From the NCBI GenBank assembly GCA_023898385.1, contig CP060220.1, positions 10,370 through 74,369 on the forward strand: DNA of 64,000 nucleotides, read 5' to 3'. How positions within the stretch are numbered: position 1 is the first letter of the stretch; the number at the start of each line of letters is the position of its first letter. This document shows, piece by piece, positions 1 to 64,000 of the stretch. The DNA comes from Pseudobdellovibrionaceae bacterium (GTDB lineage: Bacteria > Bdellovibrionota > Bdellovibrionia > Bdellovibrionales > UBA1609). The position numbers and the translations under genes are program-made. Below the pieces are notes generated by a model that was not told the DNA's origin, ran no database searches, and saw only the letters and a list, made by a program, of their open reading frames with translations.

Positions 1-1
1 G

Positions 2-880
2 TGGAGCTGTGATCTCCAGGCTCTCGCCGATGGGCCGGCATTAGATGCGTGGCAAGTGGGGGATAAATACAACTTAGTGTGTAAGGGTGACGTGCTTGAG
101 GTGGGGCTAAAGCCCACTGCGCAGATCATGTTCAAAGAGAAAAATGATGAATACATATTGCGTATCCTCAACGTGCAGCAGTCGGATCAGCAACAAGCGA
201 CATTTGTTGTGACCGGCTACAAGCCTGGCGAGTATTCACAAAAGTCTTTTGAGATTGGTGATGGATCTGCACGAGTTGAAGTGAAAGATTTATCGTGGAC
301 GGTAACTTCAGTCATTGAGGGGCAGATGGCGCAGCCGTATCCTTCGGCGCCACCAAGGCCATTGGGTTTTCCCGTGTGGGTGTGGACGAGTTTGGGTGTT
401 TTTGCGGTGGTCATTTTGGCTAGCGTGGTCCGTGCAGTCATTAAATATTTTGAGCGAAAACGCTTGTACGAACGAATGGCGAAACAACGTACTGCTTTAG
501 GCCCCTACAACCAGTTAAACAAAGATTTGCGAATTCTACTGCGCAAATACACGGGCAAACGAGTGACAGCCGAGGAAGAAAATTTACTGGCACGAAACTA
601 TCTTCGCGATCTAGAAAGAGAATTTAAGATGTATCTGGTTCGACAGCTCTTAGTGCCAGCAACAGAGTGGAACATACGATTAACGATGAAAGAGATTAAA
701 TCTCGCCACCGTAAAATATATAAAGACCAGGGGCCCCAAATAGAGCGGCTTTTGCGGGAGTTTAGCAAGGCCTCTAAAAATGTCGAGCGCATTCAAATTG
801 TGGATTGTGAGCAGCTTGCCAATATGGTTCGGCATACGGCTGCGAGAATCCATTTACAGACGAGAGTGAAGCCCGTATGA
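2..880 (+). CDS. Membrane-anchored hypothetical protein of the Bat/MoxR locus (5'-partial)
   Basis: The frame is open back to the window edge (WSCDLQALADGPALDAWQVGDKY...). One TM helix (VWVWTSLGVFAVVILASVV). Stop overlaps the batA start. Confidence 0.7.
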   Translation, partial: WSCDLQALADGPALDAWQVGDKYNLVCKGDVLEVGLKPTAQIMFKEKNDEYILRILNVQQSDQQQATFVVTGYKPGEYSQKSFEIGDGSARVEVKDLSWTVTSVIEGQMAQPYPSAPPRPLGFPVWVWTSLGVFAVVILASVVRAVIKYFERKRLYERMAKQRTALGPYNQLNKDLRILLRKYTGKRVTAEEENLLARNYLRDLEREFKMYLVRQLLVPATEWNIRLTMKEIKSRHRKIYKDQGPQIERLLREFSKASKNVERIQIVDCEQLANMVRHTAARIHLQTRVKPV

Positions 881-1881
881 CCGTATGGAACACTCCTTGG
901 GCTTTTTTAGTGTTGATTCCCGTTTTGTTGGTGGTGGCTTATCTGGCCTACCGAAAGGGCCGGCGTCGAGGCGCCATGCAATTCAGTGCAGTGGGTGTTT
1001 TTAAAAATGTGCCCAAAACCCTTAGAGGACTTTTAGCGCCCATACCGACGGCGTTTAAAGTTATCGCACTTGTTTTGGCAGTCATTGCATTGGCGCGGCC
1101 ACAAAGGTCAGACACAAAAATACGGCGCAATGTTGAGGGAATTGACATCGTGCTCGCCCTTGACGTGTCAGACAGTATGTTGATTGAAGACATGCAGCCG
1201 GCAAATCGGCTTGAGTCCTCCAAGAAAACAATCAAAGAATTTGTTGAGAAGCGAGTGTCGGATAGGGTCGGGTTAGTCGTATTTTCGGGTGAGTCCTACA
1301 CGCGTGTTCCATTAACCTTAGATTATGAGCTTTTTCAAAAGAGTTTGTCAGAAGTACAGACCTCAAGAAACATCAAAATGGGTACGGCTATCGGAGTGGC
1401 CCTCGCCAATGCCGTGGGGCGACTGAAGGATTCGACGGCGAAAAGTCGCGTTGTGATATTTCTCACTGACGGAGAAAATAACAGTGGCACTATTGACCCG
1501 ATGACGGCCATTGAAATTGCCAAAGGCTATGGTGTTCGTGTTTACAGTATTGGTATGGGAGTCGATGGAGAAGCCAGGTTGCCCATTTACATCCAGCGCG
1601 GACGCGACAAAATAAAGCAGTATCGGCCAATTCACAGCAAAGTGAACGAAGAGCTGTTGCAGAAAATGGCGGCTGAAACCGGTGGTAAGTACTTTCGAGC
1701 CACCACGTCACAAGCTTTGGACGAAGTTTTCAAAGAAATCAATCAACTTGAAACCACAAAAATTGAAGTGAATAGTTTTACTAAATACACAGAGTTGTTT
1801 CCTCATTATTTATGGTGGGCAGTGGTCTTTTACCTAATGGCATTTGGATTGGCCCGCACTTGGCTGAGGAGGAATCCGTAG
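877..1881 (+). CDS. batA: vWA-domain protein BatA
   Basis: N-terminal BatA-type TM segment, LARPQ motif, MIDAS DVSDS, GTAIG, LTDGENNSG, C-terminal TM. Confidence 0.9.
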   Translation: MTVWNTPWAFLVLIPVLLVVAYLAYRKGRRRGAMQFSAVGVFKNVPKTLRGLLAPIPTAFKVIALVLAVIALARPQRSDTKIRRNVEGIDIVLALDVSDSMLIEDMQPANRLESSKKTIKEFVEKRVSDRVGLVVFSGESYTRVPLTLDYELFQKSLSEVQTSRNIKMGTAIGVALANAVGRLKDSTAKSRVVIFLTDGENNSGTIDPMTAIEIAKGYGVRVYSIGMGVDGEARLPIYIQRGRDKIKQYRPIHSKVNEELLQKMAAETGGKYFRATTSQALDEVFKEINQLETTKIEVNSFTKYTELFPHYLWWAVVFYLMAFGLARTWLRRNP

Positions 1882-2946
1882 ATGATCTATCGGTTTGCTG
1901 ACCCCAATATTCTAAAATGGCTTTGGTTGGTGCCGGTCATAGTGATTTTGGCCTATTTGTTACAGCGATGGCAGCAAAAGAAATTTCAAAGAGTCATTGG
2001 TGGTAAGTTGTCTGGTTTTTTGCTGTCGTCGGTTTCACAAAATAAACGTCGAATAAAGCTTATCCTGGAATCTATTGTTGTGGTGCTTTTTATATTGGCC
2101 CTTGCCAGGCCTCAGTCAGGGGAGCGCACCCAAAAAATTCAGAGCCAAGGTGTAGAGTTGATGCTTCTCGTGGATGTTTCAGAAAGTATGTTGGCGGAAG
2201 ATGTGAAGCCCAGTCGTATGGATTTGGCAAAAACCGAATTGGTGCGACTTTCTGACTCGGGTGGCGGCGACCGCATGGGAGTGATTGCCTTTGCGGGTTC
2301 GGCTATTTTGTTGTCGCCGGTGACGCCTGACAAATCGGCCATCAATATGTATTTAGATTCTCTCGGCACAAACTCCGTGTCTACACAGGGAACGAGTTTT
2401 AAAGAAGCGCTGCAAGCGGCTAGCGACGCATTTAAGCGCGGGGGCATTGAGGAAGATGAAAAATCAGTGGTGACGCAAGCTGTAGTGATGGTGTCTGATG
2501 GAGAAAATCACGATCCCGGAGCCATAGAGATTGCGGAAAAAATGGCCAGCGAAGGCGTACATATTTTCACTCTTGCAGTGGGGACCGAAAAGGGCGGAGC
2601 CATTCCCCTTCGGCAACATGGCCAACTTAAAGGCTATAAAAAGGATTCGTCGGGCCAGGTGGTCATGACACAAACTTCAGGTGAGGCACTAAAGGCCATT
2701 GCGCAAGCCGGAAAAGGTAGTTTTTATCACTTAACATTTGGTGGAAACGCCATATCCAATCTGAGACGGGACCTGGACCAGTTAGAAAAAAGCGAATTTG
2801 ATAGTGCTGAAGTCTCGCAATATGATGAAAACTATCAATGGCCCCTTGGGCTTGCCATTGTGTTGGCGCTCATTGAATTGCTCTTGGGCGAGCGACGACC
2901 CGAGGGTCGAATTTGGAAAGGCCGATTTGAGGTAACAGTTTCATGA
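1882..2946 (+). CDS. batB: vWA-domain protein BatB
   Basis: LARPQ motif, MIDAS DVSES, SDGENH; directly downstream of batA. Confidence 0.85.
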   Translation: MIYRFADPNILKWLWLVPVIVILAYLLQRWQQKKFQRVIGGKLSGFLLSSVSQNKRRIKLILESIVVVLFILALARPQSGERTQKIQSQGVELMLLVDVSESMLAEDVKPSRMDLAKTELVRLSDSGGGDRMGVIAFAGSAILLSPVTPDKSAINMYLDSLGTNSVSTQGTSFKEALQAASDAFKRGGIEEDEKSVVTQAVVMVSDGENHDPGAIEIAEKMASEGVHIFTLAVGTEKGGAIPLRQHGQLKGYKKDSSGQVVMTQTSGEALKAIAQAGKGSFYHLTFGGNAISNLRRDLDQLEKSEFDSAEVSQYDENYQWPLGLAIVLALIELLLGERRPEGRIWKGRFEVTVS

Positions 2947-3884
2947 GTGCCTTGTTGAAATATCTATTCGGTTTGACGTTGATCTTCGCGGTGGTTCCGG
3001 CGAGTGCCTATGATTTAAGAGTTGTACCAGAGAACAATCGGGCCCTCGTGGATTTGATGAAAGCGATTCTGGTAAAGAACGCTGAGCTTTCAATAAAACA
3101 AATGCTTGGCGAGGAAGCTGGGTTAAGTCGTGAAAATTTATTGAAGGTGATAGAGCAACTTAAGAAAGTAAAGCAAGAGGTTCAGAGCAAGCAACTGCAA
3201 AAAGACGCTGATGGTGAGAAAGATGCGTCCTCTGATCAAGTTCAACTGATTGATGGATTGATAGAGCAGTATGAAAACCTGCTTGAATCTGAACAATGGA
3301 ATGCCGAAATCTACGCCGCCGACGCCCATAAAAGACTTATTGAGGCGTTAATGTACGAGCCATTTATGCCACTGCTGCATTTCAATTTGGCGCAAGTCTA
3401 TTCGGTGAATGGTGAAAGTGAAAAGGCATTAAATGAGTACAACACGGTCATAAATGACCCCCAAACAAAACTAGAGTTAAAGTTTTTAGCCCGGTTCAAT
3501 GCCGGCAATGAGGCCAGTCGGGCTGGTAAAATAGACCTTGCGCTTGAACATTTTCAGGCAGCGCTTGCGATTAACCCTGAGTCAATCGAGGTGAAGACCA
3601 ATATTGAACTCCTGTGGCGGCAAAATCAAGGCGGCGGTGGTGGCGGTGGTAAGTCCAAAGAGGGGGAAGGTGATGGAGAAGGCGAAGGTTCTGAAAATAA
3701 AGAACCTGACGAAAATACTCAATACACAAATCAACCCCAACAAAATCGTCCGTTTAACAGTAAAGAATTAACAAAAAACGACGTGCGAAAAATTTTGGAT
3801 GAACTTCTAGATCAGGAACAAGAAATTAGAGCCAAAGAATACGACAAACAACCAAAGGAGAGACCTCGTGGCAAAGATTGGTAG
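2943..3884 (+). CDS. TPR protein, BatC-like
   Basis: Signal peptide, TPR-like helices (FNAGNEASRAGKIDLALEHFQAALAINP), Gly/Glu/Gln-rich linker and C-terminal ...RPRGKDW, typical of BatC. Confidence 0.75.
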   Translation: MSALLKYLFGLTLIFAVVPASAYDLRVVPENNRALVDLMKAILVKNAELSIKQMLGEEAGLSRENLLKVIEQLKKVKQEVQSKQLQKDADGEKDASSDQVQLIDGLIEQYENLLESEQWNAEIYAADAHKRLIEALMYEPFMPLLHFNLAQVYSVNGESEKALNEYNTVINDPQTKLELKFLARFNAGNEASRAGKIDLALEHFQAALAINPESIEVKTNIELLWRQNQGGGGGGGKSKEGEGDGEGEGSENKEPDENTQYTNQPQQNRPFNSKELTKNDVRKILDELLDQEQEIRAKEYDKQPKERPRGKDW

Positions 3885-5763
3885 AAGCCTATTGGGTGTA
3901 TTGGTTTTTGTGTGGAGTGTTGTTGCCTTTGCCGATGTAAAGGTGACGGCCGAGCTGGATCGCCAAAAGGTGAACCAGGGTGAGACTTTTAATTACATCA
4001 TCACTGTTGAATCCACTGACAGCGTTTCTGTCGGTGAACCCAGGTTGCCCAGTCTAACCGGAGTGAGTTTGCTAGATGCCTCTAAGTCATCAAGTAGTTC
4101 CACAAGTTTCATTAATGGTAAGTTCGAGTATTTGCAGACCTTACGCTATGTCTATGTGTTGCAAGCCGAGCAAGTGGGCAAACACCAAATCGGCACCACA
4201 GAAGTTGTGGTCGATAGCAAAAGTTACCTGACCGCAGCTGTAAATGTAGAAGTGGTGGCTGGTGGTGCACCGGCGCCCCCGATTGCCGGTGGTGGCGGGG
4301 CACCTCAGTCCTTTGACCCCTTTGCCGACGATATCTTTGATCAGTTACTCCAACGCGGCAACCCTCCCGGAGGTTTTAAGACCCAGCCGGTCAATCCCAA
4401 TGAAGCATTTTTTATTCAAGTGGATGTGGATAAATCGAAGGTTTACGAAGGAGAACAGGTCACAGCGTCTTGGTATCTTTATACCAGAGGTAACGTGTTG
4501 ACCATCGATACGCTGAAGTATCCCAGTCTCAATGGATTTTGGAAAGAAGACATCGAAGTGGCCACAAGACTCGATTTTACAAATGAAATGTATGATGGCG
4601 TGGTTTATAGAAAAGCGTTGCTGGCTTCTTATGCCCTGTTCCCGATTAAGTCTGGTCAGGGCATGATTGACCCCTACAAGGCCAGATGCCAAGTGATCAC
4701 GCCTTCAAATTTTGGATTGAGGCGCGCTAATTATTATACAAAAAGCAGCAAGCCGGTGAAAGTTGAGATTTTGCCCTTACCCAAAGAGGGGCAGCCTGCG
4801 GATTTTACCGGTGCTGTCGGACAGTTTGAAGTCACAGCAAAGTTAGATAGTGAGGTCGCAAAGGTCGATCAGCCTGTGACTCTGTTGGTTCGTTTTGATG
4901 GCAAGGGCAATGCGAAGTTGATTGATTTGCCCACCATTGATTTTCCTTCACACTTTGAAGTCTATGACACGCAAAAAGAAAGTCATTTTGAAAAAGATGG
5001 GTCGAGCCATAAAGAATTTAAAGTGCTGTTGATTCCGAGGCAGCAGGGAGATTATGAAATCCCGTCGTTTAGTGTGAGCTTTTTTGATCCAGACAGAGAG
5101 AGTTACTACACGAAGACCATACCGAGCCTACCGATAAAGGTCGCGCCCGGTGATGGAACTAAGGCCATTTCAGACGCGCCCCTTGCCGAGACCGGAGCTG
5201 GCGAAAAATTGCCAGCCATTGTGGAGCCGCCATTGAGTCTTGCGTGGTCCAGTGGGCCACTACTAACAAAAACTCAGCGGGCCACGCTATGGAGTGCTGT
5301 TTTTTCTTTTATTCTCTTGTTCTTGGGTTGGCAAAGTCGCATGGAGTTAGGTTGGGGTCGTAAGCGCCAAGATTTAGAACAGCTTTTAAGACTGCGTCTG
5401 AAAGTGGTGCATCAACACCTAGACAAAGGTGATTGGCGTCAGGTGGGTGTGAGTGTAATGAACACAATGTATATGGTGTTGGGCGAAGTCTCTGGGGAAA
5501 AGGGCGCCAGTGAAGAAATCGAAAAAATGTTTTTAAAAGCCCCGCCCAGTGTTAGGCGTGAAGTGGCCGAGCCTTTACAGAAACTCATGCAGTCCTTTGA
5601 AGTGCTGGCCTTTGCTCCTGAGTCTGTCGTGGGGCCGTTAAAAGATCCTAAAAAACTTAAAGATTTGGTGCAAGCCGTAGACAAGGTCTTATTTAAGGCC
5701 GTACGCTTAGGTGTAGGTACGGAGGAGATGGATTCTTCCGCCAAATCGGAGAAAAATGTTTAG
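3868..5763 (+). CDS. batD: BatD family protein
   Basis: Signal peptide, repeated Ig-like BatD segments, FTGAVGQF motif, C-terminal TM; position in operon. Confidence 0.85.
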   Translation: MAKIGRSLLGVLVFVWSVVAFADVKVTAELDRQKVNQGETFNYIITVESTDSVSVGEPRLPSLTGVSLLDASKSSSSSTSFINGKFEYLQTLRYVYVLQAEQVGKHQIGTTEVVVDSKSYLTAAVNVEVVAGGAPAPPIAGGGGAPQSFDPFADDIFDQLLQRGNPPGGFKTQPVNPNEAFFIQVDVDKSKVYEGEQVTASWYLYTRGNVLTIDTLKYPSLNGFWKEDIEVATRLDFTNEMYDGVVYRKALLASYALFPIKSGQGMIDPYKARCQVITPSNFGLRRANYYTKSSKPVKVEILPLPKEGQPADFTGAVGQFEVTAKLDSEVAKVDQPVTLLVRFDGKGNAKLIDLPTIDFPSHFEVYDTQKESHFEKDGSSHKEFKVLLIPRQQGDYEIPSFSVSFFDPDRESYYTKTIPSLPIKVAPGDGTKAISDAPLAETGAGEKLPAIVEPPLSLAWSSGPLLTKTQRATLWSAVFSFILLFLGWQSRMELGWGRKRQDLEQLLRLRLKVVHQHLDKGDWRQVGVSVMNTMYMVLGEVSGEKGASEEIEKMFLKAPPSVRREVAEPLQKLMQSFEVLAFAPESVVGPLKDPKKLKDLVQAVDKVLFKAVRLGVGTEEMDSSAKSEKNV

Positions 5764-8056
5764 ATCATTTGCTTGCGTCATTTTTTTTATTTTATCGGTG
5801 GCGGAGGCACAGCCTCATAAAGTGACCCTCACTGAGGCCGATCAGTGGCCGCAGCCACGATGGATGCACGACGGAAGCTCCAGTGTGACGGGGCCCGTGC
5901 GCATTCTATATTTGGCAAAAAAAGCAGAATCAGAAGAGAAATTCAAAACCTGTCTGAGCCAACTCAGCAAAGCAGAAAAACGATTTCAAAATATCCAACC
6001 CTGGATAGCTCATCTGCGCCTTCAGTGTGGTCGCCTAGAAGTAAAGAAAGACTCCGAATCTTTGCGGAATCTTTGGGAAACCACAGAGTGGGTCCGGCAA
6101 AATCCGCAGTGGCTGACGGGCAGCCCTTACAGTGCCTCTTTAAGAGAAGAGTATTTAGAGGGGTTAATGAGCGTGGCCGAGGGATATGCGCAGTCTACAC
6201 CCGAACGCGCGTGGACGGCAGTGGAGAATTTATTGGCATTATTCGAATTCCTCAGCACCAGCGAAAAGGCAAAGATACTGAAGCTTGCTGGAGATGTGGC
6301 CCAACAATTGAAAAATCCAAGGGGCGCATTGGCCTACTACCAACGCAGTTTAGATCAAGAGTATGAAACGGCTCTGGCTGTGAAAGTTCAAAGCCTGCGA
6401 AAAAAATTGTTGATCCCAGAGGTGCCATCTTCGAGCGACGGCCAGCCTTCAATGACTGCAGACGCTTCGACACCAGCAGAAAAAGAATTGGCCCAACTAT
6501 TAGAGCGAATGAAAAAATGGGGCCGCAAAGGTGATCATGTCGCTGCTATTGTTGATGGCGTTCGGTTGTTACGTCAATACCCGGCCAGCCCCCAAGCTGA
6601 AATCGCATCCAATCAAGTGTCTGAAAGCCTGAAAGTCGTAGTAAAAGGTGGGGCGCAAAGCAAGATCGAGAAAGTTTTAAGAGAATTAAAAAAGTGTGAC
6701 GGTGACAATCTCAATCGCTGGGCTTTAAGACTGTTTGCACAACGTGAGTATGAGTTGGCTGAAAAACTAGCAGAGGCCAGTGCTGAAAAACTAGAGACAG
6801 CCGGCCAAGGCGCCAGAACATTGTTGTTGATTGCCAAAGGATTTGTAACAGAAGGCGAGTACAATCAGGCCATAAAAATTTACACAAGAATAAGCGACAA
6901 CTACCCCGGCAAAGATTGGGCGCATGAAGCTCGTTACCGCCTAGGATTGGTGAAGTTTCGCCAACAAAAATATGACGAAGCCAAGCCGTTGTTTGAAGGC
7001 TATTTGGCAAATCCCAATCGCGAAGAATTTCGCTTGAGTGCAATGCATTGGCTCTGGCGATCAGAATTAGAACTGAAATCTGAAAAAGCAGCCACGGTGG
7101 CACAGCAGTTGGTGAAAGAGTATCCGCTCACCTATTATGGATTGCGGGCTCGTGCCGAACTCAATGGGGGACAGCTGGAGTGGTCTGATGAGACTCACGC
7201 TCCACTCAAAGCCGAGATGTGGCTCACAGACAGTGAGCAACAAAGCTTTGATCGGTTTAAGCTTTTGCTGCAAGCCGGATGGCTAAAGGCCGCGCAGACC
7301 GAGCTCAGAAGTTTGCCAGATCCTTTGTCTGCTGAAGAAAGGCTTTTACGGGCTCGATTATTTGCCGCATCCATGGACTATTTCACAGCCATTCAGTGGA
7401 CGCAGAAAAGTTGGGAAGACAATCCTGGGTTGAGGGTGAAGCGATTTTTACCGCTGGTGTTTCCAAAGGAGTTTTCAAATCTCGTAGAAACTCAATCTGA
7501 AAAATACGAAGTGGAGCCACTGCTTGTATACGGTTTGATAAAACAAGAAAGTTCGTTTCGCACCAACGCGATAAGCCCTGCGCGGGCCATGGGATTAATG
7601 CAGCTCATGCCGGGCACAGCGCGTGATGTGGCTCGTTACAATCGTACGGGGTCTGTGCAGTTGCCAGATGACATGTTCGATCCTGAAAAAAACGTGTATT
7701 TCGGGACAAGTTATTTAAAGCGCATGATTCGGGCCTTTGATGGACATGTTCCGTTGGCTTTGGCCGCCTACAATGTGGGCATTGGAAACATGCGACGGTT
7801 TTTACGGGGCCGGGATGAACTGTCAGAGCTAGGTAAAAAACAAACCTCTCACTACCTGCACGAAGTGTGGGTGGATGAGTTGCCTTGGGAAGAAACCAGT
7901 TTTTATGTGAAGGCCATCATGCGAAACTTGCTTGTCTACAGAATGCTTGAGCAAAACAGCGTGGGTCTTGCCGATCCTCTTTGGGCACCCGTGGTGATGC
8001 AGACTCCCCTTGAGGCCTCACACCCCAATGATGCAAAGCCAAAACCTGGCCCTTGA
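5756..8056 (+). CDS. slt: Soluble lytic murein transglycosylase with TPR repeats
   Basis: C-terminal SLT motifs IKQESSF, ARAMGLMQLMP, ALAAYNVG, ETSFYV; helical TPR region. Confidence 0.9.
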   Translation: MFRSFACVIFFILSVAEAQPHKVTLTEADQWPQPRWMHDGSSSVTGPVRILYLAKKAESEEKFKTCLSQLSKAEKRFQNIQPWIAHLRLQCGRLEVKKDSESLRNLWETTEWVRQNPQWLTGSPYSASLREEYLEGLMSVAEGYAQSTPERAWTAVENLLALFEFLSTSEKAKILKLAGDVAQQLKNPRGALAYYQRSLDQEYETALAVKVQSLRKKLLIPEVPSSSDGQPSMTADASTPAEKELAQLLERMKKWGRKGDHVAAIVDGVRLLRQYPASPQAEIASNQVSESLKVVVKGGAQSKIEKVLRELKKCDGDNLNRWALRLFAQREYELAEKLAEASAEKLETAGQGARTLLLIAKGFVTEGEYNQAIKIYTRISDNYPGKDWAHEARYRLGLVKFRQQKYDEAKPLFEGYLANPNREEFRLSAMHWLWRSELELKSEKAATVAQQLVKEYPLTYYGLRARAELNGGQLEWSDETHAPLKAEMWLTDSEQQSFDRFKLLLQAGWLKAAQTELRSLPDPLSAEERLLRARLFAASMDYFTAIQWTQKSWEDNPGLRVKRFLPLVFPKEFSNLVETQSEKYEVEPLLVYGLIKQESSFRTNAISPARAMGLMQLMPGTARDVARYNRTGSVQLPDDMFDPEKNVYFGTSYLKRMIRAFDGHVPLALAAYNVGIGNMRRFLRGRDELSELGKKQTSHYLHEVWVDELPWEETSFYVKAIMRNLLVYRMLEQNSVGLADPLWAPVVMQTPLEASHPNDAKPKPGP

Positions 8057-8186
8057 TCGGTCGAGCCCCCCGTCCTCAGCCCTATTGCCTTGCGGCATGA
8101 TTGCTCTAGATTATGGGGTAGGTTAGGATGAAGTTTGAGAGTATCACAGCTTATTTGGGATCTTTCAAAAGATTGGGGTTAGTTTA

Positions 8187-9710
8187 ATGGCAGTATGGTT
8201 GAAGTATGCGGCGCCGTTGGTGGCGGCGTCAGTGGGCCTTTCGGGTTGTTCAACTTTTCGGCAAGCTAAAACGGGCAATGATGACCGAGAGGTTGAAATT
8301 CGCCATGAGTTTTATCAGCAAAACCCGCAGGCCGAAGAGCAAGAAGTCACGGGGCAGGCCGCATCAATTCCCTTAGTGGTAAATCCAAAGGTCAACCAAT
8401 GGATCAATTATTTTCAAGGTCGAGGTCGACCTCATATGGAGCGGTACCTAAGGCGCTCCAGTCGCTATTTGCCAAAAATGAAATCCGTGTTGCGAGAGCG
8501 GGGCCTTCCTGAGGAATTAGTCTATGTGCCTTTAATTGAATCGGGATTTAACCCAGTAGCACACAGTCACGCCAGTGCCGTGGGTTACTGGCAGTTTATT
8601 AGAAGTACTGGCAAGCGATACAACCTTCGAATCGATGGCTATGTGGACGAGCGACGGGATTTTGTGATGTCCACCGAGGCCGCAGCCAATTATTTTTCAG
8701 CCCTTTACAGTCTTTTCGGAGATTGGTACTTGGCCCTGGCCGCCTATAACACTGGTGAAAATCGCGTTAAACGAGCCACCATGCGCTATCACACACGAGA
8801 CTTCTGGGAGCTGGCAGAGGGAAGGAGGCTTCCCCGCGAAACGCGCAATTATGTGCCTAAGTTTATCGCTGCGGCGTTAATTCATAGAGAGCCGCAACGC
8901 TATGGATTCACTGATATCGACTATCAAGAGCCCCTAGCCTATGACCGCTTTGAAGTGACAAAGCCTGTGAGCTTGATCAAGTTGGCAAAAAATATCGATG
9001 TTCCTTATAAAACATTAAAGGCGTTAAATCCGAGCTTTCGAACAGATTATGTTCCTATTTATGGATCTCGACCGCAGCTGATTCGAGTGCCTACGGGGCA
9101 GCGAGATTTAGCTCTCGCGCAAATAGATAACAGCTACAGCAAAAAGCCGTCTTATGTATCTCGTGATTATTTTTACTATCGCGTACGTCGCGGAGATACC
9201 CTTTCTGAAATTGCCCAACGCCATCGTACGAGGATATCCACACTTCGACGGCTTAACGATTTGGGTCGGCGCTCCTTTCTTAGAGTGGGACAAAAGCTGA
9301 AGGTGCCGGTAGCCGGTGGAGTACAGGTGGCAGCGAACGATTCTGGTGATGAAGCACCGGTCAAGGAGACGGCGCAAAGGGCCGCGAGTATTGAAACCTC
9401 CTCTGACGGAACTCACCGGGTGCGACGAGGCGAGAATCTCACGTTGATTGCCAGAAAATATGGAATGAGTGTGAGTGAATTAAGAAGCCTTAATGGTTTA
9501 GGGCGCCGGTCGATGCTTAGGGTGGGGCAGAAATTGAAGGTTTCAGGAGAAGGCTCATCCTCACTGCGAGTTCACGTGGTTCGACGGGGTGAAAATCTGT
9601 CTTTGATTGCTCAGAAGTACGGCACATCGGTACGAGCTTTGGCGCAAGTTAACTCGCTTGAGAATCGCTCACGCATTTTCGCGGGCAAAAAGTTATATAT
9701 TCCTCATTAA
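8187..9710 (+). CDS. mltD: Membrane-bound lytic murein transglycosylase D (lipoprotein, SLT domain plus 3 LysM)
   Basis: Lipobox LSGC, LIESGF, AVGYWQFI, ALAAYNTGE, ETRNYVPK; three LysM repeats (YRVRRGDTL, HRVRRGENL, HVVRRGENL). Confidence 0.92.
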   Translation: MAVWLKYAAPLVAASVGLSGCSTFRQAKTGNDDREVEIRHEFYQQNPQAEEQEVTGQAASIPLVVNPKVNQWINYFQGRGRPHMERYLRRSSRYLPKMKSVLRERGLPEELVYVPLIESGFNPVAHSHASAVGYWQFIRSTGKRYNLRIDGYVDERRDFVMSTEAAANYFSALYSLFGDWYLALAAYNTGENRVKRATMRYHTRDFWELAEGRRLPRETRNYVPKFIAAALIHREPQRYGFTDIDYQEPLAYDRFEVTKPVSLIKLAKNIDVPYKTLKALNPSFRTDYVPIYGSRPQLIRVPTGQRDLALAQIDNSYSKKPSYVSRDYFYYRVRRGDTLSEIAQRHRTRISTLRRLNDLGRRSFLRVGQKLKVPVAGGVQVAANDSGDEAPVKETAQRAASIETSSDGTHRVRRGENLTLIARKYGMSVSELRSLNGLGRRSMLRVGQKLKVSGEGSSSLRVHVVRRGENLSLIAQKYGTSVRALAQVNSLENRSRIFAGKKLYIPH

Positions 9711-9712
9711 AT

Positions 9713-9745
9713 AAAAAAAACCCGCCAGGGTGTTTCCTAGGCGGG
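9713..9745 (-). terminator. Intrinsic terminator oriented for the minus-strand riboswitch transcript
   Basis: Minus strand reads CCCGCC-U-AGG AAACAC CCU-GGCGGG followed by U8. The plus strand has no U-tract after the hairpin. Confidence 0.85.
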
Positions 9746-9801
9746 CTGCAGGGATAAGATCTTCGAGGTTTCCCAAATAAATCCCCAAAAGCCCATTCGA
9801 A

Positions 9802-9887
9802 CCTTTGGCAGCTGGCTGGCATGGCATAAGCCGAAGCCCCTGTAGCTTTGCGTCCCGTGGTTTCCGCACGGTTTGCCCCTACAAAGG
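9802..9887 (-). ncRNA. c-di-GMP-I (GEMM) riboswitch aptamer
   Basis: Minus strand: CCUUUG UAGGGGCAAACCGUGCGGAAACCACGGGACGCAAAGCUACAGGGGCUUCGGCUUAUGCCAUGCCAGCCAGCUGC CAAAGG. It has GGCAAACC, a GAAA tetraloop in P2, GGGACGCAAAGC and a perfect P1 (CCUUUG/CAAAGG). G at the position equivalent to Vc2 G20 indicates c-di-GMP rather than cGAMP type. Confidence 0.93.
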
Positions 9888-9911
9888 AAGAACACTCGAA
9901 GGAAAGTCCAT
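9879..9911 (-). CDS. Candidate micro-ORF MDFPSSVLPL (10 aa) overlapping riboswitch P1
   Basis: AAGGAGG 7 nt before ATG; the last codons are the 5' strand of P1. Unverified. Confidence 0.35.
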   Translation of the reverse strand: MDFPSSVLPL

Positions 9912-9996
9912 AATACGACCTCCTTGTTAGCGAATGTTAATCTCGTTAGTAAGGTCTTCTCATATAAGAGAAGTTTAGAATCTCGCGTGTCTCACG

Positions 9997-10041
9997 CTAC
10001 TTTGGCGGCGGATCAATGCGCCACTTCTTGGGGTCCGTCAT
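9997..10041 (-). CDS. Candidate micro-ORF MTDPKKWRIDPPPK (14 aa)
   Basis: AAGGAG 8 nt before ATG; ends in a PPP motif. Unverified. Confidence 0.35.
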   Translation of the reverse strand: MTDPKKWRIDPPPK

Positions 10042-10210
10042 CGAAACAACTCCTTTCGAAAATACGTCAGCGTCTATACCTTCATAATAACGCGAAGTGT
10101 CTTTGCGACAAAGAGTTTATGAGGTCCCCATGAGAAAAAACCAGGCTCTGTCTCATTACGGTTCGAAACTCGCCTCGAGATAAGACAACCTGGCAACACT
10201 TCGGCGACGA

Positions 10211-10246
10211 TTGGGTTCCAGGTCCTAAACCTGATCACACAGCGTC
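10211..10246 (-). repeat. REP-like inverted repeat, left of RAYT
   Basis: ttgggttccaggtcctaaacctgatcacacagcgtc is the reverse complement of 11048-11083 at 34/36 positions; internal cagg/cctg hairpin. Confidence 0.9.
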
Positions 10247-10273
10247 AATGTCCACCCGATGCCATTTTGATTT

Positions 10274-10912
10274 TTAAATTATTTCACCGTCGAATAGCAC
10301 GGAGCTGTTTGTTAGCTTGTCTTTTTTGCTTTTAAAGTACTGCCGTTTTAACGCCCACCGGACGGCTTCATTTTGTTGATCGGAGGGCTTTTGGTTCAGC
10401 CACGACAACGTATCGTCTATGTTGTCAAAAAGTGTGTCGTCGAAGGCTAGTGGGATGAGCAACTTGGAGCGACCAAGCAGACCATGAAGAGTGCTGTAAG
10501 GATAATCTTCAACTCTTTCAGCCATACAAGCCTGAACCGGATTTCTATAGTTATACTTGTAGGCATTGAGGTAGTAGCTGGGATGATCTAAAATCGTCTT
10601 ATAGTGTCGGCCGGCAAATGTCTGATTAATACGATTCCCTGCTTGAGTTAGCCTCAAACTCACATTTTTTAGGAGCCGATACATGCACTGACTGATGTTG
10701 GCATCCGGTGTGGACGCTAGCAGGTGAAAATGGTTATTCATAAGAACAAAACTGTGGATTAGCAAATTATGATTAATCACTGTTAGGTATAACTCTTCAC
10801 TAAAAACATCCCATACCTGTGGCATGGGCAAGTTAAACCACTCGCGATTAATACAGCGGCCACTGATATTGTAAGGATACTTCGACTGGAGAATAGCTCT
10901 TGCTCGGGGCAT
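10274..10912 (-). CDS. REP-associated tyrosine transposase (RAYT, Y1 HUH family)
   Basis: HUH motif NHFHLL, catalytic-Tyr region YNYRNPV, YPYST; flanked by inverted REP-like repeats. Start taken at MPRARAIL. Confidence 0.88.
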   Translation of the reverse strand: MPRARAILQSKYPYNISGRCINREWFNLPMPQVWDVFSEELYLTVINHNLLIHSFVLMNNHFHLLASTPDANISQCMYRLLKNVSLRLTQAGNRINQTFAGRHYKTILDHPSYYLNAYKYNYRNPVQACMAERVEDYPYSTLHGLLGRSKLLIPLAFDDTLFDNIDDTLSWLNQKPSDQQNEAVRWALKRQYFKSKKDKLTNSSVLFDGEII

Positions 10913-11047
10913 GGATGGAACTTGCTGCAAATGCATGCCATTTTTTTCTGTCAGCTGTGTGTGTATCTGGCACTTGTAGTGTCCGAATTACATTCCACAG
11001 GGTCCGGTAACCAGGCCAATCTATTTGGGGTTAAATGGGCGGACTCC

Positions 11048-11083
11048 GACGCTATGTGACCAGGTTTAGGACCTGGAACCCAA
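11048..11083 (+). repeat. REP-like inverted repeat, right of RAYT
   Basis: gacgctatgtgaccaggtttaggacctggaacccaa; partner of 10211-10246. Confidence 0.9.
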
Positions 11084-11103
11084 AAGTTCCCCGTGCTTAC
11101 AAG

Positions 11104-11230
11104 CCCAAAACCTGGCGAGCTAGTTTCATGAAAGTCTGGGCCTCTATGCTTTCGGGATAACTTTCTACCACAGGAATGCCGGCTTCGCCGGTGAGTCCAA
11201 TGTTGGGGTTAAATGGAATTTGCGCCAACT
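11104..11230 (-). pseudogene. Duplicated 3' fragment of mrp/apbC (direct repeat of 12973-13099)
   Basis: 127 bp with 5 mismatches. Encodes LAQIPFNPNIGLTGEAGIPVVESYPESIEAQTFMKLARQVLG, then L-stop just beyond the repeat. Confidence 0.92.
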
Positions 11231-11696
11231 ACCAAAAAAACGTGAGTTTCAAAGCATTAGCTGAATCCCCAACTGGATGTAAAAAAGGTACGCCATAAAA
11301 TGAGAATGACGGTAGGGTCGTCTCAAACAGGGGGATGGACGCATTGCACCCCTCTCCGCGGAGGTGAAAGTAAACATAACTCTTTTTGCCCGCTTCAGGA
11401 TCGTAGAGAATTCCACCATAGTCGTCCACTGCACAGTCGTATAAATAGGGTTCGTCAACATAGCCACGATACGACCGAGAAAGGTGAAATCCAGTTTGGT
11501 GCCATTCGGAATCATAATTAACCCATTCTAGCTCGAACCGTATGTAGAGAGAATTATTTGCTTCGGAGTACGTAATTTCTCGTGTAAATCTACCTTCCGC
11601 ATCTTTTGCTATGTTAAGTTGAGCTTCTACATAATCAACGTTGGCCAATACTGGTTTGGACAAGAGTAGTATGGCATATATTACGATATTCTTCAT
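11229..11696 (-). CDS. Secreted hypothetical protein
   Basis: 155 aa, signal peptide, purine-rich RBS; the stop codon abuts the duplicated mrp fragment. Confidence 0.7.
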   Translation of the reverse strand: MKNIVIYAILLLSKPVLANVDYVEAQLNIAKDAEGRFTREITYSEANNSLYIRFELEWVNYDSEWHQTGFHLSRSYRGYVDEPYLYDCAVDDYGGILYDPEAGKKSYVYFHLRGEGCNASIPLFETTLPSFSFYGVPFLHPVGDSANALKLTFFW

Positions 11697-11945
11697 AACT
11701 TGTTACCCCCCTTTAAATTTCCAATCTACTAGTGGAATGTCTTTAGAGTCAAATTTTGCTATTTAGAGCCAATGGGACCGGCCTCCAAATCCAGTGAACT
11801 AAGACCAGACGCATCCAGACCTTGGTCTCGGTCACAGATCATCACATCGACATTCACGTTCATCGCACAAAACAGTGGCTGCGACATCAAAAGCGCTTTG
11901 AACGGTGAATTGAGATAATCATAATGGGATCCGGCCTGCAATGTT

Positions 11946-12449
11946 TTACCGAGTTAACAGGTGTTTTGGGATTTTTCTGTAAATGTTGTTTAAGTGAGTT
12001 TTTACAGTAGATGGCGCGATATTCAGGTGTTCGCCAATTTCCCGGTTCGAAAAGCCTTTGAGGATCATCGCTGAGATTTCGAACTCTCTCGGTGTGATCA
12101 AAAAGCTTTTAAGGGCTTCAAGGCGGGCCTCTAAGATCTCATCTTGAGGAGTCAACACAATTACATATTGATCGTCACGATTGATCATCAGGACGTCACA
12201 CCATTGACCATGCATTTGAATATTGCGGCCATAATTGTTGCTACAGGAGCCGGAAAATTTTGAAAGGCAATCTTCATTGCAAGAGACTCCAAGCTGATCA
12301 TTACAAATTGCAACACAGGCCGGGTTTTGGAATTTCACTGGACCACCGGGGGCTTTCATGCACAGACCAATGGATGTTGATTTATCTAAGGAACATTCTG
12401 TTTCTTGGAAATTTCCACCCCGGGGGTCGATGTTATTTTCGACAGACAT
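11946..12449 (-). CDS. LuxR/GerE-type HTH regulator with Cys-rich N-terminal domain
   Basis: C-terminal ITPREFEISAMILKGFSNREIGEHLNIAPSTVKTHLNNIYRK. Confidence 0.85.
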   Translation of the reverse strand: MSVENNIDPRGGNFQETECSLDKSTSIGLCMKAPGGPVKFQNPACVAICNDQLGVSCNEDCLSKFSGSCSNNYGRNIQMHGQWCDVLMINRDDQYVIVLTPQDEILEARLEALKSFLITPREFEISAMILKGFSNREIGEHLNIAPSTVKTHLNNIYRKIPKHLLTR

Positions 12450-12495
12450 GTGGCATAGGTATCTGAATCAAACAGATAAAACAAGGGAGGATGCC

Positions 12496-12954
12496 ATGGG
12501 GTCATTCATCAAAACCGCAAAACTGTTTTCTTTCTGGCTGCCGTTGATTGTAACAAGTGCAAATGCTGCTGAATGCTTTAACCTAATGGAGTTAGGTCGT
12601 CAGACGCCGTCCTATGAACTTTGTGTAAAAGCGACGGGATCAATGAATCCAGGAGGGTGGAAGCCAGCCAATGTTGTTTTGAAGTTGCAAAGCAATAACT
12701 CCATCTTATCTGAATCCAAAGCTGCACTTATCTTCTCGCAGGCGACTGGAGAGAACCTCTCTTTTAATAAAATAGTGCTTACGGAGGAACCCGTAGGTAA
12801 CGACACCTTGATCAAAAAAGTAAATCGTTTTGTTATTCAAGAGATGAACCCTATAGAATTTAAGGTTTCATTTGGCGATCAGCAAAATACAGACGGCCTT
12901 GTGAGTATGGGCGAACAGCTCTATGTCTACAAAAGGGTGGGCGCTGAAAACTAG
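12496..12954 (+). CDS. Secreted hypothetical protein
   Basis: AAGGGAGG RBS before ATG 12496; signal peptide ending ANA-A; divergent from the LuxR gene. Confidence 0.7.
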   Translation: MGSFIKTAKLFSFWLPLIVTSANAAECFNLMELGRQTPSYELCVKATGSMNPGGWKPANVVLKLQSNNSILSESKAALIFSQATGENLSFNKIVLTEEPVGNDTLIKKVNRFVIQEMNPIEFKVSFGDQQNTDGLVSMGEQLYVYKRVGAEN

Positions 12955-12958
12955 CCGA

Positions 12959-12977
12959 TTTAGGACCTGGAACCCAA
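12959..12977 (+). repeat. Third (partial) REP copy, forming the last codons of mrp
   Basis: tttaggacctggaacccaa is identical to 11065-11083. Confidence 0.85.
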
Positions 12978-13745
12978 TACCTGGCGAGCTAGTTTCATGA
13001 AAGCCTGGGCCTCTATGCTTTCGGGGTAACTTTCTACCACGGGCATGCCGGCTTCGCCGGTGAGTCCAATGTTGGGGTTAAATGGAATTTGCGCCAACTT
13101 CTCAATGCCTTTGCTATCAAGGTATTGATCGAGTTCACCTTTTGGAAACAAGGCTATGGGGTCGCCACCGCCGGGGGGTTGAAAATAGGCCATGTTCTCT
13201 ACCACGCCGAGATTTTTTACATTTGTTTTTTCAAACATATCGATGGATTTTTTAGCATCGATGAGTGCGATATTTTGCGGTGTGCAGACGGTGACAGCTC
13301 CATCCACCGGAACTTTTTGGGCCACAGTGAGAGCGATGTCGCCGGTGCCTGGAGGCAAATCAATGATGAGAATGTCCAAATCCCCCCAGTCCACATCGCG
13401 AAAAAACTGGTCCATGGCTTTAAACAGCATGGGTCCCCGCCAAATCACAGCGGAGTCTTCATCTACCAGAAAGCCCATGCTCATCAGCTTCACTCCATGC
13501 CTTACCAAAGGCTGGATTTTTTGATTCTCATCCACCACGGGACGTTGATGAAGGGCCCCAAATAGCCGCGGCATGCTAGGACCATAAAGATCAGCATCCA
13601 GCAGCCCCACCTTTTGTCCTAATTTTTTTAATCCCAGGGCCAAATTGGCGGCCACAGTGCTTTTGCCCACGCCACCCTTGCCTGAGCCAACGGCAATAAT
13701 GCGCTTGATACCAGCAATGGGAGTTTGTTGATCAAATGGGTTCAT
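12960..13745 (-). CDS. mrp: Mrp/ApbC (NBP35 family) Fe-S carrier ATPase
   Basis: GSGKGGVGKST, DADLYGPS, WRGPM, DLPPGTGD, GVVENM. Confidence 0.92.
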   Translation of the reverse strand: MNPFDQQTPIAGIKRIIAVGSGKGGVGKSTVAANLALGLKKLGQKVGLLDADLYGPSMPRLFGALHQRPVVDENQKIQPLVRHGVKLMSMGFLVDEDSAVIWRGPMLFKAMDQFFRDVDWGDLDILIIDLPPGTGDIALTVAQKVPVDGAVTVCTPQNIALIDAKKSIDMFEKTNVKNLGVVENMAYFQPPGGGDPIALFPKGELDQYLDSKGIEKLAQIPFNPNIGLTGEAGMPVVESYPESIEAQAFMKLARQVLGSRS

Positions 13746-13802
13746 GGCATCTCCTTTAATGGCAAGAGTTGAAAATCAACGCCGCGTCACTATAATTATT
13801 AA

Positions 13803-14198
13803 ATGGACCCTAATGTAAAGAATTTTCTGATCGTAAACGGCATCGTGGTGTTGGCGCTGGTGTTCTATTTTCTAAAGCGGCGCAATAACCAACCTACCGT
13901 TTTGAAGATGAAAAAATCTGCAGGTTCGAAAGTGGCTGCGGTGTCCCAATCAGTTCCGGAGCCCCAGGAGGCGATTTTGAATGGGGAGAGGCCCAAGGGT
14001 CGTGATCTCAATGTGATCTTTGTTTTTAATGGCCATCCCTTTGATGCCTATGAGGCCTTGGGTTTGCCGGCGGGTAGTCCCATGCCCGCAGTGAAGCGGG
14101 CCTACGAAGACTCTGTAAAAAAAGTGAATGCGGATTCAAGGGAGTTTATTGATAAAGCCTACGAGTCCATTTGCCGAAAAACGGGCTCCGGTCATTAG
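13803..14198 (+). CDS. Membrane-anchored protein with degenerate C-terminal J-domain-like region
   Basis: N-terminal TM; PFDAYEALGLPAGSPMPAVKRAY resembles J-domain helices I-II; no HPD. Confidence 0.6.
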   Translation: MDPNVKNFLIVNGIVVLALVFYFLKRRNNQPTVLKMKKSAGSKVAAVSQSVPEPQEAILNGERPKGRDLNVIFVFNGHPFDAYEALGLPAGSPMPAVKRAYEDSVKKVNADSREFIDKAYESICRKTGSGH

Positions 14199-14388
14199 AA
14201 TCCCCTTTTGGGGTGTGGTTTTCGCCCCGCCCTCATCCATAAAATTTTAAAGATTTTCATAGCGTTAGCCGCCCGAGATGGGTGCGATTTGGTTGACTGA
14301 AATCGACCGCAAATGGTACCCGAAAAGCTTAAAAGGTTTGATGGCCAAACCAAGTAGAACTTGCCCGCTTTTTATTGAGGAGCCCAAC

Positions 14389-15726
14389 ATGCAGGTTAAT
14401 CGTCTTAAGGACCTCCAAACGCTCGTGTCGCTGGCAAAGCGACGGGGTATTATTTTTCAAAGTAGCGAAATTTACGGAGGGTTAAATTCCTGCTGGGATT
14501 ATGGCCCTTTAGGATCCCAATTTAAGTATAACGTGAAACAAGCGTGGTGGAAGGCGATGACTCGCCGGCGGGATATTGTAGGCCTTGATGCTGCTATATT
14601 GATGCATCCAAAGGTTTGGCATGCCTCGGGCCATGTGGAAGGCTTTACCGATCCGCTTGTGGACTGTCGCAACTGCAAAGCCCGCTTTCGTTTAGATACG
14701 GCACCGAAAAAAGACGGGCAAGTGGTGTGCCCCGAGTGTGGTTCTTCAAATATCACAGAAGCCCGTAATTTTAATCTCATGTTTAAAACATTTATGGGGC
14801 CGGTGGAAGAAGACGCGGCGGTGGTTTTTTTGCGTCCCGAAACGGCGCAGGGAATTTATGTTAACTTTGAAAATGTGGCCACCAGTGCGAGAAAGAAGAT
14901 TCCATTTGGGATTGCCCAAATAGGAAAGTCATTCAGAAATGAAATCACTCCGGGCAACTTCATTTTCAGAACTCGTGAATTTGAGCAAATGGAAATGCAG
15001 TATTTTGTAAAGCCAGGCGAAGATGAGCAATGGTTTGAAACTTGGAAAGAGACCCGTTGGAACTTCTATTTGCATCTCGGTCTTGATGAGCGAAAATTGC
15101 GATTTCATCAGCACGGCGAAGGTGAGTTAGCTCACTATGCGAAAGCGGCATTTGACGTTCACTACGAATTCCCCTTTGGTTGGCAGGAACTCGAAGGCAT
15201 TCACAATCGCAGTGATTTTGATTTGTCTCAGCATCAGAAATTTAGTGGTAAAAAACTAGAATATTTCGACGACACGACAAAAGAAAAGTATCTGCCCTAT
15301 GTGATTGAAACGGCCGTGGGTTGTGACCGTCTTTGTTTGGCACTTCTTTGTGATGCTTATCGAGAAGAGGTCACAACAGATGCCAATGGTAAAGAAGACA
15401 CAAGGGTGGTGTTGGGTTTAAAACCATCGGTGGCCCCAGTGAAAGCCGCCGTCTTACCGCTTTCTAAGAAATCGCCCTTAACTGAGATTTCACAAAAAAT
15501 ATTCGACGACCTAAGCCTCGATTGGGAAATTGACTATGACGATGCTGGCAGTATCGGAAAACGGTATCGACGACAAGACGAGATAGGCACGCCTCTTTGT
15601 ATCACCGTTGATTTCGATACGTCTGAAGATCAAAAAGTCACTGTACGCCACAGAGACAGCATGGAACAGGACCGCGTGGAGTTGGCGCAACTGAAAACCT
15701 ATGTGGCCAATAAACTTGCAGAATGA
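14389..15726 (+). CDS. glyQS: Glycine--tRNA ligase (alpha2 type)
   Basis: [60 protein letters not shown]; RBS GAGGAG before ATG 14389. Confidence 0.95.
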
Positions 15727-15765
15727 TTTTATCGTTTTAATTTTGATTAACCCTGAGGAGGGGGA

Positions 15766-18480
15766 ATGAGCTTGTCAACAGAACCACAAAGCAGCCAGTC
15801 AAAGAAGAAAGTTCCCCAACAATCGGTCTACTTTTTCTCTAAAGGAGAGACCGACGGCCACACGGGAATGCGCGATACCCTTGGCGGCAAGGGGGCCAAT
15901 TTAGCGGAAATGACAAGCCTGGGTTTGCCGGTGCCTCCAGGGTTCACCATTTCCACAGATGTTTGCCAGGCCTTTTATGATAATGACGAGCACCTGCCCG
16001 ATGAAGTTGTGGCGGCGGTGGAAAAGGCCTTGTCCCGAGTAGAAGGCGTGATGGGCAAACAGTTTGGTTCAGCTGAAAACCCATTGCTGGTGAGTGTTCG
16101 CTCTGGTGCGCGGGTGAGCATGCCCGGGATGATGGACACCATTTTAAATCTGGGTCTTAATGATAAAACCGTGCAAGGCTTAGCTCAGGTTTCGGGCAAC
16201 GAACGTTTTGCTTGGGACTCCTATCGAAGATTTCTGCAAATGTATTCTGATGTGGTTATGGGCATGAATGGTTCGCTCTTAGAAGTGACCCTAGAAGATC
16301 TAAAATTTGATAAGGGATACAAGTCAGACACAGAGCTGACTGTCGATGATTTAAAAAAATTAGTGGATCAATTTCGCAGACAAATTCTACAGGATACGGG
16401 TAAAGCCTTTCCTGAAAAACCCAAAGATCAATTGTGGGGAGCCATTAAAGCCGTATTTAAAAGTTGGAACACGGCTCGAGCGGTAACATACAGAGAGCTG
16501 CACGGTTACCCTCACAATTGGGGAACGGCCGTGAATGTTCAGAGTATGGTCTTTGGAAATATGGGCGACGACTCGGCAACGGGTGTGGCGTTTACAAGAG
16601 ACCCATCTACTGGCGAAAAAAAATTCTACGGAGAATTTTTGATCAATGCGCAGGGTGAAGATGTGGTGGCAGGAATTCGAACGCCCCAACCAATTACAAA
16701 ATTAGATGGTGAAGCCTCAGGGCAAGTTTCATTAGAGCAAGCGATGCCTGAAAGTTACAGCCAGCTTGTGGATGTGTACAAAAAACTAGAAACCCATTAT
16801 CGAGACATGCAAGACATTGAGTTCACCATAGAACAGGGTCGGCTGTGGATGTTGCAGACACGCACGGGTAAACGAACAGCTCGTGCGGCCCTCAAGATTG
16901 CCTGTGACATGATTGATGAAAAGCTCATCAACGAAGAAGAAGCACTGCTGCGAATAAATCCGAACAGTCTTGATCAGCTGCTCCATCCCACGCTCGATCC
17001 GAACGCCGAAAAAACGCTGTTAGGTAAAGGTCTGCCGGCAAGTCCGGGTGGAGCCACAGGAGAAGTGGTTTTTTCATCAGAGGCTGCTGTTGAGGCTGTG
17101 AACAAGGGTAAGAAAGTGATACTTGTTCGCGTTGAAACTTCGCCTGAAGATATTGAGGGTATGGTCAAAGCTCAAGGCGTGCTTACTAGTCGCGGAGGAA
17201 TGACTTCTCACGCCGCTGTGGTGGCCAGAGGTATGGGCAAGTGTTGTGTGGCTGGCTGTGAGGAAGCCGATGTGGATTATCAAAAAGCCGAGCTGCGCAT
17301 GCGTGGCTATGTGATCAAGCCCGGAGATATCATCACTCTGGACGGCTCTACCGGAGAAGTGCTGCTCGGAGAAGTGAAGACGGTCGAGCCAAGACTTGAT
17401 GAATACTTTGAGCGAGTGATGAAGCTTGCAGACAAGTATCGAAATTTGGGTATTCGCACCAACGCGGACACGGCCAAAGACGCCACGGTGGCTCGAGAGT
17501 TTGGGGCCGAGGGCATTGGCTTGTGCCGTACTGAGCATATGTTTTTTGCTCCAGAGCGCATCGATGTGGTTCGGCAAATGATTTTGGCTGAAAACAAAGA
17601 GCAACGGATATCGGCACTGGAAAAGCTGCTTCCCATGCAACGTGAAGACTTTGTGGCTTTGTTTAAAGCCATGTCGGGATTGCCAGTGACCATTCGACTT
17701 TTAGATCCGCCGTTACATGAATTTTTACCCCAAGACGAAAAAGACCTTTTGGATTTAGCCAATCGGTTGGGCATAGATCCTTCATCGCTTCGAACAAAAG
17801 TTCGAGCCTTACATGAATTTAATCCCATGTTAGGGCATCGGGGCTGTCGATTGGCGATCACTTATCCCGAAATCTATGAAATGCAAGCCCGTGCGATTGC
17901 TGAGGCCGCCGCCGAAATGGTGAACTCGGGTCAGAGTTTGACTCCTGAAATCATGATTCCGCTTGTGGGAATGGCCGGCGAGCTAGAGCAGCTTCGACAA
18001 CGGGTGGAGCGCACAGTGAGCATGGTAAAAAATGAACGCAACGTGCAATTTGATTATTTAGTGGGCACCATGATTGAGCTCCCGCGAGCGGCCGTGACAG
18101 CAGACAAAATTGCTGCATTTGCTGATTTTTTTAGTTTTGGAACAAACGACCTAACGCAGACCACGCTTGGGATTTCCCGTGATGACGCGGGGCGATTTTT
18201 GGGCAGCTATGTGAATGAAGGGCTGCTGCCGGCCGATCCATTTGCCAGTTTAGATCAAGAGGGCGTTGGATATTTAGTGCAAAAAGGTGTTGAATTAGGA
18301 CGTAAAACAAAGCCTGATATTAAGTTAGGAATTTGTGGAGAGCACGGTGGAGATCCAGCGAGCATTGAATTTTTCAATGGAGTGGGTCTCGACTATGTGA
18401 GTTGTTCGCCCTATCGAGTGCCTATAGCTCGTTTGGCGGCAGCTCGTGCGGCGATAATTCAACGAAAGGTCGAACATTGA
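15766..18480 (+). CDS. ppdK: Pyruvate, phosphate dikinase
   Basis: LGGKGANLAEM, VRSGARVSMPGMMDT, GGMTSHAAVVARG, GLCRTEHMF, GICGEHGG. Confidence 0.97.
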   Translation: MSLSTEPQSSQSKKKVPQQSVYFFSKGETDGHTGMRDTLGGKGANLAEMTSLGLPVPPGFTISTDVCQAFYDNDEHLPDEVVAAVEKALSRVEGVMGKQFGSAENPLLVSVRSGARVSMPGMMDTILNLGLNDKTVQGLAQVSGNERFAWDSYRRFLQMYSDVVMGMNGSLLEVTLEDLKFDKGYKSDTELTVDDLKKLVDQFRRQILQDTGKAFPEKPKDQLWGAIKAVFKSWNTARAVTYRELHGYPHNWGTAVNVQSMVFGNMGDDSATGVAFTRDPSTGEKKFYGEFLINAQGEDVVAGIRTPQPITKLDGEASGQVSLEQAMPESYSQLVDVYKKLETHYRDMQDIEFTIEQGRLWMLQTRTGKRTARAALKIACDMIDEKLINEEEALLRINPNSLDQLLHPTLDPNAEKTLLGKGLPASPGGATGEVVFSSEAAVEAVNKGKKVILVRVETSPEDIEGMVKAQGVLTSRGGMTSHAAVVARGMGKCCVAGCEEADVDYQKAELRMRGYVIKPGDIITLDGSTGEVLLGEVKTVEPRLDEYFERVMKLADKYRNLGIRTNADTAKDATVAREFGAEGIGLCRTEHMFFAPERIDVVRQMILAENKEQRISALEKLLPMQREDFVALFKAMSGLPVTIRLLDPPLHEFLPQDEKDLLDLANRLGIDPSSLRTKVRALHEFNPMLGHRGCRLAITYPEIYEMQARAIAEAAAEMVNSGQSLTPEIMIPLVGMAGELEQLRQRVERTVSMVKNERNVQFDYLVGTMIELPRAAVTADKIAAFADFFSFGTNDLTQTTLGISRDDAGRFLGSYVNEGLLPADPFASLDQEGVGYLVQKGVELGRKTKPDIKLGICGEHGGDPASIEFFNGVGLDYVSCSPYRVPIARLAAARAAIIQRKVEH

Positions 18481-21400
18481 GAATCAAAAAGCTGGAACTT
18501 TTTGGTTTTAAGTCGTTTAAGGACCGCACCGTGGTTCATTTTGATGCTGGCATCACTGGTATCGTTGGACCAAACGGATGTGGAAAATCCAATATTGTGG
18601 ATGCTCTAGTTTGGGTGATGGGCGAAATGTCAGCCAAACACTTGCGGGGCTCATCCATGGAAGACGTTATCTTTGCGGGAGCCGAAGGCTATGCCCCCAT
18701 GGGTATGGCCGAAGTGTCGCTGACCCTTGAGAATGACGGTGGCCCGTTTCCGGCAAAATATGCCAGACATTCTGAAATCATGGTCACTCGGCGGCTGAAC
18801 CGCTCGGGCGAGTCAGAGTATCAGATTAATAAAGAACCCGCTCGCCTTCGTGATATTCAAGAAATTTTCATGGATACCGGCGCCGGCTCAAAGGGATTTT
18901 CCATTATTGAGCAAGGGGCTATCGGTAAGATCATTACGGCTAAGCCAGAAGAGCGGCGCGTGTTGATTGAAGAAGCTGCTGGAATCACCAAGTTTAAAGT
19001 GAGAAAGCGTGAATCACAGCGAAAGCTCACGTCAACAGATCAAAACCTAGTGCGTCTGCAAGATATTATTGGTGAGCAAAAGCGCCAGCTAGACAGTTTG
19101 CAAAGGCAAGCGCAGCGGGCGGAACGATATCGAAAAATTAAAGACGAGCTTAAAGAAAAAGAGCTTTGGGTCAGTTCAAAAAAATATCTTTCTCTTCACG
19201 CTGAAACGAGCGAGGCTCAAAGTATTTTTACGGAAGCCAAAGAGCAAGAAGCCAGCATGTCGGCTGAAATCAGCCAGATCGAATCAGAGCTTGAGCAATT
19301 AAAGCTTAACGTTTCTGAGCGTGAGTCTGAGGTTCAACAGGGGCAGTCAGAAAACCAAGTTGTTCAAGATAAAGTGAAAAATCTTGAAAGCGAAATCCGA
19401 GAGTTGCAGTTTGAAATTGAGCAAGCCCGTCGTAACAAAGAAATGACCGGCAACATCCTTGAGCAATATACAGTACGTCGTGAAGCTCTTGAAAAAGACC
19501 AAAAAGACTTGAGCGAAAGGCAGCAGGCCGCGGCCAGCAAAGCCGGGCAATTAGAACAAGAGTTTAGTGAGAAGCGTGAACGGTTTGCGGAGGTGCAATC
19601 ACGTATTCAATCTGCCGATGATGAGTTAACTGAAAAGCGTCGAGAGATGTTGGCCGTGAGTCAAAGTGAATCTCATATGGAGGCAAAGCTTTCAGGCCAA
19701 GAAGCTCAATTGGCAGATCTTTCAGAGCGGTATGAACAGTCTCGCGCCATTGAACTCGAGCTTACAGAAAAGAAAACAGAGTTTGAACAGCGGCGTAATA
19801 AAATTTTTGGTGAACTCGAAAAAGAGCGACAGCTGCAATTTGACATAGTCCGCGACGTAGAGAATCTCACCGCTAACGTGGAGTCCCTTGGATCACAAGT
19901 GACAACTAAGCAAGATGAAGTGGCGCGTTTTAAAGATGAGCTCAATGAAGTGGCGAGCCGTTTGTACGGTCTTGAAAACTTGCGAGACAACTTTGAAGGT
20001 TTTCAAGAGGGCGTTAAATCTGTGATGTTGTGGCAGCGACAAAAAATGGAAGCCGTGCAACTGCAAGGCGGACAACCGGTTGTGGAGTATCGGCCCGTCG
20101 CAGAGGTTGTGGAAGTTCCCGCTGAATATGAGTTGGCCATGGAAGCCGCCCTCGGAAATCGCCTACAAATGTTACTCAGCTCAGATGCTGACGCGGCAGT
20201 ATCTGGTGTGGACTATTTAAAAGAACAAAAAAATGGTCGGTCGAGCTTTTTTGCTGGGGCCGAAAGCAATGCGGTGTCATCCTCAGAGACACAACAAAGC
20301 GAGCTCAAGGGTGAATCCGGTGTTCAAGCCATGCTCTCTGATGTGGTGCGTGTGCCAGAGGGCCACGAACGACAGGTGGCGCAAATCATTAAAGATATCG
20401 TCATTGTTGACTCTATTCGTACGGCACTGGCGTTGCGTCCCAACTATTCGGGAAAAACATTTGTGACCGTTGATGGTGACACACTGTCTGAAGATGGCGT
20501 GCTAACGGGTGGGGCGTCAGAGAACGCTGACTCCGGAATGTTAAAACGGCGTCGTGAGATTAAAGAGCTTTCGCAAAAACGAGAAGAGGCGGCCGGAAAG
20601 TTATCCTTAGCCCAAGCGTCTTTGCAAAAACTGGAGAAGCAACATAAAGCTTTGGCCGAGCAGCTTGAGACAGCGAAAAAACAAAGCAGTGAAAAAGAAA
20701 TTCTTATTACAGGATTGAAAAAAGACTTCGAACGGGCTGAGAACGAATTAAATAATGCACAAACTGCATTGAATCGCCAGCAAGAAGAGGTCAGTCGACA
20801 TGACAGCCAGCTTCAGGTTTTAAATGAAAAGATTGTTGAGCTGCGCGAAACTCTGCTTGAAGTGAAAGAGAAAAAGCAGGGTCTTGAACGGTCTGTGGAG
20901 GCGCTGACTGAAGAGTTGCGGCAAATTCGTCAAGGCATAGACGAAAAGCAACAAGAAGTGACACGGCTTCAGGTCGAATCCGCTTCTCGTCGTCAAGAGG
21001 CCGAAGGGTTAAGGCACCAGTTGGAGATGGTGACGAAGTCTTTAAATGAGGTCGAGACGCAGTTGGGAGAGATGTCAGAAGAGTCTCAACGCAATACAGA
21101 ATCGCTGTCGTCAAATCAAATCATCATAGAACGTTCAAAAGTCGATCTTGAAAGCCTTATTCGCCAAGCCAAAGAGCAAGAGAAAAAACTAGCTCAGGCT
21201 AAAGATGCTTACGAGCAGGCAGTGGCTCACCTCCGGCGCCGAGAAGAGCAAGTGGGTTCTTCTTTGCGCGGAATCAACGAGTACCGAAGTCGCATGAGTG
21301 AAGCTGAGCTCAAGCTAGAGCAGCTGCGCATGAAAGAGCAGTATTTGTTGGATCAAATCAACGAACGATACATGTTGGACCTTCGCGAAGTGGCGCCTCA

Positions 21401-22091
21401 GTATAAAGATCAAGAGGGCGACATAGCGGCCACAGAAGCTGAGCTGAGTGACTTGCGTGGTAAGTTGAGCCGAATTGGAGAAGTGAATCTCTCAGCCATT
21501 GAAGAGTACGATGATCTTGTGCAGCGCTATGAGTTTCTCAGCCAGCAACATAAAGATCTCATGGAGGCCAAGGAGCAATTGCGTAAAGTCATTGATCGAA
21601 TCAATCGCATTTGTTCTCGGCGGTTCAAAGAGACCTTTGAACAGGTCAATGAGCGGTTTACAAAAGTCTTCCCCGTTCTGTTTGGCGGTGGAGAGGCTCG
21701 CCTGATCCTTGTGGAAGATGAGCTCAAAGGGGAGATGGGGATCGATATTGTTTCTCGGCCTCCTGGTAAAAAATTACAGAATGTGAGTCTTTTGTCCGGT
21801 GGTGAGAAAGCATTGACCGCTGTGTCCTTGATTTTCGCCATCTTCCTCGTTAAACCGTCGCCATACTGTCTACTGGACGAGGTGGACGCTCCGCTTGATG
21901 ATGCCAACGTGTTCCGCTTCAATGATTTGGTGAAAGAAATGTCAAAACGAAGCCAAATTATTGTTGTGACCCACAACAAACACACGATGAGAGTGAACAA
22001 CAAGCTCTTCGGTGTGACCATGCAAGAAAAGGGCGTATCCAAACTTGTCTCAGTCAGTCTAGCTGAAGCTGTAAAAGTAGCTGAAGCGTAA
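18477..22091 (+). CDS. smc: Chromosome segregation protein SMC
   Basis: TTG start overlapping the ppdK stop; GPNGCGKSN, coiled coils, hinge, LLSGGEKA, LLDEVDAPLD. Confidence 0.97.
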   Translation: MRIKKLELFGFKSFKDRTVVHFDAGITGIVGPNGCGKSNIVDALVWVMGEMSAKHLRGSSMEDVIFAGAEGYAPMGMAEVSLTLENDGGPFPAKYARHSEIMVTRRLNRSGESEYQINKEPARLRDIQEIFMDTGAGSKGFSIIEQGAIGKIITAKPEERRVLIEEAAGITKFKVRKRESQRKLTSTDQNLVRLQDIIGEQKRQLDSLQRQAQRAERYRKIKDELKEKELWVSSKKYLSLHAETSEAQSIFTEAKEQEASMSAEISQIESELEQLKLNVSERESEVQQGQSENQVVQDKVKNLESEIRELQFEIEQARRNKEMTGNILEQYTVRREALEKDQKDLSERQQAAASKAGQLEQEFSEKRERFAEVQSRIQSADDELTEKRREMLAVSQSESHMEAKLSGQEAQLADLSERYEQSRAIELELTEKKTEFEQRRNKIFGELEKERQLQFDIVRDVENLTANVESLGSQVTTKQDEVARFKDELNEVASRLYGLENLRDNFEGFQEGVKSVMLWQRQKMEAVQLQGGQPVVEYRPVAEVVEVPAEYELAMEAALGNRLQMLLSSDADAAVSGVDYLKEQKNGRSSFFAGAESNAVSSSETQQSELKGESGVQAMLSDVVRVPEGHERQVAQIIKDIVIVDSIRTALALRPNYSGKTFVTVDGDTLSEDGVLTGGASENADSGMLKRRREIKELSQKREEAAGKLSLAQASLQKLEKQHKALAEQLETAKKQSSEKEILITGLKKDFERAENELNNAQTALNRQQEEVSRHDSQLQVLNEKIVELRETLLEVKEKKQGLERSVEALTEELRQIRQGIDEKQQEVTRLQVESASRRQEAEGLRHQLEMVTKSLNEVETQLGEMSEESQRNTESLSSNQIIIERSKVDLESLIRQAKEQEKKLAQAKDAYEQAVAHLRRREEQVGSSLRGINEYRSRMSEAELKLEQLRMKEQYLLDQINERYMLDLREVAPQYKDQEGDIAATEAELSDLRGKLSRIGEVNLSAIEEYDDLVQRYEFLSQQHKDLMEAKEQLRKVIDRINRICSRRFKETFEQVNERFTKVFPVLFGGGEARLILVEDELKGEMGIDIVSRPPGKKLQNVSLLSGGEKALTAVSLIFAIFLVKPSPYCLLDEVDAPLDDANVFRFNDLVKEMSKRSQIIVVTHNKHTMRVNNKLFGVTMQEKGVSKLVSVSLAEAVKVAEA

Positions 22092-22361
22092 CAGGCGTTA
22101 AAATAAAAAAAACGTCTCTGTATCCGTAGGTGGGTGCTTGAAAAGTTAAAGGCGCTTTGCCCAATAGGTTTCGTTTTGTCTTTGGTAGATTCGGGTTGTT
22201 AACCTGTTTTTGTGAAGACGGAATGATTCAAGGGAAGGTAACTTTCTCATCAAAAGCTTCCTCAGTCGGTATGTGTAAAACCAAGTAGGGCCATCGTACT
22301 TAGTTCGAAGCGGTGTGGTGGTTCAAAGATATGGGCTTCGTAAAGAATTGTTGGAACAGTT

Positions 22362-23618
22362 ATGGATGAAAATACTCAAGTTGTCTTATTTGTTGTGATC
22401 TTTGTTTTTGGGATGCTAGCCACAGCTGTTTATTACTTTGCTCGATATTATTTTCGCACCCATGATAAGGACCAAGAGGTGGTGCCAAAGCTGCGAGAAG
22501 AAGCGCCGGCGCTGCAAAAAGATTTGGTTCGTGAAACCGCCACTTTAGAGTTGGTTAAAGAAGAAAAACACACCGCCGAAGACCGTGTTGAACCCAAAGC
22601 ACCCATCGCAGAATCTGCTCCCGTAAAGCCCCTAGAAAAACCGCGTGAAGAAAAACCGGCACCCGTAAAAGATCTGCGCTCCGCACTGGCAAATACTCGA
22701 TCAAGTATGTTCGGTCGATTTAAAGAAGCCCTACTCAATAAGCCCCGGTTGTCAGAGGATGATTTTGAGTACCTAGAAGAGGTTCTTTATACCAGTGATC
22801 TGGGGCCGCACACGGTGCAGAGATTGGTAGAAGCCATTGGAAATCGGCTTTCTGCTGAAGATCGCGCGGATCTTGAAAAAGTAAGGCTGGCGCTAAAAAA
22901 TGAAATGCTGACCATTTTCTCCGAATTAAATGAAGAGCATGCGGGTGATCCTGAATTTAAAGAAATGGACGCCGTCGATAAGTTCATCAAGCAATCAGCG
23001 GTTAAGCATAAACCGCTGGTTTGGATGGTGGTGGGAGTTAATGGGGCTGGAAAGACCACTTCAATAGGCAAACTGGCAAGCCGCGCTCAAAGCATTGGGC
23101 TAAAAACTTTGGTGGTGGCCGGAGACACTTTTAGAGCCGCCGCTGAAGACCAGTTAAAGATTTGGAGCGAGCGGGCCGGTGCAGATACATTTAGCCCTGA
23201 AGGAGTCAAAGACCCCAGCGCGGTGGTGTTTGATGGCTTAGCCATGGCAAAGTCCAAAGACTATGATTTTGTGATTATCGATACGGCGGGGCGGCTGCAC
23301 ACACAGACTAACTTGATGGAAGAACTAAAAAAAATGAAGCGGGTAATGGAAAAAGTCGCAGAGGGTACGCCGCATGAAGTGATGTTGGTTCTTGATGCTA
23401 ATTCAGGACAAAATGCGATGGTACAAGCCAAAACATTTAGCGAAGCCCTCGACGTCACCGGTGTGGTGCTCACAAAGCTTGACGGTACAGCTAAAGGCGG
23501 TGTGGCCGTGGGGTTAGCCTATGAGTTGGGATTGCCCATCCGACTTATTGGAGTGGGCGAGGGCGTAGAAGATCTTCGGCCCTTTCATCACCAAGAGTTT
23601 GTAGATTCGATTATCTAA
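22362..23618 (+). CDS. ftsY: SRP receptor FtsY with N-terminal TM anchor
   Basis: GVNGAGKTT, DTFRAAA, DTAGRLH, TKLDGTAKGG. Confidence 0.96.
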   Translation: MDENTQVVLFVVIFVFGMLATAVYYFARYYFRTHDKDQEVVPKLREEAPALQKDLVRETATLELVKEEKHTAEDRVEPKAPIAESAPVKPLEKPREEKPAPVKDLRSALANTRSSMFGRFKEALLNKPRLSEDDFEYLEEVLYTSDLGPHTVQRLVEAIGNRLSAEDRADLEKVRLALKNEMLTIFSELNEEHAGDPEFKEMDAVDKFIKQSAVKHKPLVWMVVGVNGAGKTTSIGKLASRAQSIGLKTLVVAGDTFRAAAEDQLKIWSERAGADTFSPEGVKDPSAVVFDGLAMAKSKDYDFVIIDTAGRLHTQTNLMEELKKMKRVMEKVAEGTPHEVMLVLDANSGQNAMVQAKTFSEALDVTGVVLTKLDGTAKGGVAVGLAYELGLPIRLIGVGEGVEDLRPFHHQEFVDSII

Positions 23619-23619
23619 A

Positions 23620-23801
23620 GGTACCCGGTTCAATTTTGATTTGCAGTGCGTTGACTTTGGTATTCTTAGCCCCGTTGAATTCACACGGCCAGTTCCACAT
23701 TATCGTTGCCTCACAAATAAAACACTCGTGACCTCATGTCCCTCCACCAACTCGAATAGGCACCCACGATAGATGATCGAGCTTAAATTTAACCGGGTGC
23801 C
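23620..23801. repeat. Inverted pair of short REP-like sequences (REPIN-like)
   Basis: ggtacccggttcaattt (23620-23636) matches the reverse complement of aaatttaaccgggtgcc (23785-23801) at 15/17 positions. Confidence 0.6.
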
Positions 23802-23815
23802 GTGAATAGACCGCG

Positions 23816-25747
23816 TCATGAGGCGGGGATTGGAATGTTTAGATACTCCCAAATCTCATCAATAAAGAAATCAGCTTTAATTCGTACACTGGACTCATCG
23901 TCACTTAGGTCAATACTTTGAATTTGCATTTCGTTGTGAAGGCTGCGACCGGTCAACTCTTGAAGCCCTGTGCCGTCTACATTTCTGATATACACTTGAT
24001 CGCTGACACCATCGACATTTCGCACAACAAATACAACTCGACCATCGCTTAAGACCACATATCTAAAAACTTCACCTCCATTTAGCACACCCGCACTGAG
24101 GTCAATCGCCCCACTGCCATCGGCTTTTGCAAAAAACAGCTGTTCGTTTTGATCAATTTCAACATCTGCAACGTATAGAAAACCCGTGCCGTCGTTCAGC
24201 CACATAAACTGCGATACTGATGTATAGGCAAAGTGATTCAAAGATGCCTTTAAAGAGCCTGGCGTGCCATAGTCGGTCACAAACACCTCTTGAGGGCCTG
24301 AACCATCCCGAGCCACATAGGCAATCTTACTCCCACCATCTCCAGAATATATAGAAGTCAAGTTAGGGCTGGCTAAATTCGACACCTGCGAAATCGACTC
24401 GAATACACCCACAGTAAACGTGTAAGCTTGGAGCCCCACTTTCAGAATCGGATAAGTCTCATGAAACTCTAAATACCCGTTGGCATCTAAGGACGTAGGA
24501 TTCAGCCGCACCAAACTATTGGCCACACCGACTTGAGCTGTATAAAGGTCTTCGCGATTAATAAGTTCAAAGTCTGATAAAAAAACGACTTGCGATGAAT
24601 CAGACGTAAAGGAAATATTCTCAATTGAATTTCCGTTGCCGCCACTCATACTCAGGTTCGTAAGGTTATTACCATCGAGGTCAATGGAAAATAGGTCGTA
24701 AAAAGAACTATCATCACAAAATATCAAGGTCTGGCTGTTGGGCGTGATCGCAAAATGCCTCTCGTATATTTGCGCAGTGGACGTCGCTAACTCTATGGAG
24801 CTGGCGCCTGTCCCTATGGCAGACGAGTAAATTTTGAAAGACCCAGAACTATAGTATTGGTAGACCACCTTTTGGCTGTTGGGTGAAATCTTGAATTCAG
24901 AAACACGGCTATTGTTGGACGGAGCCGGGCTCAGCAACACAGGGCCTGTACTTAGATCGGTTGGCTGACTGTAAAGCCGGTTCTCTGATGTGGCGTCGAT
25001 ATCAGCCTCGTAAACGACGTGGGTGCCATCTCCACTTAACTCAATCCTATTGAAAAACACTTCATCCTCATTGGCCAAATGCCCCTCAAGATCTGTAAGT
25101 TGTCCTGTTGCCGCGTCTAAGAGGTGCATATTGGAGTCGCTATATGAGGGCCCCAACTTCGCTATGACAAATGATCCATGGGAAATATGACTGAACACAT
25201 TGATGTAGTCCCAGCTGCCAACCACGGTAGCTTGTCCGGTGCTCTTGTTAACTGTCACCAACTCTTTAGGACCGCTTTGGTCAATATTCATAGCCAATAC
25301 AATATAGTCATCCAGTTCACCTTCCACAACGCCGCCGCCATACCATTCCGATGGTACCCCACTCCAAGAAGTTGCCGGGTCAGTGAAAACGGTAAGGCTA
25401 GCCACTACTCCGCGACTATCTGTGACGAGTATCTCCGAAGTGCCTAGGCGATCACCGGCGATAAACTCCAATGATGATTCATCCACACTCCCTGGTCCCG
25501 AAATCACCTGGAAGCTGTACGGCGGCACTCCTCCAACCACATCGAGGTTAAGTCGCTGGCCTGGATGCAGACTGTTTGTCACGGTTGTAAAGATAAGGGC
25601 ATCACTGCCGGCAACAACTCGCCCATGAAGTCGATTGTCTCCGAGCTGACAAGAAACAAGAGTAATTGTTTGCAGCACCAAAAAGACCAGCAAAAGTCCT
25701 CGGTAAGGCGAAATAAAAATGATTGGATCCTTGATCCGAGATGGCAT
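23816..25747 (-). CDS. Lipoprotein with Ig-like N-terminal segment and TolB-like beta-propeller repeats
   Basis: RBS GGAGG before ATG 25747; lipobox LVSC; repeats such as FKISPNSQKVVY, FAITPNSQTLIF, ISFTSDSSQVVF. Confidence 0.7.
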   Translation of the reverse strand: MPSRIKDPIIFISPYRGLLLVFLVLQTITLVSCQLGDNRLHGRVVAGSDALIFTTVTNSLHPGQRLNLDVVGGVPPYSFQVISGPGSVDESSLEFIAGDRLGTSEILVTDSRGVVASLTVFTDPATSWSGVPSEWYGGGVVEGELDDYIVLAMNIDQSGPKELVTVNKSTGQATVVGSWDYINVFSHISHGSFVIAKLGPSYSDSNMHLLDAATGQLTDLEGHLANEDEVFFNRIELSGDGTHVVYEADIDATSENRLYSQPTDLSTGPVLLSPAPSNNSRVSEFKISPNSQKVVYQYYSSGSFKIYSSAIGTGASSIELATSTAQIYERHFAITPNSQTLIFCDDSSFYDLFSIDLDGNNLTNLSMSGGNGNSIENISFTSDSSQVVFLSDFELINREDLYTAQVGVANSLVRLNPTSLDANGYLEFHETYPILKVGLQAYTFTVGVFESISQVSNLASPNLTSIYSGDGGSKIAYVARDGSGPQEVFVTDYGTPGSLKASLNHFAYTSVSQFMWLNDGTGFLYVADVEIDQNEQLFFAKADGSGAIDLSAGVLNGGEVFRYVVLSDGRVVFVVRNVDGVSDQVYIRNVDGTGLQELTGRSLHNEMQIQSIDLSDDESSVRIKADFFIDEIWEYLNIPIPAS

Positions 25748-25973
25748 GACTACCTCCATCAGCCAGTACAAGACTCGTATCGGCAGCCTAGTCAAAAGAC
25801 TTAAGCTAAAAAATGGAGTATATGCGGGCTTCGGCGAACGAATTGTCGGCGAACGAATTGCCTCAAAATGAGAGTTACTAGTTGTTTTAAGGGGTTACCG
25901 TCGGCAATTTGGTATTGTTTGTCTCAGTTACCTCAAGCATAGTTAGGCGGGTCGCTTTCACGACACCGCCTAG

Positions 25974-27050
25974 TTAGAGACAGACCGCTGCATCCATGCG
26001 CTTTTTTAGTGAGGGGTATTTGCGAACATTCTCTCCGTTCACGTCGTCGTCGAAGTCGCTACTCATCTGGTCGTACGTTTCCCGTGAGACTTTGTGCAGA
26101 GCCAGCAGCGCATCTTGCATCCATTCTTGGGGAAACCCTGCGCGTTTTAATAGACAGGCTCCAAAGTGATCGGCTTCCATTTCCTGGGCTGGCGCTTTTT
26201 CGCCAAATGCATCCAGTATGACGGGCATATTCCCGCTGCCAAGAACTCGCTGCAATCTTTGGGTTTGATCCCCGGTAAACATCCAGAGAAGTTCGTCCAT
26301 GATTAGCTGGCTCACATGGGCTCCTGTGCTGGTCGCCAAAGAGAAAATAGATTCCACAGAGTGGCCTTGATCGCCATGGCTGATTTCATGAGCCAATACC
26401 GCTAGCAGTTGTTCGTCAGGCAGCTCCTTAACCATTTTTTCTGTTACAAAAATATTGCACCCAATATTAAAGGCATTGTTAAAACCCAACTCGATCACCT
26501 GCACTTGATAGCAGTCGCGCATTTCAGGGTCGGCGGCGTGGGGGCGAAGTTGGCGCAGCAAAGCATCGAGCTGGGGTTGTTGGGGGTGTTGTTTTGCATT
26601 TTTGATGGCGTTAATAACCAAAACAGCAAATTCAGAAGCATCTTTGTACTCGTTGGGGAGATGAGCGGTGGCTTGTTCCACTGTGTTAAGGCTTCTCCAT
26701 AGTGTCAGTATAAACTTTTCGTAAGACCTTTTTATCGGCGTGGGAACTCGCTCTAAATCGCTAAATGTTTCAGGGTATCGATTGGACCAGTATTTGTAGC
26801 TGTAGGATGAGGTTTCTTTAACAAAAGAAGATACCGAACGGATGGTAGCCAAAAATTGATTGCCTATGTCCTTGCCCCATCGATCGTAGTAGTCTTCGTA
26901 CATTTTTTGAGCGGCCGGTTGAATCGTATCACGCAGATAATCGTCAAAGCTCAGTGCCGTTTCTTGCCAGAAACTGAGTTTTGCCTCGGCTTTTTTTGTG
27001 TATGTTTGAAATGAAACTAACAAAATTATCAATGCAATTAAACGCCCCAC
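25974..27050 (-). CDS. Exported M48-family zinc metallopeptidase
   Basis: Signal peptide; NAFNIG, LAVLAHEISH (HExxH), EMEAD. Confidence 0.85.
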   Translation of the reverse strand: MGRLIALIILLVSFQTYTKKAEAKLSFWQETALSFDDYLRDTIQPAAQKMYEDYYDRWGKDIGNQFLATIRSVSSFVKETSSYSYKYWSNRYPETFSDLERVPTPIKRSYEKFILTLWRSLNTVEQATAHLPNEYKDASEFAVLVINAIKNAKQHPQQPQLDALLRQLRPHAADPEMRDCYQVQVIELGFNNAFNIGCNIFVTEKMVKELPDEQLLAVLAHEISHGDQGHSVESIFSLATSTGAHVSQLIMDELLWMFTGDQTQRLQRVLGSGNMPVILDAFGEKAPAQEMEADHFGACLLKRAGFPQEWMQDALLALHKVSRETYDQMSSDFDDDVNGENVRKYPSLKKRMDAAVCL

Positions 27051-27208
27051 CCCTGGCCCCCCTTGCCTTTTTCAAACATAGCAATTGGGTTTGGTTAGCA
27101 ATAGGGCGTTGGTGGGATGGGAGGGATTTTCCAAAATCTGCATGGTTTGTTGCGTGAAAAACAAACAGACACGGGTGAAAATTACTGAAGGCTGACAGCT
27201 CCAGGGAA

Positions 27209-27428
27209 TTCCCGTTTGCAACTCATGGCGTTAGTTGAGTCCGAGAGCGACGAAGTGGAGGGCGGCGGGCCATCGTCGTCATCCCGATGTGCATGGCGTA
27301 TCCGGGTTGCAGCACGCAGTGATGCAATCCGAAGACGACATGCGGCCACTCGGGCCTGCGACGATGGCCCGCCGCCCTCCACTTCGTCGCTCTCGGACTC
27401 AACTAACGCCATGAGTTGCAAGCGGGAA
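27209..27428 (+). repeat. Long hairpin element, copy 1 (70-bp arms, conserved structured core)
   Basis: Arms 27209-27278 and 27359-27428 are complementary with one G-U pair; core 27283-27354 is shared with 41804-41876. Confidence 0.9.
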
Positions 27429-27500
27429 CTTGGTTAGGGCTTGGGTCCTTGTTTGTTGGGTCAAGGGGGCGCGCCTTGCCAGATGTTGGGCTGGCATTAG

Positions 27501-27561
27501 ATATTATTATCGTAAAATACGATAATAATATATTGCATCGCACCGGGAAATTTAGTATGAT
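27501..27561 (+). promoter_or_regulatory. Sigma70 promoter with perfect palindromic operator
   Basis: atattattatcgta-aaa-tacgataataatat (27501-27531), then TTGCAT (27533) -N17- TATGAT (27556). Confidence 0.75.
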
Positions 27562-27579
27562 GAAGTTTTGGAGGTGTTG

Positions 27580-28338
27580 ATGCTGTTGGACTATTTGGTG
27601 AAATCAGAGACCCGCAAACGATTGTTGGGACTTTTTCTTAATGAAGGTCTTGAAGGATCGGTGCATAGTCTATCAAAAATCGCCAGTGCTTCCTATGCCG
27701 TCACCTATGATGAGCTTATGTCCATGAAGGCGGCCGAGCTTGTAAAGGAGGTTCAAAGGGGGCGGGCGAAGATCTTTTCATTGAATGAAGATTATTGCGA
27801 GCTCGATTTGCTTAAAAAACTCTTTGATGCTGAAAAGGCAACAAAGGTGTCGCGAGATTGGGATAAAGAATCTGTCAAAGCTAGCCTAGTGTTTTATGGC
27901 GCTCCACTTCAGGAAAAGGGCAAAAGTGTAGCGGAACTTTCTCTTGAAGAAACATTAGTGTTGGGTGTTCTTTACTCAAAACAGGAGTCCTATCTATTGC
28001 GAACACTTCCTTTGGTTTTGTGGCGGCATCGTAAAGAAGTGAGTTTTGATAGGCTTATGCATTTTGCCTTAAAGTATGACATAAAAAGGGAAGTGGGGTT
28101 TGTGCTGGATTTAACGGGAAAGTTGTCTAAGTATCGTAAGTTTTCAAAAGAAGCAGGAAAATTTGTAGACGGTAGACATAGGAAGTCGGAAAGCTTTTTT
28201 CAGAAAGCAAGAATAACTGGCGCGCAGACGACTTTGGAAGAGCTTAATACCCCCAGGCTTGCCAGAAAGTGGTTGTTTACTATGAATGTGGGGATGGATA
28301 GCTTTGAATCATTTTTTGAAAAATTTAAGGCGGTATAG
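27580..28338 (+). CDS. Winged-HTH protein, putative type IV (AbiEi-like) antitoxin/regulator
   Basis: GGAGGTG RBS; N-terminal ArsR-like wHTH; coupled to a nucleotidyltransferase gene. Confidence 0.6.
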   Translation: MLLDYLVKSETRKRLLGLFLNEGLEGSVHSLSKIASASYAVTYDELMSMKAAELVKEVQRGRAKIFSLNEDYCELDLLKKLFDAEKATKVSRDWDKESVKASLVFYGAPLQEKGKSVAELSLEETLVLGVLYSKQESYLLRTLPLVLWRHRKEVSFDRLMHFALKYDIKREVGFVLDLTGKLSKYRKFSKEAGKFVDGRHRKSESFFQKARITGAQTTLEELNTPRLARKWLFTMNVGMDSFESFFEKFKAV

Positions 28339-28340
28339 CG

Positions 28341-28853
28341 ATGAAAACTTTTGCCCGTGAGGATCTCATTAATTTCTTGCGAGTCTTAGATGTGACGTTG
28401 GCGAGTCCATTTGAAATGATTCTCATTGGTGGGACAGCTGCGGCGCTAGCTTATAACGTCAGTCGAGCCACGAGAGATATTGATGTCATAAGCCACATTG
28501 ATGGGGCCCTCGATTCGTATAAAATCGCTCAAGAAAAAACGGGTTTGAAAATTCCCATTGAAGTCGTGACCGTTCATGATGCTCCTTTCGAATATGAAGG
28601 CCGTCTGATGCTGATAAAGGAATTTAAATTTCAAAACTTAGTCCTTAAGGTCCCCGAAATCCATGATCTGATCCTAATGAAAACTGTCAGAGGGTATGAG
28701 CATGATTTTGAAGTAATTGAAGAGATGATTGCGCTCAACAAAGTATCAAAGGATATTCTCAAAGAGCGAATCAAAAATGAGATGAGTCATGTGATTGGCA
28801 ATCCAAAGGTGCTCAAAGTGAAATATGAAGCATTGTTGGAGTTGTTTGGCTAA
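28341..28853 (+). CDS. DUF6036-like nucleotidyltransferase, putative toxin
   Basis: Pol-beta-like NTase motif ILIGGTAAAL...RATRDID; LILMK. Confidence 0.75.
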   Translation: MKTFAREDLINFLRVLDVTLASPFEMILIGGTAAALAYNVSRATRDIDVISHIDGALDSYKIAQEKTGLKIPIEVVTVHDAPFEYEGRLMLIKEFKFQNLVLKVPEIHDLILMKTVRGYEHDFEVIEEMIALNKVSKDILKERIKNEMSHVIGNPKVLKVKYEALLELFG

Positions 28854-28920
28854 GCTAACTCGTGTAGCATTCCTCCAGGGGGAAGTCGGGATCCCTACTA
28901 GCTATCGAATGAAGGGAAAT

Positions 28921-31143
28921 ATGAGGCGGTTGATTCTTTGGGTAGTGGTTGGATTTTTTGTTCTTCTGATCACTGGCATTGTTGGTCTGGCTCTTTACAT
29001 TAGTAGTGAGGCGGGGTCTGAGAGACTGTTTGCCGAGTTGGTCTCTGTTGTTCAGCAAAAAACGGGTGTTCATATTAAGTCTCAGCGGCCGCGGCTGAGT
29101 TTGTTTGGTGGGATTGAAGTGAACAACTTCGCCGTCACCCACGAGGTTTCGGGGCAAATGAAGTTGGAGGCTTTTGCTGAGCGCCTTTATTTGCGTATTC
29201 AGCCCCTTTCGGTGTTTCGATCTTCGGTGGTTGTGGAATCTCTGGAAGCCGATGCTCTCACTTTAGATGTTTCGCTCTTTTCCTCAGAAAAAACGGCTGC
29301 TGATGAAGCGCCTGGCGGTGAGCCATTTCCCTTGGCCGTTGTCCTCAAAAATTTAGATTTAAATCGTATGAATATTACGGCAACACTCAATGTGGATGAT
29401 CCGCAATCTCATTGGGAGATCAAGAATGCCAAGGTCAATGGATCTCTTACTTTTTTAGGTCAAAGACCAGTCACCCAAGGCTGGTCGGGAACACTCTTGT
29501 TTGCTGCCGACGGCATTGCATCGTCATTGATTCAATTTCGGCCTCGACAAGTAAATCTAGAAATCATCTCTGTGGAAGACACACATCGGGTTTCTTTTGA
29601 TGTGGCTTTAAACGATGTTCATTCCTTTGGGTATGGGCTCAATGATGTTTCGGCTTCGGGGCAGGTCCTTCTCGATGAAACTTGGCCAGCTGAGGCCAAG
29701 GTGGCGGCCAGGTCTGTTCGCGGACCTCATTTGGTGGGCGAAATTGATTTTTCAACCGATATGAAAATGACTTGGGCACCCTTGGCTAAAAAACTAGATG
29801 CTCAGGGAAGCCTTTTTGTTGATGGTCACACCGCCATTGAAAATCTCAACCTTAAGGCTGATTTAAGTACAAAAACTTTTAATGCCAGTGCCTCGATGAG
29901 TGTTTATCTCAAGGATGACTGGGTTCGGCGATTTCAGCCCACACACGATTTACCCCTCTCTGTGGATAAGGTTTTGCCTACGCCGGTGGAACTACAGTTA
30001 AGTGTGCAGCAGAATGCAGTGACATCAACTTTGGGTGTTGTCGGAGGGGCTCAGTTTTCAAAAGTGGTGGTCCCGCAAAAGGGCTTGGTCACCGATGTGA
30101 AGTGGTCATTTCAAGGAGATGCGGAGTTTTCAAAGGATGGTTCGCCAAAGCTTTTCAACTTTGATTCCACCGTGGCTCACAAAGAAACGGCATTAATTGC
30201 AAAAGGTCTTGTTGTTTGGGAGCGTGGGGATCTGCAGGGGCAAGGTGACCTCACCTTAGCTTTCCCCGAGTTTTATGAAGTGATGGATGGCCACAAAATC
30301 AAAGGTGGAGTTCATATCCCGTGGACGGTTCGGCTCGAATCGAAACACGAATTATTTTTAGAAACGCAAGTGGTTTTAGGTGGTTTGCAGTTGCAAAGTA
30401 AAGACTACGGCATCGATGGACTGAATGGCGTGGTTCGAGTGAGCGAACATTTAAAAATAAAACCATCAGGCGTGGAGCTGGCCTCCACGGTGGTGCCGAA
30501 CCCCTTTTCTCGAGTGGAGTATGGGCGTGTTGAGCCGCTTATTGAAAATGTTGTGCCCATTGTGATTGATCGAGTGCGTTGGCAGAAGCATGAGTTTGGC
30601 CCATTTATTGGCTACTTTTCTTTAGTGCAGAACTTGTTTGCTATACACGAGTTTGACCTCGAAGTGGGTGATGGAGAATTGGTGGGCGAGTTTTACTTTG
30701 ATGGCAGGTCCAACCAGCAGCAGATTGGCCTTTTAACAAGAGCCATTGAAATTGATTTGAACCGTCTATTTCCTCGCTTTGCCACCGCAAAAAATCAAAA
30801 CGACAATCAAATTAGTGGACGTGCGGGATTGGTCGTCGATATTGCCCAAAAAAACTTAGAGGGTCGAGCTGACATCACTCAAATTGGCGCCCCCCCTTTA
30901 GTCACAATGATGAACGTGTTAGACCCCGAGTTTGAGGATGAACAATTTAATAAAGCCAGATACGCTTTGTCTTTAGCGTATCCAAGTTTAGTCATGACGG
31001 ATTTTCGCCAAGGCTATATGAATATGGATGTTCAACTGTCAGGGGCCCTTAACCACCGTTTTAAATTTAGAGGCATTCCCATGGGAACATTGTTTTCGCA
31101 GATAGCCTTTGGTGACAAAAACAATAAAAAGGAGACGCCATGA
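28921..31143 (+). CDS. AsmA/YdbH-like inner-membrane-anchored beta-rich protein
   Basis: Single N-terminal TM followed by a long beta-strand-rich region; RBS before ATG 28921. Family assignment is by pattern only. Confidence 0.55.
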   Translation: MRRLILWVVVGFFVLLITGIVGLALYISSEAGSERLFAELVSVVQQKTGVHIKSQRPRLSLFGGIEVNNFAVTHEVSGQMKLEAFAERLYLRIQPLSVFRSSVVVESLEADALTLDVSLFSSEKTAADEAPGGEPFPLAVVLKNLDLNRMNITATLNVDDPQSHWEIKNAKVNGSLTFLGQRPVTQGWSGTLLFAADGIASSLIQFRPRQVNLEIISVEDTHRVSFDVALNDVHSFGYGLNDVSASGQVLLDETWPAEAKVAARSVRGPHLVGEIDFSTDMKMTWAPLAKKLDAQGSLFVDGHTAIENLNLKADLSTKTFNASASMSVYLKDDWVRRFQPTHDLPLSVDKVLPTPVELQLSVQQNAVTSTLGVVGGAQFSKVVVPQKGLVTDVKWSFQGDAEFSKDGSPKLFNFDSTVAHKETALIAKGLVVWERGDLQGQGDLTLAFPEFYEVMDGHKIKGGVHIPWTVRLESKHELFLETQVVLGGLQLQSKDYGIDGLNGVVRVSEHLKIKPSGVELASTVVPNPFSRVEYGRVEPLIENVVPIVIDRVRWQKHEFGPFIGYFSLVQNLFAIHEFDLEVGDGELVGEFYFDGRSNQQQIGLLTRAIEIDLNRLFPRFATAKNQNDNQISGRAGLVVDIAQKNLEGRADITQIGAPPLVTMMNVLDPEFEDEQFNKARYALSLAYPSLVMTDFRQGYMNMDVQLSGALNHRFKFRGIPMGTLFSQIAFGDKNNKKETP

Positions 31144-31406
31144 GGTGTTTGAAGACTTCAATATCTATAGCAATAATCATTGGCATGACTGTGCTGTCAG
31201 CATGTGCCCCTAAAATCTATGTGATGGATCGCCCCACTGTGATGGAGGAAGAAGCGTCAGGATCCTGGCCTAATTTCACCAAAGACCTAAAGAAAAACGC
31301 GTTGAGCAAGGGGCCCACGTTTTTTCCAAAAGAAAAAGAGAACAACAAAAAAGCCCGCGTTTATAACATACTCAATGGCGACCTTACCTCAAAAAATCAG
31401 GAGTAA
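31140..31406 (+). CDS. Small lipoprotein (YnbE/DUF1318-like)
   Basis: Lipobox LSAC; overlaps the upstream stop. Confidence 0.6.
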   Translation: MRCLKTSISIAIIIGMTVLSACAPKIYVMDRPTVMEEEASGSWPNFTKDLKKNALSKGPTFFPKEKENNKKARVYNILNGDLTSKNQE

Positions 31407-31412
31407 TAGCCA

Positions 31413-34400
31413 ATGTTTCGATTTCAAAAACAGCTTGGATTGTTTCTCGTCTTTGTTTTGGCAACTGTAGCCCTAAATTGTTCAGCTTCTGCTGAAACAG
31501 AAGCCGAGCGCCACACTCGCTTGTTGCTTCGTCTTTTGCCCCTCAATAAGATCACTGTGGGCCCCTATGACAACTACCAAGGCTCGTTTGTGAAAGGTGG
31601 CCAACAGCTCCTTTTTTCTCGAAAGGTCGATCTGGCACCGCGAATATACAAATTGGATTTAAACACAGGTAAAGAGACGCCTCTTCTTGATTTAGCTTTT
31701 GACTCTAAAGATCCTCACGTCAGTAGCACGGGCGACAAGATTGTTTTTGTGTATTTTAAAAATCGAGCGAGGGGTCAGGTCTGCGTCAAGTCGATTGATT
31801 CCGCAGATGCTGAATCTTGTTTAGATCACAGCACCAAAGAGCCCGCATTCCCTGTATGGGTGGGTGAACATCAGGTGGCCTTTATTCTTCGTGATCTGGC
31901 AAAGCGAAAAAGCGAAGTGGTGCTCTGGGATTTAAAGGCGCAAAATTCAAGGGTGGTGGCCCAGGGCCATATTTCATCTTTGACCTGGTCTGAATCTCAA
32001 CAAAAAATCCTTTACACATCGGATGAAGGGATAGTGGTTTCTGATGTTTCGGGTGTGTCAAAATATGATCTCAAGTTGGATTTGCCAGGAATGCCCGGTT
32101 TTCTCTCTGCGGGCGAGGACGGATATGTTTACTTCAGTCACTACCTCAGTGACACCAATAACGATCAAATTGTTGACGCCAACGACAATGCCGTCGTATT
32201 CAGACTGCCTTTGGTTGAGGCCAAAGGTGGATCTCGGTTGGTGTTTCCGGAGCCATTGACATCAGTCGAGTACAACTGCAGTTTTCCGCAAGCGGCACGG
32301 CAGTCTTTGCTGGTGACCTGTGCGTTTGAGGGAACTCTCGATATCTATGAACTTCCCCATGCGGGAATGGTGCCATCAAGTTGGGACCACCAAATTCTTG
32401 AGAATGCCAGAAAGACTAGTCGCACCTATGCCGAACGGCTATTTTTAACTCAATCGTTAATATTTCGAAATGGGACTTTTTCTGCAGAGAAGAGTCTTCA
32501 GCAGTTGATGAGCAATCACTTGCTTGCAGAGGATGGATCGGCCACGCGATATTATCTAAAACGATTGATCGAGTTATATCCAAAGACTTCGTCTCTTTAC
32601 GCTCTTCTTGATGTCTATGTTCAAGGGCTGCAGTTTAAAAAGAAAGAAACTGTGGACCCACTTTCTCGGGCCTTCTCGCGAGAAGTGAGCCAATTCTTAA
32701 CAAAACTGGGTGCAATAAAAGGGGTGAATAAACAGAAAAAATTAGTGCATGCCGTATTTGACCTATGGAGCGGCAATGGGACGCGGGCCGCAGCCGTGTT
32801 GAAAGATCAAGAGACTTTAAAAGTCTCTAGCACTATTGACGGGTACTTGTTGTTTCAACTTATTGAAACTTACTCTGGCCGCCGTGGTGCGGTCGCACGA
32901 GGGGTCGACTCAGGATATTTAGCGCTCATCACCACATCAGATTTACCAGAAGAGAGCCAGCTCTTCTATGCCCACCGACTTTTGACGTACATCCAAAAAA
33001 GTGAGCCTGATCTTAAAAAACGAAAGACCTTAGTGGCGCGCTTTCAAAAAAAGTGTGAGCCTGGATCCTCGGTCGAGACTCTGATGCAGGCCGAAGTGGT
33101 TTCGTTAAATATTGTTTTGACTTTGGGCTTACAAGATAAGCGAAAAGTGTACAACGACCTAGACAAGTTGATGAGCCAAACCCGGGACAACTATTACTTA
33201 CGAAAAGCTTTATATGTAAGAGCTATAGCCACATTGGTTGAAGCGGACGAGTATGATATTGCCGGTTACGTCGCCACCAATTGGTTGAAGTACACAAAGC
33301 CAGTGGATACAGAATTTAGCTACGCAAAGACCCAATACATCTATTCAGTTTTTGACGAAGCCTATTCAAGCTATGGAAGTCAGAATTATCTTTTGGCCTC
33401 CAATCACTTCTTGGCAGGGCTTCGCCTAACCGATGACTTAGAGGCTCATTTCGGGTATATTCAATCGCTTTTGAAGCTAAAAAAACGACAAGAAATTGAC
33501 AAACAATATGATAATTTAAAAAAGCGGTCGTTCATCGGCGACAACATAACTTATGTAGAAACGCTCTTAGAGCTACTTGATGGTGAGGAGCGGGGCACTT
33601 TAGAATCCAAGGAAGTCAGGCGGGCCGTTGATAGGCTCAATGGTTTAACTGTTGAAAACTTCTCGCCCGTATTACACCTGACCATCGGCGCCCTTTATGT
33701 TTGGCTTTTAGACAGCGAAAGTAAAGGCCTAGATTTCTCGCAAGAAGATCTGGACAAGGCTCATAAGCATTTGATGTTGGCCTTTGATTTGGGAAGAAAC
33801 AATCAACGACTTCGAGCTTCGGCTTTGATAGACCTCGGTTTATTGCATCAGAGGGTGCGAAATTATTCTTTGTCGGCCCGATTTTTTGCAGATCGAAAAA
33901 AATTTGGATTTACAAGTGACGAGGAGAGGCTTGCGTTTTCATGGCTATACAGTCGGACCCTTTATTTATCGAACAATGCCAGTGGAGCCGCTGCAGAGCT
34001 TGCGGAATTGTTGTCTACCCAGCCAAAGGCGGAGGGCGATGGTTATTTGTTTGAGCGTCTGGCTTTTTATCAACAAGCCAGCGAACAATGCAAACAGTCC
34101 ATTGCCAACTATGACAAGGCTTTTGCAAAACTCTTAAAGTTAGCCGATGATCAACACGAAATGAAGATGCACCTAGGGCGTGGAGTTTGTTATTTTCGTG
34201 AAGAAAAGAAAAAGCCTGCAAAAGAAGATTTCTTAAAGGTAGTTGAGATCTCAAAAACATTGGTGAGTGAGAAGCCCACAGGCGATCGACCCTTGCCATT
34301 TAGGCCAGAGCGCCAACAGTTGTTGGCTTTAGGATATTTGGCCCAATTGAGTCAGGGCGCTGAAAGTGCAGGTTACCTGGAAGAGCGAGCTCAGTTGTTG

Positions 34401-34910
34401 GACTTAGTGGGTGATCAAATCAACTCATTTGCTATGAAAGAAGAATCCCTTTTGGGTTTCAAAGTAAAAAACAACCTTCAGCTTGCTGAAAAAAGGCTCG
34501 AAAGCGGGCGCAACGAAGGTGCCAACAGGTATTTGGTTTTGGCCCTGCGCGATTCTTGGCGTCTTGTTGGGGATTTAGAGCAGCCGCTCAGTGTGGTGGC
34601 ATTGAATGCTGTTGAAGCCTATTTGTTGCTTGCTGCTACGAAAAATTATGAAAGGTCGGGCGACGGTCACAAGTTGGCAGGCCAATTAACGTCGACGATT
34701 CAGGAGGCGTTAGTGAAGGTGCAAAAAACTCAACAGCAGCCCATTTGGGCCTTTAGGCAAACGAAGCTGGCTTTGTTGTGGGCAAAATACGAAGGGCGCA
34801 ATTTAGACCAAGAGCTGACATTGCCGCAGGCGGTGTTTTTAAAGCAACAAAGCCCTGAACGTTGGCAACAGCTCAAAGAATTATCTCAGTTGTTAGCGGC
34901 TCCACTTTGA
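31413..34910 (+). CDS. Large exported protein: TolB-like propeller plus TPR/helical region
   Basis: Signal peptide; PD40-like repeats (DPHVSSTGDKIVF, FPVWVGEHQVAF) followed by long helical repeats. Confidence 0.75.
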   Translation: MFRFQKQLGLFLVFVLATVALNCSASAETEAERHTRLLLRLLPLNKITVGPYDNYQGSFVKGGQQLLFSRKVDLAPRIYKLDLNTGKETPLLDLAFDSKDPHVSSTGDKIVFVYFKNRARGQVCVKSIDSADAESCLDHSTKEPAFPVWVGEHQVAFILRDLAKRKSEVVLWDLKAQNSRVVAQGHISSLTWSESQQKILYTSDEGIVVSDVSGVSKYDLKLDLPGMPGFLSAGEDGYVYFSHYLSDTNNDQIVDANDNAVVFRLPLVEAKGGSRLVFPEPLTSVEYNCSFPQAARQSLLVTCAFEGTLDIYELPHAGMVPSSWDHQILENARKTSRTYAERLFLTQSLIFRNGTFSAEKSLQQLMSNHLLAEDGSATRYYLKRLIELYPKTSSLYALLDVYVQGLQFKKKETVDPLSRAFSREVSQFLTKLGAIKGVNKQKKLVHAVFDLWSGNGTRAAAVLKDQETLKVSSTIDGYLLFQLIETYSGRRGAVARGVDSGYLALITTSDLPEESQLFYAHRLLTYIQKSEPDLKKRKTLVARFQKKCEPGSSVETLMQAEVVSLNIVLTLGLQDKRKVYNDLDKLMSQTRDNYYLRKALYVRAIATLVEADEYDIAGYVATNWLKYTKPVDTEFSYAKTQYIYSVFDEAYSSYGSQNYLLASNHFLAGLRLTDDLEAHFGYIQSLLKLKKRQEIDKQYDNLKKRSFIGDNITYVETLLELLDGEERGTLESKEVRRAVDRLNGLTVENFSPVLHLTIGALYVWLLDSESKGLDFSQEDLDKAHKHLMLAFDLGRNNQRLRASALIDLGLLHQRVRNYSLSARFFADRKKFGFTSDEERLAFSWLYSRTLYLSNNASGAAAELAELLSTQPKAEGDGYLFERLAFYQQASEQCKQSIANYDKAFAKLLKLADDQHEMKMHLGRGVCYFREEKKKPAKEDFLKVVEISKTLVSEKPTGDRPLPFRPERQQLLALGYLAQLSQGAESAGYLEERAQLLDLVGDQINSFAMKEESLLGFKVKNNLQLAEKRLESGRNEGANRYLVLALRDSWRLVGDLEQPLSVVALNAVEAYLLLAATKNYERSGDGHKLAGQLTSTIQEALVKVQKTQQQPIWAFRQTKLALLWAKYEGRNLDQELTLPQAVFLKQQSPERWQQLKELSQLLAAPL

Positions 34911-34977
34911 ATCCACTGTTCAAGCGCGGCTTGCTCACTGGTGCTGAGATTTACAACGCCATTGATGGGGGTGTTGA
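34830..34977 (+). repeat. Left 148-bp direct repeat bounding island 2
   Basis: Matches 39232-39379 with 3 mismatches. Confidence 0.93.
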
Positions 34978-35183
34978 AGCGAAATATACTCGCAGGAATT
35001 GCCAAAATCTAAATGGCCATGAACTGTTTCGGTCCGACTTTTCTGATTCTGGAGTTAACAATTTTGCTCTTGGTTTATGAAAGCACCTTTCGACTCTGCT
35101 GTTGGGAGCGTTCAGCTCGGGTCTTTTGGCCTGGCTTGATCTAAGAATTTGATATATTTGTTCAGAGAGGTTCACACTCAACT

Positions 35184-35211
35184 GTTAAGTCAACCGGTCG
35201 GTCTACTTAAC
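35184..35211. promoter_or_regulatory. Imperfect 28-bp palindrome resembling a TetR-family operator
   Basis: gttaagtcaaccggtcggtctacttaac is self-complementary at 22/28 positions. Confidence 0.4.
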
Positions 35212-35273
35212 TCCCCGTTATCGTTTGTGTTTTTTTTTTGGTTGCAAACAATTCTAATAACCTTTGCGCCATC

Positions 35274-36492
35274 TGTAGACTGCGGTTGATGGTGTCAGTG
35301 ACTTAGGCTGCCTTCATGGTTGTCTCACTTTGGGTATCGGCAGCCAATAATTTTTCTTTAGCCCCGGGTTTTAGCACTTGAGGGTACTGCAAGAGGTACT
35401 CGTTAGCAGACTTCCATCCGAGAGCTTTTCGGAGCCGCCAAGAGTTTTTCCATTGGCAATACTGTTCGAGGTATTCATTAAGCTGTTCGATGTTTTGCGG
35501 TCTTGCTCGATGGAACAACTCTTCATCGTCCATGCGGTGTGAACGCTCTACAAGCCCGTTAAGCTCTTTTTCTCCTGGAGGTATGAGTCTGTGCCTGATG
35601 CCGTGTTCATCGCATAGTTCATCCAAAATATGCGGCAAAGGATCGTCGATTCGTGAGACAAATTTATTCGTAAATTCCACGCCATTGTCTGTCTGAGTGC
35701 TGGTTATCCAAAAAGGCACTGCTCTTAGTAGTTCAATCATAAAGCGTTCAGTCTCCCAGTGACCATAACCTTCATAGGCCCTCTTAAACTCCCACCTCGA
35801 TGCGTGATCAACGAAGTTATAGACGTAACACTTCTTGCCGTTTTCAAGGAGCGTTGTTTGCCAATTAACATCGATCTGCGTGTGCACTCCTGGCAACTCT
35901 ACCTTCACAACGGTGGTGTGGCTAGACGCCGGCTTTGCACGCCTCTTAGAGCCCACAAGGCCCGCGTTCTTCAAAAACCGATGGATACGATACAGTGACA
36001 GCTCCACTCCAAGGTAACGTTTGAGGTGGGCTTGTATCACCTCAGCGCCCCAACCACAGAGTTTGCGCCATCGCCTGATGTGATAAGCCGTCCAGCCAGT
36101 GATGTCCTGTGCTTGTCGCCCTGGTGCCTTTCTTGGCGTTAGTTTTCTGTGTCCACCCTCGAGGTAACTCTTTCTCCAGCGATAAACAGTACGGCCAGAT
36201 TTACCGATTTCCAGACCCACAAGTTCATAGTCTAAGTCCGAAAGGTTGCCAGAATGTTCCCTTTTAGCTAGCTCTATCAACGCAAGTAGTCTCAAAGTGA
36301 GAATCTTATCTTTTTTTCGAAATTTCTTGGCTTCTCTTCGCAGTTTATCTAAATTAAGACGCATTGCTAACTCCTTGTTCTTCTTGGTGTTTCTTAATTT
36401 GAGACTTTAAATTTCACCAAGAAGACTTGGAGTTTTTCAAGTAAAATCAACGTTTCCCGCCATTTCACTGACAAAATCAACCGAAGCCTAAA
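35274..36492 (-). mobile_element. IS481-family insertion sequence (1219 bp)
   Basis: 28-bp imperfect IRs (tgtagactgcggttgatggtgtcagtga 35274-35301; tcactgacaaaatcaaccgaagcctaaa 36465-36492); direct repeat acctttgcgccatc at 35260-35273 and 36493-36506. Confidence 0.9.
35303..36364 (-). CDS. IS481-family DDE transposase
   Basis: N-terminal HTH (RTVYRWRKSY); D (TQIDV), D (QTDNGVEF), E (NGLVERSHR). Confidence 0.9.
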   Translation of the reverse strand: MRLNLDKLRREAKKFRKKDKILTLRLLALIELAKREHSGNLSDLDYELVGLEIGKSGRTVYRWRKSYLEGGHRKLTPRKAPGRQAQDITGWTAYHIRRWRKLCGWGAEVIQAHLKRYLGVELSLYRIHRFLKNAGLVGSKRRAKPASSHTTVVKVELPGVHTQIDVNWQTTLLENGKKCYVYNFVDHASRWEFKRAYEGYGHWETERFMIELLRAVPFWITSTQTDNGVEFTNKFVSRIDDPLPHILDELCDEHGIRHRLIPPGEKELNGLVERSHRMDDEELFHRARPQNIEQLNEYLEQYCQWKNSWRLRKALGWKSANEYLLQYPQVLKPGAKEKLLAADTQSETTMKAA

Positions 36493-36510
36493 ACCTTTGC
36501 GCCATCATCC

Positions 36511-36537
36511 TCAAGATTTTGCTAGACGATCCGATAG
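36511..36537 (+). promoter_or_regulatory. FliA/sigma28-like promoter
   Basis: TCAA-N15-TCCGATAG, 37 bp upstream of ATG 36574. Confidence 0.55.
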
Positions 36538-36573
36538 ATAGTGAAGGCTTTTTCCATTTTAGAGGACAATAGA

Positions 36574-38361
36574 ATGCGAGCAGCTACAACCACATTGATA
36601 CAGGCGACCTTGCGGGCATTGACCGGCCTGACAGCTCTCCCTCTGCTGTTTGGCTGTCAACTTGCTAACAACGAAATCAATGGCAGCATTAAGTCCCCGC
36701 CTCAGACCCCCGGAAGCCCAAGTCCAGTTGTTCCTCAATTAAGCTACTCCGGGGTACCTGATTACTTTGTTGCAGGTCAAAATATTGCATCTTTAACACC
36801 AACAACAAACGTTGTTAGCGGAGGGATCTATAGTGTTTCCCCGCCATTGCCTGCAGGCCTAGTATTAAATGAAGTCTCCGGTGCAATCTCAGGCGCTCCA
36901 ACGAATGCATTTTCGCCAACAACATTCTCTCTCACATTGACTCACGATGGACAAACAGTAACTGACTCTATCGAGTTGGAAGCAGGCCTTTTATTTTTAG
37001 TCAATACTGTCAACGATACCAGCGACATTAACCCAGGCGACGAAATTTGCGGTGATTTTTCTGGTGACTGTTCCGTCCGTGCAGCATTTGAGGAGGGGGC
37101 GGCGCTTTCTGATATTTTGGTTGTGGTCGATGTTCCCGCGGGCAACTACGACTTGCCATCCAATCCTCTCACCATTAGCTCTCGAGTGATAATGAATGGT
37201 GCCGGACCCAGCCAAACGATCTTCGACGCCAACCCTGATGCGTCTCCCATTGAACATGTCTTCATTATTGATGCCGTGGCGGAAGCCACCCTTAGAGGTT
37301 TTGCCGCGGTCAATGCCAATATAGTCAATGGCACTAACTTCTTAGGAATATTATATTTGGGATATGGAGGGGGCATCTATAGTCAAGCCGACACTCTGAA
37401 TTTAGAAAACTGCGATGTCTCTGGACATCGTGACACGCCAGGTACTCTAACGACAACCATGGGCTTAGGAATTTATTCTGCTGGATCATATCTTAACGTT
37501 GATAACTGCACAATTGACGACAATGTGTCGTCGTTGTCCGCAGGAGTCGGGTTCGCAAATGGAGGAGCAGGCATTGCTCATTTCGGAATCACCCACATCA
37601 GAAACTCTGTGATCTCGAACAACACCATGCTCAATGCCAACGACTCGACAGGGGGAGGTTTATGGTTAGATGCGGCAACAATTGAGGACTCCCAGATATT
37701 TGGTAATCGGGCAAGACTACATGGCGCTGGGATTAATGCCTCTAGTTTAACTTTGATTAATTCGCAAGTTTTTCTCAATGGCGGCAGTGGCATCGTGTTT
37801 GGGGCTGGCATACGATTAGGGAGTGGCGCCGTAAAAAATAGTGCTGTCTATGATAATTTTGGTGGCGATGCTGAAATTTACGGGGTCGATGGAACCATCG
37901 AGGTCAATAACTCCACCGTTTTTTCAAACAATACGCCCTTTGCCATAATTTCTGATGATGCCCATTTTCAAATACTTCACAGCACATTGGTTACCGATGT
38001 GAGCGTTGCACTAAACACCTCTGGGACAGGTTCTGGTACACATACACTGGGCCATTCCATTGTACATGCTATTTCAGGGGACAGTTGTGGCAATGCTTCA
38101 AGAGTCACGTCTACAGGTTATAACATTATTAACGATTTGACCTGCAACTTTTCTAGTGTTGGCGATGTGGAAAATATTGATCCTGAAGTGGGAGTCATTG
38201 CCAATAACGGCGGACCCACGTCCACCATGGCCATCAGTGCCACTAGCCCGGCTCGCAATGCCATTCCAGCTAGTAATTGCAACTTGTCGGTTGATCAAAG
38301 AGGCGAACCTCGTCCGATGGGAGGCGCATGCGACATTGGTGCGTTTGAATACGCTGAGTAG
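36574..38361 (+). CDS. Surface lipoprotein: putative Ig domain, CSLREA-type domain, beta-helix, choice-of-anchor-Q-like C-terminus
   Basis: Lipobox LFGC; PPLPAGLVLNEVSGAISGAP; VNTVNDTSD...GDCSVRAAFEE; DQRGEPRPMGGACDIGAFE. Confidence 0.8.
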   Translation: MRAATTTLIQATLRALTGLTALPLLFGCQLANNEINGSIKSPPQTPGSPSPVVPQLSYSGVPDYFVAGQNIASLTPTTNVVSGGIYSVSPPLPAGLVLNEVSGAISGAPTNAFSPTTFSLTLTHDGQTVTDSIELEAGLLFLVNTVNDTSDINPGDEICGDFSGDCSVRAAFEEGAALSDILVVVDVPAGNYDLPSNPLTISSRVIMNGAGPSQTIFDANPDASPIEHVFIIDAVAEATLRGFAAVNANIVNGTNFLGILYLGYGGGIYSQADTLNLENCDVSGHRDTPGTLTTTMGLGIYSAGSYLNVDNCTIDDNVSSLSAGVGFANGGAGIAHFGITHIRNSVISNNTMLNANDSTGGGLWLDAATIEDSQIFGNRARLHGAGINASSLTLINSQVFLNGGSGIVFGAGIRLGSGAVKNSAVYDNFGGDAEIYGVDGTIEVNNSTVFSNNTPFAIISDDAHFQILHSTLVTDVSVALNTSGTGSGTHTLGHSIVHAISGDSCGNASRVTSTGYNIINDLTCNFSSVGDVENIDPEVGVIANNGGPTSTMAISATSPARNAIPASNCNLSVDQRGEPRPMGGACDIGAFEYAE

Positions 38362-38562
38362 ATCCACGACTGACTTTTTAAACAGCTTGGCACCGCACTG
38401 TCGCCGCAAAAGGAAACCAGGTGCCGTGGTGCCCCCTGGCGGGCGATCTTCGTTCCGCTATTATGGGTTATTTTAAAAAGCCAAGTAGTTTAAATTATTT
38501 TAATATTTCTATTTACTGGAGGACATCTTTTGGCGTTTCCGAGCCTGTTCTCTAGCTCGAAG

Positions 38563-38591
38563 TTGACATATATGTGCAATGTATGTATAAT
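38563..38591 (+). promoter_or_regulatory. Consensus sigma70 promoter for a probably leaderless TA transcript
   Basis: TTGACA-N17-TATAAT, with ATG 7 nt after the -10 box; palindrome ACATATATGT (38566-38575) overlaps the -35. Confidence 0.85.
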
Positions 38592-38597
38592 GTAATA

Positions 38598-38834
38598 ATG
38601 CCGACGATCTTTGTTATTGGCCCATTTAAGATCATCATAAATACAAAAGATCACCGGCCAGCCCATGTGCACTGTGTTGGACCAGGTGTTTTTGTGATTG
38701 TTGAAATTGTGACCCAAGAAGTGATTCGTAATAAAGGGGTTTCTCCAAAGGATATTAAACGGCTGCAATTGTTTATTGAAGGAAACAAGGATGTCTTGAT
38801 GAACGAATGGAGGCATTACCATGAAGAAGAATAA
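38598..38834 (+). CDS. DUF4160-like putative toxin
   Basis: MPTIFVIGPFKIII..KDHRPAHVH...W pattern. Confidence 0.75.
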   Translation: MPTIFVIGPFKIIINTKDHRPAHVHCVGPGVFVIVEIVTQEVIRNKGVSPKDIKRLQLFIEGNKDVLMNEWRHYHEEE

Positions 38835-39063
38835 AGAATCTAAAAGTCTTTTAACAGATAAAGACATGAAGCCTGAAAATGTGAAAGCCAACATCACCAT
38901 TCGCATTTCTGGTGAGTTGTTAAACGCTTACCGCAAAGAGGCCGAAAAGCTTGGAATTGGTTATCAGACTTTGATGCAAATTAAGCTTAAAGAAGGACTG
39001 GATCATTCTCTTGAACGGCGGCTTGAAAAACTTGAAAAGGCCTTGAAAACAAAGGCTGGCTAA
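38821..39063 (+). CDS. BrnA/CopG-like ribbon-helix-helix antitoxin
   Basis: NITIRISGELLNAYRKEAEKLGIGYQTLMQIKL; overlaps the toxin stop. Confidence 0.8.
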   Translation: MKKNKESKSLLTDKDMKPENVKANITIRISGELLNAYRKEAEKLGIGYQTLMQIKLKEGLDHSLERRLEKLEKALKTKAG

Positions 39064-39172
39064 TGCCTTCGGCCCGACTTATCTTATTCGGGACTTAACA
39101 CTTTTGTTCTAGACTTATCGTGGCAGCTCTCAACTCTACCCGTGGGAGCGTTCAGCTAGGGTTTTGGCTTTC

Positions 39173-39241
39173 TTACTTAATTTCATCGAGCGATCTCCTT
39201 AAGCGTTTCTTGCTTGTTTCGATCTCCTTCTGCGGTGTTTT
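39173..39241 (-). pseudogene. C-terminal remnant of a RelE/Gp49-like toxin
   Basis: Reads KTPQKEIETSKKRLRRSLDEIK*; truncated at the island direct repeat. Confidence 0.4.
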
Positions 39242-39379
39242 TAAAGCAACAAAGCCCTGAGCGTTGGCAAGAGCTCAAAGAATTATCTCAGTTGTTAGCG
39301 GCTCCACTTTGAATCCACTGTTCAAGCGCGGCTTGCTCACTGGTGCTGAGATTTACAACGCCATTGATGTGGGTGTTGA
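39232..39379 (+). repeat. Right 148-bp direct repeat bounding island 2
   Basis: Matches 34830-34977 with 3 mismatches. Confidence 0.93.
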
Positions 39380-39785
39380 TCGGAGTGCAACCGCTGACGC
39401 CCCCAAAGTTGTCCTCATAGTACTGACTGCTTACAACACCCATTAAATACGATTGGCTTGGGCTGCCGGCGGCCACATTAGACAACGAACCACAAGTGCC
39501 TGAATTCGATGCCCCGCCCACGGATTGAAATAAACTGAAATAGCCAGTGCTGGTGGAAGAAAAATCCAGCGGGGCGCCTGCCACGTACCCCGATCCGCCA
39601 GGTTGGTGACAGCTGGCGCATTCAGTAGAAAACAACTTCGAATACAGCGAAGAAAACGTGGGCTCCACATCTCCGGCCGTATTTAATGGGTCCGAGCAGC
39701 GGGCTAGTAAGAGCGTAAAAGCCAAGCCAAAAAAACCTTTAACTAAAAGCCAGCCATAATTTTGCAAAGAATGAGCGTTAGGCAA
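39288..39785 (-). CDS. Putative lipoprotein with one c-type heme motif
   Basis: Hydrophobic signal ending LARC; CASCH; start placed at TTG after GAGGAGGGG. Confidence 0.65.
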   Translation of the reverse strand: MPNAHSLQNYGWLLVKGFFGLAFTLLLARCSDPLNTAGDVEPTFSSLYSKLFSTECASCHQPGGSGYVAGAPLDFSSTSTGYFSLFQSVGGASNSGTCGSLSNVAAGSPSQSYLMGVVSSQYYEDNFGGVSGCTPINTHINGVVNLSTSEQAALEQWIQSGAANN

Positions 39786-39877
39786 AGACCCCTCCTCAAT
39801 GGGATATATCAATACAGGTTTACTTATTTCACTATGACGGTGCGTGCAATCCAAGAATTTTGTGTTAGAATTTCGTT

Positions 39878-41521
39878 ATGGGGCACTCATCTTTAGTTTT
39901 AGCCATCGCCGGTATCGCATTTTTTCTATTTGGAATGGGTTTTGCCAGTGACAATCTGCAAAAATTGGCGGCCAACCGTATTCGTGATTTGCTGACCACG
40001 CTGGGTGATCGCCCACTTTGGGGTGTGGTGGTGGGGATTTTAATGACAGTGGTCATTCAAAGCTCCGGGGCGGTGATGAGCTTATTGGTGGGCCTGGGGT
40101 CGGCCGGAGTGGTGACCTTAAGGCAGGTGATGGGGATTATCATTGGTGCCGCTATTGGGACGACTTTTACAGTTCAACTATTAAGTTTAAATATTTCAAA
40201 ATACGGTCTACCCCTGTTTGCGTTTTCTTTTATTGTCTATTTTATCAGTAAAAAGCGCGTGGTTAGGCGTGTGATGAGCGTGTTCATGGGATTTGGTCTG
40301 CTGTTTTGGGGGCTAGATCTTATCGGAGTGGCCACTAGCGATTTGCGGGACGCTCGGTTTTTTGTCGATTTTTTAGATTACTTAAAGGCCAATCCTCTGG
40401 TTACGGTGTTAGTGACTTCAGTGTTTACCGCTGTGGTTCACAGTAGTGCGGCCACTATTGGATTTTCAATGTCTCTGGCGACAACGGGTTTAATCTCATT
40501 GTCTGACGCCATCTATTGGGTTTATGGGGCCAATATTGGAACTACGGCCACAGCCCTGATGGCTTCAACAGGTGGCAACTATGTGGGTCGCCAAGTGGCC
40601 TGGGCGCATTTTTTATTTAAAATTATAAGTGTAGGTATTTTCTACTTTGCCACTGATTTTTTTGCTCACCTTATTGATTTAGATAGCATTCAACGAAACG
40701 TAGCCAATGCCCACACGGCCTACAATATTATTTCAGCAATTTTGTTTTTTCCATTTATCCATATCGGTGCCCGCGTAGTAGAAAAAATGTTTCCGCCCTT
40801 AGATTCAGAAAAAGAATTTTCAACAAAATTCCTAGAACGCGGCACCTATGAAAGTCCGTCGGTGGTCATGGCCCACGCCGAGCGCGAAGTCCTTCGCATG
40901 GGTGACATTGTGTATTCGATGGTTCGAGATTCACTTAAACTCTTTGAAAGGGAAGATCCGGACCTGTTTGAAAAAATCAAAAAACGCGACAACCGCGTGG
41001 ACCTTTTAAACAAAGAGATAAGTCTGTATCTCACCTCTTTCATAGAAAATTCGGAGAGCCTGTTGCAGGGCCAGGTGATTCAAATAGTATCCTTTGCCGC
41101 CGACCTAGAGAGTGCCGCGGACGTGGTAGACAATAGCTTGATTGAACTGGCCAACAAAAAGCACGCCTTAAAGCTTGAGTTCACAAAAGAAGCCTGGGAG
41201 GGCTTGCGCCACCTGCATAAACTGGTGGTTGAAGAAGTGGAGCTTTCACTCAGCGCCTTTCAGCGAAGGGACACCGAGCTGGCCTCAAAAGTTATTTACC
41301 TCAAGCGCGAGGTAAGGAAAGTGGAAAAAGCCCTGCGAGAGGGGCACTTTTCAAGACTCATAGAGGGCCGCCGCGAATCCATAAATACTAGCTCCATCCA
41401 CCTTGATGTATTGCACGAATATCGCCGAATAGCCGGACTAGCGGCCAACCACGTGTACGGTGTCCTTAAAGACAACGATCCATACAACATTATGCCTCGT
41501 AGGGAACCCAACCAAACCTAA
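39878..41521 (+). CDS. Na+/Pi cotransporter family protein with PhoU domains
   Basis: IQSSGA and VHSSAA repeats, GANIGTT, C-terminal PhoU-like helical bundles. Confidence 0.92.
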   Translation: MGHSSLVLAIAGIAFFLFGMGFASDNLQKLAANRIRDLLTTLGDRPLWGVVVGILMTVVIQSSGAVMSLLVGLGSAGVVTLRQVMGIIIGAAIGTTFTVQLLSLNISKYGLPLFAFSFIVYFISKKRVVRRVMSVFMGFGLLFWGLDLIGVATSDLRDARFFVDFLDYLKANPLVTVLVTSVFTAVVHSSAATIGFSMSLATTGLISLSDAIYWVYGANIGTTATALMASTGGNYVGRQVAWAHFLFKIISVGIFYFATDFFAHLIDLDSIQRNVANAHTAYNIISAILFFPFIHIGARVVEKMFPPLDSEKEFSTKFLERGTYESPSVVMAHAEREVLRMGDIVYSMVRDSLKLFEREDPDLFEKIKKRDNRVDLLNKEISLYLTSFIENSESLLQGQVIQIVSFAADLESAADVVDNSLIELANKKHALKLEFTKEAWEGLRHLHKLVVEEVELSLSAFQRRDTELASKVIYLKREVRKVEKALREGHFSRLIEGRRESINTSSIHLDVLHEYRRIAGLAANHVYGVLKDNDPYNIMPRREPNQT

Positions 41522-41742
41522 AGGGGGAGGTGAGGGGTTCGCCAAATAAGTTAAAAAAGTTCTAAATCAAGTAAAAGGGGCGCATCAGGAAGGTGGCGAT
41601 CATCCGATATCAGATATTGGGTTGGGCGGATCAACCTGAGAGTGATTAGCCAAAACTCTGAACCAGCAGGGCTGGAGACACGTCAAAAAAAATCCGAACA
41701 CCCAGAACCAAGACGGAAGTTAGTCGTTGTAGACACAGGGCA

Positions 41743-41933
41743 GGAGTGGAGAGAGAGGGAGGGAGGGCGGCTGAGGGGGGCCGGGAGCCATGGGATCGGC
41801 CATCACGATGTGCATTGCGTATCCGGGTTGCGGCACGCAAGTGACGCAATCCGAAGACGCAATGCGGCCACTCGTGCCGGCCGATCCCATGGCTCCCGGC
41901 CCCCCTCAGCCGCCCTCCCTCTCTCTCCATTCC
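41743..41933 (+). repeat. Long hairpin element, copy 2
   Basis: Arms 41743-41801 and 41879-41933 are complementary apart from a 4-nt bulge and one G-U pair; core shared with copy 1. Confidence 0.9.
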
Positions 41934-42060
41934 GTTCGAACCAGCACCCCCAACCCTCCTTATCACTGATGCGGTGTTTCTGCAGGTGGAGAAGTCCTAG
42001 CTCCTTGGGTTCCCATAGGTTATTAATATTCTTTGAGAATTTTTCGGATTTTGAGGAATT

Positions 42061-42375
42061 GTGGAAGAGTCATCGAAAAACCTATATATGGTTGAAATCG
42101 CCGGCTTGCCAATGAAGTTGCGCTCGTCGCATGACGAAGAAACAGTGAAGCAACTGGCCGCTATGGTTGATGAAAAAGTGAAAGAAGCCCTGGATATTGG
42201 AAAAAACGTATCTTTCCAAAACGCACTTTTATTGGCCTCCCTACATATTGCCGAGGAGCTGATCATATTAAAAAGAACAGCTCTGGGCGAGTTAGATCGC
42301 ATTGAATCACGAACCCAACAACTCCTCACTGATCTGGAAGACTCTCCTGTAGCACGAATTAGATTAGATAACTAA
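42061..42375 (+). CDS. zapA: Cell division protein ZapA
   Basis: VEIAGLPMKLRS...QLAAMVDEKV...LLASLHIAEE; canonical position before fau. Confidence 0.85.
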   Translation: MEESSKNLYMVEIAGLPMKLRSSHDEETVKQLAAMVDEKVKEALDIGKNVSFQNALLLASLHIAEELIILKRTALGELDRIESRTQQLLTDLEDSPVARIRLDN

Positions 42376-42395
42376 TTCTAGGAAGAGTTTGAATT

Positions 42396-43007
42396 TTGAC
42401 AGAAGACAGATCCTTAACTCCATTGCGAGACAAGAGTGTTTTGCGAAAACACTATCAGAGAGTGCGCAACGATTTTGCGGCCACTCCTGAGGCCAAAGCG
42501 GCGTGTGCGCAACTGGTGACCCATCTTAGAAAAGTGTTACCAAACAAGGCAGGCCTTTGTGCGAGCTACCTGAATAAGAGCGGTGAGGCCAGCTTGGAGG
42601 ACTTTCACCGTCAGCCTGAGGGTTGGCAGTTGGCAGTGCCTCGGGTCGATGGTGATGATCTGGATTTTTTCCTGTTCGATTCTGAGGCCGATATGCCGGT
42701 CAATCGTTGGGGAATTCGAGAGCCGCGCCCAGAGGGGTCGCAGGCTGTGGATTTGTCCCAGTGCCAAGTGGTTTTGGTGCCGGGTGTGGCCTTTGATATT
42801 TTTGGACATCGACTGGGGCATGGAAGGGGTTTCTATGATCGGGCGTTGGCCAAATATTCGGGTTTAAAAGTGGGTGTGGCTTTTGAAGTTCAAATTGATG
42901 AAAAGCCGTTGCCGGCAGATAGCCACGATGTGGTTATGGATTGGATTGTCACTGAAAAGCGAACGATTCAAACACAGCCGGCGGCAGGTGTTGAAAGGAT
43001 GGTTTAA
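42396..43007 (+). CDS. fau: 5-formyltetrahydrofolate cyclo-ligase
   Basis: VLVPGVAFDIFGHRLGHGRGFYDR, HDVVMD. Confidence 0.92.
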   Translation: MTEDRSLTPLRDKSVLRKHYQRVRNDFAATPEAKAACAQLVTHLRKVLPNKAGLCASYLNKSGEASLEDFHRQPEGWQLAVPRVDGDDLDFFLFDSEADMPVNRWGIREPRPEGSQAVDLSQCQVVLVPGVAFDIFGHRLGHGRGFYDRALAKYSGLKVGVAFEVQIDEKPLPADSHDVVMDWIVTEKRTIQTQPAAGVERMV

Positions 43008-43009
43008 AA

Positions 43010-44593
43010 ATGGATAGCTCAATGGTTTTAACGGGCGTGATTGGCCTGTTAGCGGGAGCGGTTTTTGGCGTTTTAGGTCTCTATATTTATCGACAAATGC
43101 TCGATGAAAAAGTCCGCGATTTTGCAAAAGTGGAAGCAGACCGCATTATGAGTAAGGCCAAATCTAACGCCAATCGTTTAGAAAGAGATGCTCAGAAAAA
43201 AGCCAAAGACTTTGAGGTGAGAGCTCGACGTAATGCCGAAAACGACATTCGTAAAGAGAAGCAAAAGATCCAGCAGGTCGAAGGGCAGTTGAAGAACAAA
43301 GAGTCCCGGCTAGAAAAAGAGTATCAGAAAAAAGCTGAGACCTTGCAGTCAAAGCTGGGTGAAACAGATGAGCGAGAACAGCGCCTAGAAATTGCTGAGC
43401 AGCGAATAAAAGACCTCGAAAAACAAACCACGGGCAAGATCAATGAGTTGCAAGAAAAACTAGAGGCCGTGGCCAACATGAGCACGGACCAAGCCCGGCA
43501 CGAGTTAAAGACGGCCCTTGAAGAGGACGCGCGCCGAGAAGCTTCTCAAAAGCTTTCCCATATTGAAGAAGAGGCCCTCAAAGAGGCCAATAAAAAAGCC
43601 CGCCAGATTCTTTCAACAGCCCTGGCTCGCTATGCCAGTGAAGTCACTACCGAGCGAACGGTGACGAGCCTTCCGCTTTCGGGCGATGAGATGAAGGGAA
43701 AGATCATCGGCCGTGAGGGGCGAAATATTCGGGCCCTCGAAGCGGCTTGTGGTGTCGATATTATTATTGATGAAACGCCGGACTCAGTGATGGTTTCTAG
43801 TTTTGACCCGGTTCGCCGCGAAGTGGGACGCCGGACTTTGCTTAAGCTTATGGACGACGGGCGTGTACATCCTGCACGCATTGAAGAGGTGGTGGATAAG
43901 GTTAAAAAAGAACTGCTTCGGGATATCAAAGAGGATGGCGAAAAGGCTTGTTTTGATTTGGGTATCCCCAATGTGCACCCAGAGATTTTGAACCTGCTTG
44001 GAAGTCTTAAATACCGCAGTTCGGCTACGCAAAATCTATATGAACACAGTTTAGAAGTGGGATATGTGGCGGGTTTAATGGCCGCTGAAATCGGGGCTGA
44101 TGTGAAGTTGGCAAGGCGAGCGGGATTGTTGCACGACATTGGCAAATCCATTGACCATACTGTTGAAGGCAGTCATGCCATTGTCGGCGCTGATTTTGCG
44201 CGTCGACATGGTGAAACCGATCAGGTTGTGCATGCCATTCGGGCTCACCATGGTGAAGAAGAGCCACAGTCAGTGACAGCTCACATCGTGCAAGCGGCCA
44301 ATGAGTTTTCAAAAGCCCGACCTGGGGCTCGACGGTCTTCGATGCAAAATTTCATTCGTCGATTGGAAGACTTAGAATCTATTGGCAATAGTTTTGATGG
44401 CGTAGAGCGCACGTTTGCTATTCAATCGGGTAAAGAAATTCGAGTGCTTGTGGATAGCGGTAAGATCACGGATGACCAATCTGTGATGTTAAGCCGAGAT
44501 ATTGCTAGAAAGATTGAGCGTGAGTTGAACTATCCTGGGCAAATTAAAGTGAATGTTGTGCGAGAGACACGAATGGTGGAGCACGCTCGATAA
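43010..44593 (+). CDS. rny: Ribonuclease Y
   Basis: N-terminal TM and coiled coil, KH domain (KGKIIGREGRNIR), HD domain (LLHDIGK). Confidence 0.96.
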   Translation: MDSSMVLTGVIGLLAGAVFGVLGLYIYRQMLDEKVRDFAKVEADRIMSKAKSNANRLERDAQKKAKDFEVRARRNAENDIRKEKQKIQQVEGQLKNKESRLEKEYQKKAETLQSKLGETDEREQRLEIAEQRIKDLEKQTTGKINELQEKLEAVANMSTDQARHELKTALEEDARREASQKLSHIEEEALKEANKKARQILSTALARYASEVTTERTVTSLPLSGDEMKGKIIGREGRNIRALEAACGVDIIIDETPDSVMVSSFDPVRREVGRRTLLKLMDDGRVHPARIEEVVDKVKKELLRDIKEDGEKACFDLGIPNVHPEILNLLGSLKYRSSATQNLYEHSLEVGYVAGLMAAEIGADVKLARRAGLLHDIGKSIDHTVEGSHAIVGADFARRHGETDQVVHAIRAHHGEEEPQSVTAHIVQAANEFSKARPGARRSSMQNFIRRLEDLESIGNSFDGVERTFAIQSGKEIRVLVDSGKITDDQSVMLSRDIARKIERELNYPGQIKVNVVRETRMVEHAR

Positions 44594-44602
44594 GATCGTA
44601 AG

Positions 44603-45838
44603 GTGGTATTTGAATTGTTTCCGTTAAAACCTGAAGAACAACTTCGAGAAATTAAACTGGGATCCGTTGATTTGGTTTCTGAGGCTGAACTGTTGGCCAA
44701 ATTGAAAAAGAGCTATGAGACAAAAACGCCACTACGGGTGAAGGCCGGCTTTGATCCCTCTCGTCCGGATTTACATTTAGGGCATGTGGTTTTAATCAAT
44801 AAAATGCGGCAGCTGCAAAATCTTGGTCACCACGTCATGTTTCTTATTGGTGATTTTACCGGGTTAATAGGTGACCCCACCGGTAAAAATGAAACTCGCC
44901 CAGCTCTCACCGAAGAAGAAGTGCAGGAGAACGCCAAAACCTATGCTCGACAAGTGTTTAAGGTATTAGATCCAGAGAGAACCGAGGTCTTGTACAATTC
45001 GCAGTGGATGGGCCAATTGACGGCCACGGATTTTATTCGGCTAGTGGCTCAATACAATGTGGCTCGAATGCTTGAGAGAGATGATTTTAACAAACGCTTT
45101 AAAGGTGGCGAGTCCATTGCTATTCACGAGTTCTTATATCCATTGGTTCAAGGTTATGACTCTGTGGCGATGAAGGCCGATCTTGAGCTGGGTGGCACAG
45201 ATCAACGGTTTAATTTGTTGGTGGGGCGTGACATACAAAAAGCTTACGGCGTTTCACAGCAATGTATATTAACAATGCCCATTCTTGAAGGCCTAGATGG
45301 CGTTCAAAAAATGTCAAAGAGCCTTAATAATTATATCGCAGTAGAAGATTCCCCAACTGAGATGTTTGGTAAAACCATGCGGCTTTCAGATGAACTAATG
45401 GTTCGCTATTACGAACTTTTAGGCGACATGACTGCAGACTCCTTGGCACAGTTTAAAAAAGATCTATCTATTGGAAAAAAGCATCCCCGCGATGCGAAAG
45501 CAGATCTGGCCAAAAGTTTTGTCGCGCGCTTTCATTCGTCAGAAGCCGCGACAAAGGCCGAAGAAGAATTTAATCGAATGTTTCAACAAAAAGGGCTGCC
45601 CGATGAAATGCCTGAGGTGGTTCTTTCGGCCCAAGACTCCATGGGGTTATGTCAATTGATTGTGGCGGCCGGACTGGCTAAGTCCAACGGTGAAGCCCGT
45701 CGGTTGGTTGAGGGGCGTGCCATAGAGCGGGACGGAGAAAAACTTTTGGACCCAAAAATGTTTATGAGTTTGTCATCGGGTGAAGAATTTGTGTTGAAGG
45801 CGGGCAAGAAGAGATTTGCAAAGGTGAAGGTGAGCTGA
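44603..45838 (+). CDS. tyrS: Tyrosine--tRNA ligase
   Basis: [27 protein letters not shown]-terminal S4 domain. Confidence 0.96.
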
Positions 45839-45839
45839 C

Positions 45840-46391
45840 GTGAAGGTGAAGTTTGTTCCCCAAAACGTAGAATTTGAGATCGCTCCAAATCAGTCGGTGA
45901 TGGACCTGGCCCATGAAAACGGATTGCCGATCAAATCGGTTTGTAATGGAGTGCCCTCGTGTGCTGAATGTCGCGTGAAGATCGTAGAGGGTGATCACAA
46001 TGTGTTGCCGCCATCGAATAAAGAGTTAAGTCTTATTGGCAGTGGCTACTTTTTGGATCAAAGACGGCTTTCCTGCCAGTTGCAGGTCTTCGGTGATATC
46101 ACTGTGGATTTAAGTGAACAGATGAATAAAGTCCAAGATGTGGGTAAGCGCCGGCCTCAGGGCGGAGTGGCCAAATCGGACACCGAAGAGTCCTACGCCG
46201 TGCAAGGAAGCCTTATAGAAGAAGATGCCGATCTAATGGCTCAATCAGAAAATTTGGTAAAAGAAGAAACTGTCGCGGCTCAACGATCAGCCCCCTCTGG
46301 TGACGGAAAATCAGGTCCGTCCAGAGGCAACGACCGCCAAGACTCGCGAAAGCGACGAAACCGTCGTCGCCCGCGTCGGCGCAAAGATTAG
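45840..46391 (+). CDS. 2Fe-2S ferredoxin-domain protein with basic tail
   Basis: CNGVPSCAEC...RLSCQ. Confidence 0.85.
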   Translation: MKVKFVPQNVEFEIAPNQSVMDLAHENGLPIKSVCNGVPSCAECRVKIVEGDHNVLPPSNKELSLIGSGYFLDQRRLSCQLQVFGDITVDLSEQMNKVQDVGKRRPQGGVAKSDTEESYAVQGSLIEEDADLMAQSENLVKEETVAAQRSAPSGDGKSGPSRGNDRQDSRKRRNRRRPRRRKD

Positions 46392-46711
46392 TGTAAATAG
46401 CGACTGTAAAACGGAGAGTCTGCATTGATGTCTTCTGTAAGCATCAACGCCACTGCTTTTCGTTGACCGATTTCATCTGCAAAAGACCGCTCAAGGGAGT
46501 GTAGTACATTGGTGAGGTCTTCGCCATCGGCCTGCACATCAAAGAAAAAAGCATCATTTTTAACCTGGAGCACGAGCTTGTGATTGCTGTTATCTTTGTC
46601 TGGCCATTGTCTGACCTCAAGCAATATAGCGGTTTGAGGCGTACGGCTTTGCAGACGGTGAACGAACTCTTCAAGTCGCTTTGCCATAGCTTGATCTATA
46701 ACTACATTCAT
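46388..46711 (-). CDS. Hypothetical protein
   Basis: 107-aa ORF filling the gap between ferredoxin and the OMP gene; no recognised motif. Confidence 0.5.
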   Translation of the reverse strand: MNVVIDQAMAKRLEEFVHRLQSRTPQTAILLEVRQWPDKDNSNHKLVLQVKNDAFFFDVQADGEDLTNVLHSLERSFADEIGQRKAVALMLTEDINADSPFYSRYLH

Positions 46712-46813
46712 AAAACCTTAACCTCCGCTATTAAATGTGGGGCCGTTTTTGAATATGTCAAAAATCTAATTTGATTAACTATTTCAGATAGTTACTGTTT
46801 TTCAGTGCGATCG

Positions 46814-47377
46814 TTAATAAACGTAAGCTATGCGCGACAAAATGGTCACAAAGCTATCCACCACAGTCACATCACTGCCAGAAAGCTGCTTTTTAACGGG
46901 TAAACCGTAATAATAGCGAACTTGAAACCCCGCCACAAACTGGCTACTCAGGTCGAAATCGATTCCGGCACCTCCGCCAAGACCCACGCCGTTAGCTGCG
47001 GCCGTGTCTGTGCCTGATGTTAAAGAATTCAAGATCAGCGTCATACCACCTGTGTAGCTTAAATAAATATTTCGAAAGGCCTCATAGTAGTTTGAGATAT
47101 TAATTCCTAAACCCGTATGAGTGAGGTCGCCGGCACTGCTGGACAGAAAATCCATCTCATACACGAGGTCATCGCTAAACATATAGGCAAAATGCAGACC
47201 ATATCCAATCCCATTGCCACCAGCAGCCAGTGCTCCTTGAGGCATAAAGTTTCCAGCTAAAACCCCGAACCGAAAATCGTTTTCAGCAATACCATGGGCC
47301 TGCATGGTGGCGGAGACGATGAAGAGACCAACGATGAAACGTAACAAGGGAGACTCCTTCTGTGTAATGCGATGCAA
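46814..47377 (-). CDS. Small outer-membrane beta-barrel protein
   Basis: Signal peptide, alternating beta strands, terminal aromatic (IAYVY). Confidence 0.75.
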   Translation of the reverse strand: MHRITQKESPLLRFIVGLFIVSATMQAHGIAENDFRFGVLAGNFMPQGALAAGGNGIGYGLHFAYMFSDDLVYEMDFLSSSAGDLTHTGLGINISNYYEAFRNIYLSYTGGMTLILNSLTSGTDTAAANGVGLGGGAGIDFDLSSQFVAGFQVRYYYGLPVKKQLSGSDVTVVDSFVTILSRIAYVY

Positions 47378-47424
47378 CTAAGACAAAAATCCAGAACACC
47401 TCGATTTTATTTTCGGATCTGGCC

Positions 47425-47451
47425 TCAAGTCAATGCCGGGGTTGGCCGATG
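47425..47451 (+). promoter_or_regulatory. FliA/sigma28-like promoter
   Basis: TCAA-N15-GCCGATGG upstream of ATG 47486. Confidence 0.6.
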
Positions 47452-47485
47452 GTGACATTGTCTATTGAGCTTTTGGAGGAATGAA

Positions 47486-48202
47486 ATGCTACGAATAGTT
47501 CTAGAAAAAACACTTCGTCTAATTTTGATCACACTCGGCGTAGCGCTGATGTATCCAGGCAACGCCATGGGAAAGACCCCAGCAGAGGCTAAATCAAAAA
47601 ATGATTTGGGTTTTCGGTTTCAATGGGATGAACCCAGCAAAACTGGCGTGTGCAAAAATGACCGCGGGGAAGAGGGTTATAATCCACACTTCGTAGGGCC
47701 ATGTGGCGATATGCGGGGTATGAAGTTGGGTCGAGTGAAATTAAATGGCGCCGATCTTTCAGGCGCTATCCTTGATGGTCTTGATTTAAGAAATGCCCAA
47801 CTCAATGGGGCCATTCTGGTTGGTGTAAAAGCTAGAGGTACTGATTTTTCAAAAGCCTATCTCAACGGCGCAAAACTTTATTCTGCTGATGTGAGCGGTG
47901 CAGTCCTTGATCGCACAGAACTCAATGGCGCTTATCTAGATAACGCCGATCTCAGCGGTGCCGTAGTTATTCATGCGCAAATGCATGGGGCGCAAATGAG
48001 TCATGCAAATCTTGCGGGAACTAAAATTAATTCGCCCATGGACACCGCCAATGTGCGTGGCGCCATAGTGGCCATCGGTACGGAGCTTCCTTTTGGAATC
48101 AAAGAAGCCAGTGCTCGCGGAATGTACGGAATGAACATTCAAGGTCTAGCTGATTATAAAACGGTAGAAAAGAATCGTTTGCCCGCTTCAAACGGCAAAT
48201 GA
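47486..48202 (+). CDS. Exported pentapeptide-repeat protein
   Basis: GGAGG RBS; signal peptide; repeated A(D/N)LxG pentapeptides. Confidence 0.85.
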   Translation: MLRIVLEKTLRLILITLGVALMYPGNAMGKTPAEAKSKNDLGFRFQWDEPSKTGVCKNDRGEEGYNPHFVGPCGDMRGMKLGRVKLNGADLSGAILDGLDLRNAQLNGAILVGVKARGTDFSKAYLNGAKLYSADVSGAVLDRTELNGAYLDNADLSGAVVIHAQMHGAQMSHANLAGTKINSPMDTANVRGAIVAIGTELPFGIKEASARGMYGMNIQGLADYKTVEKNRLPASNGK

Positions 48203-48514
48203 AGATCCACAACCACAGGTTTTAGTGGCATTGGGGTTTGAAAACACAAACCCCTGACCGTTTAAGCCGCCTTCATAATCTAAAGTCATACCTAAAAGAT
48301 AAAGTAGGCTTTCGCTGTCTACGACAACTTTTTCGCCGCTTGACTCAAAGGTTTTGTCTTTATCGCCTGTTTGCGTGTCGAATTCCATTTTATACGAAAA
48401 ACCAGAGCAGCCCCCGCGCTTCACCTTCACTCGCAAGAAGGCTTCAGGTTGAGCTCCTTCTTCGGCTTTTAACGAAGTAATTTTTTTTGCAGCAGTTTCA
48501 CTGATTTGAATCAT
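48188..48514 (-). CDS. iscA: HesB/IscA/ErpA A-type Fe-S carrier
   Basis: GGCSGFSY, CGCGSSF. Confidence 0.9.
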   Translation of the reverse strand: MIQISETAAKKITSLKAEEGAQPEAFLRVKVKRGGCSGFSYKMEFDTQTGDKDKTFESSGEKVVVDSESLLYLLGMTLDYEGGLNGQGFVFSNPNATKTCGCGSSFAV

Positions 48515-48639
48515 AGGGTCTCCATTTAAAAACACCTGTGGTTTCGCACAAACGTCGAAAATAGTATAGCACAACCGTCAATTTCTGGCGAGATGGCCCG
48601 AGAGAGTGTCTAACTATGCGAAATCTTTTAAGAGTTTCG

Positions 48640-49824
48640 CTACTGTGGGTGAGGCATTTGCACAATGGCTGCGGCCAGGGCGTCCACATCTTGCACTGAG
48701 GTTTCGCGTCCCAGCCCGATGCGAATGGTGGATCGGGCCAGATCTTCAGGCAGCCCAATGGCTTGAAGCACATGGCTCGGTTCGGTGCAGGCCGAATTAC
48801 AGGCTGAGCTAGAGCTGATTGCAAAGTTTCTGAGGTGCTGAGAAATAATCTCAGGTGAAACGCCTTGAAAGGCAAAACTCGCGTTATTGCAAAGTCGCAG
48901 TGTGGGGTGCCCATTTAAACGAGCCTTCGGCACTTCAGAAAGAATTTTTTGAATCAGCCGATCTCGAAGCTGAGTGATGCGGCTGGATTCTTGATGTTGT
49001 TCGTGTTGATAAATTTCACAGGCTTGGCCGAGGCCTACAATGGCGGGCACATTCAATGTGCCTGGGCGCAATCCGAATTCTTGAGTGCCGCCAAAAATAA
49101 TGGGTTTCAGTGGCGCGTCTGATTTTTTGTAGAGAGCGCCAATGCCCTTGGGGCCGTAGATTTTGTGTCCAGAGATGGACATAAAATCCACGTCTAGATC
49201 AGAAACGCGAAGTGGCATTTTGCCAACAGCTTGTGCGGCATCCAGGTGGTACAAGACATTACAATTTTTAACTACCTTCCCGATTTCATCCACGGGATTG
49301 ATAGATCCTATTTCATTGTTGGCCATAATAATGCTAACCAATCGCGTGTGGGGTCTGAGGGCCGCACTCACCTGGTCGGGTTGCACTTGACCGTAGCGGT
49401 TCACCGGCAGGTAGGTGATTTCAATTCCGCGCCCACTCAAGGCTTGGCACGTGTTTATAGTGGCTTTGTGTTCCGCATTTGTGGTGATGATATGGATGGG
49501 ATCATCGCTATCCATAAATTCTTCCACAACCCCTTGCAGAACCATGTTGATGCTTTCAGTAGCGCCACTTGTGAAAAACACTTCCTCTGGGGAGGCATCG
49601 ATCAGTCGGGCCACATGGCTGCGAGCTCTTTCGACGGCGGATCGCGCCTGCCATCCAAAGCGATGGTTATCGCTTGAGGCATTTCCAAATTCTTTACAAA
49701 AGTAGGGGAGCATGGCCTCTAAAACGCGAGTATCCATGGGAGTTGTGGCGTTGTAGTCAAAATAACTATGAAGGTGGGGAGATGTGTGGGTCGAATCAAA
49801 TGTCGGTTCGGTCACGTTGGCCAC
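48640..49824 (-). CDS. iscS: Cysteine desulfurase (IscS/NifS family)
   Basis: YFDYNATTP, FTSGATES, HLDAAQA, SGHKIYGPKG, SSSSAC; GTG start assumed. Confidence 0.88.
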   Translation of the reverse strand: MANVTEPTFDSTHTSPHLHSYFDYNATTPMDTRVLEAMLPYFCKEFGNASSDNHRFGWQARSAVERARSHVARLIDASPEEVFFTSGATESINMVLQGVVEEFMDSDDPIHIITTNAEHKATINTCQALSGRGIEITYLPVNRYGQVQPDQVSAALRPHTRLVSIIMANNEIGSINPVDEIGKVVKNCNVLYHLDAAQAVGKMPLRVSDLDVDFMSISGHKIYGPKGIGALYKKSDAPLKPIIFGGTQEFGLRPGTLNVPAIVGLGQACEIYQHEQHQESSRITQLRDRLIQKILSEVPKARLNGHPTLRLCNNASFAFQGVSPEIISQHLRNFAISSSSACNSACTEPSHVLQAIGLPEDLARSTIRIGLGRETSVQDVDALAAAIVQMPHPQ

Positions 49825-50123
49825 AAAAATCCCCCTGGTAAATTGCTGCTTTGCGACGGTTAATGAGGGGGAGTTTAGTAAAAAATTGATAATTTGCAAC
49901 GAGGGACCCTACAAAATTTACGGCAAATCCATGCTGCAGCGACTCATTGAGGGGCTTCGTGACGAACCCTTCGGTCCGCAATCCCGTGGCCGCAAAAGGT
50001 GTGGGGGTGATCACGAGTTCATGAGAGTTTTCACTCGGTGATAGAGGTAAAAAAATTCACAGTGGCCCAACTCCTATGGGGTCTGTATATTGATTTTGGA
50101 TTTTACCAGATGAAGGAGAGCCC

Positions 50124-51332
50124 ATGTCCGATGTGCAGTTGCCCCAATTTGATCTTTACAACCCTTCCGAAGAACACCAAATGCTTCGCGATGCCGTTCG
50201 TGAGTTTGTTGTGCAAGAAGTGGAGCCACAGGCCCTTGAGTATGACAGTAAAGAGAAATTCAATTTGCCGCTTTTTCGAAAGTTAGGCGAGATGGGGCTT
50301 TTGGGTATCACCGTACCCGAAGAGTACGGTGGGGCGGAGATGGATGCCGTGGCCGCCGTCATCGTACATGAAGAATTGTCAGCATCTGATCCTGGTTTTT
50401 GTTTAGCTTATCTGGCCCATTCCATGCTCACGGCTAACAACTTTGCTGTGAATGCCAGTGATGAACAAAAAGCTCGCGTGTTACCAAAGCTGTGTTCGGG
50501 TGAATGGGTGGGATGTATGGCCATGTCTGAGCCACAGGTGGGTACGGATGTACTGGGTCTTACCACGGTGGCTGAAAAAAAAGGTGAAGGGTATGTGATT
50601 AACGGCCGAAAAATGTGGATCACTAACGGCACCATCGATGAAGAGAACACGGCCGCTGATTGTGTTTTGTTGTATGCAAAAACAGGAGAGACCAAGGGGC
50701 GGGCTTTAATTTCTACGTTTTTGGTTGAAAAAGATCATCCGGGCTATTCGGTGGGGCAAAAAATTAAAGACAAAGCCGGTATGCGCGCTTCAAACACGGC
50801 GGAGTTGGTGTTCACAAATTGCCAGGTGCCGATGTCGGCGTTGATTGGTGCTGAAGGTGATTCGATGGAACACATGATGCGAAATTTAGAACTCGAACGC
50901 CTCACTTTGGCTGCTATGAGCTTGGGAATTGCGAAGCGTTCCCTGCAAGTGATGGTTCGTTATGCCAATGAGCGCGAAGCTTTTGGTCAACCCTTGTCGA
51001 AGTTTGGGCAGATTCAAAGACACATTGGTGAGAGCTATGCTGAATATATGGCGAGTCGCGCTTATGTTTACGATACGGCTCGGCGATTGGATCTTGCCCA
51101 GTCCGGGAATCGAATTGATTCTGATGGTGTTAAATTAGTCGCTTCCACTATGGGAAAAAATGTCGCCGATCGAGCCATGCAGGTTTTGGGTGGTTATGGT
51201 TATGTGGGAGAGTACACGGTTGAGCGCTTGTGGCGAGATGCAAAGCTTCTTGAAATCGGTGGTGGCACCATTGAAGCTCATCAAAAAAATATCACCCGTG
51301 ATTTAGCTAAAGTTTGGCGGGAGCATCTGTAA
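50124..51332 (+). CDS. Acyl-CoA dehydrogenase (isovaleryl-CoA dehydrogenase-like)
   Basis: MAMSEP..GTD, KMWITNG, GMRASNTAELVF, EIGGGT. Confidence 0.9.
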   Translation: MSDVQLPQFDLYNPSEEHQMLRDAVREFVVQEVEPQALEYDSKEKFNLPLFRKLGEMGLLGITVPEEYGGAEMDAVAAVIVHEELSASDPGFCLAYLAHSMLTANNFAVNASDEQKARVLPKLCSGEWVGCMAMSEPQVGTDVLGLTTVAEKKGEGYVINGRKMWITNGTIDEENTAADCVLLYAKTGETKGRALISTFLVEKDHPGYSVGQKIKDKAGMRASNTAELVFTNCQVPMSALIGAEGDSMEHMMRNLELERLTLAAMSLGIAKRSLQVMVRYANEREAFGQPLSKFGQIQRHIGESYAEYMASRAYVYDTARRLDLAQSGNRIDSDGVKLVASTMGKNVADRAMQVLGGYGYVGEYTVERLWRDAKLLEIGGGTIEAHQKNITRDLAKVWREHL

Positions 51333-51883
51333 TGGGATCAACATCATTGTTTTTAGTGGTTCTTATTCCTCTACTTGTGTTTGCCGTTGTCGACACTTTT
51401 GCATCACTGAAGGTGGCACTGATTGCAGCAGCAGTGGCCGCTTTAGGAGAAGTGGCTTTTTCCTATTTTTATCTTGGCGAGATAGATTCGTTCTCCATGG
51501 CCTCGGTGTTTTTAGTGTTTTTAATGGGGGGCGTGGCGTACTTAAAAGAATCTCGACAGATTTTTTATTTGAAGCCGGCCATTTTAAGTTTTGCCCTCGG
51601 CGCCTTTTTAGTTGGTGCGCATATGATGGGGCATTCCGTGTTGCTAGAAGGTGTAACGAAATACGCACAGTTATTTCCGCCAGAGCAGCAAGAAGTTTTA
51701 GCTCAACCCATGCTTGTGAAAATTTTAACAAATGCCAGTTTTACGGTGGGGATATCATTGATTCTTCATGGGCTGTTCACTGCCTGGGCAGCCTATCGCC
51801 TATCCCGCTGGGGTTGGTTAGCCGTAGCCGCCGTGGGTGTCTACTTTTTCATGTTTGCCGGCTTAGTGGCGGCAGCCTTGTAG
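51332..51883 (+). CDS. Multi-TM membrane protein, IspZ/YciB-like
   Basis: Five to six TM helices, FYLKPAI motif; coupled start. Confidence 0.55.
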   Translation: MGSTSLFLVVLIPLLVFAVVDTFASLKVALIAAAVAALGEVAFSYFYLGEIDSFSMASVFLVFLMGGVAYLKESRQIFYLKPAILSFALGAFLVGAHMMGHSVLLEGVTKYAQLFPPEQQEVLAQPMLVKILTNASFTVGISLILHGLFTAWAAYRLSRWGWLAVAAVGVYFFMFAGLVAAAL

Positions 51884-52190
51884 GGTGCCTGGTTTGTTTT
51901 TGGTCACTGTTATGGATTTGTGGGTCCGGTCCTGGCAAAGCTTTAGTGCCAAATTTAAAGAACCACGTAGTCTGGGGGTATAGGATTGCGGTGCCCCGCT
52001 TCGAAGGAGGCCGGACCTGGAGCAGCCTCACTTTTTCATAATTTTGGTTCATTTTGATGCACATTTTTGTGCAATCGTCTCAACCTGGGACAGGGGTGGT
52101 TTTCTTTTTAGAGTATGTTCAGTTGTGTGATATCCTCAAAGTAATGAATTGTATTTTCTATTGCCGGAGGATGGCTCTTTGCAAGATGTA

Positions 52191-53168
52191 ATGACAAAAA
52201 ACGACAATGGCGCTGGTCTAGTGAGCGTGTTGGTGTTTTTAGGCGTATCAATGACAGTAATGTTGAGTTTGTTGACTTTGATCAATAATTTAACAAGGGC
52301 TCAGTCACGAGTTCAAACAAAAATGGATTCTTTGTTGCTTAGGGATGAACTCGCTGCACTGTTTTGGGATTCAGCTGTGTGTACGGAGGTATTCCAGGGT
52401 CAAGAGCTTGACGTGACTGCGGAGTCAGTGGCAGAGAAATTAAGGCAAAGGGCTTCAGACATTAAAAATCGAAATCTCGGCCACACTACCCTGGGTAAAT
52501 ATCAGCTAGGTGTGGCAAAGTTGAATGATTTGCCAATTCAAGTTGTTGGACCGGCGGGCACCGACTATTTGGCCCGCGCATATGTAGAAATTGATTCGCC
52601 TTATAACTTTAATCCGCCAGCTGTATTGTTAAAGGTCACCGTGTCCAGCGGTAAAATCACAAGCTGTTCATCTAATACCAGGGACTTAACCGTTGTTGCT
52701 GACAACCAAAGTGGTGATGGTTGGGATTCAGGGACAGATCAAAGTTCTTTGGATTCCCGTGCCGCATGCCACTACGAAACGTCAAACTTCATTATTGACG
52801 CTAAAGTTGAAAAACATCAGCCGCCAGGAGGAGGGTACGGTTCTTCCTTTTATGTAGGTAAACTGTACGGGAAGTGGAAAACCCCTGATCCTGGCTTGCC
52901 GACGGGTTTTAGTGTGGAGTGCAGTTCGGGTAATGCATCGTCGCCGTGGGAAACCGAGTCGAGTGGGGTGATCACCTGGGATTGTTGGATCAGCGAAAGT
53001 GGCACAAGTGAACCCACCAGTACAAAATATCAAGTTTGCTCATGGGTTGATAAAACTGGTAGCGATGAAGTTTTGCGAGCACAGATTGTCAATTCTATAG
53101 GTGGGTCCTGTCGAGATAATATTTCTAGCAAAGTTATAACTTGTTCGGAGCCGCTGGCGGTGCCTTGA
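52191..53168 (+). CDS. Pilin/pseudopilin-like protein
   Basis: Short leader, G|AGLVSVLVFLGV hydrophobic helix, Cys-containing C-terminal domain. Confidence 0.55.
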   Translation: MTKNDNGAGLVSVLVFLGVSMTVMLSLLTLINNLTRAQSRVQTKMDSLLLRDELAALFWDSAVCTEVFQGQELDVTAESVAEKLRQRASDIKNRNLGHTTLGKYQLGVAKLNDLPIQVVGPAGTDYLARAYVEIDSPYNFNPPAVLLKVTVSSGKITSCSSNTRDLTVVADNQSGDGWDSGTDQSSLDSRAACHYETSNFIIDAKVEKHQPPGGGYGSSFYVGKLYGKWKTPDPGLPTGFSVECSSGNASSPWETESSGVITWDCWISESGTSEPTSTKYQVCSWVDKTGSDEVLRAQIVNSIGGSCRDNISSKVITCSEPLAVP

Positions 53169-53377
53169 AAAGAGCAAGGCTTTTGAGCAGGTTTTGTCCA
53201 TTTTGGCCTATAGCGTCTTCAAGTAGACTATGGCGCCAGGTGAGTGTTTCCGTCTTGGGTCAAGGTGGCTTTATTGATCCCAGGGGGAGCCCTAGTCGCA
53301 ATTGATTCACGTATTAATTCACGTCATCCCACAATAACTCCTGTATCAATTCGAGACTAAAAAAACCAAAAAATCCC

Positions 53378-53405
53378 TCAAGGTTTGTCGACTTTCGTCC
53401 GATCT
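53378..53405 (+). promoter_or_regulatory. FliA/sigma28-like promoter for the giant surface protein
   Basis: TCAA-N16-TCCGATCT upstream of TTG 53459. Confidence 0.45.
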
Positions 53406-53458
53406 ATATTCGAAGACCTATTTGATAGATGTTGAACGTTAAAAAGGGTTAGAAGAGA

Positions 53459-56400
53459 TTGGAAAAGCTTTTTTATAAAATCATCGATATCGTATTTGGG
53501 CGTGCAAAGATATTTTTGCAAGTCGGGGCCATCGTTCAACTTATTTTTGCAGTTGGTTGCAGCATTGGCGATACGACGTTGACGGGTAACTTTATGGGGG
53601 CGCTTAAATCCACGGCCGCCCTCAGCCTTGAAAACAATCTCCACTTTCAAATTCCAGAAGATGCTCAGACTCAGTTTGTAATGAAGCTTTCTGACCCCGT
53701 CGACAAAGACACACGAGTGGATTGGGTGATTTTTCCTGATGGTGGCGGCGATGCCAGCAGTGATTTTACGGCGATCTCGGGCACTTCAACCATTCCGAAG
53801 GGTGAGATTTCATACTCAGTGGCTCTTCCGATCAATGACGACAATTTGTATGAAGGCAACGAAATATTTCGTTGGGTTTTTATCAGCTACAGTGAGCATC
53901 TCACCGTTGATATAGAACAATATAATTTTACTATTATCGATAACGAGCCCGTTCCAACCCTATCTCTTTCTAGTGGTTCCAGTCAGTTTAACGAAGCTGA
54001 TGGGAGTGTTACGGTTGGTGTTATTGTAAACCCTCCAAGTGCTTTTCCCGTTGATATTTCGTACACGGTTGGCGGGTCAGCTCTTGGCGCCGGTGATGAT
54101 TATGACAACTTTGTGGCTGGCAATTTGAATATTGCCGCGGGTAATGCCACGGCCAACTTTAACATCGATCTTGTTGATGATGCCACAGATGAAACTGATG
54201 AAACTATCGTCATTAACTTGACTGGAGCCTTGGTGGACGGCTCCATAGTCGCGACATTGGCGGCTCCCAACGCTCACGCATTGACCATAGTAGATAACGA
54301 AAATGCCATTCTTAGCATAACGGACTCCAATCCCTATGATTTTGGCAACGTGAGCGTGAATGGAAGCTCCACATACAGTTTTACTTTGAGCAACGCGGGA
54401 GCTGGTGCAGCAACTGCACTTGCCGATTCTCTGGGTCTTTCAGCGCCATTTGAATTTTTAGATGGAACCTATCCTGGTAATGGGGGTAACTGCGGAGGAG
54501 CACTTGCCGCAGGTGGATCGTGCGTTTTAGTGGTGGAGTTTGCCCCCACAGCCACAGGTAGTTTTTCTGATGACATTGAACTTTCTTACTTTGACGGTAT
54601 GGATTCGCAGTCCATCGTTCACGGCGTTCAGGGAAATGGCGCATCCGGCGCGGTTCTTACAATCAGCGATGCCGCCACTTATGACTACGGCTTGACTGAA
54701 AATAGCACAACAAAAGATCACAGTTTTACTATCACAAATACTGGGGGCAGCCCGGCTTCAAGTATTGCTTATTCAGGTTTGGCAGCTCCTTATGATTATA
54801 AAGACAGCGTGTTTCCGGGCACGGGTGGTGATTGTGGTGCTACGCTTGCGGGCGGAGCTACTTGTACTCTCGTCATTTCATTTTCGCCATCGGCCAGTGG
54901 CGCATACCCAGAGCAGCTAGTGGTGGATTATGACTCTGGTACGGGAATGTCTCAAGTGACTCGCGACATTGCGGGTGTGGGTGCAAGTCCTTTTACGTGG
55001 ACGGGTCTAGGGGTTGACAGCAATTGGGCCACAGCCGGTAACTGGCTCGGGGGCAGTGCTCCAGGTGTTTCTGATGTGGCGGTGTTTGATCAATATTGCA
55101 CAAACTGCAATGCAACGGTCAATGCTTCCATAAGTATTGCCGGAGCCGAAATGAAAACAGGCTATACCGGCACCATCACACAGGCCTCTGGTGCATCGAT
55201 AACAATTGGCGCATCGGGCTGGACCCAGCAGGTGGGAACATTTGTTGGTGGTGATAGCGATTTTGTGCTTAGTGATGCACCAGGTGGTAACTTTTCTCTA
55301 TCTGGAGGGTCATTCACTGGCCCCAACGCCTTATTTAAACCACTCAATGGGTTTAGTATTAGTGGAGGTTCCTTCACAGCAAGTCCGACCACTCACCTCG
55401 GTGGGCTCGGTGGCGGCATAATAAATATTGGGGCGAGCGAGCTTAACGATGTTGAATTTTTAGAGGCGATAATATTGACTGGCACGCTAAAGGTTAATGG
55501 TGACTTACTGATAAACGCCAGTGGCACAGCTGTCATTAATGGCGGGACCATTGAAGTGGCTGGAAATGTCAATGTGACAAACCAAAATGGTGGAACTTCA
55601 TTATTGAAGTTTGTTGGGACATCGAACTCCACCTTAACAGTTGCAAACGGCGAAAAGATCAACAAACTAGAACTTGCTATGGGGGCGGCTCAGACCTTAA
55701 CTGTTGCTGGTGACTTTAGCGCCTGTGGTGGATTTACCTATACGTCAGGGATACTAAATGCCACGGGGTCGACCATTGATTTTACATGCGTAGGCGGCGT
55801 CAGTATGAACGCGGGATCGGCTCACTTCGACAGCGTTAAGTTTTCTGAAAACACAACCATAACAGGCTTCCTCAATATTGATGGAGATTTGACATTAAAC
55901 GGCAGCTACGCATTAAATGCTGGAGAAGTCTTGGTCGCTGGAAATGTCACCTCCAGCTCTTGGTCGCAAGGTACGAGCGCAATGACTTTCAATGGTGCAG
56001 GCCTACAAACAATTACCTCCAGTGCCGTCTCAGAGCTACCCACTAGTGCATTCAAGATAGACAAAGCTTCGGGCACTGTCGTGCTTGCAAACGCCATTAG
56101 CCTCAACGGTGCAGGCCAAGACCTCAATATCCTAGATGGCGACCTCGACCTCAACGGCTTTGATCTCACCGTCAACGATCAACTGAATGTTGGTGATGGT
56201 TCCGGCGCCGCAAGTAGCGCTCGAATACTAAAAGCCTGTAGTACCATCACTGCTGGCACACAAACCGTAAATCCCACAGATGGAGAAATTGTGGGCTCAA
56301 GTTCAAATCCAAACATCACCATTTCAGATGCGACAGTGGCCGAAGGCGGTAACCTCGTATTTAACGTGGCATTAAGCGAAGGTGTTTGCGCTACCGACTT

Positions 56401-59400
56401 CACTGTGAACTATTCTATAAGTAATGGGACGACGACCGCGGCCGACTATGCGACACCTGCCAACGATTCGGATGCGACTCCTGCCGATGGCATATTAACG
56501 CTTTCATCTGGAGCAACAAGCGGCACCGTAACGATTGCGACAACAACAGATGCCAATATGGAGATGGATGAGTACCTCATTGTCGTGCTTTCTGTCAATT
56601 CCCATGGAACCTTCGTGGATGACACTGGCCGCGGTGTTATCGAAAACGACGATGACAATGGGTACATTTGGACCGGTGATGCGGGTGATGGCGATTTCCA
56701 TAATGGGGCTAACTGGAGTAACGGAGTCACCGCGCCTGGAAATACCAATGTGGTATTATTTGATGATGTCTGTGCCGATGTGCCAAGCAATTGTGATGTG
56801 CTAGTTTCAAATGGCAATGTGGATGTCCAGGGTTTTTGGATCAACGAATCTTACGCGGGCACGATCACCCAAGGAGCAGGTCGCACGATAAAAGTGGGAA
56901 ATTCTTATTTTGAACAAAGAGGCGGCACTTTCGTGGGGGGTGATTCCACTATTGATGTGGATCGGTTTTACATGAAAGCCGGTACATTTATCAGTACCAC
57001 TGGTGAGCTTCGAGTGGGGCAAGTGAGCGTCGCTGGCGGCGGGCAGTTAAGTGTCACCGGTGGCGCCTTTGACAACAACTCTGGAACCGTTCGAATGGAT
57101 GGTCAAATTTGGGATGTGAACCCAGTTCGGGTTGGTGAATTGACTGCACCGTCTGGTTTAACACTCAACAATCTTATTATTGATGCTCATGATACGGAGA
57201 CTGGCAGCGGGGCGGATGATGCCTACGTCGTAATTGCGAATGGCACAACAATTCATGTTGATGGCGACCTCACAATTCGCGATGGATTCATTGGGGGCGT
57301 CAATATGGGCATTTACCCTGGCAACATCTATTTAAAGGGAAATTTTTATCAATTGGACGTTAGTTCCAGTATACGGTCTGAAGTTGTTCAACTGGGTTAT
57401 GATATAGTTCCACCCATTGTTTACTTTGATAGCGGTGGGTCGCAAGAATATTCAGGAACGTCAAATACTCGGGGTCCACGAATCACGGTGACAAATGGGT
57501 CAGTGGTAACACCTGCTGCAGGGACAACGGACGTTGGTTTCTCATCCTTTGCCCTTTTGAGTGGTTCATTTCAGGCTCCATCAGGAACGATGAAGTTGGG
57601 GTACAACACCAGTTCAGATGCAGATATGCTCAGTGGTTGGACCCATACGGGAGGTATTTTCGATCATAATTTTGGGACCATTAAATTTGATTCAAATGGA
57701 TACTTCAATAATCCCCGAAATGGCTGCACTGTGAACTCACCAAGTGGGACTACGTTTTACAATCTTCACATAGCGGTGAGGGATTATGCCTCCGACAGCG
57801 GCTACAATGGCGCTGAATTCGACTGGAGTGCAGCTTCCCCATTGACGGTCCTTAATGATCTTATCGTTACTGATGGCGTAGTAAAGGCCGGCGGCAGTTT
57901 CATAGTCGGTCGAGATGTGCGTTTAAACTATACAAATGCGCAAATCCACGCTGAAGGGTTTTCTGCGGGACTCACATTTAACGGTGCATCAGATGCAGCC
58001 ATCGAAGTTCAGTTGGGCGCTTCCGGTTTTAGTACATCATTAAATGTTGAAAAAGATAGTACGAGTACTACAACAATGCTGAGCGATATTAACCTGAGTA
58101 GCGCGGGTTTGGATCTCAATTTGGATTCAGGCACATTGGATATCAATGGTCACAACCTAACAGTCAACGACCAACTCAATGTGGGCGATGGTGTTGGCGC
58201 CGCAAGTAGTGCCCGCATTTTAAAAGATTGCAATACCATCACGGCTGGCACCCAAACAGTGAATCCCACTGACGGTGAAATTGTAGGTTCAGGAAGCAAT
58301 CCGAATATCACCATCTCGGATGCCACAGTGTTAGAAGGTGGCAACCTCGTATTTAACGTCACACTCTCTGAAGGTGTGTGCGGAAGTGCAACAAATATCA
58401 CCTTCACCACCGATAATGGCACGGCAGTGGCTGGCAGCGACTACACGGATAATGACAGCACACTCGTCATCGCTGCCGGCGATACCAGTGGCACCATTAC
58501 AGTGGTTACCGCCGACGATGGCACTGGCGTGGCTGGTACAATGGAGTTTGATGAGACTCTTTATATTAACCTCACGGGCACAGACCAAGGTGCAATTACT
58601 GACAGCCAAGGGATTGGTACGATTCTCAATGAGGACGACAACGGCTACATTTGGATGGGTCGTACTGATAGTGACTGGAATACGGGCGCCAACTGGTCAG
58701 GCAGCGCCGTGCCTCCCACCGACGGCAGTGTGGTGGTGGCCTTCACCGGTGCCTGTCAGGCTGAAGCAACTTGCAATGCGGTGACAGCTGGCAATGTGGA
58801 TGTGAAAGGCATGTGGCTTTATGGTTCTTACGTCGGCACTATCACGCAAAGTCCTGGAAATACTGTTGATGTGGGTACGGATCGGTGGATCCAAAACTCG
58901 GGAATATTTAGCGGTGGTAGCAGCCCCATCCAAATCGCCGAGTATGTCTTGAGTGGTGGTGTATTTACAAGCACCTCGGGCTCTTTGACGGTGGGTTATG
59001 ACCTGCCGCTTAATACCAGCAACGCAGACGGATTCACCGTTTCAGGTGGTACTTTCAATCATAATTCAGGAACGCTCGAATTCAAAAATCAGGCCCTCAT
59101 TAATGATGCCACTTGGCGTCCTCAGGTAGTTGTAGATGTTTCAGGCAGCCTGGAGCTAAACGATGTCGTGGTAGATATAAATAATTCGGTTGGCCAATTT
59201 TCTCACGCTTCTGTCGACATTGCGGTGGGGAATACTCTTGTAGTCAACGGTGATCTTACAATCCACAATGGATATTTGCGTGAAGGTCAAATTGACTTAA
59301 AAGGCGATTTGATACTGAACTGTGCAAGTGGTCCTGGTGTCAATTTGTGTGCTGAAGGGGGGACCACGGTCATTACAATGACCGGTGGCTCACCTCAAGA

Positions 59401-62400
59401 ATATACACACCAAGTAGGCGCTTTTGCTCCATTTCTGGTCATCAATTCTAGTTCCACAGTAGGCCCTTCCGCCGGAACTTCGACTCTTGGCGTTTTTGAG
59501 TTTACGCTTCAGTCTGGCGGCTTTACAGCTCCAACAGGCCTGATGGAAGTCGGCTATAAGATGCCGAATACAACTGCAAATACAAATGGATTTACAGTTT
59601 CTGGTGGAACCTACAATCATAACGGCGGCACGCTAGAGTTTTTAGGTGAGATGTGGAATGCGGGGTCAACGGTGCGTCCAGTTACAGTTGTCGATGTCCC
59701 AGGATCACTCACATTAAATGATTTAGTGGTCGACATTAAAGACACATCGGGCGCAAACAGCAATGTTTCAGTTGAAATTGCAGCAGGTGACACTTTAGTT
59801 GTTCAAGGCGACTTGACCATAAATGATGGGCAACTGATAGGACAGACTATTGATCTAAAAGGAAATCTCATCATTAATTGTGCCGACGGCTTTGATGGTA
59901 ATTCTTGTGCAGAGGGTGGCACCACAATCATTTTAATGACTGGTGCATCACCGCAGGAATACACACATGAGCCGGGTGGTTTTGTGCCAACATTACATAT
60001 CAATTCAACTTCGACAGTTTCTCCTGCTTTGGGCATAACATCACTAGGCGTGTGGAAGTTTGTTCTTCAGAGTGGGACTTTCAGCGCTCCTGCGGGGACA
60101 ATGCAAGTCGGTTACAGGATGAGCAATAATGCTTCAAATGCAGACGGTTTTACTGTTTTAGGTGGCACTTTTAATCACAGTTCAGGAACCTTGGAATTTT
60201 TGGGTAACGAGTGGTCGGGAAGTTCGATGGCGAGTGTCACTACAATTGATGTGGCAAGTTCATTGGATGTTTATAATTTAATTGTCAACGTTGCAGATAC
60301 ATCTGGTGATTTTGACGACGTTTCTGTAGATATCACTGCTGGTGACACGATTGTAGTCAACGGTGACTTGACCATTGAAAATGGTTATTTGAAAGATGGA
60401 GTCATCGATTTAAAGGGCAATCTACAAATAAATTGTGATGATGGTCCTTCAGGAAATCTTTGCGCCCAAGGAGGTACGACCGAACTACATTTTACAGGAC
60501 CTGGTGATCAGAATATTAGTATTGCTTCGAATGCCACTGCTCCCGGAGGTGTTTTTACGGTTTCAAAATCTTCTGGTGATGTTGTTCAATTGAGTTCCGT
60601 AAATTTAAGTGCTGCTGGCCAAGATCTTCTGATCTACGATGGCGATTGGAACATGGCAGGATATGACCTCACTGTTAATGATCAACTCAACGTGGGCGAT
60701 GGTGTTGGCGCCGCAAGTAGTGCCCGCATTTTAAAAGATTGCAATACCATCACGGCTGGCACCCAAACAGTGAATCCCACTGACGGTGAAATTGTAGGTT
60801 CCGGAAATAATCCAGATATCACCATCTCTGACGCCTCTGTGCTAGAGGGTGGCAACCTAGTATTTAATGTATCCTTAAGTGAAGGCGTTTGTGCAACCGA
60901 CTTTTCGGTGAATTACTCTATCAATGACGGTACTGCGACCACAGCGAACTCTGATTATGCTGTTCCGGCAACAGATTCTGATGCTGCTCCGAACGACGGT
61001 GTATTAACTCTATCGGGTGGTGCCACATCGGGCACGATCACTGTGGCGTCTACTGCAGATGCGACGATGGAGATTGATGAAAACATGACTGTGGTATTGG
61101 ACACTCCATCGCATGGCGCACTTACTGACAACACTGGCGTGGGAGTTATAGAAAACGATGATGACAACGGATATATTTGGACGGGCGATGCTGGCGATTC
61201 GAACTTTAGCAACGGCGCCAACTGGAGTAATGGAACACTCGCACCTGGGCCGGGCGATATTGTTTTATTTGATGATATTTGCAGTGATGTGCCGGCAAAC
61301 TGCGATGTGGAAACTACGGCTAGTGTGTCTATTACGGGAATAATGTTTAACAATGACTACCCTGGTACGTTTACGCAAAACAGTGGCCACCAGATATCTA
61401 CGATTAATCGTTGGCTGCAAGATGGTGGAACCTTTGTGGGCGGAGATTCTAATGTCACCGTTCAAAGTAGTTTCCAGTTGTTAAACGGAAGCTTTACCAG
61501 CACCTCTGCAACGCTTGCGGTAGACTACGGTACAAATCGGACTCACATATTTGGAAATACGGCCAATTTTACTCATAACAATGGAAAATTACGATTTTAT
61601 ACAAACAACTCCACGTCCGACAATGTGATTACATTAAATAGGAATATTGACTTATATGACTTGGAGTTTATCCGGACAAGCTCTGGTGGTTCCTATACTC
61701 ATTGGAATTTTAATAGCACAGGTGTTTTTAATGTAACAAACGATTTGTACTACACTCGAACATTAGCTGGGGGGCTGTCACTAACGGGAAGTTCCATTGA
61801 GGTTAAGGGCGACATATTTGCCGGTGGAGGGTATCATTCGGGGGCCCCTAAAATAACTACGGTAGTAAAATTAAACGGCACAGCAGACCAATACTATAAT
61901 TATACAAGTGGCGTATTTCCTCGCCTTAATATAGAGAAAGTTTCAGGGAGCGTTTTGCCAGAGGTCGGTACCACAGCCCTTGAGGTCACGAGTCTTCGGT
62001 TACTTCAGGGTACCTTTACCGCACCTACGGGCACATTGAGTATCTTCTCTCGCGATGGAAATCAGATTCAAATCGATGCGGGCACAACATTTAATCACAA
62101 TAACGGAAATCTCCGCTTACGTTTTGAGGGGGCCGGCGGGTCAACCGGTACAGTAAACTTAGCTTCGGATTTAAATCTTTACGACATGCAAGTTTCAAGA
62201 GGCAACTCCGGTACAGGCTCTCAGACTATTCAAATAAGCGGTGGAAATATCCATTTAATCGATGACTTGTTGTTAACCGCCCACACCGGTACCGGCCCTT
62301 TCAAGCTGAATGGCGGAAAAATCTTTGTGGGTGGCGATATGACTGTGGAAACACCGTATTCCGGAGGCTCAACACAAATTGAATTTGATGGGCCGGGCGA

Positions 62401-64000
62401 TCAAACAGCGAGTGTTATTAGTGGATCATTGCCACAGGGAACCTTTACTATAAATAAATTCAGCGGCTCAGTTCTGCTTGGATCTGCTTTGAATTTAGGT
62501 GGCACCGGGCAAGATTTGAGTATTTTAAATGGTGATTTCCTACTCAATGGTTATGATTTGACAGTGAACGACCAGCTCAACGTAGGCGATGGTGTGGGTG
62601 CTGCAAATAGTGCGCGAATTTTAAAAGATTGCAACACTATCACCGCAGGTGCACAAAATGTAAATCCCACTGACGGTGTTATTGAGGGTTCAAGCTCGAA
62701 TCCAAATATAACCATTTCTGATGCCTCCGTGTTAGAAGGCGGCAACCTTGTCTTTAATGTGGCATTAAGCGAAGGGGTCTGCGCCACAGACTTCACAGTA
62801 AACTATTCCGTTGCTGACGGTACCGCTACCACTGCGAATTTGGATTACTCAACGCCGGCCACTGACTCTGATGCCACACCCAATGATGGTATTTTAACGA
62901 TTTCAGGTGGTGGTACTTCTGGCACAATCACCGTGGCGACCACGGCCGATGCTACAATGGAGCTTGACGAAACCATCAATGTTTCGATCAACAGTGCCTC
63001 TCACGGCAGTATCACCGATAGCAGCGCAGTAGGGGTGATCGAAAATGACGATGACAACGGCTATATTTGGACAGGCGACACTGGTAACGGTAGTCTATCT
63101 GATGGTGCAAACTGGAGTAACGGCTCCACGGCCCCTGGTCCAGGTGTGGTTGTGATGTTTAATGACACATGTAGTGATGTGCCAGTTAATTGCGACGCAG
63201 TGACCACGTCAAATTTTAGTGTGGCCGGTATATTGATGGCATCAAATTACGCAGGCACTATCACTCAAGATCTCGGACACTCAATCACCGTGGGCACCTC
63301 CGGTTGGACGATGGAGGGCGGGACGTTTGATGGTGGTAACTCGCAAATTGCAGTTGGTGACTCGAATTTAGAAATTCTCGGTGGAGTGTTTACTTCTACT
63401 CAAGGTCAATTGAGGCTCACTTATAATCAGGCTCCTGGTGGTATTGGTAGTGCGACACCTCTTAAAATCACGGGTGGCGTTTTTAATCATAACTCAGGTA
63501 CATTATATGCGGATGGCAAGAAGAACGGCACAAACTTTGCTTATAACATGGATGTTCCCTTCGATCAGGCATTCTACAATTTCACTCTCGATAATACTTA
63601 TAATAGGATTGGATATTTTAGAATCATTGGCGGCGGGCAAATCCGGGTTTTGAATAATCTAAAGTTTTCTACAACTGCCGGAAACGTGGGTGCGACTTTT
63701 GATACGGGAACAATTGTTCACGAGGGGCCAAAAATTATCTCCGATCGCGCCGATTATGCGTACCAAATTGGTCATGGCGATGGCCTAGTAAAAATAGCGG
63801 GATCGTCAAATCAGAAATTTGAGACGTTAAACAACGGATACTTTCCTCGCCTTCAATATGATAGTCCTGGTAACAGCTTGTCGCCTGAGGTTGGAACGAC
63901 AGAACTCAATGCCATTTCTCTAGATATTCAAAATGGAAATTTCGTGGGACCGAATACGATCAGTTTGGGTAAAACCAACTTTTATGGAGAAGTGCCATTC
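53459..64000 (+). CDS. Giant modular surface lipoprotein/adhesin (>3514 aa, 3'-partial): Calx-beta, ASH-like Ig and beta-helical repeat modules
   Basis: TTG start after an in-frame TAG; signal ending IFAVG|C. Sampled segments and the final codons (SLGKTNFYGEVPF) are in the same frame, and the ORF track lists no terminated ORF in this frame. Motifs: Calx-beta (INDDNLYEGNE, ENDDDNG), ASH-like domains (YDFGNV...CGGALAAGGSC), WTG...NW repeats. Confidence 0.9.
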   Translation, partial: MEKLFYKIIDIVFGRAKIFLQVGAIVQLIFAVGCSIGDTTLTGNFMGALKSTAALSLENNLHFQIPEDAQTQFVMKLSDPVDKDTRVDWVIFPDGGGDASSDFTAISGTSTIPKGEISYSVALPINDDNLYEGNEIFRWVFISYSEHLTVDIEQYNFTIIDNEPVPTLSLSSGSSQFNEADGSVTVGVIVNPPSAFPVDISYTVGGSALGAGDDYDNFVAGNLNIAAGNATANFNIDLVDDATDETDETIVINLTGALVDGSIVATLAAPNAHALTIVDNENAILSITDSNPYDFGNVSVNGSSTYSFTLSNAGAGAATALADSLGLSAPFEFLDGTYPGNGGNCGGALAAGGSCVLVVEFAPTATGSFSDDIELSYFDGMDSQSIVHGVQGNGASGAVLTISDAATYDYGLTENSTTKDHSFTITNTGGSPASSIAYSGLAAPYDYKDSVFPGTGGDCGATLAGGATCTLVISFSPSASGAYPEQLVVDYDSGTGMSQVTRDIAGVGASPFTWTGLGVDSNWATAGNWLGGSAPGVSDVAVFDQYCTNCNATVNASISIAGAEMKTGYTGTITQASGASITIGASGWTQQVGTFVGGDSDFVLSDAPGGNFSLSGGSFTGPNALFKPLNGFSISGGSFTASPTTHLGGLGGGIINIGASELNDVEFLEAIILTGTLKVNGDLLINASGTAVINGGTIEVAGNVNVTNQNGGTSLLKFVGTSNSTLTVANGEKINKLELAMGAAQTLTVAGDFSACGGFTYTSGILNATGSTIDFTCVGGVSMNAGSAHFDSVKFSENTTITGFLNIDGDLTLNGSYALNAGEVLVAGNVTSSSWSQGTSAMTFNGAGLQTITSSAVSELPTSAFKIDKASGTVVLANAISLNGAGQDLNILDGDLDLNGFDLTVNDQLNVGDGSGAASSARILKACSTITAGTQTVNPTDGEIVGSSSNPNITISDATVAEGGNLVFNVALSEGVCATDFTVNYSISNGTTTAADYATPANDSDATPADGILTLSSGATSGTVTIATTTDANMEMDEYLIVVLSVNSHGTFVDDTGRGVIENDDDNGYIWTGDAGDGDFHNGANWSNGVTAPGNTNVVLFDDVCADVPSNCDVLVSNGNVDVQGFWINESYAGTITQGAGRTIKVGNSYFEQRGGTFVGGDSTIDVDRFYMKAGTFISTTGELRVGQVSVAGGGQLSVTGGAFDNNSGTVRMDGQIWDVNPVRVGELTAPSGLTLNNLIIDAHDTETGSGADDAYVVIANGTTIHVDGDLTIRDGFIGGVNMGIYPGNIYLKGNFYQLDVSSSIRSEVVQLGYDIVPPIVYFDSGGSQEYSGTSNTRGPRITVTNGSVVTPAAGTTDVGFSSFALLSGSFQAPSGTMKLGYNTSSDADMLSGWTHTGGIFDHNFGTIKFDSNGYFNNPRNGCTVNSPSGTTFYNLHIAVRDYASDSGYNGAEFDWSAASPLTVLNDLIVTDGVVKAGGSFIVGRDVRLNYTNAQIHAEGFSAGLTFNGASDAAIEVQLGASGFSTSLNVEKDSTSTTTMLSDINLSSAGLDLNLDSGTLDINGHNLTVNDQLNVGDGVGAASSARILKDCNTITAGTQTVNPTDGEIVGSGSNPNITISDATVLEGGNLVFNVTLSEGVCGSATNITFTTDNGTAVAGSDYTDNDSTLVIAAGDTSGTITVVTADDGTGVAGTMEFDETLYINLTGTDQGAITDSQGIGTILNEDDNGYIWMGRTDSDWNTGANWSGSAVPPTDGSVVVAFTGACQAEATCNAVTAGNVDVKGMWLYGSYVGTITQSPGNTVDVGTDRWIQNSGIFSGGSSPIQIAEYVLSGGVFTSTSGSLTVGYDLPLNTSNADGFTVSGGTFNHNSGTLEFKNQALINDATWRPQVVVDVSGSLELNDVVVDINNSVGQFSHASVDIAVGNTLVVNGDLTIHNGYLREGQIDLKGDLILNCASGPGVNLCAEGGTTVITMTGGSPQEYTHQVGAFAPFLVINSSSTVGPSAGTSTLGVFEFTLQSGGFTAPTGLMEVGYKMPNTTANTNGFTVSGGTYNHNGGTLEFLGEMWNAGSTVRPVTVVDVPGSLTLNDLVVDIKDTSGANSNVSVEIAAGDTLVVQGDLTINDGQLIGQTIDLKGNLIINCADGFDGNSCAEGGTTIILMTGASPQEYTHEPGGFVPTLHINSTSTVSPALGITSLGVWKFVLQSGTFSAPAGTMQVGYRMSNNASNADGFTVLGGTFNHSSGTLEFLGNEWSGSSMASVTTIDVASSLDVYNLIVNVADTSGDFDDVSVDITAGDTIVVNGDLTIENGYLKDGVIDLKGNLQINCDDGPSGNLCAQGGTTELHFTGPGDQNISIASNATAPGGVFTVSKSSGDVVQLSSVNLSAAGQDLLIYDGDWNMAGYDLTVNDQLNVGDGVGAASSARILKDCNTITAGTQTVNPTDGEIVGSGNNPDITISDASVLEGGNLVFNVSLSEGVCATDFSVNYSINDGTATTANSDYAVPATDSDAAPNDGVLTLSGGATSGTITVASTADATMEIDENMTVVLDTPSHGALTDNTGVGVIENDDDNGYIWTGDAGDSNFSNGANWSNGTLAPGPGDIVLFDDICSDVPANCDVETTASVSITGIMFNNDYPGTFTQNSGHQISTINRWLQDGGTFVGGDSNVTVQSSFQLLNGSFTSTSATLAVDYGTNRTHIFGNTANFTHNNGKLRFYTNNSTSDNVITLNRNIDLYDLEFIRTSSGGSYTHWNFNSTGVFNVTNDLYYTRTLAGGLSLTGSSIEVKGDIFAGGGYHSGAPKITTVVKLNGTADQYYNYTSGVFPRLNIEKVSGSVLPEVGTTALEVTSLRLLQGTFTAPTGTLSIFSRDGNQIQIDAGTTFNHNNGNLRLRFEGAGGSTGTVNLASDLNLYDMQVSRGNSGTGSQTIQISGGNIHLIDDLLLTAHTGTGPFKLNGGKIFVGGDMTVETPYSGGSTQIEFDGPGDQTASVISGSLPQGTFTINKFSGSVLLGSALNLGGTGQDLSILNGDFLLNGYDLTVNDQLNVGDGVGAANSARILKDCNTITAGAQNVNPTDGVIEGSSSNPNITISDASVLEGGNLVFNVALSEGVCATDFTVNYSVADGTATTANLDYSTPATDSDATPNDGILTISGGGTSGTITVATTADATMELDETINVSINSASHGSITDSSAVGVIENDDDNGYIWTGDTGNGSLSDGANWSNGSTAPGPGVVVMFNDTCSDVPVNCDAVTTSNFSVAGILMASNYAGTITQDLGHSITVGTSGWTMEGGTFDGGNSQIAVGDSNLEILGGVFTSTQGQLRLTYNQAPGGIGSATPLKITGGVFNHNSGTLYADGKKNGTNFAYNMDVPFDQAFYNFTLDNTYNRIGYFRIIGGGQIRVLNNLKFSTTAGNVGATFDTGTIVHEGPKIISDRADYAYQIGHGDGLVKIAGSSNQKFETLNNGYFPRLQYDSPGNSLSPEVGTTELNAISLDIQNGNFVGPNTISLGKTNFYGEVPF
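58181..58290 (+). repeat. 110-bp segment identical to 60692-60801 inside the giant gene
   Basis: Direct comparison shows no mismatch, while flanking homologous sequence differs at many codons. Confidence 0.9.

Follow-up and report, generated by a model that had tools for sequence, protein, structure and literature searches.

What can a c-di-GMP riboswitch control when it is followed by its own terminator and by no gene? The question is raised by a locus of a Pseudobdellovibrionaceae bacterium (GCA_023898385.1, contig CP060220.1), considered here within a window of 64,000 nt, the whole stretch of DNA that was analysed. The first-pass annotation had described on the minus strand a GEMM-I aptamer, an intrinsic terminator some 55 nt beyond it and then the convergent gene mltD, had called the RNA an orphan, and had suggested a homologue of merRNA from Bdellovibrio bacteriovorus. 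The span it delimited (9713-10135) covers the predicted transcript (about 10077 to 9713) from end to end, and its parts are given below in the order of transcription, followed by the gene on the opposite strand.

10084-10111, minus strand: predicted sigma-70-type promoter, with 9 of 12 consensus matches
10050-10055, minus strand: Shine-Dalgarno (SD) sequence AAGGAG, 8 nt before the micro-ORF ATG, in a predicted small hairpin loop
9997-10041, minus strand: micro-ORF MTDPKKWRIDPPPK, 14 codons and a TAG stop, with homologues in 44/55 distinct loci
9919-9925, minus strand: SD-like purine box AAGGAGG, 31 nt 5' of the aptamer, found in most homologues
9804-9887, minus strand: c-di-GMP-I (GEMM-I) aptamer, RF01051, full model
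9802-9807, minus strand: 3' strand of the closing helix P1, CAAAGG, which pairs with CCUUUG at 9887-9882
9785-9808, minus strand: alternative hairpin CCAAAGGUUC/GGGCUUUUGG, then GGAUUUAUUU, -10.3 kcal/mol
9743-9794, minus strand: stem C, outer part GGGCU/AGCCC and inner part GGGGAU/AUCCCU, -19.4 kcal/mol
9713-9746, minus strand: intrinsic terminator, stem-loop 9746-9720 and a U8 run to 9713
8187-9710, plus strand: convergent MltD-like lytic transglycosylase with an SLT domain and three LysM domains, a synteny marker

The assignment of the aptamer holds over its full length. The Rfam covariance model for the c-di-GMP-I family (RF01051) matches the minus strand at 9887-9804 with 62.5 bits against a gathering threshold of 35 (E = 7.8e-10), and the alignment covers model positions 1-87 of 87. 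This is the sole Rfam match across the 64-kb window and the sole RF01051 copy in the genome (3,330,855 bp, single contig). All the expected elements are present: two hairpins, the first capped by a GNRA tetraloop (GAAA), the ACGCAAAGC junction and a helix P1 that closes the fold; the GGAAAC loop, GACGCAAAGC and both hairpins fit the RF01051 consensus. In the Vc2 riboswitch, G20, A47 and C92 are the contacts that specify c-di-GMP over 3',3'-cGAMP. In the window the first G of GGCAAAC is conserved as G and the 3' strand follows the consensus (...GCUGCC), a pattern that may correspond to the c-di-GMP type under Vc2 numbering.

The remaining landmarks of the earlier description are likewise borne out. 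The terminator stem begins 57 nt past the last matched base of the aptamer and forms a GC-rich hairpin (GCCCGCCUAGGAAACACCCUGGCGGGU, 7 + 3 pairs, -17.5 kcal/mol) followed immediately by eight U on the transcribed strand. A generic terminator scan was by itself not above chance (3 sites vs 1.4 expected); of 36 homologous loci scanned, however, nearly all have a terminator 55-120 nt past the aptamer. The U-run and the mltD stop codon are 2 nt apart. Read-through into a real downstream ORF would have spoken against an orphan RNA, and no ORF of at least 60 aa follows the aptamer on the minus strand. A regulated downstream gene was also rejected for the family as a whole, from stop-to-stop ORFs of at least 100 aa past the terminator in 52 loci: most neighbours are convergent, no one kind of gene recurs among them, and those that are co-directional, in about 10 loci, are mutually unrelated (an aldolase-SDR fusion, DnaJ-like, LolA-like and histidine kinase genes, and others). 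A downstream 19-codon micro-ORF (ATG 9796 to TAG 9737) was judged spurious; its ATG is missing in the closest metatranscriptome relative, and loci L003 and L025 differ there by a 1-nt indel. Because no gene lies behind the unit, the riboswitch would act on its own RNA and not on a downstream cistron.

On the evidence of sequence and gene order, this RNA of an uncultured predator from sludge is orthologous by position to B. bacteriovorus merRNA, and it comes from a different family-level lineage of the Bdellovibrionales than Bdellovibrio. Aptamer-positive Bdellovibrionales genomes each carry exactly one copy (13/41 relatives, 33/109 family genomes, 6/6 named Bdellovibrio), usually between mrp and convergent mltD in the arrangement mltD -> <- RNA <- mrp. 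The aptamer lies convergently downstream of an mltD orthologue in 27/80 loci, including those of B. bacteriovorus s4 and Bd16, with mrp upstream; in Bdellovibrio and genus g46 mltD is found 1-7 kb off. Modules shared beyond the aptamer comprise an SD-led micro-ORF ending D-x-x-P-K-stop, an AAGGAGG box, a pyrimidine tract with P1, and the terminator. Like merRNA, the window RNA is short, has a predicted promoter and a terminator of its own, and has no ORF downstream. The Bdellovibrio locus L046 contains the published PmerRNA sequence (...GTGGTCCCCTTGAAAATAAA(A)CTTTGGTCGAGCTATCCT...), and its predicted RNA of ~456 nt fits the 445 nt reported for merRNA (PMC3627812), which supports the identity of L046 with merRNA. 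Single copy number, placement beside mrp and mltD, the shared outside modules and the PmerRNA match at the Bdellovibrio copy together uphold the homology that had been suggested.

Transcription is predicted to start near 10077, from the match of the promoter to the consensus (-35 TTGTCG at 10111-10106, a 16-nt spacer, and -10 TATTAT at 10089-10084); the promoter scan gave 2 promoter-like sites vs 1.4 expected. Relatives have a GCG-TTAT(T/C)CT -10 region at the same place, and the B. bacteriovorus orthologue has TTGAAA-N18-TATCCT, the same as in the published PmerRNA construct. A FliA (sigma-28) promoter was rejected, as the elements do not fit at any spacing and no FliA motif is listed for the B. 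bacteriovorus orthologue (PMC3627812). In the window a 1.9-kb island and a RAYT/REP element separate mrp from the RNA, with an inverted REP arm ending ~100 nt upstream of the -35. Weakening of the promoter is possible, since the RAYT/REP element lies directly upstream and the TTGAGA box that relatives carry 44 nt ahead of the -10 is absent from the corresponding place.

Public runs that carry the sequence of this organism are of DNA only, and RNA runs carry relatives at <90% identity. Metatranscriptome contigs from close relatives (211-304 nt) reach from the micro-ORF to the 3' domain. For L046, public-run contigs at a word depth of 200-1700 span the micro-ORF through the 3' domain, with no coverage of the flanks. 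In attack phase merRNA reaches about 2 million RPKM and roughly equals all mRNAs together in B. bacteriovorus (Karunker 2013, PMC3627812).

The description of an orphan c-di-GMP RNA thus stands as regards the missing downstream gene; it does not extend to a coding-free RNA, as a conserved micro-ORF precedes the aptamer. An SD-led ORF of 13-16 codons lies 5' of the aptamer in 44/55 distinct loci, the SDs being mostly of the AAGGAGG type, and is missing from ~11/55 (the g25 genus, L002/L007). It has the usual marks of a small gene: an SD spaced 5-10 nt from the start codon, a stop in frame and a conserved length. Among 29 window-type sequences, D and P codons show an entropy of 0-0.36 bits at positions 1-2 vs 0.8-2.0 bits at position 3; the third positions of conserved Pro codons reach 1.4-2.0 bits, and positions 1-2 at conserved residues lie at ~0-0.4. 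TAA, TAG and TGA interchange as stops among homologues. Since variation falls almost only on third positions and stops are interchangeable, the 14-codon micro-ORF is evidently translated, and the three-base periodicity together with synonymous variation points to purifying selection on the peptide. The invariant positions are concentrated towards the C-terminus (D at -5, P at -2, K/E at -1), and the 3' half of the ORF with its stop codon falls within conserved hairpins. In some relatives the third positions of Pro codons join these hairpins, so wobble variation is not wholly neutral. The distance from stop codon to aptamer ranges from 41 to 212 nt. Judged by these comparisons, the micro-ORF is a new feature of the merRNA family at family level.

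Between micro-ORF and aptamer, the AAGGAGG box pairs locally with UCCUU in a hairpin of -9.2 kcal/mol; the pyrimidine tract that serves as 5' strand of P1 is complementary to the box as well. Loop-to-tract covariation (AAGGAGG with CUUCCUU) was sought among relatives and none was found; as the tract is invariant, this pairing is neither supported nor refuted. A start codon behind the box is usually absent in homologues, and the 10-codon ORF that follows it in the window (9911-9879, MDFPSSVLPL and a stop, overlapping the aptamer) was rejected as not conserved. P1 itself is kept as a 6-bp helix across 30 distinct homologous sequences, in which pairs 5 and 6 show compensatory changes from C-G to U-A. 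The unconstrained minimum-energy fold of the whole RNA was rejected: it lacks P1 and pairs the aptamer 5' junction with AUCCCUGCA instead, a pairing that is not conserved in relatives and was therefore not used as a structural model.

Downstream of the aptamer, the 3' domain would consist of P1, the alternative hairpin, stem C and the strong terminator, each excluding the next. The alternative hairpin takes up the P1 3' strand and so excludes P1; similar hairpins occur in L008 and L095/L097, and less perfect ones in L003, L010 and L025. Stem C appears antiterminator-like, as its 3' arm has GCCC (9746-9743) in common with the terminator 5' arm, and the arrangement recurs in other genera with compensatory changes and a CCC common to the terminator. 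Architecture varies by genus, the Bdellovibrio type having a small downstream ORF in place of stem C. In constrained folding, the terminator state of the free RNA is favoured over the stem C state by 9.4 kcal/mol, and with P1 enforced this advantage shrinks to 1.8 kcal/mol. The fold competition, as modelled, lends some support to ligand-dependent read-through towards mltD, which in many relatives is not the downstream neighbour. The full terminator is the minimum-energy state even with P1 enforced, so termination may be constitutive.

Taken at a probability of roughly 0.7, our preferred reading is that the locus is a self-contained, merRNA-orthologous unit of ~365 nt, a micro-mRNA or sRNA on which c-di-GMP acts directly. 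From 5' to 3' the unit would comprise a sigma-70-type promoter, an SD-led 14-codon ORF, a spacer with the AAGGAGG hairpin, the aptamer with P1, and the 3' domain. Binding of c-di-GMP would lock P1, the alternative hairpin would dissolve, and stem C could then compete with the terminator. The RNA 3' end and conformation would shift, and with them stability, the share of read-through antisense to mltD, and the accessibility of the purine boxes. In this way the amount of micro-mRNA and peptide would be tied to the c-di-GMP level, and the RNA would also buffer c-di-GMP should it match merRNA in abundance. Ligand binding, the direction of the switch, a function for the peptide and expression in this organism we infer from the sequence and from relatives. 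A bolder form of the idea, possible but doubtful, is that merRNA-family RNAs are riboswitch-bearing micro-mRNAs and not non-coding sponges, with the peptide, or stalling on its Pro-rich end, as the real output. On this view, sensing of c-di-GMP in the 3' UTR would determine how stable the RNA for a 14-residue peptide is, where it ends and how it is translated; in Bdellovibrio proper the sensor would sit between two micro-ORFs. The conserved peptide (...WRLDPPPK or ...HDHHDEPPK) would then be the output of the most abundant attack-phase transcript in these predators.

The older model, of a purely non-coding c-di-GMP store or sponge in which micro-ORF and 3' domain merely stabilise the RNA, was proposed for the orthologue and draws on its ~2 million RPKM in attack phase (Karunker 2013, PMC3627812). 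It also accords with one aptamer per genome and the lack of a target gene. We consider it rather unlikely as a full account, since it leaves unexplained both why a 14-residue peptide behind a strong SD should be under purifying selection and why a covarying P1 should be tied to a relay of mutually exclusive helices; a sponge role is nevertheless not exclusive of the preferred micro-mRNA reading.

The relay of P1, alternative hairpin, stem C and terminator is shaped like that of a classical ON switch, in which c-di-GMP would favour stem C and transcription from a very strong promoter would enter mltD, lowering its expression through antisense RNA or polymerase collision. The shared GCCC, the fall of the energy gap from 9.4 to 1.8 kcal/mol, the 2-nt distance from terminator end to mltD stop, and the convergent orientation of the downstream neighbour in most loci all suit such a switch. 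Against it, the terminator with its eight U and -17.5 kcal/mol is still the thermodynamic winner, mltD lies 1-7 kb off in Bdellovibrio and genus g46, downstream genes vary between genomes and are co-directional in ~10 loci, and the Bdellovibrio type has no stem C. An ON switch for read-through is judged unlikely.

Much the same standing, that of an improbable reading, is given to the micro-ORF as a cis-acting leader. Stalling or slow release at ...LDPPPK-stop, dependent on EF-P or proline, would remodel the folding of spacer and aptamer or protect the RNA, so that a single RNA would combine the inputs of translation status and c-di-GMP. In Peil/Starosta-type screens DPP and PPP are reportedly strong stall motifs that depend on EF-P, and both the hairpins around the 3' half and stop of the ORF and the C-terminal position of the invariant residues favour a leader. 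Bdellovibrio-type peptides, however, end DEAPK, DKSPK or DEAIK, without polyproline, and a stop-to-aptamer distance of 41-212 nt is loose for attenuation-type coupling.

That the copy in the window is silenced or decaying, the RAYT/REP element and 1.9-kb island having removed upstream promoter elements and left little expression, appears quite unlikely. The nearby REP arm and the TTGAGA box off its usual distance would fit a loss of this kind, but the -35/-10, SD, uninterrupted micro-ORF with consensus residues, full-score aptamer, P1 and terminator are all intact, and the sequence is identical across many independent sludge metagenomes. Least probable of all is a CsrA-titrating (or 30S-titrating) RNA whose GGA or SD-like boxes are exposed or hidden by c-di-GMP binding: GGA does stand in loops of covarying hairpins flanking the aptamer (in genus g46 and others also in the loop of the terminator), the P1 5' tract is complementary to AAGGAGG, and CsrA is encoded in this genome and in 102/109 family genomes, but GGA is not enriched (9.6 per RNA vs 8.9 in dinucleotide shuffles) as the many hairpin-loop GGA of CsrB/RsmZ-type sponges would be, its mean unpaired probability is only slightly higher than in shuffles (0.42 vs 0.38), several GGA motifs in the window are predicted to be paired, loop-to-tract covariation is absent, and CsrA presence across genomes does not track that of the RNA. 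Because GGA is displayed in some of the loops, these results lower the likelihood of the idea without dismissing it.

The preferred reading, a micro-mRNA or sRNA acted on directly by c-di-GMP, can be set beside several known systems. The merRNA of B. bacteriovorus HD100 (PMC3627812) resembles the window RNA in its single aptamer, its terminator-bounded length of 350-450 nt, a strong-type promoter and the lack of a gene behind it, and equally in the mrp/mltD neighbourhood, the M-K-x-R...D-x-x-P-K-stop micro-ORF, the AAGGAGG box, the CUUCCUUUG tract and P1. It differs in its peptide, MK.RIHDHHDE(A/P)PK in Bdellovibrio as against the ...PK(D/E)WRLDPPPK type; the window moreover lacks the Bdellovibrio-type downstream ORF (MEG...DWFHSP-stop), has stem C, and has mltD directly abutting the terminator. 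The merRNA was described as without conservation beyond the Bdellovibrio lineage and without a conserved ORF (Karunker 2013, PMC3627812), and both statements are revised here. In Vibrio cholerae, sRNAs located upstream of tfoY carry Vc2 at their 3' end, and there it stabilises the upstream RNA (10.1101/617340), a precedent for a 3' c-di-GMP riboswitch acting on the RNA before it. There, however, the sRNA 3' ends do not arise from termination and tfoY is also regulated, whereas the window has a strong intrinsic terminator, no gene and a coding upstream RNA. Classical RF01051 riboswitches (such as Vc2-tfoY and Clostridioides difficile Cd1-flgB) share the aptamer fold, the contest of P1 with an alternative helix and the terminator platform, but regulate a downstream cistron, which the window lacks and which is not conserved in the family.

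SgrS/SgrT, RNAIII/hld and SR1/SR1P are dual-function (coding) small RNAs, and EutX and Rli55 are riboswitch-controlled non-coding RNAs. With the former the window shares a short RNA with a tiny translated ORF and a structured regulatory domain, and with the latter a riboswitch that sets the form of the RNA; it departs from both in placing the riboswitch 3' of the ORF and not before the RNA body. TnaC and the polyproline/EF-P-dependent and RAPP-type arrest peptides are leader peptides with a critical C-terminal Pro or Trp/Asp. The window likewise has a tiny ORF that ends in a structured region and has invariant W, D and P close to its stop, but its spacing and motif are different, no downstream gene is there for a stall to control, and part of the family is without polyproline.

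For the Bdellovibrionales, what emerges is a strictly single-copy unit conserved across several family-level lineages. No tested function has been reported for merRNA since 2013, and it is in use today only as a source of promoter. A peptide ORF under purifying selection, together with an aptamer wired to a relay of helices, turns the vague idea of a sponge into hypotheses that are testable in a genetically tractable laboratory strain, and adds a natural case of a riboswitch lying 3' of a coding sequence that it may control.

In the window, an aptamer, a terminator and a convergent gene follow one another as the first-pass annotation had described: an orphan GEMM-I riboswitch, its own terminator about 55 nt later, mltD beyond it and no gene to control. 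The features concerned are as follows:

10041-9997, minus strand: micro-ORF encoding MTDPKKWRIDPPPK, with AAGGAG-N8-ATG
9887-9804, minus strand: c-di-GMP-I aptamer (RF01051, whole model matched)
9746-9720, minus strand: intrinsic terminator stem-loop GCCCGCCUAGGAAACACCCUGGCGGGU, -17.5 kcal/mol
8187-9710, convergent to the RNA: MltD-like ORF with an SLT domain and three LysM domains

The Rfam covariance model search that the annotation had proposed scored the aptamer at 62.5 bits against a gathering threshold of 35 (E = 7.8e-10), the sole Rfam match in the 64-kb window and the one RF01051 match in the entire 3.33-Mb single-contig genome. The terminator stem lies 57 nt past the aptamer, with a U8 run reaching 9713. 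The ORF at 8187-9710, preceded by a second transglycosylase (SLT/TPR), is called MltD-like because of its domains, and no ORF of at least 60 aa lies 3' of the aptamer on the same strand in the window. The description was therefore correct. A downstream ORF candidate at 9796-9737 was rejected, not being conserved.

The suggested homology to merRNA, the massively expressed 445-nt riboswitch RNA of B. bacteriovorus HD100 (1,073,741-1,074,185, reverse strand; Karunker et al., 2013, PMC3627812), has also held up. All six named Bdellovibrio genomes carry RF01051, a single aptamer each, on the reverse strand at ~0.95-1.2 Mb in 5/6 and on the forward strand at ~0.49 Mb in the exception, strain kdesi. 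At L046, the locus of strain s4, the sequence 5' of the aptamer RNA matches the published PmerRNA construct (...GTGGTCCCCTTGAAAATAAACTTTGGTCGAGCTATCCT...), and promoter to terminator end spans ~456 nt, versus 445 nt reported for merRNA. In one public run, contigs of 99-100% identity cover L046 between the micro-ORF and the 3' domain, at a word depth of 200-1700, and the L046 flanks have no coverage in that run. Aptamer loci near mltD were located with a custom covariance model trained on 13 aptamers; in 27 of 80 loci, including B. bacteriovorus s4, Bd16 and several Bdellovibrio sp. strains, the aptamer is convergent to and downstream of an mltD orthologue, and an mrp/ParA-type gene usually lies upstream of the RNA on the same strand. 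Synteny, single copy, the PmerRNA match, length and the L046 contigs together make the window unit very probably the positional orthologue of merRNA; proteins of the window's lineage are only ~45-50% identical to their Bdellovibrio counterparts. The finding is real and its interpretation as a merRNA homologue correct. A full-text search of incomplete coverage found no functional studies of merRNA after 2013.

RF01051 occurs in 13 of 41 sampled relatives, representing six family-level groups of the order, and in 33 of 109 genomes of the window's own family; copies per genome never exceed one in these sets or in the six Bdellovibrio genomes. The closest MltD relatives come from MAGs labelled Bdellovibrionales or Pseudobdellovibrionaceae (41-56% identity), and MltD of named Bdellovibrio strains is 45-49% identical to the window's. 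Carriers in the window's family are mostly genomes of 2.7-4.9 Mb; the RNA is missing from listed genera of the family with genomes of only 1.2-2.5 Mb, and some large genomes lack it too, so that losses are patchy. The window sequence is present in many activated-sludge metagenomes, and the short RNA contigs found in public runs come from relatives only. Contigs of 211-304 nt, <90% identical to window 9798-10023, were seen in sediment and other metatranscriptomes (runs X25, X26, X28 and X29); these run from the micro-ORF (MLKPKE...) as far as the GGGCUUUUUGGGAU segment, which means that this short RNA is expressed naturally in close relatives.

A homologous micro-ORF of 13-16 codons, nearly always with a strong SD, is found 5' of the aptamer in 44 of 55 distinct loci, with a 29-30-codon version in two relatives. 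In the window it reads ATG ACG GAC CCC AAG AAG TGG CGC ATT GAT CCG CCG CCA AAG TAG. Three types can be distinguished: the window type (29 sequences; M-x(1-3)-P-K-(D/E)-W-R-L-D-P-P-P-(K/E)-stop), the Bdellovibrio type (MK(H/N/Y/F)RIHDHHDE(A/P)PK-stop) and an intermediate type (...DH(N/R)DKSPK-stop). Within the window type, D and P codons vary by 0-0.36 bits at positions 1 and 2 and by 0.8-2.0 bits at position 3, the stops TAA, TAG and TGA interchange, and conservation drops past the stop. Such a pattern is the mark of a translated peptide under selection, and translation is highly likely. A G-rich segment 3' of the stop is also a pairing partner of the Pro codons in several relatives, which makes part of the wobble changes compensatory. 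The 2013 statement of 'no conserved ORF' compared two strains and covered the downstream side (PMC3627812); the conserved micro-ORF sits upstream of the aptamer. A high-depth contig of run X44 breaks off at L046:7962, 37 nt past the micro-ORF stop and 97 nt 5' of the aptamer, joined there to sequencing-adapter letters, so many molecules end at this point, which may be a processing site splitting the coding from the riboswitch part of merRNA.

Around the aptamer and terminator, four further elements can be recognized:

9925-9919, minus strand: SD-like AAGGAGG box, 5' of the aptamer
9887-9882 and 9807-9802, minus strand: P1, the aptamer closing helix (CCUUUG with CAAAGG), with covariation
9808-9785, minus strand: predicted alternative hairpin CCAAAGGUUC/GGGCUUUUGG, -10.3 kcal/mol
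9794-9743, minus strand: predicted antiterminator-like stem (stem C), -19.4 kcal/mol

Thirty distinct sequences retain P1, two of its pairs showing compensatory C-G to U-A changes. The alternative hairpin is predicted to take up the P1 3' strand and to occupy the 5' arm of stem C, whose 3' arm has GCCC in common with the terminator 5' arm. Stem C with this overlap recurs, with compensatory changes, at homologous loci L003 and L025 (GGGCC...GGCCC), L008 (GGGCUU/AAGCCC), L095 and L097 (AGGCUU/AAGCCU) and L010, and in all 15 RNAs of g46, one genus of relatives. Constrained folding of the free RNA gave -70.9 for the terminator state and -61.5 for the stem C state, a gap of 9.4 kcal/mol; with P1 enforced the values were -60.2 and -58.4, a gap of 1.8 kcal/mol. 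The modelled arrangement is an ON-switch layout, in which ligand would promote P1, P1 stem C, and stem C less termination. Since the terminator still wins energetically, the effect may be no more than modulation of 3'-end formation or 3'-domain structure. Functionally important ligand-dependent read-through is judged unlikely. The AAGGAGG box is complementary to a pyrimidine tract of which the P1 5' strand forms part, so ligand binding could also expose the box; because the tract is invariant, covariation is uninformative on this pairing.

In Bdellovibrio-type RNAs, unlike those of the window type, a further SD-led ORF of the form MEG-x(4-8)-D(W/R)FHSP-stop follows the aptamer; its length changes by three-base steps and its stop abuts the terminator stem. 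Its FHSP codons are invariant, wobble positions included, so an RNA-level constraint also acts on it. At L046 this second micro-ORF (7705-7752, minus strand, MEGINTYKDWFHSP-stop), found also at other Bdellovibrio-type loci, has an SD (AGAGGUG) able to pair with an upstream CACCU, which could alternatively pair with GGUG adjoining the P1 3' strand. The arrangement looks like a translational OFF switch for this ORF of 14 codons, the stop of which touches the terminator. Past the terminator, most loci have a convergent ORF as the first long one, and co-directional ORFs, where present, are unrelated to one another; a conserved cis target of the unit is thus lacking.

The transcription start was predicted by a promoter consensus scan, and the region upstream is rearranged. 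A 220-aa ORF weakly matching IS200-like Y1 transposases (E = 5e-4) lies here:

10274-10936, minus strand: 220-aa ORF

Inverted repeats of 47 nt (10211-10257 and 11037-11083, 87% complementary) stand on either side of it. The stretch 10211-11083 is a RAYT/REP-type insertion immediately upstream of the RNA promoter. A 127-nt direct repeat (11104-11230 and 12973-13099, 96% identical), duplicating the mrp 3' end, brackets an island that encodes a LuxR/GerE-type regulator (11946-12449) and contains two ORFs that match no family. The RNA of relatives has mrp immediately upstream, so in the window ~2.85 kb have been inserted between the two. By eye, the -10 hexamer is preceded at 43-44 nt by an (A/T)TTTGAGA(T/A)T box, which may be an activator or UP site, in many family members (e.g., L027, L059, L096, L101 and L111) and also in L046 and the published HD100 PmerRNA; the window has no such box at this spacing. 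The 10-mer GACGTATTTT (10056-10068 region) is common to the window and the Bdellovibrio upstream region, and in the window sits downstream of the predicted start. Under a rival view, judged unlikely, the window copy is silenced by the insertion beside its promoter.

Most likely, the unit is a ~365-nt micro-mRNA/sRNA on which c-di-GMP acts directly; the probability that the riboswitch targets the RNA carrying it, and not a gene next to it, is put at roughly three in four. c-di-GMP would alter the 3' end, stability and conformation of the RNA, and thereby micro-ORF output. The closest mechanistic precedent is Vc2 of V. cholerae, an aptamer that with bound c-di-GMP stabilises upstream sRNAs (10.1101/617340). 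Under a rival reading the RNA is a pure c-di-GMP sponge; on the preferred reading, c-di-GMP buffering would be a side effect, provided that the RNA reaches the abundance of merRNA. Other rivals are antisense control of mltD and a micro-ORF serving as a stalling leader peptide; a sponge for CsrA or 30S is weakened, GGA motifs not being enriched.

As far as could be checked, what was found at the level of the family is new, namely a strictly single copy, a wide spread over the order, a probably translated micro-ORF and a predicted relay into the RNA's own terminator. It makes the old merRNA puzzle testable.

Follow-up and report, generated by a model that had tools for sequence, protein, structure and literature searches.

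The window, that is, the whole stretch of 64,000 nucleotides analyzed here (contig CP060220.1, Pseudobdellovibrionaceae bacterium), carries on its minus strand a stand-alone RNA with no downstream gene. From 5′ to 3′, this RNA consists of a promoter, a first micro-ORF (ORF1), spacer hairpins, purine box 2, a c-di-GMP-I aptamer, and a terminator. The preliminary description of this DNA reported two SD-led micro-ORFs upstream of the aptamer. Both are present exactly as it described them (10041–9997 and 9911–9879, minus strand), and they lie in the 5′ half of the RNA. The features of the locus are the following:

8187–9710, plus strand: LysM/SLT lytic transglycosylase gene, convergent with the RNA, its stop codon 3 nt from the end of the terminator of the RNA
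9713–9745, minus strand: intrinsic terminator, CCCGCC...GGCGGG followed by U8
9785–9808, minus strand: hairpin CCAAAGG...CUUUUGG, competing with P1 for the 3′ strand of P1
9804–9887, minus strand: c-di-GMP-I (GEMM-I) aptamer, Rfam RF01051, 62.5 bits, E 7.8e-10
9879–9911, minus strand: ORF2, MDFPSSVLPL and a TAG stop codon, with AAGGAGG at 9925–9919, 7 nt, and ATG at 9911
9882–9890, minus strand: CU box CUUCCUUUG, whose six 3′ bases (9887–9882) are the 5′ strand of P1
9919–9925, minus strand: purine box 2, AAGGAGG (the "SD" of ORF2), complementary to CUUCCUU
9956–9973, minus strand: spacer hairpin CUUCUC-UUAUAU-GAGAAG, between ORF1 and the purine box
9985–9997, minus strand: small hairpin GCGUG-AGA-CACGC, whose first base is also the final one of the ORF1 stop codon
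9997–10041, minus strand: ORF1, MTDPKKWRIDPPPK and a stop codon, 14 codons plus TAG, ending Asp-Pro-Pro-Pro-Lys
10050–10055, minus strand: SD of ORF1, AAGGAG, 8 nt ahead of the ATG
10084–10111, minus strand: sigma-70-like promoter, -35 TTGTCG at 10111–10106, 16-nt spacer, -10 TATTAT at 10089–10084
10274–10936, minus strand: Y1/RAYT-like transposase gene upstream of the RNA, a weak Y1_Tnp match (20.6 bits against a cut-off of 23)

The RNA is predicted to start near position 10077. The -10 block GCGTTATTnT is kept across the orthologous loci, and in HD100 the published 5′ end of merRNA lies 17 nt past the equivalent -10 (PMC3627812). On the same strand beyond the terminator, no ORF is found among the ORFs of the window. 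The length of the RNA is about 365 nt, with both ends inferred, because none of the RNA runs contains the window's own sequence and their matches are limited to the aptamer core of relatives. Wastewater RNA contigs cover the B. bacteriovorus RNA at a depth of 90–94 and nothing beside it. The activated-sludge DNA contigs are identical to the window and therefore offer no within-species variation on which ORF2 could be judged. The transposase gene at 10274–10936 is an insertion between mrp and the RNA. In the window, an ORF like mrp in size lies at 12960–13745, and in B. bacteriovorus mrp is located upstream of the aptamer RNA.

The RNA of the window is an ortholog of the B. bacteriovorus merRNA. 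It shows the same unit, in which promoter, aptamer, and terminator are followed by no same-strand ORF, and its neighbor (the LysM/SLT gene) and orientation are those of the HD100 merRNA locus. Of 80 orthologous loci, 27 have the aptamer pointing toward a convergent LysM/SLT gene, B. bacteriovorus strains among them, and the match in genome G044 (1,073,868–1,073,951, minus strand) falls within the published HD100 merRNA interval, 1,073,741–1,074,185 (PMC3627812). The aptamer is found in 198 of 280 Bdellovibrionales genomes (~70%), nearly always in single copy, and that of the window is the sole RF01051 match in its 3.33-Mb genome. The match lies above the gathering cut-off of 35 bits and covers model positions 1–87 of 87. 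In its P1 stem, CCUUUG (9887–9882) pairs with CAAAGG (9807–9802), and this stem covaries in relatives (CUCUUUG:CAAAGAG, UCUUUG:CAAAGA, CUUUUUG:CAAAAAG). By the score and the P1 covariation, the aptamer is predicted to be a member of the c-di-GMP-I riboswitches. All orthologs read have a G at the position of Vc2 G20, a base that marks c-di-GMP rather than cGAMP specificity.

In attack-phase B. bacteriovorus, merRNA is among the most abundant RNAs, and it was described as non-coding and not conserved outside Bdellovibrio (PMC3627812). As of 2024, it was cited merely as a "predicted c-di-GMP riboswitch" of unknown mechanism (PMC11323537). The comparison of loci indicates that the merRNA family spans the order Bdellovibrionales and carries a conserved micro-ORF.

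This micro-ORF is ORF1. Together with its SD, it is found in 30 of 36 orthologous loci and in 16 of 25 loci of a further set. A strong SD (AAGGAGG or AAGGGGG) stands 3–9 nt before the start in 28 of the 30 loci, those with a canonical start; the two f5 loci, L012 and L013, are without a clear SD. In the codons of the D-P-P-P stretch, the first two positions never vary and the third is nearly random, which gives GAY CCN CCN CCN RAG with all four bases seen at third positions across loci, and TAG, TAA, and TGA are all used as stop codons. The three codon positions of the ORF have entropies of 0.77/0.61/1.31 bits, and the in-frame pN/pS ratio of 0.40 compares with 0.83 and 2.11 for the two remaining frames. 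Such conservation of amino acids with free synonymous change suggests that ORF1 is translated and that the sequence of its peptide matters. The codon periodicity, the low pN/pS, and the variable stop codons point to the translated short ORF with SD that is typical of leader peptides. From evolution only, then, we infer translation, and ORF1 emerges as a genuine coding frame whose peptide is under purifying selection across the order. The HD100 merRNA itself contains a homolog of ORF1, MRTHEHHDDELK, which opens with an ATG at 1,074,121, 65 nt from the published 5′ end. In the literature on Bdellovibrio ribosome profiling and small proteins, nothing was found.

The peptides share a length of 12–16 codons, an acidic residue near position -5, and a terminal K or E, but their types differ strongly by lineage (PKEWRLDPPPK, RIHDHHDEPPK, THEHHDDELK). 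The PPP motif, which the preliminary description proposed to check for conservation along with the SD and the frame, occurs in 12 of 15 DPPPK-type loci of the first locus set and is both conserved in the window's lineage and specific to it. In Bdellovibrio, ORF1 ends in EPPK, EAPK, or ELK instead, and a His/Asp-rich run is present. EF-P is present. Dependence on it cannot be the ancestral function, because PPP is not universal; the His/Asp-rich run is not universal either. The aptamer and box 2 are kept without ORF1 in L008, L099, L113, and the f2 loci, and among the loci the distance from the ORF1 stop codon to the aptamer ranges from 31 to 156 nt.

The end of ORF1 is also part of an RNA structure. 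Relatives possess a longer hairpin (H1), which covaries and takes in both the final codons of ORF1 and its stop codon; the 5′ arm of H1 is formed, in the window's family, by the last ~8 codons, and the 3′ arm lies past the stop codon. At this register 91.7% of cells pair, compared with 30–44% in slid registers, and the covariation score is 0.46 versus 0.29 in shuffles, none of 500 shuffles reaching 0.46. Compensatory pairs include GCGUCUC:GAGACGC and GCUACUC:GAGUAGC. The sequence of the window is itself a poor fit to H1, with 4 of 6 pairs formed. Part of the window's family has the stop codon in the apical loop of H1, and Bdellovibrio has it in the 5′ arm of a small hairpin. The loci together show a micro-ORF under peptide-level selection within a covarying hairpin, in an RNA family spanning Bdellovibrionales.

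The reading that we prefer, with a probability of roughly 0.55, is that ORF1 acts in cis, as a translated leader-type micro-ORF within a merRNA-type RNA. Alternatively, ORF1 would encode a free, trans-acting peptide of 12–16 residues, and merRNA would be chiefly an abundant small-peptide mRNA whose 3′ aptamer tunes stability or termination. This alternative is unlikely. In its favor, the purifying selection acts on the peptide sequence, the RNA is highly abundant in the attack phase (PMC3627812), so that the peptide could be too, and a 3′ c-di-GMP riboswitch stabilizing the upstream RNA has a precedent (bioRxiv 10.1101/617340). In C. difficile, small-protein genes are reportedly controlled by c-di-GMP riboswitches (PMC13724677). 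The idea of a small-peptide mRNA with a riboswitch 3′ of the ORF, put forward at the outset, agrees with the anatomy of the locus. However, strongly different types between lineages are unusual for a peptide with a conserved partner, no signal peptide is found in ORF1, and both the C-terminal conservation and the position of the ORF end in a covarying hairpin are typical of cis-acting leader peptides.

The region between ORF1 and the aptamer contains a second conserved element. Purine box 2 is present in about 31 of 36 loci, mostly without a start codon behind it, and the majority of minimum-energy folds pair it with the CU box. This register is weakly better than its neighbors (90% versus 83% and 79%), the low complexity of the two strands accounting for the small difference. 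In genus g45, box 2 changes to AAGGAAGG, AGGGAGG, or AAGAAGG, its complementarity to CUUCCUU stays, and it lies in the loop of a covarying hairpin, CUCUC...GAGAG. What is conserved in box 2 is an RNA element whose complement is the pyrimidine strand on the 5′ side of P1. The box 2:CU helix ("P0") and P1 are mutually exclusive. For the Bdellovibrio group, RNAalifold suggested a long-range helix between the ORF1 SD (SD1) and the CU box, which was not adopted because it is indistinguishable from box 2:CU, both boxes being AGGAGG; the SD1 variants (GGGGG versus GGAGG) show no covariation with the CU box.

On another reading, ORF1 and the start-less SD box would do no more than load ribosomes or 30S subunits as a nuclease shield, in the style of STAB-SD and ermC, with the peptide irrelevant. 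Bacillus RNAs are stabilized by start-less strong SDs and by 5′-proximal stalled ribosomes (PMC3997798), merRNA is extraordinarily abundant (PMC3627812), and in most lineages box 2 combines a perfect SD with the lack of any start codon. We nevertheless regard such a shield as very unlikely: pure loading does not require a pN/pS of 0.40 or conserved amino acids, box 2 of g45 strays from the SD consensus, and no homolog of RNase J, the 5′ exonuclease blocked by such stabilizers, was found in this genome.

Box 2 also bears on ORF2, for which it would serve as the SD. The preliminary description proposed that a ribosome finishing ORF2 would prevent P1 from forming and thus gate c-di-GMP binding. 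The geometry behind this idea is real: the last sense codons of ORF2, CCT TTG, double as the 5′ strand of P1, a stem that covaries in relatives, and TAG comes immediately after them. The SD is a perfect 8-nt one, with the ATG at ideal spacing. In the 64-kb window, AAGGAG-N5-10-ATG occurs 8 times against 3.3 expected, a count that none of 100 shuffles reaches, and two of the 8 sites are those of ORF1 and ORF2. None of the other family members examined has the start codon, however, nor does any Bdellovibrio locus, and L119, the locus whose sequence is most similar here, reads TTTTAAGGAA in place of the window's TATTATGGAC. Just four other loci have any start after box 2, and their peptides are unrelated save for a C-terminal L-P-L or L-L-L, which is there because the conserved CU box imposes it. 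Furthermore, the g45 forms AAGGAAGG and AAGAAGG are poor SDs, yet remain complementary to CUUCCUU. Neither the ATG nor the frame of ORF2 is kept, and the proposed block of P1 would be at best a peculiarity of one genome. Gating by ORF2 is therefore highly improbable, and the comparison of loci marks the frame as an accident of one genome over a conserved RNA pairing box. ORF2 is a caution for small-ORF annotation, as it shows that chance can produce a strong SD and an ATG where a purine box is conserved for pairing.

A tcgaaa/tttcga inverted repeat does surround SD1 (10059–10054 / 10047–10042), as noted initially, but the hairpin is not the minimum-energy fold of the stretch and is not kept in relatives. 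Least credible of all is the suggestion that SD1, box 2, and the downstream GGAAGG are CsrA/RsmA sites of a c-di-GMP-gated, CsrB/RsmZ-like sponge: a csrA gene is present (89 bits) and box 2 of g45 lies in a hairpin loop, but the 9–12 GGA per RNA are not enriched relative to dinucleotide shuffles in four orthologs (z 0.16–0.47), the SD1 hairpin is not conserved, and SD1 serves translation, as indicated by the third-position wobble of ORF1, and the sponge was rejected as the main reading.

On the 3′ side of the aptamer, the hairpin at 9785–9808 contains GGGCU, complementary to AGCCC of the 5′ arm of the terminator, and is a candidate antiterminator; this pairing is GGGCU:AGCCC in the window and GGGCC:GGCCC in relatives. 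When the 3′ strand of P1 is blocked in the thermodynamic model, the terminator is still folded in the window's own RNA, and the antiterminator gains at the expense of the terminator in L027, L052, and L059 only. The output of the aptamer in the window's lineage is probably the choice between termination and read-through at 9745–9713. A third frame (ATG 9796 to TAG 9737, MGFWGFIWETSKILSLQPA), whose SD would be the 3′ strand of P1, is treated as chance; its length and sequence are not kept in L021, L025, or L038.

With ORF1 as a cis-acting leader-type element, the following mechanism can be proposed. A ribosome dwelling on the end of ORF1 would melt H1 and thereby change the pairing options of the downstream strands. 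The dwell could come from the EF-P- and Pro-tRNA-sensitive D-P-P-P stretch in the window's lineage, from the His/Asp-rich run in Bdellovibrio, and additionally from the ORF1 stop codon placed within hairpins. In this way the stability of the RNA, the choice of the aptamer between P0 and P1, or both may be coupled to the translational state of the cell. The initial hypothesis that translation gates c-di-GMP binding is not supported for ORF2, which is not conserved, and may hold in another form, through ORF1 and a relay of helices. In the thermodynamic model of the 5′ part, placing a ribosome footprint leaves the downstream fold unchanged, and fold modelling shows no alternative partner tying the ORF1 arm to P0/P1 or to the terminator.

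A bolder version, which we consider quite unlikely, treats the merRNA-family RNAs as translation-gated reservoirs of c-di-GMP with ORF1 as the sensor. In this scenario, starvation in the attack phase would make ribosomes dwell on the end of ORF1 (at PPP, or at the His/Asp run in Bdellovibrio), which would hold H1 open and fix the downstream strands, including P0/P1, in a ligand-holding or nuclease-resistant form. The amino acids available upon prey entry would then allow ribosome run-off, the RNA would refold or decay, and c-di-GMP would be released. Karunker et al. postulated a trigger without being able to identify it; if true, this scenario would supply it.

Among known systems, the stabilizers of the STAB-SD and ermC/ermA type resemble the family in their start-less strong SD, a possible 5′ ribosome stall, and an abundant RNA (PMC3997798). 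They act by blocking RNase J, so that the absence of a detected RNase J in the window's genome sets this RNA apart from them. Box 2 differs further from STAB-SD in its complementarity to the 5′ strand of P1 and, in some genera, in straying from the SD consensus. The Vc2 riboswitch of Vibrio cholerae is similar in that a c-di-GMP-I aptamer lies 3′ of a functional upstream RNA (bioRxiv 10.1101/617340). There, however, a downstream gene, tfoY, is regulated and the upstream RNA is untranslated, whereas the RNA of the window has a conserved ORF upstream of its aptamer and stops at a terminator of its own.

Short SD-led ORFs with proline codons are known from the leaders of Salmonella mgtCBR (mgtP) and mgtA (mgtL) (PMC3641672). 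The cis-acting mgtP has 17 codons, three of them for proline, its last codons form an arm of a switching stem-loop (PMC3641672), and it senses Pro-tRNA and EF-P (PMC3641672; for EF-P, PMC5299641). ORF1, with 14 codons, likewise has three consecutive proline codons near its end and end codons in the arm of a stem-loop. In contrast, mgtP controls transcription into a downstream coding region, which the RNA of the window does not have; PPP is lineage-specific in the merRNA family, and the link of ORF1 to the pairing of the aptamer or terminator is putative.

Among these systems, the HD100 merRNA is the ortholog (PMC3627812). Like the RNA of the window, it is transcribed from a promoter of its own, includes one c-di-GMP-I aptamer, and ends at an intrinsic terminator with no gene beyond it; it is placed between mrp and the LysM/SLT gene and contains an ORF1 homolog. 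Its peptide is of the His/Asp-rich type, unlike the DPPPK type of the window, and the Bdellovibrio merRNA carries a second micro-ORF (...DWFHSP) between aptamer and terminator that is absent from the window's lineage. With its conserved micro-ORF, merRNA would no longer count as a non-coding sponge but as an RNA that is translated or coupled to translation.

The preliminary description placed two micro-ORFs, each led by a Shine-Dalgarno (SD) sequence, upstream of the c-di-GMP aptamer. Both were confirmed by direct reading of the minus strand, and the RNA is laid out as follows:

10111-10084, minus strand: sigma-70-like promoter
10055-10050, minus strand: SD of ORF1 (SD1), AAGGAG, then 8 nt to ATG 10041
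10041-9997, minus strand: ORF1, MTDPKKWRIDPPPK-stop, opened by ATG 10041
9925-9919, minus strand: box 2, AAGGAGG, then 7 nt to ATG 9911
9911-9879, minus strand: ORF2, MDFPSSVLPL-stop, opened by ATG 9911
9887-9804, minus strand: c-di-GMP-I aptamer (Rfam match, 62.5 bits against a cut-off of 35)
9887-9882 and 9807-9802, minus strand: helix P1 closing the aptamer, CCUUUG paired with CAAAGG
9745-9713, minus strand: intrinsic terminator, 3 nt off the stop of the convergent LysM/SLT gene
8187-9710, plus strand: LysM/SLT transglycosylase gene, convergent with the RNA

The reported overlap of ORF2 with P1 also holds, since the end of ORF2 is the strand that pairs with CAAAGG. The AAGGAG-N5-10-ATG arrangement occurs at 8 sites in the 64-kb window against 3.3 expected (at least 8 in 0 of 100 shuffles), and the two ORF starts are among them. 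Because a promoter and a terminator are present and no ORF was found on the minus strand 3′ of the aptamer, the RNA is predicted to be a stand-alone unit of ~365 nt with inferred transcript ends. It carries the sole c-di-GMP-I aptamer of the 3.33-Mb genome.

The source organism is a Bdellovibrionales/Pseudobdellovibrionaceae bacterium of activated sludge origin. With a covariance model derived from 13 relatives, the aptamer was located in 27 of 80 orthologous loci, each time convergent with the LysM/SLT gene and with B. bacteriovorus strains among them. In B. bacteriovorus the gene upstream of the RNA is mrp; the window has an ORF of mrp size at 12960-13745, and the interval from there to the RNA contains an insertion. 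The insertion includes a RAYT-like gene flanked by REP sequences, to which a terminator-like ccagg...cctgg hairpin followed by T6, just 5′ of the promoter, belongs (positions 10140-10200, minus strand, and 10211-11083); the promoter block is undamaged. Order-wide, the aptamer occurs in 198 of the 280 genomes with a completeness of 90% or more, and almost all of these have exactly one copy. One match (genome G044, 1,073,868-1,073,951, minus strand) lies inside the published interval of merRNA, the massively expressed riboswitch RNA of Bdellovibrio bacteriovorus HD100 (1,073,741-1,074,185, minus strand; PMC3627812). These neighbours, the order-wide aptamer and this match identify the RNA of the window as the ortholog of merRNA. 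The original description had merRNA as a non-coding RNA that lacks both a conserved ORF downstream and counterparts beyond Bdellovibrio, and proposed a role as a c-di-GMP sponge (PMC3627812); a 2024 citation still treats it as just a predicted riboswitch (PMC11323537). Wastewater RNA contigs reveal a discrete abundant RNA at the B. bacteriovorus locus L046 (~8100 to 7715), with nothing adjacent, and the covered interval takes in ORF1. At this locus an inserted DUF5020 gene (6872-7627, plus strand) separates merRNA from the LysM/SLT gene; it is convergent with merRNA and ends ~35 nt from its terminator, so that the tail-to-tail layout is kept and the partner changed.

The frame of ORF1 is retained widely. 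An SD-led micro-ORF of 12-18 codons occupies the same position in 30 of 36 orthologous RNAs, and the type recurs in 16 of 25 further loci, including 12 of the 15 that belong to the family of the window. Its consensus in this family is M-x-K-x-P-K-[ED]-W-R-L-D-P-P-P-K-stop. The end codons read GAY CCN CCN CCN RAG, with all four bases seen at third positions, and TAG, TAA and TGA are all used as stops across loci. Across the ten final sense codons, compared in 15 sequences, entropy is 0.77 bits at codon position 1, 0.61 at position 2 and 1.31 at position 3. Within D-P-P-P, positions 1 and 2 are invariant, while third positions reach 1.7-1.9 bits for proline and 0.92 bits for aspartate (GAT/GAC). 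The pN/pS ratio is 0.40 in the ORF1 frame and 0.83 and 2.11 in the other two. Constraint on RNA structure alone could not, on this codon evidence, produce such a pattern. Additional constraint at the nucleotide level is indicated by the last sense codon, RAG in 15 of 15 DPPPK-type loci, and by the base 3′ of the stop, mostly C; among Bdellovibrio-type loci one (L077) ends on AAA.

The PPP motif, suggested earlier as a stalling site, is restricted to the window's lineage, since Bdellovibrio has another peptide type at this position, MK.RIHDHHDE(P/A)PK-stop, and further lineages have ...D(K)SPK-stop. In HD100 the frame is MRTHEHHDDELK-stop (1,074,121-1,074,083) and lies 65 nt from the 5′ end published for merRNA. 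All types have in common the length, an acidic residue around position -5, and Lys or Glu as the last residue. ORF1 is thus a conserved and previously undescribed micro-ORF of the merRNA family, and it appears to be translated. Two variants were also observed. A family f3 locus (L112) has two ORF1-like frames in tandem 5′ of one aptamer, MSKVKTYRLDPPPE-stop and ...MKLHSKQWNLFPPPI-stop, at ~-223..-178 and ~-127..-79 from the aptamer model start. Family f2 (L002, L007) is without ORF1 and has an SD-led proline-rich frame, MDITPIFRPPYPPPKAGFFF..., 3′ of the aptamer instead (+131..+203), crossing the terminator stem.

The functional reading of ORF2, in which its ribosome would block P1, was not supported by the comparison. 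About 31 of 36 loci have the purine box [AC]AGGAGG(U), yet only the window and four other loci show a start codon behind it, and the peptides of these four are unrelated except for C-terminal L-P-L/L-L-L ends dictated by the conserved CU box. In all Bdellovibrio loci the sequence at box 2 is AAGGAGGUUCCUAGGG... and the start codon is missing; the locus closest to the window at this site (L119) has TTTTAAGGAA against TATTATGGAC. ORF2 is therefore best regarded as a chance frame over a conserved pairing box. Box 2 is complementary to CUUCCUU, a pyrimidine tract including the P1 5′ strand, and this pairing appears in most minimum-energy folds and in 90% of aligned cells. In genus g45, box 2 departs from the SD consensus (AAGGAAGG, AGGGAGG) and complementarity is kept. 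We read box 2 as a probable alternative partner of the P1 5′ strand; the helix so formed (P0) and P1 would exclude each other. The low complexity of the two strands makes the register test a weak one (90%, with 83% and 79% in neighbouring registers). In the same genus (L101, L106, L107, L108, L111, L095), a covarying hairpin (~-60..-30 from the aptamer model start; arms CUCUC...GAGAG, in L095 CCCUCA...UGAGGG) displays box 2 in its loop. GAGACG past the ORF1 stop may be a competitor for the CUCUC arm, which would give an attenuator-like 1:2/3:4 versus 2:3 topology.

The end of ORF1 is also structured. Members of the window's family have a hairpin, H1, in which the W-R-L codons (GCGUCUC) are paired to GAGACGY ~20 nt past the stop. 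Pairing holds in 91.7% of cells (30-44% when the register is slid), covariation scores 0.46 (shuffles 0.29, 0 of 500 as high), and compensatory changes such as GCUACUC:GAGUAGC occur. In L106, H1 extends across the Pro codons, leaving Lys and the stop codon in the apical loop. The window itself matches H1 poorly (4 of 6 pairs) and has instead a small hairpin starting at the last base of the ORF1 stop. Bdellovibrio has a covarying hairpin in which the start codon of ORF1 is sequestered (AUG:CAU, GUG:CAC). In L046 (8046-8021, minus strand) and its equivalents the partner of the start AUG is CAU, a His codon, and loci that start with GUG have CAC there, giving the compensatory sets GAUG...CAUC and GGUG...CACC.

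On the 3′ side, a window hairpin CCAAAGG...CUUUUGG (9808-9785) competes for the P1 3′ strand, and GGGCU is complementary to AGCCC of the terminator 5′ arm (GGGCC:GGCCC in relatives). Fold modelling of L027, L052 and L059 with the P1 3′ strand blocked gave a longer antiterminator at the expense of the terminator, which suggests that c-di-GMP may favour read-through, running here antisense into the LysM/SLT gene. This model stays hypothetical because the window's own terminator is folded in both modelled states. Bdellovibrio and several other families also carry a second conserved micro-ORF between aptamer and terminator, M...(D)(W/R)FHSP-stop, e.g., MEGINTYKDWFHSP-stop (L046 7751-7707 and HD100 locus L120 182-138, both minus strand; also L067, L087, L088, L090, L091, L066, L011). 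It has its own SD, a stop abutting the terminator stem and variable length with the frame to the stop retained; its UUUCAUUCCCCUUAG end is nucleotide-invariant, and its ATG is lost in the window's lineage. The window has an ATG 5-6 nt past the P1 3′ strand, a would-be SD, opening a 19-codon frame, MGFWGFIWETSKILSLQPA-stop (9737-9796, minus strand), that ends inside the terminator and lacks conservation in L021, L025 and L038.

How ORF1 acts can be weighed on this basis. Stabilisation of the upstream RNA by a 3′ riboswitch of the Vc2 type (bioRxiv 10.1101/617340) is compatible with any of the readings. A free peptide acting in trans is possible, but the types diverge strongly among lineages, and the conserved residues lie mainly at the C-terminus. 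A pure ribosome-loading stabiliser of the STAB-SD/ermC type (PMC3997798) is an alternative that leaves the peptide conservation unexplained, and RNase J was looked for in this genome and not found. The alternative of a CsrA sponge, raised earlier as a GGA-loop reading of SD1, fits the presence of a csrA gene but fails on the unconserved SD1 hairpin and the lack of GGA enrichment (z 0.2-0.5).

Most likely, ORF1 is a cis-acting leader-type frame, the end of which would be hard to translate in the window's lineage. A relay from ORF1 to the aptamer is at most hypothetical: the distance between the two ranges from 31 to 156 nt, some lineages retain the aptamer without ORF1, and ribosome-footprint modelling on ORF1 left the downstream fold unchanged. 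An EF-P gene is present in the window's genome. The known counterpart is mgtP of Salmonella. Like ORF1, it is short, contains three Pro codons and supplies one arm of a stem-loop with its final codons (PMC3641672); mgtP acts in cis, sensing Pro-tRNA/EF-P (PMC3641672; PMC5299641).

Follow-up and report, generated by a model that had tools for sequence, protein, structure and literature searches.

A block of three orphan genes lies behind mrp, between two direct copies of a segment that joins the 3' end of mrp to a REP sequence, and is accompanied by no site-specific recombinase. The island as a whole is best explained by an insertion that duplicated a long stretch of its target and left the cargo between the two copies, an account to which a probability of roughly 0.6 is assigned. 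The insert would then probably be horizontally acquired DNA of 1.73 kb, whose three orphan products are a LuxR-type regulator and two secreted-looking proteins. On balance, the island is also likely to be a further case of a known, mechanistically unexplained class, the “insertion with long target duplication”.

Anatomy of the mrp island

All positions given here are those of the window, the whole stretch of 64,000 nucleotides that was analyzed. Its source is the 3.33-Mb, metagenome-derived genome of an uncultured, Bdellovibrio-like predator from sludge. The mrp/apbC gene (12960-13745, minus strand) encodes a NUBPL-type iron-sulfur cluster carrier ATPase of 261 aa (Pfam PF10609, E 1.5e-92). 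An earlier note on this DNA had described a duplication of 127 bp of the end of mrp with five mismatches, and the alignment of 11104-11230 with 12973-13099 confirmed it as a direct repeat of 127 nt (96% identity), found in exactly two copies in the genome and therefore locus-specific. The mismatches are located at 11109, 11135, 11157, 11172, and 11175, next to an identical core of 55 nt (11176-11230). In the mrp frame three of them are synonymous and two nonsynonymous, and their clustering (5/5 within the stop-proximal 72 nt) was not significant (p = 0.058).

According to the repeat alignment and the translation, the 3' end in use by mrp is copy B (12973-13099, minus strand). Copy A (11104-11230, minus strand) is the displaced 3' end, a start-less pseudo-fragment with an in-frame TAG at the junction, and carries the Ile of the EAGIP motif, as do most of 80 relatives, whereas the copy in use has Met. 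The whole duplicated segment comprises 166 nt in copy A (11065-11230) and 141 nt in copy B (12959-13099), and its outer 19 nt are the sole REP sequence in the repeat. Copy A contains 25 private nucleotides in the alignment (11084-11108, minus strand), bounded by CCCAA(A/T)A direct repeats, and the displaced stop codon of mrp is found within them (11097-11099, in-frame ...KLARQVLGL*). The working gene ends in ...CAG GTA TTG GGT TCC AGG TCC TAA, where the last five codons and the stop codon are REP sequence. The claim that mrp ends inside a REP was thus borne out, and the island is an example of a REP providing the final codons of an essential-type gene. Both flanking features are intact, mrp being completed by copy B and the inverted repeat of the RAYT element by copy A. 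The G+C content of the island is approximately 0.41-0.44, compared with 0.48-0.50 in the flanks.

The RAYT gene (10274-10936, minus strand) lies outside the insert and adjoins copy A. The RAYT-like Y1 HUH transposase that it encodes has 220 aa, with the NHFHLL and YxxxNPV motifs visible, and was matched by NCBIfam NF047646 REP_Tyr_transpos (E 1.9e-12, 47 bits; cut-off 80) and by Pfam Y1_Tnp (E 5e-4, 20.6 bits; cut-off 23). Three paralogues with 35-51% identity are present elsewhere in the genome. The left inverted repeat of the element (10211-10257, minus strand, 47 nt) is 87% complementary to the right one (11037-11083, plus strand), for which DNA folding predicted the hairpin CCAGGT-TTAGG-ACCTGG, and which belongs to the duplicated segment from 11065 outward. 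Both have the same 19-mer, TTTAGGACCTGGAACCCAA, as their outer end; it occurs at 10211-10229 (minus strand), at 11065-11083 (plus strand), and once more at 12959-12977 (plus strand), against a chance expectation of 0.05 matches.

The same REP had been said to abut each copy of the mrp end, and this was correct only in part. The 19-mer is shared; however, in copy A it is separated from the mrp repeat by 25 nt (11084-11108), and the sequence 5' of it differs, being the hairpin-forming CCAGG in copy A and AGCCGA, a different REP subtype, in copy B. REP copy B (12953-12977, plus strand) is 25 nt long and consists of AGCCGA followed by the 19-mer; read on the minus strand, it supplies mrp with its stop and the five codons before it, and it shows an exact match of 23 nt to a REP at genome positions 1318553-1318575. 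It lacks the 5' hairpin arm, and no hairpin was found in it by DNA folding. The REP end is dispersed in the genome in 21-33 copies, depending on the mismatches allowed, mostly as inverted pairs approximately 200 nt apart; these doublets form long hairpins. A second RAYT locus in the genome has the arrangement REP-cargo-REP-RAYT. The left breakpoint of the mrp island is the stem-loop junction (5' side) of the REP hairpin, and the right end of the duplication falls directly after the CT of CCAACT.

The insert measures 1,728 nt and, as had been proposed, holds a LuxR-type regulator and two secreted-looking hypothetical proteins. The first ORF (155 aa, 11229-11696, minus strand) has a stop codon formed across the junction with copy A. 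The regulator (167 aa, 11946-12449, minus strand) combines a Cys-rich N-terminal part with a C-terminal GerE/LuxR HTH (Pfam GerE, E 9e-14), and the third ORF, an orphan (152 aa, 12496-12954, plus strand), is divergent from it across a gap of 46 nt. The N-termini of the 155-aa and 152-aa proteins are hydrophobic and were judged signal-peptide-like by eye; neither protein had a match in Pfam or NCBIfam. Word-indexed protein searches with the cargo proteins returned self-matches only, and a close relative of the regulator was sought in 5.8 billion proteins with none found. A full HMMER search with the 155-aa ORF detected a small family of proteins of about 155 aa (32 matches, best identity 48%) located in unrelated gene contexts. 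The single-sequence AlphaFold models of the cargo were poor (pLDDT 45 and 42), and the cargo was present in none of the RNA runs in which it was sought.

Absence of recombinases and presence in independent metagenomes

None of the three ORFs of the insert was identified as a mobility gene by Pfam or NCBIfam, and ORF and family scans of the island detected no pseudogene fragments. The genome contains nine tyrosine and two serine recombinases (PF00589, PF00239), all of them more than 680 kb away, and an IS481-type transposase is encoded 23 kb away within another islet of the window. The description of an integrase-less island adjoining a RAYT therefore stood.

In relatives the gene order PpdK-GlyS-ORF131-Mrp-(variable)-MltD-Slt70 represents a conserved synteny, in which the mltD-mrp interval varies from 84 nt to more than 8 kb and in no case contains the cargo; family-level relatives have mrp next to mltD, with neither the cargo nor a second mrp end. 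An empty site was searched for with Mrp in one genome per species (GTDB), in 40 relatives and in JGI/ENA metagenome contigs. The nearest genome or metagenome contig had an Mrp identity no closer than approximately 70-75%; as no congeneric genome was available, no empty site was found and the pre-insertion state is a reconstruction.

An integrase-bearing element at mrp in relatives, which the earlier note had regarded as a finding that would overturn its proposal, was absent from the mrp loci of 80 relatives, where neither an integrase homologue nor a second mrp end was detected. This result bears on a reading in which the island is what is left of an integrase-borne element equipped with an mrp 3' end of its own, the integrase having been lost by internal deletion. 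Elements such as e14 at icd give rise to imperfect repeats of a gene 3' end, mostly with synonymous differences, and the mrp repeats resemble them in that three of five differences are synonymous; moreover, the ancestral Ile is found in the displaced copy A, and Met in the copy in use. Against these points, no recombinase exists in or beside the island or within 680 kb, and 1.7 kb is too small for remnants, of which the scans gave no sign as pseudogene fragments. In addition, the roughly 15 similar islets of the genome described below would all need to have lost an integrase yet kept both repeats, several of which cover the end of a convergent second gene that would be superfluous for an attP copy. 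The remnant reading is accordingly considered improbable.

The presence of the island was analyzed in public metagenomes. Contigs from runs of four independent studies contained the structure with 0 differences, and contigs with the same sequence were obtained from four further low-depth runs, making a total of eight sludge/wastewater metagenomes. The recovery of the same sequence in all eight indicates that it is not an assembly artefact but real DNA, a point on which the earlier proposal also depended. The depth of the island was comparable to that of its flanks in three studies (88.5 vs 84.3/80.9; 7.4 vs 5.8/8.7; 9.1 vs 9.4/8.3), and the shared 55-nt node reached about twice the island/flank depth. 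In contigs of the independent studies the private variants of each copy were joined to their own unique flank, and no joint bypassing the island was observed in the contigs from the eight runs.

An artefact would consist of strain variants of the mrp end stitched in series, or of a small circle threaded into the chromosome. It is made conceivable by the metagenomic origin of the genome, by the 4% difference between the repeats, and by a k=31 graph that permits an empty site plus a 1.87-kb circle. Contigs at k=31 end inside the 55-nt identical core, where the two copies cannot be phased, so that short reads alone cannot separate integration from the latter combination; the arguments for integration are the equal depth and the single-contig assembly only. 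Nevertheless, the linkage of variants to flanks with 0 differences, the match of island and flank depth, and the lack of an island-skipping joint all count against an artefact, and it is implausible that a 1.87-kb replicon with no replication gene would be kept at exactly one copy per chromosome in every sample. This explanation was therefore given very little weight.

Recurrent islets and the origin of the island

About 15-17 other integrase-less islets were found in the genome, each with a unique direct repeat of 37-231 nt. The repeats duplicate the junction of two genes, leaving both neighbours intact, and several also cover the end of a second, convergent gene. Repeat identity ranges from 87 to 100%, which points to events of different ages. 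The cargo includes DUF4143 ATPases, AbiE and HigB-type toxin-antitoxin pairs, and secreted proteins, and many islets hold a single DUF4143 ATPase-nuclease or toxin-antitoxin pair. No common motif was identified at the cargo ends of the six islets compared, so they do not form one element family. In most islets REP and RAYT sequences are absent nearby, at least 12 of them having neither; since the same architecture occurs at some 15-17 loci, mostly without REP or RAYT, a RAYT is unnecessary for such islands. An empty site was also sought for the folA islet, but the loci fetched from relatives were short and their synteny was not conserved.

In the favoured duplication-insertion account, the locus before the event would have read mltD and, in the opposite orientation to it, a c-di-GMP RNA, the RAYT element and, 13 nt further on, mrp. 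A target of approximately 166 bp would have been duplicated, running from the loop of the hairpin formed by the REP at the outer end of the RAYT right inverted repeat and reaching 127 nt into mrp, and the cargo would have been placed between the two target copies. With the cargo in this position neither neighbour is truncated: the RAYT element has its end in copy A, and mrp in copy B. A later deletion of 25 nt between the CCCAA(A/T)A repeats in copy B would have fused mrp to the REP, changing its end from ...GL* to ...GSRS*, and the five substitutions would have accumulated after the duplication. No site-specific recombinase would be involved, and the RAYT would be a resident of the target site and not the agent. 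This order of events and its mechanism are inferred from the present arrangement.

The favoured route would be driven by a break or by recombination, and could take two forms. In the first, a circularized DNA already bearing the REP-mrp-end segment, for instance one that originated from a repeat-flanked islet of a related strain, would have entered by Campbell-type (ends-in) homologous integration. In the second, a break at the REP hairpin would have been repaired with the target copied twice. Copy B, with its other REP subtype and its 25-nt difference, fits the Campbell-type form; if the REP of copy B is a plain duplicate, its AGCCGA subtype match has to be coincidental (roughly p 0.01), which counts against the duplication account. 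A Ku gene was sought in the genome and found absent, making end-joining by Ku/LigD unlikely. ComEC-like and DprA genes are present in the genome; these competence genes are also found in most control genomes and are thus uninformative.

The earlier note had proposed, as a hypothesis, that the island arose by a capture initiated by RAYT and REP. The REP-joined duplication of the mrp end beside a RAYT was confirmed, but the agency of the RAYT was unsupported, most of the similar islets having neither REP nor RAYT. Under this alternative, a RAYT bound to the right REP would cut single-stranded DNA twice, once at the hairpin and once within mrp, about 150 nt away, and strand transfer or priming from the nicks would duplicate the intervening segment and take up foreign DNA. 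The positions of the two duplication ends, one at the junction of stem and loop on the 5' side of the REP hairpin and the other after the CT, agree with it, as do the second RAYT locus with its REP-cargo-REP-RAYT arrangement and the REPs at the repeats of three islets, where about 0.35 would be expected (post hoc p about 0.005); these REPs represent three families, and a separate RAYT paralogue belongs to each. TnpA_REP of Escherichia coli cleaves at CT dinucleotides and carries out strand transfer in vitro (PMC3333891), which lends the alternative further support; with a BIME present, its cleavage sites were distributed over the whole mapped region of more than 400 nt (PMC3333891).

The REP enrichment test is, however, post hoc, and the CT match is a coincidence of two bases. 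At least 12 like islets have no REP or RAYT nearby, and REP copy B belongs to another subtype and lacks the hairpin arm that a RAYT would bind. Likewise, the mrp island does not have hairpin ends at both borders in combination with an unduplicated target, as IS200/IS605-type elements do: no REP or hairpin was found at the left end of the cargo (11231 onward), and a duplication of 141/166 nt is present. Y1 HUH transposition, as known from IS200/IS605, produces no target duplication, which is also counted against a RAYT capture. Capture by the RAYT was therefore regarded as unlikely.

Counting against the duplication-insertion account, the REP excess at the islets and the breakpoint at the stem-loop junction are a hint of a REP-specific step. 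REP-linked breakage, by the RAYT or by host hairpin nucleases, could have started the event at mrp, and REPs may be favoured sites of breakage. At the dnaJ-dnaK islet the repeat begins approximately 30 nt from the apex of a REPIN hairpin, an offset that makes it no exact parallel to the loop-junction breakpoint of the mrp island. A broader proposal, that RAYT-nicked REP hairpins are entry points for long-target-duplication insertions, with the right REP and the distal CT in mrp used here, is more doubtful still than capture at this locus. If true, it would add gene capture to the debated functions of RAYTs and would be the first mechanism for an insertion class unexplained since 2000.

Comparison with known systems

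Insertions with long target duplication have been described with repeats of 46-423 bp and no mobility genes (Nobusato, 2000, Gene 259:99; Furuta, 2010, PMC2853133), and their repeats often span start or stop codons, so that the target gene remains intact (PMC2853133). The mrp island agrees with this class in its insert of less than 20 kb, in repeats longer than 30 bp (141/166 nt) that are locus-specific, and in the stop codon spanned. In the published cases the cargo includes restriction-modification or Type IV restriction genes, whereas a regulator and two secreted-looking orphans are found here, and those cases were proven by the empty site of a sister strain, while the pre-insertion state of the mrp island was reconstructed. 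They also differ in that the REP lies within the duplicated target at mrp and one copy lacks 25 nt.

The island would thus extend a rarely cited route of gene gain, known from few groups, mostly Proteobacteria, beyond restriction-modification genes and to ordinary cargo in a Bdellovibrio-like predator. Its larger value lies in the whole genome, with about 15 such events of different ages, three of them at REPs. Since many public activated-sludge data sets contain the organism in abundance and its islets are numerous, long-read population data could make the mechanism approachable.

The RAYT element resembles the REPtron/REPIN systems, in which a Y1 HUH gene lies between inverted REPs (Nunvar, 2010; Bertels and Rainey, 2011, PMC3116915; Ton-Hoang, 2012, PMC3333891), and, as in those systems, the REP end is dispersed here about 30 times, mostly as inverted doublets. 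Neither cargo capture nor duplication of flanking genes has been reported for known RAYTs, and the mrp locus departs from a REPtron by a third REP fragment in the same orientation, 1.9 kb away beyond the cargo.

The working gene end recalls other elements as well. In phage 21 and e14 at icd, and in the CIMEs derived from ICESt elements at fda, a repeated gene 3' end keeps the gene working, and the CIMEs, like the mrp island, have no integrase. For elements that replace gene ends, a tyrosine recombinase has to act at a short core; in contrast to those at icd and fda, no tyrosine recombinase was found at the mrp island or at the mrp site of relatives. Finally, the minimal mobile elements of Neisseria, reportedly described by Saunders and Snyder in 2002, are said to be recombinase-free cargo in a fixed slot between conserved genes. 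Unlike the mrp island, they lack long duplications at their flanks, where double crossover brings about their exchange. The mrp island is like them in that the content of the mltD-mrp slot varies among relatives.

Anatomy of the mrp locus

A repeat search of the window, followed by alignment, bore out the earlier note's report of a duplicated mrp end: a two-copy direct repeat of 127 nt with 96% identity was found, consisting of a displaced end on the RAYT side (copy A, 11104-11230) and the end in use by mrp (copy B, 12973-13099). The copies differ by five mismatches (11109, 11135, 11157, 11172, and 11175), three of which are synonymous in the mrp frame. No third copy was detected in the whole 3.33-Mb genome by BLAST with the island as query. 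From left to right, the locus contains an MltD-like LysM/SLT transglycosylase gene (plus strand, ending at 9710), a c-di-GMP-I riboswitch aptamer (9804-9887, minus strand; Rfam, 62.5 bits), the element of a putative REP-associated tyrosine transposase or RAYT (10211-11083; a 220-aa Y1 HUH protein, minus strand, between 47-nt inverted repeats), 25 nt, copy A, ORF155, a regulator gene, ORF152, a REP fragment at the right end of the island, and mrp (12960-13745, minus strand; Pfam NUBPL/ParA, E 1.5e-92). The riboswitch is the immediate downstream neighbour of the RAYT element, in the same orientation, and no gene follows it; a c-di-GMP-I RNA on one side and mrp on the other thus enclose both the RAYT and the island.

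The G+C content of the cargo was 0.41-0.44, compared with 0.48-0.50 in the flanks. ORF155 (minus strand), between copy A and the regulator, ends in a TAG stop created across the junction. The 167-aa regulator (11946-12449, minus strand) combines a GerE/LuxR HTH (E 9e-14) with an unusual Cys-rich N-terminal part of ~100 aa containing ten cysteines, for which family profile scans returned no family match. To its right, ORF152 (plus strand) is divergent from the regulator across a 46-nt gap, and the pairing of the regulator with this orphan, secreted-looking protein suggests a self-contained sensor-target module. All three cargo proteins were orphans in a search of 5.8 billion proteins; full HMMER returned 32 hits for ORF155, at up to 48% identity, which make up a small family of ~155-aa proteins, and the two members closest to ORF155 lie in unrelated gene contexts.

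The 19-mer TTTAGGACCTGGAACCCAA was present as three exact matches in the window (10211-10229, minus strand; 11065-11083 and 12959-12977, plus strand), compared with 0.05 matches expected. The 3' end of the working mrp reads ...CAG GTA TTG GGT TCC AGG TCC TAA, and therefore its last five codons and stop are REP sequence, in agreement with the earlier note. The same note held that each copy abuts the same REP, which is correct for copy B but not for copy A, where 25 extra nt (11084-11108) intervene; moreover, the identity of the two REPs is limited to their outer 19 nt. Just inside the 19-mer, the copy A REP continues with CCAGG, and in the DNA fold this stretch and ACCTGG base-pair into the REP hairpin; the copy B REP continues with AGCCGA, the signature of another subtype within the same REP family. 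The latter REP, a 23-nt exact match to that at genome 1318553-1318575, gave no hairpin in the DNA fold. The 25 nt beside copy A contain their own mrp-type ending (...KLARQVLGL*, stop at 11097-11099) and have a CCCAA(A/T)A direct repeat at either end; copy B matches copy A with this stretch removed. At the Ile position of the EAGIP motif, pseudo-copy A agrees with most of the 80 relatives and the working copy has Met. Since relatives show no fixed length or sequence in the Mrp tail beyond ...LA.., a 25-nt change at this position is tolerable.

The island in public DNA and in relatives

In public data, the stretch was present in twenty DNA runs sampled from activated sludge, wastewater and related material, and contigs of eight runs from seven studies were compared with the island. 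In these contigs, the variants private to copy A were contiguous with the RAYT side and the variants private to copy B with the cargo side, at zero differences, and the depth of island and flanks was equal in the three best-covered studies (88.5 vs. 84.3/80.9, 7.4 vs. 5.8/8.7, and 9.1 vs. 9.4/8.3). The identical 55-nt core formed its own node at about twice the island or flank depth. No joints skipping the island were observed among the contigs of the eight runs. On this evidence, the island is fixed in a very uniform population. The 31-mer contigs break in the identical core and, taken alone, are compatible with the integrated form or with a 1.87-kb circle beside an empty site; integration is favoured by the equal depth in all samples and by the assembly into a single contig. 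An assembly artefact, considered in the earlier note, is nearly excluded by these contigs, the equal depth and the lack of skipping joints.

Judged by its Mrp, the genome is placed among Pseudobdellovibrionaceae/Bdellovibrionales. The closest Mrp among GTDB species representatives and metagenome contigs reached only about 70-75% amino-acid identity, and therefore neither a congeneric genome nor an empty site was found in those collections. Gene order at family level is conserved as PpdK-GlyS-ORF131-Mrp-[gap]-MltD-Slt70, and the Mrp-MltD gap of relatives ranges from 84 nt to >8 kb, a spread that makes this interval a variable slot. The mrp loci of 80 relatives contained no homologues of the cargo or the RAYT. 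An island brought in by an integrase that was later lost is very unlikely, since neither a homologue of any recombinase of this genome nor a second mrp 3' end was present in these 80 loci, and the larger integrase-bearing element contemplated by the earlier note was not seen there. Ku was not found in the genome, so classical end-joining capture is also unlikely.

Similar islets across the genome and the role of REPs

Self-comparison of the genome revealed about 15-17 small islets of 1-6 kb, each between direct repeats (37-231 nt, 87-100% identity) that are confined to that one locus. No tyrosine or serine recombinases were found inside them. What is duplicated is the boundary between two adjacent genes, often convergent overlapping 3' ends; the left gene is completed by one copy and the right gene by the other. 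The cargo includes DUF4143 ATPases (genome 152154-154217, a lone DUF4143/AAA_14 ATPase with a 170-nt repeat; 3010206-3011633 at the folA end, a lone DUF4143 ATPase with an Mrr-like nuclease domain and a 94-nt repeat; 361853-363490, 1370787-1372382, 1487500-1489455, and 2947047-2953237), AbiEii pairs (1243698-1245303 and, between dnaJ and dnaK, 146623-148152), a Gp49/HigB-type toxin with HTH (1454959-1457824), a DUF6036 nucleotidyltransferase (2081632-2083016), a Phd-type antitoxin (2335113-2336909, 231-nt repeat) and secreted proteins. A further islet lies at genome 2747223-2752583, and a second one in the window at 34830-39379 (148-nt repeat). No motif common to the cargo ends was found, and most loci had no REP within reach.

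About 14 AAA_14/DUF4143 ATPase genes were counted in the genome (for example, 152567-153721, 362187-363332, 1371013-1372167, 1487667-1488992, 2749478-2750404, 2947237-2948175, and 3010342-3011517), one of them with an Mrr-like nuclease domain. In at least six cases, such a gene is the only or principal cargo of a segment with unique long direct repeats at both ends, as if this gene family were spreading through long-target-duplication insertion. In the islet that follows an HNH-endonuclease gene (genome 1356140-1361882), the repeat is split into an 88-nt block from the HNH gene end and a 35-nt block from the end of the convergent gene, with unrelated sequence between the blocks in both copies; the displaced HNH fragment lies between two 47-nt direct repeats that contain REP sequence.

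The genome carries four RAYT paralogues with 35-51% identity (the others at 1588073-1588750, 1974069-1974752, and 3055833-3056426) and at least three REP families, TTTAGGACCTGGWACCC (~30 copies), GCAACGCAAAAAGGAAAGGGATACC (~45) and GTACCTGCTTCCTTTTGTGGCGAC (~27), mostly as inverted doublets (REPINs) whose inner arms are alike within a doublet and different between doublets. A second RAYT locus (genome 1972034-1975208) consists of a family 3 REP, a DUF4143 ATPase, a REP, a RAYT paralogue and a REP doublet, its outer REP end being directly abutted by the TAG stop of an upstream 586-aa gene. At genome 146484-148152, an AbiEi/AbiEii-like pair is preceded by a near-perfect REPIN hairpin of 235 nt (about -142 kcal/mol in the DNA fold) and succeeded by a 94-nt duplicate of the REPIN right arm.

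The earlier note attributed the mrp island to capture initiated by the RAYT and its REPs. The left breakpoint is exactly the 5' stem-loop junction of the REP hairpin in the DNA fold, and the right one comes after CT; E. coli TnpA_REP cleaves single-stranded DNA at CT and is able to transfer strands, and with BIME present its cleavage sites were mapped across >400 nt around BIME (PMC3333891). The order REP-DUF4143 gene-REP-RAYT at the second RAYT locus also favours this explanation, as do the three islets with a REP at or in the repeat: mrp (family 1), dnaJ-dnaK AbiE, where the duplicated target is one arm of the 235-nt family 3 REPIN, and HNH, with a family 2 REP 7 nt from the second repeat copy. 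When targets of 40-200 nt were placed over intergenic DNA in a simulation, the chance of REP contact was 1.4-2.8% per target, or about 0.35 expected for 16 islets against the three observed (p ~0.005, post hoc and for a loosely defined set). However, at least 12 similar islets have no REP, the left end of the mrp cargo has none, and the copy B REP lacks the hairpin arm that the RAYT would bind. Y1 transposition is not known to produce a target duplication. RAYT/REP-driven capture as stated is therefore unsupported; it is retained as a less likely alternative.

A probable insertion with long target duplication

The mrp island probably belongs to an already known, little-studied kind of insertion, named "insertion with long target duplication" by the Kobayashi laboratory, whose mechanism is unexplained (PMC2853133); Nobusato et al. 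(2000) is the work cited there for this class. The duplicated target would extend from 11065, inside the right inverted repeat of the RAYT, to 11230, 127 nt into mrp, so that the RAYT element would stay complete through copy A and mrp through copy B. The REP at copy B would be inverted-repeat sequence that chanced to fall in the duplicated stretch, and the 25-nt loss an ordinary slippage deletion between 5-7-nt repeats, which would have shifted the mrp stop into the REP. Plain in-situ duplication does not fit the copy B REP, which runs six nt further as another REP subtype. Because REP subtype, 25-nt difference and mostly synonymous substitutions combine, the distal part of copy B would be better explained as coming from another allele. 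In that case, the islet may have arrived as DNA already bearing its own REP-mrp-end segment and entered by homologous, Campbell-type integration. In-situ duplication and Campbell-type entry are both candidate routes, and the RAYT is needed in neither.

The interest lies mainly in the genome-wide pattern, with many events of graded age, recurrent cargo of solo DUF4143 ATPase-nucleases and toxin-antitoxin genes, and a possible REP preference. Together with the abundance of the host organism in public sludge data, this pattern could render the mechanism of long-target-duplication insertion testable.

The described class has the same architecture as the islets of this genome. The life cycle proposed for such islets by Furuta et al. 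includes a re-infection step (PMC2853133), to which Campbell-type entry of the mrp islet would correspond.
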